From Wallemia ichthyophaga EXF-994 (Eukaryota; Fungi; Basidiomycota): a stretch of 32,000 nucleotides of DNA. How positions within the stretch are numbered: the first letter of the stretch is position 1; the number at the start of each line of letters is the position of its first letter. Made by a program: the position numbers and the translations under genes. Below, piece after piece: positions 1 through 32,000 of this stretch. The stretch spans positions 1 to 32,000 of the forward strand of contig NW_008806279.1 of assembly GCF_000400465.1 (NCBI RefSeq), read 5' to 3'. The notes under the pieces are model-generated. The model made no database searches, was not told where the DNA came from, and saw only the letters and a program-made list of their open reading frames with translations.

Positions 1-29
1 ATTAAATGCTTGCTAACCTGATCTGATAG

Positions 30-133
30 ATAAACGTTTGAAAAATGACCTCAAGGTTTCTGAATTTTTAGGTAGGCACACAAGATATCTTAAAAGTGAA
101 TGGCATCCCGCCTATATTTATCGCAAAATTTAG
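30..133 (+). CDS. Possible terminal exon of a gene entering from the left (xKRLKNDLKVSEFLGRHTRYLKSEWHPAYIYRKI*)
   Basis: Branch-like GCTAAC (12-17) and TAG acceptor (27-29) are followed by a 34-codon open frame ending TAG at 131-133. No recognised homology; could be chance. Confidence 0.25.
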
Positions 134-816
134 CTCAAGTGCTCTATAAGATGTTGAGCTGCTTGATTTTGTACTTCCATATCGAATCCATACTTTAAAT
201 GGCCAGACCTGAAGCCCGTGCAGGCAACATTGCAGATGCAGTCGTCCTGGAAAGAAATTAGAGAATGTAAACCACTCCAACTTCAACTTACACTATAGCA
301 AAAGTCAAGAGCTTTTCCGCTCTCGTCAAACGAGTCTGGAATTGGCTTAGATAAGGCACTAGCAACACCAAAGGCGTTGTCGGCACCAAGTCCTTCGACA
401 TTTGACTGCTGATTTGGCATTCTGTATGGATTACCGATAAGAATGACAGCTTCTATCATGTTCTTTGCATCTTCCGAGAGATTGCTACTGTTGAGAGCGT
501 CCAGTGTAGTAGTAGCGCCCTGACTGTAGCCAAGAAGCGCGTATCGTTGATCTGGGCAAGATTGTAATCCATCGGAGATTTTGTTAATTATGTCGATAAC
601 TCCAAGTGAAGTATTCTGATCGAAACCAGCTGGATACTTCGTATCATACTCTTCTCCGTTGGGTACTTGATTAAGAGTTTCGCTAATCATGGTGCGGAAG
701 CCTGCTGAAGGACCTTGACGTTCACCAGTTCCCCTGGTAGAGATGAGCAAATAGTCGTTGCACTTAGCAAAGGCAGCAGTGGTGAGCGCGGCGATTGTGG
801 CAATTGAAAAGAGCAT
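130..816 (-). CDS. Secreted cutinase-like esterase (CE5, Cryptococcus CLE1-type), 213 aa; exons 816-292, 246-130
   Basis: Signal peptide MLFSIATIAALTTAAFA; STRGTGERQGPSAGFRTM motif; GYSQG nucleophile; LIGNP. The 45-nt intron 291-247 (GTAAGT..CAG) restores LDFCYS-DDCICNVACTGFRSGHLKY with the catalytic Asp and His. Confidence 0.92.
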
Positions 817-1025
817 GTTGATTGTGGATTGTGTTTAAGAGCAGGATAAGCCATATCTTATATATATGTTTTATAGCCGAGCCTTATGAAACATGGGTCT
901 GTGCACTATGATTATAAATCGATCATCAAACATGACCCTTTTCTCGGATAATGAGACTAAACTTAATCAATGTGCGTAAAGTATTCTATCTGATATATTC
1001 TTCAAATTCCCGCCTAAGATTCATT

Positions 1026-1549
1026 ACGCGATGCTTAAGTCACTTTCTTACAGATTTGGGGTACTTTCGGCTTTCTGAATAAGCGGTATTGCCGTAGGTA
1101 TTGATGTTGTAATTAAATTGATGAAATACTGCCCGTCAATGTCACCGTAACATCAAACGCGCTCGCAATCGAATGAACGACCGAGGAGATTTATATATAC
1201 ATATTTGTCACGCCTTTTGTCGCCATTGATGTCGCTGGATATTCCACATGACCGTTTATATGATGATTTCTCAACTCGCGTCTGATGAAAGTGAACGGTG
1301 ATTCGCGATGGCACTCGCGAAGCTAAAATTCAAGGAGAAGATATTACAGCAGGGTGCGTAGAGTATGGTGCAAAATAATTTAATCCAAATATTCCTAGGA
1401 CTACAAACGAACGAGTTGTTAAGAAGATTACAAGTGGGTGACGCGAGATGGCCGCGATATAGTGGCTTATATGGCATCAGAATCTACACAAGGAGCTTTC
1501 AGAATGGGACCAAGATGTTGTTGACGCGCTTTCCTTGCACAAAGTCGCG
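1026..1549. promoter_or_regulatory. Cluster of MCB-like (ACGCG/CGCG) elements around the PDS5 start
   Basis: ACGCGA 1026-1031, ACGCG 1157-1161, TCGCGT 1276-1281, TCGCGA 1303-1308 and 1315-1320, ACGCGA 1441-1446, CGCG 1454-1457, ACGCG 1524-1528, CGCG 1546-1549: nine CGCG cores in about 520 bp. Cohesin genes are MBF (G1/S) targets in yeasts. Confidence 0.5.
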
Positions 1550-4500
1550 AAGCAGTTGCTCGATAAGTCACTACTCTTACACAAGGACAAGCATGTAAAA
1601 GCACTCGTAGCGGCTTCTTTTGTGGATATACTGAGATTGTGTGCACCTGACGCACCATACACGCTTCAAGAGCTCAAGGTTGGGTGTTGATATCATATCA
1701 CCACAAACTCACAAATCAAATAGGACATCTTCTCATTTATATTCAGACAAGTAGCATACCTGTGGAAACCACCAAAGGATAAGAAGCAGAGCGAAGTCCA
1801 GTGCTATCAAGAGTAGGCGTATGTCTTCTTATACGGCACACTGCTAACAGCTTACAAGATATTACTACATACTTCGTACAATGGCGGACGTTAGTTGTAT
1901 AGTTCTCGTGTGTGACTTACCCAACTCAGAAGACGTCGTCGGTGATATCTTCAAGGACTTCTTAGAAGGAATACGCGTGGATACTTCACCGAGACTGCAG
2001 GGATTCATGGCCGACATCCTGGCTCAGCTTGTCGATGAATCCAACACTATCCCCAACGACATACTCGAGTCAATGCTCATTGCATTCTCAGACAAGACGG
2101 CCAAAATGAACTCAGCTAAGCATAGATTGGTTGTGGAAGTCTGCAACAAAACATCAGAGAGGTTGCAAAAGAGCGTCTGTCAATACTTCAGTGAGATTCT
2201 TCTAAAGTTGGTTAACGACGAGTATACGGAGAAGACTTTTGACGAGGTAGTGGCAGCGCACAAGATTATCAGAGCAATTCATAGACATTCACCACGAATC
2301 TTACTCAGCACAGTACCGCAGCTTGAGGCAGAGCTGTTGTCCGAGAACAACGATGTTCGTGACTTGGGCACGCGAACTCTAGGTAGAATGATAGGCGAGC
2401 CAACCGCCGACACCAGCTATTATTCACTCGCAAAAGAGTACCCAAATACCTTCCGTGCATGGATAGAAAGAAGGAAAGATTTAATACCGTCGATCAGAGG
2501 AATTATCGTGGAGTACGCCTCAGCAATAATACTCACCCATCCGCAACTCAGCAATGAGATACTCACAACTATCACTGACAAAATGCGCGACTTTGACGAT
2601 AAGGTTAGAGCTGGCGCTTGTCACTTCTTCCAAAAGATCACCTACGAAGTAGCAATCTCGTACACCTCCAAGAGCACCTTAGATGAGCTGGCGATGAGAT
2701 GCAAAGACAAAAAAGCACTCGTTCGTCAAGATGCATTTGAAAGTTTGGGCAGACTGTACGCTTTAGCATACGCCGATATCAAAATCAACAACACCGCGGC
2801 GATGGAAAAGTTTGGATGGATACCAAGAGCTGTACTCGCACCTCTGTCTGTTTCGCTTCCTTCGCAAATTGCCTCCATCAAGATTCAGGTGGAAAGGACA
2901 CTCGTTAAACACATTTTACCACTTCACGCTGATTCTGAGGGTGCATGGGTTGATCGTTTCTTGCGAGTATATAAGGATCTAGGTGAAGATGAGAAGAAAG
3001 GACTGCTGATGTTGACAGGACTGACTATGAGTGCTCAACGTCCATATGCTCTTCGGTTCGTGGAAGCTTGCGAGGAATTCAACAACGATCGCACCAATGA
3101 CAATAAAGAACACGTTTTGAACTACATCAAGTTCCTTGGCGGACTCTTTCCAGAAGACTCCAAAGCCACAGGTGATTTGCAAGAGTTCGTCAAGCTGAAC
3201 GAGAGCCGTCTTTACAAGAGTTTAAAGATAGCTATGGATACTCAACAATGCGATTTTAAGACACTGCAAAAGTCACAATCTGAACTCCATCGCCGTCTTG
3301 AGCAGGTAGCTGGTCAACGCAAAACGCTACCAGGCACATTCGACGCTCTTCTACTCAAGACCACATACCCGTTTATAAACAAGTCGTCTGTACCCCATCT
3401 TTTAAAGAGATCTGTCGAGGGAAGTAGCTCAGCAAAAGATATTCTTCTCGCTATCGCAAAGTTCACTCCTCTGATGTTGAAGAGTCATATAAGCGAGCTT
3501 AGCAGACACATTAACGACGAGAAATCAGCTGATCTAGCCCTCATTCTTCTGGCTGCAGTTGCAAGAGCTGACAGAAGTTCAATTCAATCTGATAAGCGTT
3601 TCATAGATCGTCTCATCCGATTCGTTGATGAAGGCACGCGCAAGCAAGTCAAGTATGCCACACGCATTCTGTCGTGTTATGAGAATGCCAAAGATAGTCT
3701 CAAAAAGATAGCTAGTAGTATCAAGTTAGAAGAAGATTTAAACAATGAAGATCGATTGATGAGGAGTTTTTCATTTTTGGCTGAGGCTTCTAAATCCGCT
3801 TATGATGTTATAAATGGGCACGCGGAGTCACTCTTTAGCACTATCGCTAGCCTTCTCATGACTCATCAGCACAGCTCTTTAGATGTAGGTGCGAGATTTA
3901 ATTTCAAAATTCTAATTGACATGTTGATAGCCTTCCATTGACACTGACTTGGAATGGGTTGAAGATGATGCAGTCGATAACCTTACTATGGCTAAATTAG
4001 ATGCCATGAGGCTTTGCACGCACATCGCAAAAGCCAATCAAAACAACCCTGATCAAGAGTTGGACACTGCAAAGGAGATTGGAAAGTTGTATGCCCGAGT
4101 CTTGCGTAACAAAGGTGAAGTGCTAGGTGAGGACGACGAGTCTGAGGATACAGCGTTTGCGGAAATCAACAACGAAGACGAAGTATTTACAACGCCGTGA
4201 GTTACATATTTTCACTCAAAATCAAGGCTAACAAAGGCTAGTGCCTGTATACGCTCAAGGCTCCGTTTGAGGGCGCTGATTGGATTGATTAAGATTGCAC
4301 ACGACGAGAAACTTGAGAAGGAAGTAGTCAGACCGAGATTTTTGTTAATGTCAGGTGGAATGCAAGATGCTGCTTATACTATTCGCAGGACGTTTATAGA
4401 AAAGCTGATCAAATACCTTGCCAACTTTAAGCTTCCACATCACTACAACGTCTGTATATTCCTCACTGCCCATGAGCCAGTTCCAGATATTGTCACCAGC

Positions 4501-5396
4501 GGTCAGATTTACGTTCAGTCCATGCTGCGTCGTCATACAGCGAGTGGGTGTCTTCCTTTTAAAGCTGCACTCCTAACCATCTCACCTAGAAATTCGCTTG
4601 AACGCTTTCGAAATGATCTTTTATCGTTTGTTACACACGCTCGCACATCATCCAGACTTCTCTGCTCACCCCGCTGATATTGAAGCGACAGCAAAGTAAG
4701 ACATAGACGGTCAAAGAACAATGCTAACATGCAGTGTAGGTATATAACGTTCTACCTTGAGCTGGTAGCCACTTCAGAAAACATCAATTTGTTGTACCAC
4801 TTGGCTGGAAGGCTGAAGACAGTAAGGGATATAACGACCAAAGAGAATAGTGTGAATCTGTACATCTTGAGCGAGTTGGGTCAGCATCTCACTAGCACAT
4901 TGGCACACAACAAGAAGTGGACTTTGACTGCATATGAAGGAAAAGTAAAGCTTTCAACTGATATATTCAAAGCACTACCAAATAGCGATGTACAGCGCGA
5001 GATTACTCAGAAGATGTACCTGACTGAAGAAATGAAGAGCCAGCTGGGTAACACTACCAAACATACAGCACCAAGGGTGGGTAAACTATGAGGCTGTTTG
5101 ACTATACTAACCACACCGCATAGAAAAAGAAAATTGAAGAAGGTGGTAATAAAACAAGGAAACCCGCAAAGCGCGCCAAGAAAAAGCATAATTGGGATGA
5201 AGATGATAAGGAGAGTGAAGGAGACATTTCCGGCGACGAAAGCGATGTTACGATGAACAAAGAAGATGAAGACAGAAGGAAAGGCCCAACGAGGAAAGCC
5301 CGTCCCCAACCACGACCTGCAAATCGCGTTCAGGACTCCGACGATGATGAGATGGAAGAAGCAGAACCAAACGACGAGAATGTTGACACTGAATGA
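1308..5396 (+). CDS. PDS5: Cohesin-associated HEAT-repeat protein Pds5, about 1225 aa, 10 exons (introns 1354-1398, 1434-1480, 1679-1723, 1813-1858, 3885-3930, 4197-4241, 4544-4589, 4696-4739, 5077-5123)
   Basis: Diagnostic DILRLCAPDAPYT, VPQLEAELL, RSRLRLRAL and RLLHTLAHHPDF motifs; acidic/basic C-terminal tail; the exon chain closes in frame. Confidence 0.95.
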
Positions 5397-5593
5397 ATTT
5401 GACGTTGACATACCTGCATACTCCAACTAATCTTACTAACGCAAGCTATTGTAATTTTAAAGCTCATAGCCTATTTATTCATCCCACTAGAACTTGCAGT
5501 GTTAAGTCTAATGCAATATATTTATAGTACAATGCATCTATCGCTTGAAAGTGTGTAATTCACAGAAGTGATATTTGCTAACGTGCTACGTTG

Positions 5594-7509
5594 CTAATTC
5601 GCTAACATGGTAGCGTGTTTTGTTTTACTACTTTCAATCTCGCCATTTTGCTGTAGCAACATATCCAAATAAGCCCTTGTTTGAGATCTCTCAGGTGCGA
5701 AGGGTAGAATGTGGGAGATGATCGTATCCAGTTGTGTATCATTTGGTGGTGTCCAATGAGGTATGTTGAACGAACTATCTTGGTGCTGTAGCCATCTCAA
5801 CATCATTTGCACATTAAGAATGCGATTTCTGGAAGCGTATGCACGGAGTAGTGTAACAACGCCCTCCATAGCAAATGGTATCCCTTTGGCTGCCATGTCT
5901 TCTAACGCTTCTCTGACTCTATCTGCACTGTGCTTGGTTGAGAAGGCGTGAAGGAAAGGCAAACATGACATTGAGTCTGGTCGCATTGAGGGTGGTATAA
6001 TAAAGTTGAACCTGTTTGACGTAGACACTGGTGGTGACATGAGATTTGACCAGAGGTTGTTGTGTAAACTCATGTCATTTTTGTTCATGATGAGTATCGA
6101 AGCATATGCCGCACCTAGAGCAAATGGATCAGGCCATAGCAACAACGGTTGAGACTTGTTCTTGTATGTCGCGAGCATATCTTCGAATTTAAGTGAAGCT
6201 TTTGTCGGTATCAGTGTCTTTGGTATACCAATAGGTAGGTAAACTTCTAAAAAAATTGCTAGGGCTCTTTTTGCTTTAATGTCCTTCTTGTGATCGGGTG
6301 ATTGAGAGGAATTTGACAACTGCATATACATTCTGGAAAATGTCCATAACGATTTAGCTCGTTGCTTCAAATGAGGTCGATTGAGGAGACGCTCTCTCAA
6401 TGCTTTGAGTCTTGGTGCGATGTAAGTAGTGTGTAGTTTGTTTTGATAGTACAACACCAAAGATGCAATCGCTTTTGCCGATGGTAGAGACGCATCGGCG
6501 AACAAACTCTCTTCGAGCTGCCGAACAGTCTTGTAATTAGGTTGAAGCAATGAGAGCTCTTGAGCAAGTTGCTGTTCCACTTGATTGGATGAGGATCTTG
6601 GCCCAAGTGTTGGAGATTTTGACAATTTAAGAGCCTCTTGGGGGTAATACTTGGACATAATTTGCTGAGCTTGTCGCAGAAGTTTACCCTTTGCATTATT
6701 CTTTATACCCTCTTGAATAATAAGTTTCGCCGTGAATGCACTAGGCACGTATTGTTGAAAAGACTCGTTTATCTTGTTGCCGTGTTCGTCAGTATTCTGC
6801 CATCTATAGAGAGTGCTGTGGAGATCATCGAAACGTCTGGTCAGGGCTAGTTGATTGAGGAGAACATCACGTTTGTTGTGCCAAATGGAAGACTTGAGCT
6901 CCTGCTCTTCAAGATATCTAACAACATTATAGGTGGATTGAGAGAATCTGGTAAGATGAGCGAGAATGTGCGTAACTTGATTGCTATTTAAGTAGAGGTT
7001 CTGTCCTAGTAAAGCCAAAGCATCGAGGTTAGATGGATTCGTGGAGAAGAAGACGTGCAAAATGTGTGAGGAGTGGAATGAGCGAGATGGAATGAGAGGA
7101 ATCCAAGCCAATGTTCCATCCATGTCGTTGTGAAGGAGTCTGTCGATAGCAGCGACAGTGTAGTAATGAGACTGACGAATGCGTACATGCATTTTACGGA
7201 GATCGCTGAGAATTTCCCTAGCAGCAATGAACTGATGTTCGCGTGCCATTTTCTTGAGAACAGAGCAAGGAGGAGGGTTGTTTACTTGAGGAGTATTTGA
7301 TAGAGTGTGTAAATCCGTTGGTTCGAATAGAGTGAAATCAGGATCAGTGGAGGGTGTTAAATAATTCCATTGATATCGATGACGAGTTACAGTGAATGAT
7401 TTTGCAAACGTTGAGGTTGGTGGGATGACACGAGCAACAGATGAGTTTAAGCTGAGCACTGCGTGTGTATGAGTTAGTCTGGTTTTCAAAATGCTTTAAA
7501 CTAACTCAT
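5594..7509 (-). CDS. Putative mitochondrial protein with PPR-like helical repeats near the C-terminus, about 622 aa; exons 7509-7506, 7458-5594
   Basis: The 1.9-kb open frame starts at TTG in the ORF track. An ATG at 7509 joined through a 47-nt intron 7505-7459 (GTTAGT..CTAAC..CAG) gives a presequence-like MMLSLNSSVARV N-terminus. PDSMSCLPFLHAF...LEDMAAKGIP...TLLRAYA resembles PPR motifs. The CDS is certain; the product and start are tentative. Confidence 0.6.
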
Positions 7510-7562
7510 TTTTCATCAACTTGTGATGATCGTTTGACTTGAACCATCAACTCAACCACAAC

Positions 7563-8766
7563 ATGGATTCCTCAGTGGCCATGAAAACTTTCGAATTGGA
7601 GAATGACGTTGAGGAGGTTAGCGCTTTGGTTTTCAGATTATCGATTAATTTGGCTTATCCACACCCAGATCGACCAGATCTACTCTTACGATGATAACGC
7701 ACAAAGAGAAATCAACAATAAGCGTCCATGGAGGCAAGATCCTCATTATTTCAAGCGTGTCAAGATTAGTTCAGTTGCACTTATCAAAATGGTTCTACAC
7801 GCAAGATCTGGCGTCCCTTATGAAGTTATGGGTCTTATGCAAGGCAAGATTGAAGGTGATACAATGATTATCATGGATGCTTTCGCTTTACCTGTCCAGG
7901 TTAGTTGCAGTGCAGAAATACACACTGAAACACATTAATGTATCATTCAGGGTACTGAAACACGCGTTAATGCTTCAAATGAAGCTAATGAATTCATGGT
8001 CAACTGGTTAAATGGCAGCAAGTCTGTCAACAAGCCAGAGAATGCTCTAGGTTGGTATCATTCCCACCCAGGCTACGGTTGCTGGCTTAGTGGTATAGAC
8101 GTTACCACTCAGTCTACCAATCAGACGTTCCAGGATCCATGGGTTGCTGTCGTTATTGATCCAAATAGAACTATCTCAGCTGGCAGAGTCGACATTGGCG
8201 CTTTTAGAACTTATCCTGAGGGTTATAAGCCACCGACAAGTACAGCAGTTGATCAAAACATCCCTCAGTCAAAGATTGAAGATTTTGGTGTTCACGCAAA
8301 CGCTTACTATCAACTTGAAGTGTCGATATTCAAAAGCACCCTTGATAAAAAAGTACTTGACCTGCTTTGGAGCAAGTATTGGGTCAACACGCTCGCTCAA
8401 AGCAATCTCGTCACTGTGAGTCACAAAATCATCACTTGATTTCACACCTAATATAACTTAAAGAATCGAGCATACTTGACTGATCAAATTACCGATCTTC
8501 AAGCCAAGCTAAAAGCAGCTGAAATGGGACTTTATGGAAGAGGTGCTGCTGAGAAGCCAGAGGATGATTCAGGTCTTGCAAAAGCAGTACGATCTAGCAA
8601 CCGCATAGCCGTTGAGGGCCAACTTGGCTTAATATCACAGATGGCCAAAGACGCACTATTTAATTGGAAAGGCTGCACAGATCATGACCATAACAATGAC
8701 CATAACAAGATAAGCACATGTGCAAATAACGTGTCACAGCTAAGTACTGAACCAATGCAGATGTAA
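7563..8766 (+). CDS. CSN5: COP9 signalosome subunit 5 (JAMM deneddylase), 350 aa; introns 7617-7668, 7900-7950, 8416-8463
   Basis: [50 protein letters not shown] and the JAMM motif [17 protein letters not shown]. Confidence 0.97.
8684..8707 (+). repeat. 12-bp tandem duplication ATGACCATAACA x2 in the CSN5 C-terminal tail
   Basis: Two exact adjacent copies encoding HDHNNDHNK. Confidence 0.7.
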
Positions 8767-9018
8767 AAACATCCCTTCTATACCTTGATCACATCGATTT
8801 GTATCCTATTGCATTCTTTTGCATTTATTTTAGTTGTAGTGTAGATGTGCGCTTTGATGGTGTCCGAGCTGTTCAAGATTTTCATGCTGCAAATAAGGCC
8901 TGCGTTCACAGGAAAATTGACAATATAGCCACTTTAGCTCATAAAAACGTTTGATATGGAAATTATATGCATAACCTGTGCTCATCATTGTGTGAAGATG
9001 ATGAATTGAACTACCATC

Positions 9019-9672
9019 ATGTCCGAATCTACCAATTTACCACCAAATGCACACAGATTACCACGCACAAACCAACTAGAAGGCTTAATGACAATCATAC
9101 GCGACAAGACGACATCAAGAGGAGAATTCATCTTCTATGCGGACAGGTTGATCAGACTTATAATTGAATCAGGACTTAACGTATTACCCACAATACCAAA
9201 GCATATTACTACAGAAACTGGCGAGAAATTTCAAGGTGTTGGATTTGAAGGTAAGGTGTGTGGTGTCTCTATTTTGAGAGCGGGTGAGGCAATGGAGAGT
9301 GCTTTAAGGGAGTGTTTGCGTAGTGTGCGTATTGGTAAAGTGTTAGTACAAAGAAATGAACAAACGGGTGAAGCACATCTCTACTATGCCAAGTTACCCG
9401 AAGATATTCACGAAAGATTCGTTCTCCTCTTAGATCCTATGTTAGCTACCGGTGGATCTGCGATTAGAGCTATTGAAGTCTTGCTAAGCAGAGGTGTACA
9501 GCAAGAGAAGATTGTCTTTTTGAATGTCCTCAGTGCACCTGAAGGTCTCAACGTTATGTATGAAAAATACCCAAAGATGAAGATTATTACTGGATGGGTG
9601 GACAGGCAACTCGATCAGCACAACTATATTGTTCCAGGATTAGGTGACTTTGGTGACAGATACTTTGCTTAG
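9019..9672 (+). CDS. FUR1: Uracil phosphoribosyltransferase, 217 aa, intronless
   Basis: FIFYADRLIRL, CGVSILRAGEAME, PRPP-binding VLLLDPMLATGGS and the C-terminal YIVPGLGDFGDRYF. Confidence 0.97.
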   Translation: MSESTNLPPNAHRLPRTNQLEGLMTIIRDKTTSRGEFIFYADRLIRLIIESGLNVLPTIPKHITTETGEKFQGVGFEGKVCGVSILRAGEAMESALRECLRSVRIGKVLVQRNEQTGEAHLYYAKLPEDIHERFVLLLDPMLATGGSAIRAIEVLLSRGVQQEKIVFLNVLSAPEGLNVMYEKYPKMKIITGWVDRQLDQHNYIVPGLGDFGDRYFA

Positions 9673-9896
9673 ATAGGAATTTTGTTATATATGGTTAAAT
9701 GCATACATAACTTTCATTGAAGTGTTATACTTCGTGTGCTTTTTAAAGCTTAGTTGGTAATTTTCGGTTTTATTGTAAGGCACAAAACTATCGAAAAACA
9801 GAATGTTCTCAAATTTTCATTAGATTTGTATTCTTACTTGGAAATATATACGTTGCAAATTTTCAATCTGGATAATTGGCGTAGTATAGCGGTTAA

Positions 9897-9968
9897 GGGG
9901 GTATAGTTCAGTGGCTAGAACGCGGTCTTCGCAAGACCGAGGCCGGGGTTCGATTCCCCGTACCTCCA
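9897..9968 (+). tRNA. tRNA-Ala, anticodon CGC, no intron
   Basis: Acceptor stem GGGGGTA/TACCTCC with the G3:U70 alanine identity pair and discriminator A; D arm TAGTTCAGTGG (A box); anticodon stem CGGTC-TT-CGC-AA-GACCG; T arm CGGGG-TTCGATT-CCCCG (B box). Confidence 0.96.
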
Positions 9969-9976
9969 TTTTTTTT
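9969..9976 (+). terminator. RNA polymerase III terminator (T8)
   Basis: Eight consecutive T immediately after the tRNA discriminator base. Confidence 0.85.
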
Positions 9977-10146
9977 GCAATTTCATTTTCGATAGACCTA
10001 TGAGTCAGAGTTATGAGGGCTTGTTATCAGTGTGATAGACATGCATTAGCTGTAATAATTCTAATCACAAAAGTATTTTGTTGTTTCACCTTGCTCAATC
10101 CACCACACACTGTCGTAAGCAAACACTCAACTGACGTCAAGAGGAA

Positions 10147-10838
10147 ATGCAGCGAATTTTTGGCAAAATACCAGCAATCGCGGCCATCAACACACCCTCA
10201 ACAATTCTACGAGGGATTTCAACAACATCTGTACAACTAAAAGCGAATGAGCGATTGAGAGATGAAGGTGGGTTGGTGAGAGCACGGCAAAGCAGCCAAC
10301 TCACAAAGCAATATATGCAGAAATAGTACACGCTTTTGATAGAATTTCTGTTGTAGATGCACTCACTGGCAAGCCTCAACGAGCAGAGGATAGCAGTGAG
10401 GTATTACGCCGGCTAGAGCGAAGCAAATACCGCCTAGAGCTGGTGTCACAGAGTGCAGACACACCGCTAGTTAAAATTATAGACAAGGGCGACGAATACC
10501 GCAAGGCGAAAGAAAAAGCAGGGAGGGAGAAGGAATTGAAAGCAGCGAGCAAGGCTAAGAGCAAAATGGAAAAGGAAATACAACTAACATGGATGACTAG
10601 CTCGCATGACTTATCGCACAAATTGAGGAAAGCACACGACACTCTCTCCCAGAAAGGCAAAGTATCGGTGGTCTTTGCGAACAGCTCAGCACATAAACGT
10701 GTGGGTGACCCCGAGAAGGAATCCATTATCCGCAGTGTTGAAACGCAGTTGGGTTTGGGTACAAATACAAATGTAGTGAGGTGGAAAGAGACGGAGAGGA
10801 GTAAACGTTTCTGGGCTGTACATTTGAAAGGGACTTAG
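10147..10838 (+). CDS. Mitochondrial translation initiation factor IF3-like protein, 212 aa; intron 10268-10320
   Basis: Presequence-like MQRIFGKIPAIAAINTPSTILRGISTTS. Splicing gives RLRDEEIVHAFDRISVVD..LELVSQ..PLVKII (IF3 N-domain) and KEIQLTWMTSSHDLSHKL (fungal mtIF3 C-domain pattern). Confidence 0.75.
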
Positions 10839-10845
10839 AAATAAT

Positions 10846-13088
10846 TCATTTGTCATATCTGCAGAGTGTGCTTGGTTAGCTATCGCTTTTATTAGTCGTG
10901 CAATCCACACCACTCACATTGCTCGTGCCATCTTGGCTACGTCTACACTCTCCTTGATGTCATGCACGCGCACTATATCAGCGCCACCAGCCAACGCGGC
11001 CATTGTCGTGGCTGCTGTACCGGCCACGCGATCTTTGGCCGTATCGACGTTGGTGAGTTTACCGATGAATGCCTTGCGTGAGTGTCCTACAAGCAGCGGC
11101 ATGTGCGAGAGTTTAAGATTGGGTGAGGGGGTGAGTGTTGGTGTCATTGTGTCCAGAGAAGCATCACTCGATGTACATCTACCCCCGAATTGGGAGAGAT
11201 TGCGCAGGATATCCAAATTGCCGTTAACATCCTTGGCGAATCCAAGACCAGGATCTATGATAATATTCCAGCGTCGTATACCGCTCTCCATGGCTTTCTG
11301 CATCCGCTGCTGAATCTCCCCTTTGACGCCTTCGACTACGCCAGCGTCGTACTGCGTAAGGGATGTCATGGTGGAGGAGTCACCGCGCATGTGCATAAGT
11401 ATATATGGCACACCTAAATCAGCCACCGTCTCCAACATACCCTCGTCAGCCATCCCCCCACTGACGTCGTTGACTATATCTGCACCTGCTTCTACAGCTG
11501 CGCGTGCGACGCTGGCTCTGAAAGTGTCCACAGATATGAGAACATCGGGGTGTTGGCTACGCAGCGTCTTAATCAACGGTACTACCCGGTGTACCTCGTC
11601 GTGCGCAGATACATCTGGGGCATTAGGTCGCGTGGACATGCCGCCGACGTCGAGTATATCCGCACCTTCTTGCACCATTCTAGTTGCATTCGCGAGAGCG
11701 TCTTCAAGAGTAAAGTTGAGTCCGCCGTCTGAGAAGGAGTCTGGAGTGCAATTAAGGATGGCCATCACCCACCGCCTTCCGCGCAAGCTGAAGAGTCTGT
11801 CACCCACGGGCAGCACGAGTTGAACGGCGTTGTCGCCATCCCCAATACGCTGCAGGGCTTGCGTGGTAGTGAGGGAGTGTGTTATAGGTGTATAATTGGG
11901 GAGTATGTCAGCGAGAGGCCGTAGCACAAAGGCGCGCTCACGCATGCCCGCGTGAGGGACACGCAGAGTGTCCGTGTGCACGCACTCTTCGCCATACAGG
12001 AGGATATCGAGGTCGATGGGACGCGGACCCTTCACCTGCCCCTCCATGTCGCGGCCTAGATCTCTCTCAATCTCTTTGAGCGAGTCAAGGAGCGTGTGTG
12101 GGTGCAGCGCAGTGGTTATTTTGCACACACCGTTCAGAAATGCAGGCTGGTCGTGTACGTACATTGGCGCAGTAGCGTAGAGATGCGATGTGTCAACTAC
12201 ATTCCCCACTCCACGCTTCTCTAGTTGCGAGAGTGCGCTGTGGATGTGGGCCTTCTTATTGCCGAGGTTGCTGCCGAGAGAGAGAACAGCGGTGGTGGTG
12301 CGGGGGTGATCTTCTAAGACATTTGGAGAAACATTATAGTCAGCAGCTGTACGCGTCACTTGCACACTGGCAGAATCAGCGAAAGTGAGTGCACTCGGTT
12401 TTGCAGCTTTGATGGTGATGCTCGGGTGGGCGAGCTGGACAACAGCGAGTTTTGCAGCATCGAGAGCAAGATGTTCGAGTACGTGATAGGAGGAGTTTTG
12501 GAGGAACTGTTGGGGTGATAAAAAAAAGAGGTGAAAATTTGGATATTGACGTACATTGATGAGATTTTCAATGAGTAGTAGGATATGAGAATAGTCAGTA
12601 CCAGGAACACTAACATCTAAGACTACTTTCTGCTTAAACTGCCTCTCCCAGGGATGTATACCAATGATAGTGTCTACGTCAATACCAGAGACGTGGTAGG
12701 TATCATTAAACGCACAACCAGCGTCCTGTACCTGCTCATACTGTACGACACCTTTCAAAAGACCTTTGCACTTTGAAAGTTTAAGATTTAGGGCTTCCAC
12801 GCCTTGATAAGAGAAGGTGGCGCGTGAAATGGCAGTTGCGAGAGAATTGAGGTTGGAATAAGTGCCAGAACAGGCTTGGTTGATAGAATTCGTTAGGCTT
12901 GCGTAGTTTATGCTCTTATCGAGATCGTTTTGTACCGATGTACTGCACTGTATATCAACAACCAATGGCTCAGCGTTTGTATTCTTAAATCTATCGAATC
13001 CAACGGTACTAGTCACATTAAGCTTGTTTATACTAATGACATCCCTCATATGTTTCAACCTGTTTAATCCACTCAACCTACTTAACAT
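10846..13088 (-). CDS. FOL1: Trifunctional folate synthesis protein (DHNA-DHNA-HPPK-DHPS), about 711 aa; introns 12554-12507 and 10917-10859
   Basis: Two FolB-like domains (SINYASL; IIGIHPWER..KPSAL), HPPK (LSLGSNLG, GPRPIDLDILLY, ERAFVLRPL) and DHPS (MAILNCTPDSFSDGG, STRP, DPGLGFAK, SRKAF, RVHD). The last intron (GTGAGT..GCTAAC..CAG) extends the C-terminus to ARAIYDK*. Confidence 0.96.
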
Positions 13089-13201
13089 TCACTTGAAACC
13101 CTTTTGATAACGCCGCCAAAGCCAGAAAATTAGGTGAAAATTTTATATAGACGAATATAGACGACAAATGTACAAAATTAAGCAATCAAGTACAAAACAC
13201 C

Positions 13202-13948
13202 TTAGTTCATCTTACGGATGAGATCGTTGACAAACTTCTCTCTGTTACCAACATCACCACCTTCAACAAAGTGAAGGAGCTTACGTGGTCTGTAACCGCC
13301 GTTTGCAGAGCTGAGGTGGAATGGCCACAAGAAGTTGGTGACTTGCTTGAAGTGTGGGCCAGCGGTGGCAACCTCGTGGATGCAATCTTCAATTGAGAGT
13401 ATGTCGTATTGACCGAGTTCCTTCTCAATGATGCTGTTGTCTTGGAGAGGGATACGTTGCTTGTTCACCTTACCATATCCACGCTTGTAGATCAATTCAC
13501 GGATGGACTTCAAGTTTGGTTCACCGTATGCGACATATGGCTCAACCATCTTAAGCATCTGCTCGGTGGCTCTGTTTACCTTGATAAAGACACCGGAGTT
13601 GATCTTAAGGAGACGCAAGAGCTGCATAACCTTACGTGGCTTTGGTGCAATGTTTGAAACACCACGCAGACGAATCGCAAAGTAAACCTTTGGCTGTGGT
13701 TGGACGTAGAAGTCGCCGTTGGCACGAGCAACACGCTTCAAGCGGACTTCCTCAGCTTCTCTGATTCTGTACTCCTTGACGTACTGCTCTGCACGCTTGA
13801 AGATGACCTTGCGCTTTGCTTGTTGCGCCTTCTTTGCATCAGCAGCCTTGGCCAGCTTCTCCTCCCTAGCCTTGTTGTCCTGCTTACGCTTCTTCAAGAT
13901 AGTCTCTGGCTGCTCGATTTTCTGAAGAGTAGGGACGGTAGTGGACAT
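13202..13948 (-). CDS. RPL7: 60S ribosomal protein L7 (uL30), 248 aa, CDS intronless
   Basis: [59 protein letters not shown]. Confidence 0.98.
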
Positions 13949-14060
13949 CTATTCAGATATTTTAGTTTATTTCTCTCTTTATTCCCCAGCCACCCACCTC
14001 TAAGCGTTCGCGTTGGCGGTAGTCACAAGCAGAGAGAAGATTTCACTCCGCCTTACTCAC
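13949..14060 (-). other. Putative 112-nt 5'UTR intron of RPL7 ending immediately before the ATG, with a nested alternative donor at 13997 (49-nt intron)
   Basis: On the minus strand: GTGAGT donor at 14060, internal GTGGGT at 13997, branch-like ACTAAA 13966-13961, and TAG acceptor abutting the ATG. A pyrimidine-rich likely start region (about 14100-14086) and an AT-rich TATA-like element (about 14147-14135) lie upstream. Confidence 0.6.
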
Positions 14061-14308
14061 ATTCGAATTTTAAAAATTTAAATTTGAGAGATGAGTTGAG
14101 AAAAGGGGCGTATGGAGTCGCAGTGTGTTGTATGTATTTATTTTTATCGTGTAAGCTGCGTTTGAAATATTTCACCTGCACTGGTTGAGATGGTCGTGAG
14201 AGATAGTGAGAGATGATGGCTTGTGGAGGTGCCAGCTGTGCTCTACACGTGTGCATCTCTAAATCCCATCGATTCTCATTTCCCGTCCCTCCTTTTCCAC
14301 CTACGTCC

Positions 14309-17064
14309 ATGGACTCGAATAGAATCCAAGTACGGCCATCTGTTCAGAACGTCTCTCTGCGCAATAGAACCGTGTCTGCTAATAGCCCAGGCGATAAGCC
14401 ATTCAACCCTGCCAGAAGGGCGTTTAGGCCGCGTCGATCTGAGCCATTGAGAAGCAGCCGCGATAAGGAGAACACGCCGACGAAACAGGCCAACACCCCA
14501 ACGAAGCAAGCATATACCCCAACAAAACAGGCAACTACGCCTAATAAACCAATAAGACAGCTCCCAGTGACGCCGACGCCGGTTGCAGCATCAACAGTCC
14601 CTCCATCCGCGCCTTCTCAAACTCCCCATCAGACACCCACTCAGACGCCAAAGAAGACTACAGATGATAGCAGTACAACGCCAGTCTACTCTCCAGTCGC
14701 AGCCTCTGAGAGGACTACACGCTCACCAGTACAGCAATCACCCAGCCATCAACCCAGCCATCAACCCAGCAGTCAGGATGAATTGATGACAGAACACACG
14801 CTAGCACCTTTCAGCGTCGCTGATTCTGGCTGGGAATTGGAAACTGCTTCAAACGACTGCAACGCTTTAGACGAGGATTTCCAGAACACTGTCAACTTGT
14901 TATCTACCCAGCACTCCTCTACTATCCTCAGCTACAAAAGACTCCTTGAATCGTGTCAAAACAGCTCAGCTGCCCAGCTCTACGCACTCCAGGCTGAGGT
15001 TAATGAACTCCACAAGACCACTCACGCGCTGCGAGTAGAGAATAGAAATATGAAACTTGATCGCGATAACATCCCGCAATCCACACCACCCACTCACCTC
15101 TCCACTCTTCTCTATCCCCATTTCGACGAAATAGCCGTTCAGAAGGCGCTGAGGCAGCTCAACCAGGGCGAGAGATTGCGACTGATGAGAGTGATACTAG
15201 AGAACACACTCCCTCACGACATTACGACCACCATAGCCATGCTCGAGAAGTATGCTGCCAGTGCTTTCGATTTGCTAGCCACACTTCCGACGGGTATATC
15301 CGTGCGTATTCTCTCTCATCTCAGCGTGAGCGAAGCATTGGGATGTCGGTTAGTATCCAAACGCTGGAGCGACATGGTGAGCAAGCCAGCGCTATGGCGC
15401 GCGTTCTCGCTCCGCCTCACAGCCTCAGATCCCGATCCGCTCTCTCCGCCAGACAGGGAAGACGACTGGCAGCCACTGTACCGAGCACTGCACTTCCGCG
15501 AGCAAAATTGGCGGCGAGGAGCAGCGCAATCGATCAAGTTATTGCGCGGCCACACGGGGTACGTGACGTCGATGCAGCTGAAGCAGGGTGTGCTAGTTAC
15601 TGGGTCGTACGACCAGACGCTGCGTATCTGGGACGTTGGAAGTGGAGAGTGTCGCACGGTTCTTCAAGCGAAAGCTATCAGCTGTCTCGACTACCTCCCC
15701 AAACACAAGGTGCTAGCAGCAGGGTATTTCGACGTCGGTCGTGTAGTCGTCTACTCCACCCTCACCAATCAGCAGCTGCAGATGCTGCAGGGGCACAACA
15801 AGGGCATACGCGCGGTGGCATGCAATGACGAGTACCTCGTCTCCGCCGGCCAGGACAAGGCACTGGTAGTGTGGAATTGGCGAACGGGGCAGCGCATAGC
15901 CCGTTTCGGTCAGCAGACCAATGTGTCTATTGGAGTGCAGCTTATTGACTCAGATAAATTCATCGCCGTTACCGTCGATTCGATTGTGCGCTGCTTCAGC
16001 ATTACTAAGCGCGAGATGACGTCGCAGTACAGACTCTCCTCGCTCCTTCCTGAGCTAAGCAGCATCGGGAACAGCGACACTAGCTTGACGTGGTTCGGCG
16101 CGGACGGACTGAGCATGACGTGTGCAACTAAGAACCACCTCATTCATCTCGAGTGGGAAGAGGGCGAGGAGGAGGTGATACTTGGGGAGCCGATCCAGAC
16201 GCAGGTGCAGCACGTTCAGCAGACGCAGGCACAGACGCAGATACAAACGCAATCGCAACAGTCGCAGTTAGCCCCACACACACATACATCTGGCACACTC
16301 AAACCGCGTAGCTCGACTGTATCTATCGGTGCTTCCAACACTCCGAACGCCACAAACGGCAGAGGCCCACGCCGGTCGTTGGGCATAGGTGGTGCTCATG
16401 CTCAGTCACCCCTGCTCCCGCGCAAGAACAGCGCAGACGAGTCCATATCCGATGCCAACAGCGTGCCTTCGAACCCCTCTCATCCCAGTCTGGGATCCAC
16501 TGCAGCAAATTCATACTCCTACTCAAATTTTCCCTCCCACTCCTCACCAACCTCCCCCACACCCCAAATCAGACGCAGGAAAGCACCCATACTGACAAAC
16601 CCTCCTCGTGTAGTACAAATCACGCACACACAGAATATGGCACCCGTAGGAGCGACCGATGTGTCCAAACACCGTGTCGTCACTTCTACACGCTTCTCTT
16701 CCCGTTCGGGTGCAGATAGGAGGGTAAGAGATGGTTTTCATTGTTTGTACAATTTACTCACACACTTACTCAGCTTTTCTGCTCTACTCTCGGTGATACT
16801 GTTCCTATCGAGGGCGTCTGGAAGGACTTGTCGCCGCGTTGTGAAGATGTCGGTGTGGAGATGGCTAAAGATAGCCTTGCGAATAGTAACAGAGGCCCGC
16901 TGTCTATTTGTATAGACCACCAGCAGGCTGTTTTTGGTTGCGCTGATGGAACGTGAGTTATACGTGGCTGTGTATTTCCACACTAATTAGACGAAAACAG
17001 TGTTTATAGTTTGTCATTCGTTGGCGAGAATTATACAAGTCATACTTCTAGCCCACCATCCTAA
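14309..17064 (+). CDS. F-box/WD40 repeat protein (SCF substrate adaptor), about 885 aa; introns 16724-16773, 16953-17000
   Basis: F-box DLLATLPTGISVRILSHL..VSKRW..LW; WD40 repeats GHTGYVTSMQ..GSYDQTLRIWD and GHNKGIRAV..AGQDKALVVWN. The last exons give GCADGTVYSLSF. In-frame ATGs at 14213 and 14216 are alternative starts. Confidence 0.88.
14474..14548 (+). repeat. 21-bp degenerate tandem repeat encoding TPTKQAN-TPTKQAY-TPTKQAT-TPNK
   Basis: 3.5 copies read directly, with synonymous divergence between the copies. Confidence 0.85.
14741..14770 (+). repeat. 12-bp tandem repeat CCCAGCCATCAA x2.5 (PSHQ)
   Basis: Exact adjacent copies in the N-terminal disordered region of the F-box protein. Confidence 0.8.
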
Positions 17065-17184
17065 TATACACGCAAAGCATACCATACTAATAGAGAAAAG
17101 GATCAGAATACCCGCTCACTCGTTTTTCTTGTCATGAAATTTGTCATAAAAAGATAAATAATATTACATGTTCCAAAAACCCCT

Positions 17185-20057
17185 CTATACCAACAAAACA
17201 TCCAGATTCATATCCCTCATCACGTCCATCCACGATAATTGATTGCACCCCATATCAGATCTCCTCCAATACTCCTTGAGTATCGCTTCCGCAGACTCTA
17301 CATCCCAGCACGCTTGTGTTTTGAATGACTGTAGCAGCGCCAACACCGATGACCTCTTTTCCTCAGAGATGGAGTGCATCCCCGCAATCAGCACCGGCCA
17401 CGTCAGCCATACTACCATGCCTGTACTCGATCCTTCGAAGCAGACTTCGAGTATACTGTCAGTAGCCCTCACAACCCTCTCATCCGCAATAGAAACCTCA
17501 AACAGATTGCGCAAGATGTGTATCTGCATCGCATATCTATGAGCGTGATTCCCAACACTAACTCTGGGATGCAACTGTACGAAATTCATCTGATTGGAGA
17601 AGTTTTCAAGCTCTGTCAGTGTTTCTCGTGACTCCTCTTCTAATGCTTGTCTCCGCATTTCCTTAACCACTTCATTCGAATCCACGTGACGTCTCGCGGA
17701 GCGTGAGCGATTTCGCGAATTCGCTGAACGACTCTTGCGAGCTTCGCGGGTTCGAGAGCGTGAATCGCTGCCTGAGTTGCGGACTTTGCGAGAGCTGCGC
17801 AATTCTGAACGACCACGCATTTCAGGTGTTGAATCTCCACTGTTACAGCTGCTTCTTTCAGCTTTTTGCGCATCATTCTCGTACAGCGGTAAACCGAGTT
17901 TACGTTTCCTGGCGACGAGTGAGGAAATGCGAGCTATTAGATCAACCATTCCTCTACTCAATCCGAACATACGCTCAACGCTTTCCCACTCCCAATCGCA
18001 GCTGCCTGATATTTGTTAGAATGAGATTAGCTATGTAACCATACTACCAACCTGTCTCGCCAAGCTCAAGGAACCACGGCGACCAACCTTTGATGATGGC
18101 TGGCTCTTCACCTGTCGTGAGCGAGCCAAAAGCATCCCTCGTTGCAAGCTGCTCGAGGAGAAATCTCGGCACAGACACTTCCTTTTTCTTTGCCGGTTTG
18201 CCCGTTTCCAGCATCTTGATAGGACCACCGCGTCGTTGTATTACAGATTTTGCAAGTTCTAAAATACCTAAAAGTAATGTTAATTTGTAATGCACCAGTG
18301 GATTAATCCAATCAAACCCACCTTTCCAGCCTGGATCTCCAGCAAGAATGTCGCGCATAGCAACGCTCAACACCCCAGCCAAGAATGTATCCGTTTCAAC
18401 TTCGCCTGCACTCACTGCTTTTTGAAGATATCTGACTGCCGTTCTACGCAAACTTGCAGCCAGATCTCTGCTCGCTGGATCCTTGCCGCGCAAATATGCA
18501 AGATGTACTGCCGACACACTAAGCAAACCTGTGCGCAAAGCTTCAACGCTAATACCCTGTCCTGTAACTTGAGCCTGGGCATATGCATCATTAGGGTTCT
18601 TGTCTGCAATCATACCGAATGCGAGTGGTGCATGTATACGTATCCATGGATTGACAGAGTGTGGCAAGTTCAAAGCAATGATGAATCTCACCGACTGTGT
18701 GAGATAATGATGTACCAGCATACGATCTTGTTGATTAGGGAAGAATGGGAATAAGTAGTCTGGGTTTGAGAGCAGTGGTGAGCGTGTTTCAACTGATGAT
18801 CCTCCGACTGCGGCACTATTCTCAATCACCGATTTGGTGAGTTTATTTTGGAGTGTTTCCTCGTCCTCACCCTCATCCTCATCCTCATCCAAATGGAAAG
18901 CGGTTGTGCTAGGAGGGTTTGCAAGCTCATCCTCTTTCAATTTGCTGAGATCAGGTGGATTTGAAGACGTTGGAAATTTAGTTTCAAATGGAATCGCGAA
19001 TGGTGAAGGTGGGTAGAGAGCGTCAAACGGCGAAGGAGTCGATGCTTTTGTGATTGATTGCTCTCTAGCGGTATCATCATTTTTTTCTTTCCCCGCTTCG
19101 CCTTTTTTCTGTCTCTTGTGAGCCGGAGTGTTTGATTTCTGTGACAACATCTCAAAATCCCTCGTAAAGCTAGCCATATTTTGGGACAGACTAGCGTCAG
19201 GCTGTGGAGGTGGAAATACATTGCTGATCGCTGGTCCGATTTGTCCGTCGACATCTAGGAAAGTGGGTGCGGGGAACCGCGGACCAATCTGAGACACAGA
19301 GTCATCATCCGGAGCCTCATCAGGGAGGAATGGAGCCAGAAAATCGGGTGGATCTGTGGTATACTTGAGCCAGCCAGGTCGAGAATCGTTACCATCTTCT
19401 TCGTCAACGCTACTCGTGCGGCGTTTGCTGCTATCATTTCCATACTCAATCGAAGGTGGAAATGAGCACTCGCGCTTTGCAACCTGGCAACGATGGCATA
19501 CTGGTCTACCTTCATCACACTATCTATAGTGTTATCTGGTGTATTAAGCCGTACCAGGAAATTACCCACCTTTATCTTCCTCGATCTGCACGTGTAGCAG
19601 CCTTTCCTGCTTCTCCTAAACTTCTTTTTGTCTGCAGCTTCCTGTTCCCTGTATTGTGCATCGTCTCTTGAGATGGCGGAAGCAGAACCAAATCCCGAGG
19701 ACGTCATCGTTGGCGAGCTGTTGGAGTAACTCGTTTGGGGGGTCAATTGGGCGGCGAATGGCGGCTGTGAATCTTGAATGCCCATAATGTATTCGTTGAA
19801 TGGTTGCACCGGTTGTACTGGTTGCACTGGCTGTACCGTTGTCGCCGCCGGTGCAGCTGCAGGAGCAACTGGCTGCTGAGAAGACCTCCTACGCAATTCA
19901 TCAATATCTAAACACCCACAACTATTCCAACTCACCCTCTCAACTGCAAATACTCTTGAAACGCAGAAATATCATCCACATCCCAATTCCTATCGAGGAG
20001 CCCGGCGACAGACGCAGCACCAGCGAGCTCCGTAGGCAGGTTGTACTCATTGTTCAT
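17185..20057 (-). CDS. Zn(II)2Cys6 transcription factor with a Fungal_trans_2-like C-terminal domain, about 891 aa; introns 19935-19889, 19569-19520, 18321-18268, 18051-18006
   Basis: Splicing gives SRKGCYTCRSRKIK-CDEGRPVCHRCQVAKREC (six Cys). Downstream LVHHYL..NPWIR..LLSVSAVHL and the C-terminal WPVLIAG are typical of this family. The exon chain closes in frame. Confidence 0.9.
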
Positions 20058-20141
20058 TATCCGAGTACTCGATGATGTGGTAATCAACCAACCCCACAAA
20101 TCTCACTATCAAAAGTTTAAATTTTCATTGGAATAAATTAT

Positions 20142-23100
20142 TTAAACACTCTCGGAATTTATTTGCTTGAGTAGATCGATATACTCTTGCCCAAGCTTCG
20201 ATAGCGCTTTCCCCTTTGCTAATATACTTGCGAATTCCTTTACAAGGTCCCGCTTCTTGTAGCCGAGTACCGTCGGAATAAAGTCTTCTCCTCGGCTGTA
20301 GTGGTAGGTGAGTACTTATTACTTTATCCGATCTTTCTACTCACTTGAATATTGGACCCATGTACTCTTTTATTATTTCTTCCGCTTTTCCTCTGAATCC
20401 ATCCTCAGACAGCCTGCGGGCATATCCTAGCATGGAGTTCCTGAATTCTCCCGGTGACTCGAGCAATATAGCCGCATGTAGGCGTGTTTCAAAGTGACTG
20501 TACGTAATAACACTCTCTTCCTCCTCCCTTTCTTCATTATTGAGGTTCATTTCTTGATTAAGTTTTTCATCGACCACCATCTCATTGAGTATGATTTCAA
20601 TCTGTGTGATTGGGTTTGTTTGTAGTTGTTGGTAGTGATGTTGCGATTGAGTGCTCTGTGCAGATGAAGATGAATGTCGATGTCTGCCTCGTTTATCCCA
20701 TGCATCCGATTTAGCGTATTTGATTGTACTAACGAGTATCCATGTTTTGAGATTCTTGTAGTCGTAAGCATGTGCTGTGCCGTTGGATAACACCAGTACT
20801 GGTACACCATTAGAACGTAGCTGTACAGTCTTGATTGCCTCATCTGCACCGAGAAGGGGTGCTATACTTGTGTTATCTATTAAACTTTTTCGCTGCCTCG
20901 TGCAATACTCATACATATTCGCTGAACATGTTATTGCAAACAGCTTGCTACCTTCTGCTTCTAAAATTGAGCAGGGCGCATCAAGTGTAATATCAGGTAG
21001 TAACTTGCGTCCTGAGAAAGTGTACACTCTTAAAGTTCCATTTTCCATGCTCACACCCACAAAACCATCCCCGACAGCAACATTAACCACCCTGCAAGGT
21101 ACGTAGTCGACCCACAAAACCTTACCACTATCCTTAGTATGACTATCGCTGCGCTTGCTTAACATGAAAATCTCGGTACGATTTTGTTCGCGTCGTCTTT
21201 CTTTTTCTGTATCATTACCTTCTTCAACCATATCCATGTCAACTTGACCGCCTGCATTCCTCACTTCCACCCTGTCCAACTCTTTATTCCCGACAGTAGC
21301 AGCGCCCATGAACTGATGGAAAAGGCTCGATTTGATAGTCGGCGCGGCAATAGTTACGTCTTTCGTAGTATGCTCTATAACCCCTATATCCCTAGATTCG
21401 CCAATTGATTTCCTCTTTACACCATGTCCCAATGTACGAGCTTTAACGTTTTTGTAAATTAGCGCAGCTGGAATGTTTGATATCTTTACGCGACTTGGAT
21501 CTGTCTCTTGTATTTCCATGGGAGTGTCGTTGTCATTCTCACCATCCTCATCACCCCCACTACTTTCTTCTTTCGGGTCATTTACATACGGTAGCCAGTA
21601 CCCAACAACATTTGGATTCTGAGGATGTGGTAGTGTCATCGGCATGAGTAGGTCTGAAGGTAAATGTGGAGGGTTGAAAGTTTGGGCTGGTATGCTGTTG
21701 GGGTAGTATGATGGTTGGGTTGGGTATGCAGATGTATTTGAAGTGGGTGGGTTAAATGGGTTCGTATGGCTTGGTGCAGATGCAGTTGCAGATGTGGATG
21801 CTTGGAATGGTGAGACTCCTGGCAAAGATTCAACAAGCGTGGGTGCTATTCTCTTTTTATTCGACATCTCCACAGCTGTTGGGGCTGGTCTCTTGTTATC
21901 CATCAGTTTCTCCAAATGAGATGGTTCTTTTTGGAGAACAGGACGTGGCTGCGCGACTGGCACAATTGGGTGTACTGGCGGTACTGGCTTCTCGTACATG
22001 GAGAGAATATTGTTAACTTCCTGTGTAGCTGCCGCCTGACCTAGTTCAGCTTCAGTGAAGGAGAGTGCCACAATACTACCGTCTGCTGAACAACAGTAAA
22101 GTGTAAGGCCATCTCTAGACCAACTAAGATCGAGAACTTGGCGATTGAATAGATCTTTGATAACAACGAGTGGTTTCGAGGTGTTGATTTTCCACACCGA
22201 CACCACCGAATCAGTAGAACCTGTTGCACAAATGTTGAAAAAGGAGCCCTGACTGTCTTTGTACATGCGTGGGTTGTATGCGGTGCACAAAACGCTGTTT
22301 TCGTGACCAACGAGTTTCATTTGAGATGACCAGTCTTCGCGTTCTACCACGGCAGCAACAAAGACGCTATCCACGATGGCATTAGCGCAAATAATACTGG
22401 CACCGTCAGGAGACCACCTTTGAGAGGAGGGTAAGAAATATGATAATAGGCGTTAAGAAAGTAAATACTCACGATAAACGCCTGACAAAAGCTCTTGGAG
22501 ATTCAATGAAAGGTTCAGTAATGCAAGCTTGCAAACCCCAATCAGCAGTTCTCCAAATCTTTAGACTGCGATCATCAGATGCAGTTGCAAGGTAGTGACC
22601 AGCAGGATCGAAACTAACGCCTTTGATAGAGCTATCATGGCCAGATATTTTGATAATTCGGTCGAAAGTGCGGGTATCATGAACCATGAAGCAACCATCC
22701 ATGGCCACACTGGCGAGATAGATGTCGTCCTTTGACCACGCGATTTCAGTTACATCTATGTGCGTTTTTGTGGGAAAGGAATGACGAAGAAAGGAAGAAA
22801 CGCACCACTATCATGACCGCTGAGTACTCTCTCAGCTCTCCAGCCCTCAATATTAACTTCAGTACTGCCAAAGACCTTTCCACCGCCATTTGGATCGATT
22901 GCCCAGATAATGATAGCGCGGTCATCGGAAGCAGAAGCGAGATACCTGCCAGAGTTACTCCATCTAATAGAAAGTACGGGGCCTGTTGATTGAGCTGTTT
23001 AGGTGGTTTATATGACTGTGCACTCAAAACACACCTGAATGCTGATCCAGTGTTGATAGCTGCTTCGGTACTCTATCACTACAGGCCAATTTCTCATTCC

Positions 23101-23310
23101 TAATTGGAGCTGTCGTCCATACTCTAATTATCGCGTCAATTCCACCTGTGGCTAGTCTGCTGCCGTCTGGGTGGACATCGAGGGTGAAAATTGGCTGTCG
23201 TTTCTTACGGTCGTGGTCGCCGACTTATAGTTTTTGAATTAGATTAATTTCATTAATTCAACAGTTCACGAACCCTCATGCACTGTCCAGCCTGGACGCG
23301 TTAATTTCAT
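20142..23310 (-). CDS. HIR1: Histone chaperone Hir1/HIRA, about 970 aa; introns 23273-23224, 23034-22983, 22805-22756, 22472-22418, 20344-20296
   Basis: IFTLDVHPDGSRLATGG, RYLASASDD, FVRRLSWSPDG, LVGHEN, B-domain KKRIAPTLV, and the C-terminal HFETRLHAAILLESPGEFR..RGKAEEI. Confidence 0.95.
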
Positions 23311-23432
23311 TGATTTGTGATGGCTGTGGTGGACAAAGACATAACGTATATTATGAATAAAATAAATGAAATTATTATTTAATGAGTAGACAATGTATTA
23401 AGTAATTCTAGTTTGGCAGTTTTTGTATGCGT

Positions 23433-24597
23433 TTAGAGTATCTTTGAGATACGGTTCTTCAGCTTCTTGAATGTACCCGTCTTCTCCTTGGTTTGGGCTT
23501 CTTTGTTGTCTTGAGCAGGATTTTCTTGTTTGCTATCTTCAACTGGTTTGTCTTGCTTTTCATCTGAAGCAGCTTTGTCTTGCTTCTCTTTTGAAGCTTC
23601 CTGCTTTGGTTCCTCGTTGGCTGACTTGTTTTGCTCATTTGTAACACCTTCTTCTCTCTTTTCTGCAGATTTGACAGCACCCTCAGTACCTGCTGCAGCG
23701 GCAGGATCACCTGCCTTTCTAGCGGCTAACCTAGTTAAAAGTGGTTAGATGCATGAAACTTTTCAAAGACAACCTCGACAACCTCGACAACCTCAAAAGA
23801 CGGACGATAAAGGATCAAAAGTCTAAAATATCGACTAAAGTGGCTTGGAATGGACACAAAAAAGGGTTCAATTTCATTCATTTCGATTCTTTACGCGTCT
23901 TTGAAGTCATCATATACGTCGAAAAACTTACTTTTCAGCACCGATGCCGAATTGGTTGGTGACCGATCCAAAGTGTTTACCGTGGATCTGTGAGGGGAGT
24001 GTGAGATTTGACAAAAAGACAAAGAAATTATAAACTAACTCTTGCAACTTCATGTTCCTCTGCTGAAGGTAATCTAGAACCATCACCACCAGCGATAGTA
24101 GAAGCACCCCAAGCAGAACCACCGTTAACGTCGAGTTGGAAGAGGTTTGGAGCAATGTAACCAGTTGGAACGTAGATCATACCATGGTGAGCAGCAAAGC
24201 TGATGTTGTTGGTGTGGGTGATTTCTTGACCACCGTGAACGGTAGCAGTGGAAATGTAGAAAGAACAAGTCTTCTTAGAGAGAGCACCTTTAGCCCAAAG
24301 ACCACCAGTTCTGTCAACAAGGGTTGAGACTTGTGCAGGGCGACCACCGTATCTTGTTGGGAAACCAAAAATGAGACCATCGTATTCAGCGAGCTTGTTT
24401 ACATCTTCTAAGAGGGGAATATCAGAACGCAAGTCCTTTGGAGCGCCCATTTTGTTGAGAGCGTCGATTGAAAGAGTCTCAGGGATTCTAAAGCGATCAA
24501 CTTGGACACCAGATTCGATGAGACCTTTGTTGATGGAGTCACCGAGGGTGTAAATGTGTCCATATGTTGAGTATTCTACTTGAGCGACTTTAACCAT
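23433..24597 (-). CDS. Flavodoxin-like NAD(P)H:quinone oxidoreductase (WrbA/Pst2/Ycp4 family); long form 303 aa (exons 24597-24040, 23987-23932, 23730-23433), or 205 aa if the second intron is retained
   Basis: YSTYGH, FGFPTRYG, STATVHGGQE, HHGMIYVP and GGSAWGASTIAGGDGSRLPS motifs. Intron 1 is 24039-23988; intron 2 is 23931-23731 (201 nt) and joins an in-frame acidic tail ending KKLKNRISKIL*. Confidence 0.9.
23768..23794. repeat. 9-bp tandem repeat GACAACCTC x3 inside the 201-nt intron
   Basis: Three exact adjacent copies. Confidence 0.9.
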
Positions 24598-24719
24598 ATT
24601 TGAGTTGGCGGTGTTGATGAAAAACCTAAATGTCAATGCACGCGTCTTAAATAATTCAAGATGACGAATACATGTAATTTATATTTGAAGTATTTGTAAA
24701 ATAAATTTAAAATTTATAA

Positions 24720-25175
24720 TCAGCTACAACGTACCATGGCTTCTCCACTAAGATTCCTTCTAGCTGCATCCCTAGCCTCAAGCCATCCGTGTCCGTGTGT
24801 CTTGAGATAACCAATTTCACCCAGCTTTAGACCACTGACGCCCTTGATCCTTGCACCATTCACCCACCTTTTAACCTCAGCCTTCTCCATCCACACTCTC
24901 TTTGATGGCTTTGAAATAACACTCATGCTATGCAAAACTGGTCGATTCGATCTGTACTTGAGTTCAAGCCATATACGTCTATGCTGCTCATCTGTGCCTA
25001 AAAAAGTACTTGGATTGTTCGACGCTGGGCTCCCAAGCGTTACATTCGTAATCATTCCTTGGTCCAATAGAAGTCGGGAGAGGTGGAAGTTTTGCGTCGT
25101 GTACTGTAATGGTACCTTGGGTATTGCCGCACGTGATGCATTTTGTATTATTGAGCAAGTATTATGAGGAAGCAT
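24720..25175 (-). CDS. MRPS8: Mitochondrial small-subunit ribosomal protein uS8m, 151 aa, intronless
   Basis: CSIIQNASRA, IWLELKYRSNRPVL..ISKPSKRVW, GEIGYLKT..EARDAARRNLSGE match the S8 family pattern. Confidence 0.88.
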   Translation of the reverse strand: MLPHNTCSIIQNASRAAIPKVPLQYTTQNFHLSRLLLDQGMITNVTLGSPASNNPSTFLGTDEQHRRIWLELKYRSNRPVLHSMSVISKPSKRVWMEKAEVKRWVNGARIKGVSGLKLGEIGYLKTHGHGWLEARDAARRNLSGEAMVRCS

Positions 25176-25223
25176 ATTTGGTGGTGACGGTGAAGACGAT
25201 GATGCGAATATGTAAATACCTCT

Positions 25224-27099
25224 TCAATTTCTATTTACAATACCTTCTACCTTCTCCACTAACACTCTAGCCTTGTGGCTATCGTCCAAAACCTCGTTAA
25301 GACGCAGTACTTTGGTTGTGTCTTGGAGGTTCACTTGGGTGCGCAGCGTCCCTTGATATTCCGGTATATTTATCATGCAATTCGATAGAATGCACGATGT
25401 AAGCGTGCACAGTACCACTTTGTCCGACATTTCTCCCACGTCAGTCTCATTGTTTAGTTGCGAGTGATTCATGTTGAATATTTGTGCGATAGTGTCATCT
25501 GATATGAGTGTCAAGTGTGTTCGGAGTATTTAGACACCTATCTCACCTTTTGTAATCTCCTTAAACACATCAGCGATACCGGCAACACCCTTACCCACTT
25601 CACCCCCCAACTCTATCAAATTCATCAACAATCCAAGCAGCAATGTGATAATTGCCGTGTGCTCTTCTGTGTTTCTTTGTGAGAGGTATCGTGAGAGGTG
25701 CGTGAGAGTATCGCGTGCCACACCTCCCGTCACAAAGACATGTCTCGCTAACTCCCTCCTCTCGACACTCAACGTAACCATCGCTCTCGTTGTACTTTTG
25801 ATGTAATCCCTGCTGCAGGTCTTTTCATCCTGCGCTGCCATCCACCCGAAAACCACAGCCAGTTTCTTCAACATGGCAAACGATGCGGCGTCTGCGGATC
25901 TTTCAACGACTTTCATCAGACGCATTATGTATGACACCTCCTGTGAGATGTTATTGTGAGTGAATTGGATGATTAGACTTGCAACTATCATCACCCACCT
26001 CAACTACCACTCTGGTTCTATCAAAAGCATCCAAAGCGACGTGGACAACATCCGCATAATCCTGCAGTGCAACATACTCACCAATCCCATCAACGGCATG
26101 CAAGAGGAGTCTAGGCACTGTGATTTCACCATTCGATTCCATCTCGAACGCGCTCTCAGCAGCTGCCTTGACCTCCCTCAACAGTGGTCGTTCAGATCGG
26201 GACAGAAACCTATCGCTCATTCTAAACACGTCGCTTGAGTTGTTGTTGTGGTAGAGGCTCCTAATCGAGCTACAGAATGACGGAGAGAGTGAGGCCAATG
26301 GAGAAGCAGTATGAGAATTAGAGTGAGCGAGGTGAGCGATAATGATAGCCGCTATAGCGTCAAATATCGCGTCTCCATTACCCATATACCGCGTTACACC
26401 CATCCACACCCTATCCAGGCACTCTTCGCTATCGACTAGCCACCTCTTCCAGTCGTGGTTGGATAATTTCTGCGATACACTCAAACCCGATGAGCGTCGT
26501 ATAGTGGGTGATTCTCCGATAAAGCCGTCGCAGATATAAGATAACTCCTCTTCATTTCGTTTGCTCACACCTGTAGAACGGAGCTGGGAGAATGATTTAT
26601 GCGTGCTTGAAGGCTCCTCGTCGTCCTCGTCATCACTGTCATCCACTCCCCACTTCTTCCGCATCTCCCCATATCCCTCTCCAGCAGCCTCGTCAATAGG
26701 CGCGTCATTCCGGTAGCTGCGTACTTTGGCATACGTGCGTTTGGAGAGCGTGGAGGCGCCGGACTGAGAGCGTTCCTGTGATATTTCTGTTTCTGCTTCT
26801 ACAGGGGTAATTTCGCTGTTTGGAATTGCCTTGTCGTCACTGCTGTCATCGCAGTAATCGCAGTCTTCATCAATAGCTGGTATGATTGGGGTATCGCTAA
26901 GCGTGTGGTTATCATTCAAATCACCCATCGATTCTGTCCTTGTTTGCATCTTTGATCGTATTTTGGAGGTGGATGGTGATGCAGTCGCTGTAGACGCGTT
27001 CACTGTAGACACTGCTTCACTCCCCTTTTCCAACCTCCTCCGCCTATCCTTGTAGCTATTCGCTGATGTATATTTTCTCTTGAAAACCGCGTCCGACAT
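25224..27099 (-). CDS. WPL1: Wings-apart-like cohesin release factor (Wapl/Wpl1), about 589 aa; introns 25998-25941, 25546-25499
   Basis: Disordered N-terminus with KRTYAKVRSY. The domain start HKSFSQLRSTGVSKRNEEELSYICDGF..TIRRSSGLSVSQKL matches the WAPL-domain N-terminal pattern; also LLLGLLMNLIE in the C-terminal region. The sequence is divergent, so the call rests on recalled motifs. Confidence 0.75.
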
Positions 27100-27127
27100 G
27101 ATGGCTGATGGCTGATAGCTGATGGCT
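27100..27127. repeat. 7-bp tandem repeat GATGGCT/GATAGCT x4 directly upstream of the WAPL ATG
   Basis: GATGGCT GATGGCT GATAGCT GATGGCT abutting the start codon. Confidence 0.8.
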
Positions 27128-27172
27128 GTGATGATAACAATATTTCTATCAATTTGACTATTTACAATCATT

Positions 27173-28641
27173 TTAGTACCTCGACTGCCTCTTAGCGTTA
27201 CGATGGAACCTCGCAAGTCTCTGCTGTTCATTCTTCAGTGCTCTCTCGCGTTTCTCGCGATCCATCGCAGAGACAGTTGGGTTCTTCTGACGTTCTTCGC
27301 TCTCCTTCTCTTCCGCCATTTCACCCACATTCTCCGCTTTCTCATACAGACCTTTATCGCTTCTCTCAGCCTCGTGTGTTTGACGAATAAGTCTTTCTCT
27401 GTTGAGTTTCTCTTGTGCGCGCGCTGCCTCCTGCATCGGCTTCTTCTTCTCTTCAAATTCCTCCCTGAAAGTGTTGTATGACGATTTGACACTTTCCAAG
27501 AAACCTGGCTGCTTCTGATTGCTGTCAGCGTACTGTTGTGGGAAGTTACGCTTGTTGTTCTCTGCAATCACATCCAATGATGGCAGCCCCATGCTGTTTC
27601 TCACCCTGGTTGAGCTGAGGAGGTAGGATTGGGCGAGTGAGAATGAGTTAGTGGTGCACCAGTAGATGAATACCGCCTATTTCGTTTGTTAGCAACGTCG
27701 TCTAATTGAATTACACTCACACTTGGCATCTGCAGCCACCACGCCATAGGAACGATAATAAACGAACCAATCTGGAAGAAAGGTTTCATTTTCTGTGCTT
27801 GCGGGGACTGCACACTACCGCTCCCATCAGGACCCATACTGATACTCTTGAACATGAGAGAAGATGAGATAATAGGCAGTATGCACGTATAATCGGGGAT
27901 AGTGAGATTCTGCACCCAACCGAAACCACCTTCTGCGAGCTGCTTGACTGGTAATCTAGCCATATCGTCTAGACCAAAGTAAAAAGCGATGAAGAGGGGC
28001 ATCTGAATAAGTGGTAAGACTAATCCACGCAGAGGTTTAAGGTTCTTCTCTTTCATGAACATCCTCATCTCCTGTCCGAGTACAGCCGCGTCTTGGTCTT
28101 TACCAGCCTTCTTTGCGGCAGTCATTGAGTTGATCTTGGATTGCATTTCTGGCTGGTGGACTGCCATGCGAGATGTGTGTATGAGGCTGTTGCGCAAGAG
28201 TGGGAACAGCGCCATTCTGAGTGATACTGTCGTCACTGCGATCGTCGCCCACCAAGGCAAACCAGTGGAAACGTGAACAGCTTCCAACGCTTGCTGGACA
28301 AAGCCATACCACTTGTTGCATAGCCCGAGTTCTGCGAGATCGCCATATTTGAGTGGCTCAGTAGTGCTCTCAACGATGTTTTGCAGATGTGCGGGTGCTT
28401 CTGGTGATGGTGCTCCTGCTGGTGGTGATGGTGCCGCTGCTACTGCTTCTGGTGACGCCGTCGATGCTGCTGGCGGATCGTTGAGTACATTCACTGGCGC
28501 TGAAGATGGCTCTGGCTTATTGCTCTCCGTAATAAACGTCCTGTACTGGCTGAGATGGATCTGCTTCTGCAGTTGCACATATCTCGACCCCCCGTTGATT
28601 CGCCCAAATCGACTAGCACCGTACACTCCCCTTGCGATCAT
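27173..28641 (-). CDS. OXA1: Mitochondrial inner-membrane insertase Oxa1 (YidC family), 474 aa; intron 27720-27677
   Basis: HVSTGLPWWATI..LRMALFPL, PLIQMPLFIAFYFGL, WVQNLTIPD. Splicing gives PSAVFIYWCTTNSFSLAQ and joins ORF 27173-27604 as a long charged C-terminal tail, which indicates Oxa1 rather than Cox18. The first ATG is at 28641 (the ORF track starts at TTG). Confidence 0.92.
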
Positions 28642-28816
28642 CAACGTTTGGAACAAGAATCAAGAATATTTATTTGCACTCAATGCGACTCGAACGCTCC
28701 TCCCGAATCTGCATTTAAATTTTTCACTCGCCTCGTCCACTTCCCGTTGAGCCATCGAGCGACAAGGCTTTTCTGTCCACCTAAAAAATCACCCAACCCA
28801 TCTTTGACACTGAACA

Positions 28817-31753
28817 ATGCCGCAACAGCCATGTAGAGATTGTGGCAGTACAGAAATAGACTACGACAGCTCATCTGGATGCTCATTCTGTGCTAAATGT
28901 GGTATTGTTTTCGAGGAGTCAAATATCGTATCCGAGATTGGATTTGGGGAGTCGTCATCTGGACAAGCTCATGTACAGGGTACGCTTGTATCGCATGATG
29001 CCGGTGAGTTTGTTTACATCCCCTACCGCCTTTCTCAATCCTCCACCAGCCGGCACTTCCCGCCAATCGAGAGACAAGACCATATCAGAAGGTTCGTGGT
29101 GTTTTTATAGTTACCAGCAATCCTCACACTCAAAATCACACTTAAATTCCAGGCAAACGTCGCGTTAAGCAGCTCGCAGCCGCTCTCAGAATCTCAGAAG
29201 CAGTTTCAGACTCAGGTGAAAGATTCTACGCACTAGCCGTACAAAATGAGTTTATACGTGGACGTAAATCTGTCTACGTTGTCGCAGCTTGCTTATACGC
29301 CGCCTGTCGTACACTACGCGACTCACACATGCTAATTGATTTCAGTGATCTGATGCAGGTGTGTTTATCGGGGTGTTTGTTATTGACAGAAATCTAACCA
29401 CCCCTTGTAGATCAACGTCTTCGCTTTGGGCACCACCTACCTCCGTCTCGTCGAGAGATTGGATCTCAAACTGCCGAAAATGGACCCTTCCATCTACATA
29501 CAAAGATTCGCATCTCTCCTCGAATTCGGTCAGGAAACTCAGAGAGTCGCCAGTGACGCTACTCGCTTGTGTAAACGCTTCGATGAGGATTTCATCACTC
29601 ATGGTCGTCGTCCTGCTGGCATTTGCGGCGCTGCTCTCATACTCGCTGCTAGGATGAACAACTTCAGAAGATCAGTCGAGGAAATTGTGCAAGTCGTCAA
29701 AATCGCTGATGTCACCGTTCAGAAACGTCTCGATGAATTTGGAAAAAGCGCTGCAGGTGATTTGACAGTCGAGAATTTCCGCGATGACGAACGGGCTAAA
29801 AATTGGAAAGAACCACCGAGACCTCCCACATACCATAATGCAAGAAAGAAGGAAATGATGGCAAAGGAAATTGAAACAGATCCTCAAGGTGAACTCGCCA
29901 AGAAGCAAGATAGATCCAAAAAGTTGAATAGAGTGTTTGATAAAACTACTCGACCAAGGAGAAAGAACGATGACCCTGATCAGAAGCAATTTGATGACTA
30001 TTACAAGACTATCGTTGGTGTCTCTGCTGATTTTTTCCAAGAGGAGGACGGTAAAGATGCAACCAAGAAAATCACCGCTAAAGGATTGAACAAAAAGATG
30101 AAAAAGGCATACGAAGAGAAAGCTAGAAGGAACCGTGCCATAGACAGTGATGACAATTATGATCAGCTTGAGAGTGAAGATGATGAGGTTGGCAATAGTG
30201 GTAAAGATGGTGAGACACCGCTATTTGAGGATTCAGATGAGGATATTCCAAGGCGACTCCGTCGCTCACGACCTACACGTGCCAATCGCTCTGAGTCAGC
30301 AGAAGAAGATCAGGATGGTCGTCATTCTATTGACCAGGGTACCTCCAATCAACCTGCAAAATTGAGGGACGCCATGGGTCCCGGAAATGAAAGCACTAAT
30401 GAAGAGATGCAATCCAACACTGTACAAGGAAAAGACTTCCAACCTCCACACAGAGATAAATCTGCCACTCCAGGAGACGCATCACATCCTCCAAATAAGT
30501 CTTTCAATCACACAAGTAACGTCATCGAAACTCTCGAAGAGAATGGTCCGCAAAGTGAAGACGAGGTGCATGCAAATGACGAAGAGAAGGGGAGTGAGAG
30601 GGAGAATGAAGAAAAGATTGTTCAAGAGGATGAAAAGGAAAACGAAGATGAAGATGTTCGTATGCAAGTTGAAGAGGGAGGTGACAAGCAGACTGGGAAT
30701 ATTGGAGACTCTCAGCAGATACAACTCGAGCAAGAGCCAGGACAATTGCCTAGTCATTCTTCTCCACAGGAAAGATCTGACAATGTGCCTGTTTCACCTT
30801 CTCAAACAAGACATTCTCATGAGCCAAATCAATCGCCTCAGCCAGTCAAAGAGGCACATCAATCAAACGAATCTGCCACTCACGAAACACAGGATGCATC
30901 TCAATATCGTGCTTCTACAGAATTAGACACTCAAGAGCCTCGGGAGGTACCTCAACCTCGTGCTGTGGAAGAACCAACCACTCAACAGCCACCGGAAGAA
31001 GCAGCAAAAAACATGGACGACAAGGAAGATGAGAAGGAGGATGAAAAAGAGGACGAGAAAGAAGATGAGAAAGAAGACGAAAAGGAGGATGAGAAGGAAG
31101 ACGAGAAGGAAGACGAAGAGGAAGTAATAGTTGATGAAACAGACGAACCAACTCAAGTCGATCAAGATAAAAAACAAAGTGGACCAGAAGAGAAAGAAAT
31201 TACAGAAGAGATATCACATGCACTCGGTGATCCAAACATCCAATCACTCACTAATAGACTTGACAACGTTGATGACAGACGTCGAGCAGAATTGGAAAGA
31301 CGCAATGCGAATGTAGATGAGCTACAAGGTCTAGATGAGGAGGAGCTCGATGATATGATTCTTGGTGACAGTGAAGTTAAAGTGAAAGAGAGAATATGGA
31401 TGGAGTTCAACAAAGACTATCTCGAAAAGATTGCCATTCGTCAAGCTACAGGTCAAGATACGCAGAAGAAGCCACGTCGCAAAAAGCGTAAGGCTAAAGA
31501 ACAGTCAGTAAAGCCTGAGAATCTGACAGAGGCAGCGTCGCAAGTTCTCAAACAGCGTAAGGTATCAAAGAAAATCAATTATGGTGCGCTTGAAGGACTG
31601 TTTCACAAAGACAACAGAGAAGTCAACAGCTTGGCACCGGGTGAAGTAGATGAAAAAGAAGATGAGAAAGAAGACGAAGAGGAAGAAGGGGATGCTGAAG
31701 AGCACCCTGCGCCTGAGTATGGTGAAGAATTTTCAGATAACGACATGGACTGA
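28817..31753 (+). CDS. BRF1: TFIIIB subunit Brf1, about 925 aa; introns 29004-29049, 29092-29152, 29359-29410
   Basis: Zn ribbon CRDC..CAKC; cyclin folds GRKSVYVVAACLY, INVFALGTTY, DPSIYIQRFASLLEFG, GRRPAGICGAAL; TBP-binding block LDEEELDDMIL..KERIWMEFNKDYL; SKKINY. Confidence 0.96.
31022..31117 (+). repeat. 12-bp coding repeat, (KEDE)x8, in Brf1
   Basis: Eight units of AAR GAR GAY GAR; all differences between units are synonymous. Confidence 0.92.
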
Positions 31754-31936
31754 AATCTTGATTAGCTGATTGGCTGATTTGTTGTACCATTATACAGACA
31801 TGTATCGTTATTTTTTCGCACTTACATATGCTTTGATGACGAACACATAGTCACTTGTAAAAGAAAGAAACAGTTATAAATGTGTGTTATTACTTTAAAA
31901 TATTCATTTTATTCGCAATTATAAGAAGGAAAGTTT

Positions 31937-31999
31937 TTAAGCTGATAAGAAAGAGTCTACAGTTTCACTAATCTTCTTCTCAATTGCCTTCTTAACTTC
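31937..31999 (-). CDS. 3' end of a gene entering from the right (..EVKKAIEKKISETVDSFLSA*), product unknown
   Basis: Open frame from the window edge to TAA at 31939-31937 with a protein-like amphipathic sequence, followed by AT-rich terminator-like DNA. Too short to identify. Confidence 0.45.
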   Translation of the reverse strand, partial: EVKKAIEKKISETVDSFLSA

Positions 32000-32000
32000 A

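Follow-up and report, generated by a model that had tools for sequence, protein, structure and literature searches.

The RPL7 leader of Wallemia ichthyophaga: a genus-conserved candidate 5'-UTR intron preceded by a species-specific donor motif

Results and discussion

The RPL7 locus and its counterparts in Wallemia

The window, by which we mean the complete stretch of 32,000 nucleotides of DNA of the halophilic fungus Wallemia ichthyophaga EXF-994 that was analysed, carries on its minus strand a single uninterrupted open reading frame of 248 codons plus stop (13948-13202), whose exact protein is located on scaffold KE007229.1 of this strain (GCA_000400465.1). The translation, the Pfam domains Ribosomal_L30_N and Ribosomal_L30 on the called gene and an identity of 68-72% with many basidiomycete 60S L7 proteins establish that the gene is RPL7 (uL30), as had been recognised in a preliminary description of this region. 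FOL1 lies downstream of RPL7, and an F-box/WD40 gene, which is divergently transcribed, lies upstream.

The RPL7 loci of relatives were found via protein clusters and have the same neighbours in all four sources sampled. One of these is W. hederae and another W. mellicola, represented by ten strains and several metagenomes; the remaining two are a sister lineage close to W. mellicola (L018-L020) and a low-GC lineage of Wallemia that is more divergent (L006-L013 and L021-L029). In pairs among W. ichthyophaga, W. hederae, W. mellicola and L018 the four-fold degenerate sites of the coding sequence are merely 56-62% identical, and unconstrained sequence is therefore expected to be near unalignable between these species. 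A MAFFT alignment of eight leaders was unreliable within the spacer that is described below, and anchored pairwise alignments were used instead. Look-ups with the exact RPL7 proteins of W. ichthyophaga and W. mellicola returned genomic-type contigs only and no cDNA-type contig, the spliced RPL7 proteins of the other lineages had no exact match in the collection, and scanning the metagenome collection with exact patterns of Wallemia RPL7 exon 1 gave 0 matches. The genome paper is supplemented by tables of expression values that contain neither junction nor start-site data (PMC3849046). One contig of 940 nt (L004), of DNA or RNA origin, begins inside the leader intron.

The proximal leader intron

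Read on the minus strand, the leader ends in ...TTTAAATTTTTAAAATTCGAATGTGAGTAAGGCGGAGTGAAATCTTCTCTCTGCTTGTGACTACCGCCAACGCGAACGCTTAGAGGTGGGTGGCTGGGGAATAAAGAGAGAAATAAACTAAAATATCTGAATAG|ATG, with the terminal TAG reaching position 13949 and the RPL7 ATG beginning at 13948. The preliminary description had proposed that two nested donors share this acceptor, a distal one giving an intron of 112 nt and a proximal one giving an intron of 49 nt, and had added an upstream ATG-TGA and two stems. Both donors are present, and the coordinates of all of these elements, including the TAG|ATG junction, proved exact.

The proximal donor GTGGGT (13997-13992) opens a candidate intron of 49 nt with the structure GTGGGT...CTAAA...TAG (13997-13949). 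A leader intron of 45-59 nt that ends 0-3 nt before the ATG occurs in all Wallemia lineages compared, so that the proposed placement of a leader intron against the start codon is borne out and extends across the genus. The aligned donors read GAG|GTGGGT in W. ichthyophaga (49 nt), AAG|GTGAGG in W. hederae (45 nt) and AAG|GTAAAA in W. mellicola and L018 (49 nt), and CTA|GTAAAT is the probable donor of a 59-nt intron in L007. Of the acceptors, TAG|ATG is that of W. ichthyophaga and CAG|AATG that of W. hederae; W. mellicola and L018 share TAG|AATG, and the low-GC lineage probably has TAG|GAAATG. Because the donor occupies the same aligned leader position in four closer lineages, the proximal GTGGGT is, as judged from these alignments, the ancestral donor and is positionally conserved across Wallemia. 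The same hexamer also begins likely introns at 5077 and 25998 in the window and agrees with the donor consensus better than its orthologues GTGAGG and GTAAAA do. The proximal donor has remained intact, and no relative comes as near to the consensus, which suggests that this donor is still in use.

The candidate branch site common to both possible introns is CTAAA, within ACTAAA (13965-13961), and its putative branch A, at 13962, precedes the 3' splice site by 13 nt. It is the best candidate in the leader, as compared to CTAAC, CTAAT or CTGAC, placed 8-15 nt before the 3' splice site, in the likely, not verified, introns of the window. These local introns are 44-58 nt long, the introns in the coding sequences of the RPL7 orthologues measure 47-67 nt, and the published mean intron length of the genome is 61 nt (PMC3849046). 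The earlier statements that the proximal donor would give an intron of normal length and that 112 nt is about twice the local norm thus both hold. With its GT...AG ends, branch-like motif, typical length and conserved position the proximal intron has the properties of a 5'-UTR intron, and like the 5'-UTR introns of other fungal ribosomal protein genes it is short and of the local modal length, carries its CTAAA at 13 nt from the acceptor and lies just before the ATG. It differs from ordinary 5'-UTR introns solely in the base-pairing predicted for its donor in W. ichthyophaga.

The distal donor and the upstream ATG-TGA

The distal donor GTGAGT (14060-14055) matches the consensus and would define a candidate intron of 112 nt with the same acceptor. 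It is overlapped by the upstream ATG-TGA (14062-14057), whose letters are present where they had been described, and both motifs are fixed in all 12 W. ichthyophaga assemblies seen. We looked for the distal donor and the AUG-UGA in the close relative W. hederae and in three other lineages and found neither motif in any of them. At the orthologous place GTGAGT is absent from W. hederae, which has GATTGA, as well as from W. mellicola and L018; the stretch that is AATGTGAGTAAGG in W. ichthyophaga is AATGATTGAAGG in W. hederae and has no comparable counterpart in W. mellicola. As for the upstream start codon, W. hederae has the ATG without the TGA, and W. mellicola and L018 have GTG there and a different ATG 17 nt downstream. 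On this comparison of leader sequences the distal GTGAGT and the AUG-UGA are specific to W. ichthyophaga. The 12 strains differ by two SNPs in the 112 nt, 14054 A/G and 13991 G/T, each of them at position +7 of one donor and together too few to gauge constraint.

In minimal start-stop uORFs, such as that of Arabidopsis NIP5;1, an AUG is directly followed by a stop codon. The W. ichthyophaga leader is like these in that it has an AUG-UGA upstream of the main open reading frame, but it represents a candidate only, with the TGA missing in W. hederae and the ATG not being orthologous in W. mellicola. A conserved uORF peptide was considered too and was rejected, as the frame opened by the upstream ATG of W. 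hederae is not that of W. mellicola, and neither of the two is the main frame.

But is the distal donor nothing more than a chance match? The chance of finding a perfect GTGAGT in a spacer of 22 nt is below 1%, and we place the use of this donor, as the sole or as an alternative site, somewhat short of an even chance. One way in which it could work is that transcription starts near 14100 and that the lineage-specific GTGAGT has intronised the leader and removed the upstream AUG, with a hairpin, described below, compacting the intron and masking the ancestral donor, which would now be cryptic; all of this would be constitutive and would involve no feedback. The consensus form of GTGAGT and its fixation in 12 strains speak for this explanation, which, weighed against the evidence that follows, we regard as rather unlikely.

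The leader block and the position of the transcription start

An A/T box, TTTAAATTTTTAAAA (14082-14068), which is followed by TTCG at 14067-14064, is conserved in four of the lineages and can be recognised in the fifth as well. It is found at a constant distance, 19-22 nt, upstream of the conserved TGAAATC(C), and the spacer that separates it from the leader start TGAAATCC keeps its length and is poorly conserved in sequence (63-70% identity); the base that directly precedes TGAAATCC varies as well and is G, C or A. A conserved box, a variable spacer of fixed length and a conserved leader form the pattern that would be expected of a TATA box, its spacer and a start site, and from this we infer that the A/T box is a candidate TATA-like core-promoter element. 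Transcription would then start near 14044, and therefore the distal donor and the upstream ATG would never be transcribed and would be promoter DNA. The spacing between the A/T box and the leader thus argues against a working distal donor. The same holds for the upstream ATGs of the relatives, which are non-orthologous and, if transcribed, would open uORFs of 40 codons in W. hederae and 34 codons in W. mellicola that overlap the main AUG out of frame. Such long overlapping uORFs, which an upstream start would impose on the RPL7 mRNAs of the relatives, are implausible in a ribosomal protein mRNA.

The conservation of the leader itself points the other way. The leader block TGAAATC...GAG (14045-13998) would be exon 1 given a start near 14044 and the 5' half of an intron given use of the distal donor. 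In pairwise alignments its identity is 88-90% for W. hederae, W. mellicola and L018 and only 63-66% between these and W. ichthyophaga, the latter value being near the intron identity between these species (50-60%), although the distances of the coding sequences are equal. The leader between the two donors thus appears to have lost constraint in W. ichthyophaga alone, which fits its becoming intronic. Since intronisation by an upstream donor predicts such a loss, the decay favours the preliminary description's reading of this region as intron, and it supports constitutive use of the distal donor as well. Set against this, the proximal GTGGGT has stayed intact and near the consensus in spite of the decay of the leader around it. 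The restriction of the decay to W. ichthyophaga is unexplained by the model that we favour, in which the start lies near 14044.

A second candidate for a TATA-like element is located further upstream. The A-rich GATAAAAATAAATACATAC (14148-14130) is followed by a C/T-rich, G-poor tract and has counterparts 47-58 nt upstream of the A/T box in the relatives, namely GATAAATAAAATAAATAAC in W. mellicola and ACAAAAATACA in W. hederae. This element could set a start near 14100, upstream of the distal donor, and GTGAGT would therefore be the first donor transcribed. Together, the A-rich element and the G-poor tract could form a promoter and a short first exon; they favour use of the distal donor and run counter to a start near 14044.

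Folding of the leader

The preliminary description had envisaged a switch between two mutually exclusive stems. In stem A, TTCTCTCT (14038-14031) pairs with AGAGAGAA (13978-13971) over a perfect 8 bp, or over 10 bp with C14039 bulged. In stem B, GGCGGAGT (14052-14045) faces ACTACCGCC (14023-14015) with one bulged A. The complementarity is present in both cases, and the additional pairing of CCGCC with GGTGG across the second donor is possible as had been stated. When the 112 nt are shuffled with their dinucleotides preserved, 1.9% of the shuffles contain a perfect 8-bp stem, and the described features go only modestly beyond chance.

The 112-nt RNA has a minimum free energy (MFE) of -22.8 kcal/mol, which corresponds to z = +0.09 against dinucleotide shuffles, and the MFE structure contains neither stem. 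Instead, AGGCGGAG pairs locally with CUCUGCUU, and the pyrimidine tract is thereby contested between this hairpin and stem A. The ensemble fraction of stem A is 0.21-0.28 in the isolated 112 nt; its probability is about 0.99 if the first 16 nt are left out or if GGCGGAGUG is paired with codons 3-6 of the coding sequence. Stem B has an ensemble fraction of 1e-4 and a pairing probability of 0.00 in every context tried, and its best fold (-19.3 kcal/mol) is 3.5 kcal/mol worse than the MFE. The complementarity of stem B is thus real, but the stem is not a credible competitor, and a switch between two structures of comparable stability (0.21 for A, 1e-4 for B) is not what the energy model predicts. 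Competition with stem A does exist, yet it is exerted by the local hairpin AGGCGGAG:CUCUGCUU and not by the proposed stem B.

These results bear directly on the regulatory model put forward in the preliminary description, according to which both donors are used, exclusive structures choose between the donors or between splicing and retention, free Rpl7 shifts this choice and the start-stop uORF lowers translation. The model can draw on the presence of the nested donors, of stem A and of the AUG-UGA, and on the fact that the local hairpin cuts the occupancy of stem A to about 0.2-0.3 from 0.99 without the first 16 nt. The near absence of stem B from the ensemble speaks against it, and with the comparative evidence given below added we consider it very improbable.

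Stem A, by comparison, is predicted in folding and extends into a hairpin that buries the proximal donor. The predicted fold spans 68 nt (14038-13971), with stem A as the outer helix and with CTACCGCC..CGC (14022-14010) facing GTGGGTGG.TGG (13997-13986) further in. In the RNA these inner helices pair CUACCGCC..CGC with GUGGGUGG.UGG, and all six nucleotides of the proximal donor are paired in the prediction. The MFE of the hairpin is -22.2 kcal/mol in a 72-nt RNA and -23.3 kcal/mol in the 99-nt leader RNA, with z = -1.98 for the 99 nt. Ranked among same-length windows of the 32 kb it falls into the top 3.2%, or the top 3.7% when these are GC-matched, and as a predicted structure it would be unusual but not rare. 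The duplex between leader and intron beats 99.4% of shuffles in W. ichthyophaga only (p = 0.006, as compared to 0.15-0.72 elsewhere), and the z-scores of the leader folds of the other lineages range from -1.2 to +0.9. One of the two SNPs, 13991 G/T, weakens the hairpin to -19.5 kcal/mol.

For constitutive use of the distal donor these data cut both ways. The complementarity of leader and intron is confined to the species that has the distal donor and covers the proximal one, and structure around cryptic splice sites is enriched in yeast introns (PMC12350175). However, the hairpin ranks only among the top 3-4% of windows, and a SNP that weakens it is segregating.

The same hairpin could also act if transcription starts near 14044 and the proximal donor alone is used, namely as a W. 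ichthyophaga-specific brake on splicing that sequesters this 5' splice site within a few nucleotides of the cap and is possibly opened or stabilised by a protein. There are precedents for this in the pre-mRNAs of S. cerevisiae RPL30 and RPS14B, in which protein-bound structures involve the 5' splice site region, and the pairing of all six donor nucleotides in the predicted fold, the z-score of the 99-nt leader RNA and the p-value of the duplex are in line with it. Then again, the statistics are modest, the SNP that lowers the stability of the hairpin is common, the hairpin is absent in four related lineages and no protein-binding motif was identified. We therefore hold such a brake to be highly unlikely.

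Conservation of the stems, or covariation between their arms, had been named as a check on the proposed switch. The consensus structure computed by RNAalifold from five leaders has an energy of -3.67 kcal/mol and 0 compensated pairs. A covariance model of the hairpin had no match in the relatives with default filters and, with filters off, reached 10.6 bits (E = 2.8) in the W. mellicola leader, among random matches that scored equally. Covariation was thus not found in the related leaders, the hairpin is absent from four lineages, and no element of the regulatory model is conserved in W. hederae or beyond. A search of the leader against Rfam gave no match at E values up to 10 and no snoRNA-like match, so that by this search the leader intron is no snoRNA host like intron 2 of yeast RPL7. 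W. mellicola has an analogue of stem A, in which UCCUUCUCU pairs with AGAGAGGA. In its sister lineage the purine tract carries two substitutions, and re-pairing in a shifted register, with no gain in stability, is predicted.

Comparison with yeast RPL7B and with zipper stems

The precedent to which the preliminary description had appealed is real. Autoregulation of S. cerevisiae RPL7B through competing structures in its intron 1 is established (Granas, Hewa, White and Stormo, NAR 2025, PMC12311795), and this is a further point for an Rpl7-responsive leader. The yeast intron, which is 409 nt long and interrupts the coding region, has UGCUAAC as its branch sequence; its zipper, which acts as an enhancer, has arms of about 26-28 nt that pair positions 49-76 with 331-356, and a three-stem 'Hooks structure' of 155 nt, whose conservation in 36 fungal species is reported, is bound by Rpl7 and forms in competition with the zipper (PMC12311795). 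The Wallemia leader is like RPL7B intron 1 in that it belongs to a gene of the uL30/L7 family, is located at the 5' end of the gene, has a putatively non-consensus branch site and contains a stem that would bring the 5' splice site nearer to the branch. It differs in that the candidate intron measures at most 112 nt and lies in the 5' UTR, that the stem comprises 8-10 bp, that its proposed competitor is negligible and that there is no conservation even in W. hederae. Because the whole candidate intron is 112 nt, there is no room for the 155-nt Hooks structure, and no counterpart of this Rpl7-binding structure was found in the Wallemia leader by Rfam, by the five-leader consensus or by the covariance model. 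With nothing like the Hooks structure and no covariation, the proposed comparable or convergent Rpl7 switch, and with it a regulatory reading of the leader, is unsupported by folding or comparison.

Could stem A nevertheless work as a zipper stem? Such stems, which were first proposed for RPL7A by Howe and Ares, have been described for yeast introns by Rangan et al. (NSMB 2025, PMC12350175). Their published geometry sets the distance to the 5' splice site at 10 nt or more, that to the branch point at 20 nt or more and the total linker at 42-85 nt (PMC12350175); these values were modelled on the S. cerevisiae A complex, and the fit of the Wallemia leader is judged against yeast values. Stem A agrees with one of them, since it has 8 bp and its 5' arm starts at intron position 23 counted from the distal donor. 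Its 3' arm however ends at 13971, 8 nt from the branch A, and the linkers add up to 22 + 8 = 30 nt. This arrangement departs from the published zipper geometry, and stem A would resemble a zipper stem in topology only. That its linkers fall short of the 42-nt steric minimum modelled for yeast zipper stems weighs against a compacting role of the hairpin in distal splicing, and the departure from zipper geometry weighs against an Rpl7 switch. Moreover, zipper stems serve introns of 200-500 nt, and an intron of 112 nt among introns of 45-60 nt has little need of one.

Interpretation

Taken together, the analysis shows what the gene is, that the proximal intron is conserved, that the distal donor, the AUG-UGA and the structures are not, and that stem B is thermodynamically weak. 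As the most likely description, we see about an even chance that the RPL7 leader contains an ordinary, genus-conserved intron of 49 nt, that the upstream GTGAGT and ATG-TGA are species-specific letters of a spacer and that the stems do not constitute a conserved Rpl7-responsive switch. GTGAGT and ATG-TGA would then be part of the fast-evolving spacer that separates the A/T box from the conserved leader start, and stems A and B would be lineage-specific complementarity of low-complexity pyrimidine/purine tracts and of G/C-rich repeats. The start site, and hence the non-use of the distal donor, we infer from the position of the putative TATA-like element. If this ordinary reading is true, the leader adds one more 5'-UTR intron of a ribosomal protein gene, and its value is one of annotation only, as the intron is missing from current gene models.

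What would follow if the leader were regulated after all? A new consensus donor may have intronised the conserved leader while the hairpin masks the old donor, and the choice between the donors may set whether the mRNA retains the start-stop uORF and a structured leader, which would amount to a species-specific control of RPL7 that possibly responds to Rpl7, to growth or to salt. We think this improbable. Feedback by Rpl7, if true, would extend the splicing-based autoregulation of ribosomal proteins from budding yeasts to an early-branching basidiomycete; we found nothing in the W. ichthyophaga leader that points to it. Use of the distal donor, if true, would provide a dated case in which gaining an upstream donor has made a conserved exon intronic, with RNA structure masking the old site. 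Burial of the proximal donor within the predicted hairpin would be awkward if this were the sole donor and would make sense if it were now cryptic.

Conservation of the RPL7 leader and its predicted pairing with the coding sequence

The block of the RPL7 leader that lies just 5' of the proximal leader intron (window 14045-13998, minus strand) has orthologues in W. hederae (L005 2903-2954), in W. mellicola (L014 2533-2583) and in L018, a close sister lineage of the latter (2533-2583). When W. hederae is compared with W. mellicola and L018, this leader, TGAAATCCTTCTC...CTTGCTTGTGAGCTGCCAACCGCTGGAAG, is 88-90% identical, against only about 60% identity at four-fold sites of the coding sequence and about 50% in the intron next to the leader. 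Judged by this sequence comparison, the leader of the relatives is a strongly constrained element, at the DNA or the RNA level. In W. ichthyophaga the same element is decayed.

A pairing termed stem B (14052-14045 with 14023-14015) had been proposed for this region in the preliminary description. However, in a predicted fold of 172 nt stem B is not formed and GGCGGAGUG (14044-14052, minus strand) pairs instead with RPL7 codons 3-6, to which it is complementary (CACUACCGUCC; 13933-13943, minus strand). This codon segment is a near-repeat of the 3' arm of stem B, GACUACCGCC (14024-14015).

Introns and annotation of RPL7

The RPL7 coding sequence of W. ichthyophaga (window 13202-13948, minus strand) is intronless and the leader intron is therefore the sole intron remaining in the gene. 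An intron of 47-52 nt after codon 39 is retained in W. hederae (L005 3118-3164), W. mellicola (L014 2748-2799) and L018, and the coding sequence of the low-GC lineage (L007) carries two introns (2727-2777 and about 2871-2937). In NCBI annotations, numerous strains of W. ichthyophaga and of W. mellicola have single models of 863-884 amino acids that join RPL7 to the downstream FOL1 (window 10914-13948, minus strand; loci L039 and L040), which look like an annotation artefact. Owing to these models the RPL7 and FOL1 proteins share one 90% cluster, and this mixed cluster masked the Wallemia orthologues in the first homology search.

Promoter region and neighbouring genes

Upstream of RPL7, a CACGTG motif is found about 165 nt from the A/T box, a conserved candidate TATA-like element, in W. 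ichthyophaga (14246-14251, minus strand) and immediately upstream of this box in the low-GC lineage (L007, about 2567-2572). We take it to be a Cbf1-type site, an element that many fungi have in the promoters of their ribosomal protein genes. The divergent F-box/WD40 gene (plus strand) starts at 14213 in its longest ORF but at 14309 in the NCBI model, so that the intergenic promoter region common to both genes spans 264 or 360 bp, respectively. The window holds no second ribosomal protein gene for promoter comparison. Pfam matches identify PDS5 cohesin factor (1881-3941), HIRA (20341-22374), an Oxa1/60KD_IMP insertase (27601-28656), BRF1 of TFIIIB (29426-31753) and, across two ORFs likely separated by an intron near 18002-18044, a fungal-specific transcription factor (17185-19297). 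A tRNA-Ala(CGC) gene (9897-9968, plus strand) lies shortly 3' of a uracil phosphoribosyltransferase ORF (9019-9672).
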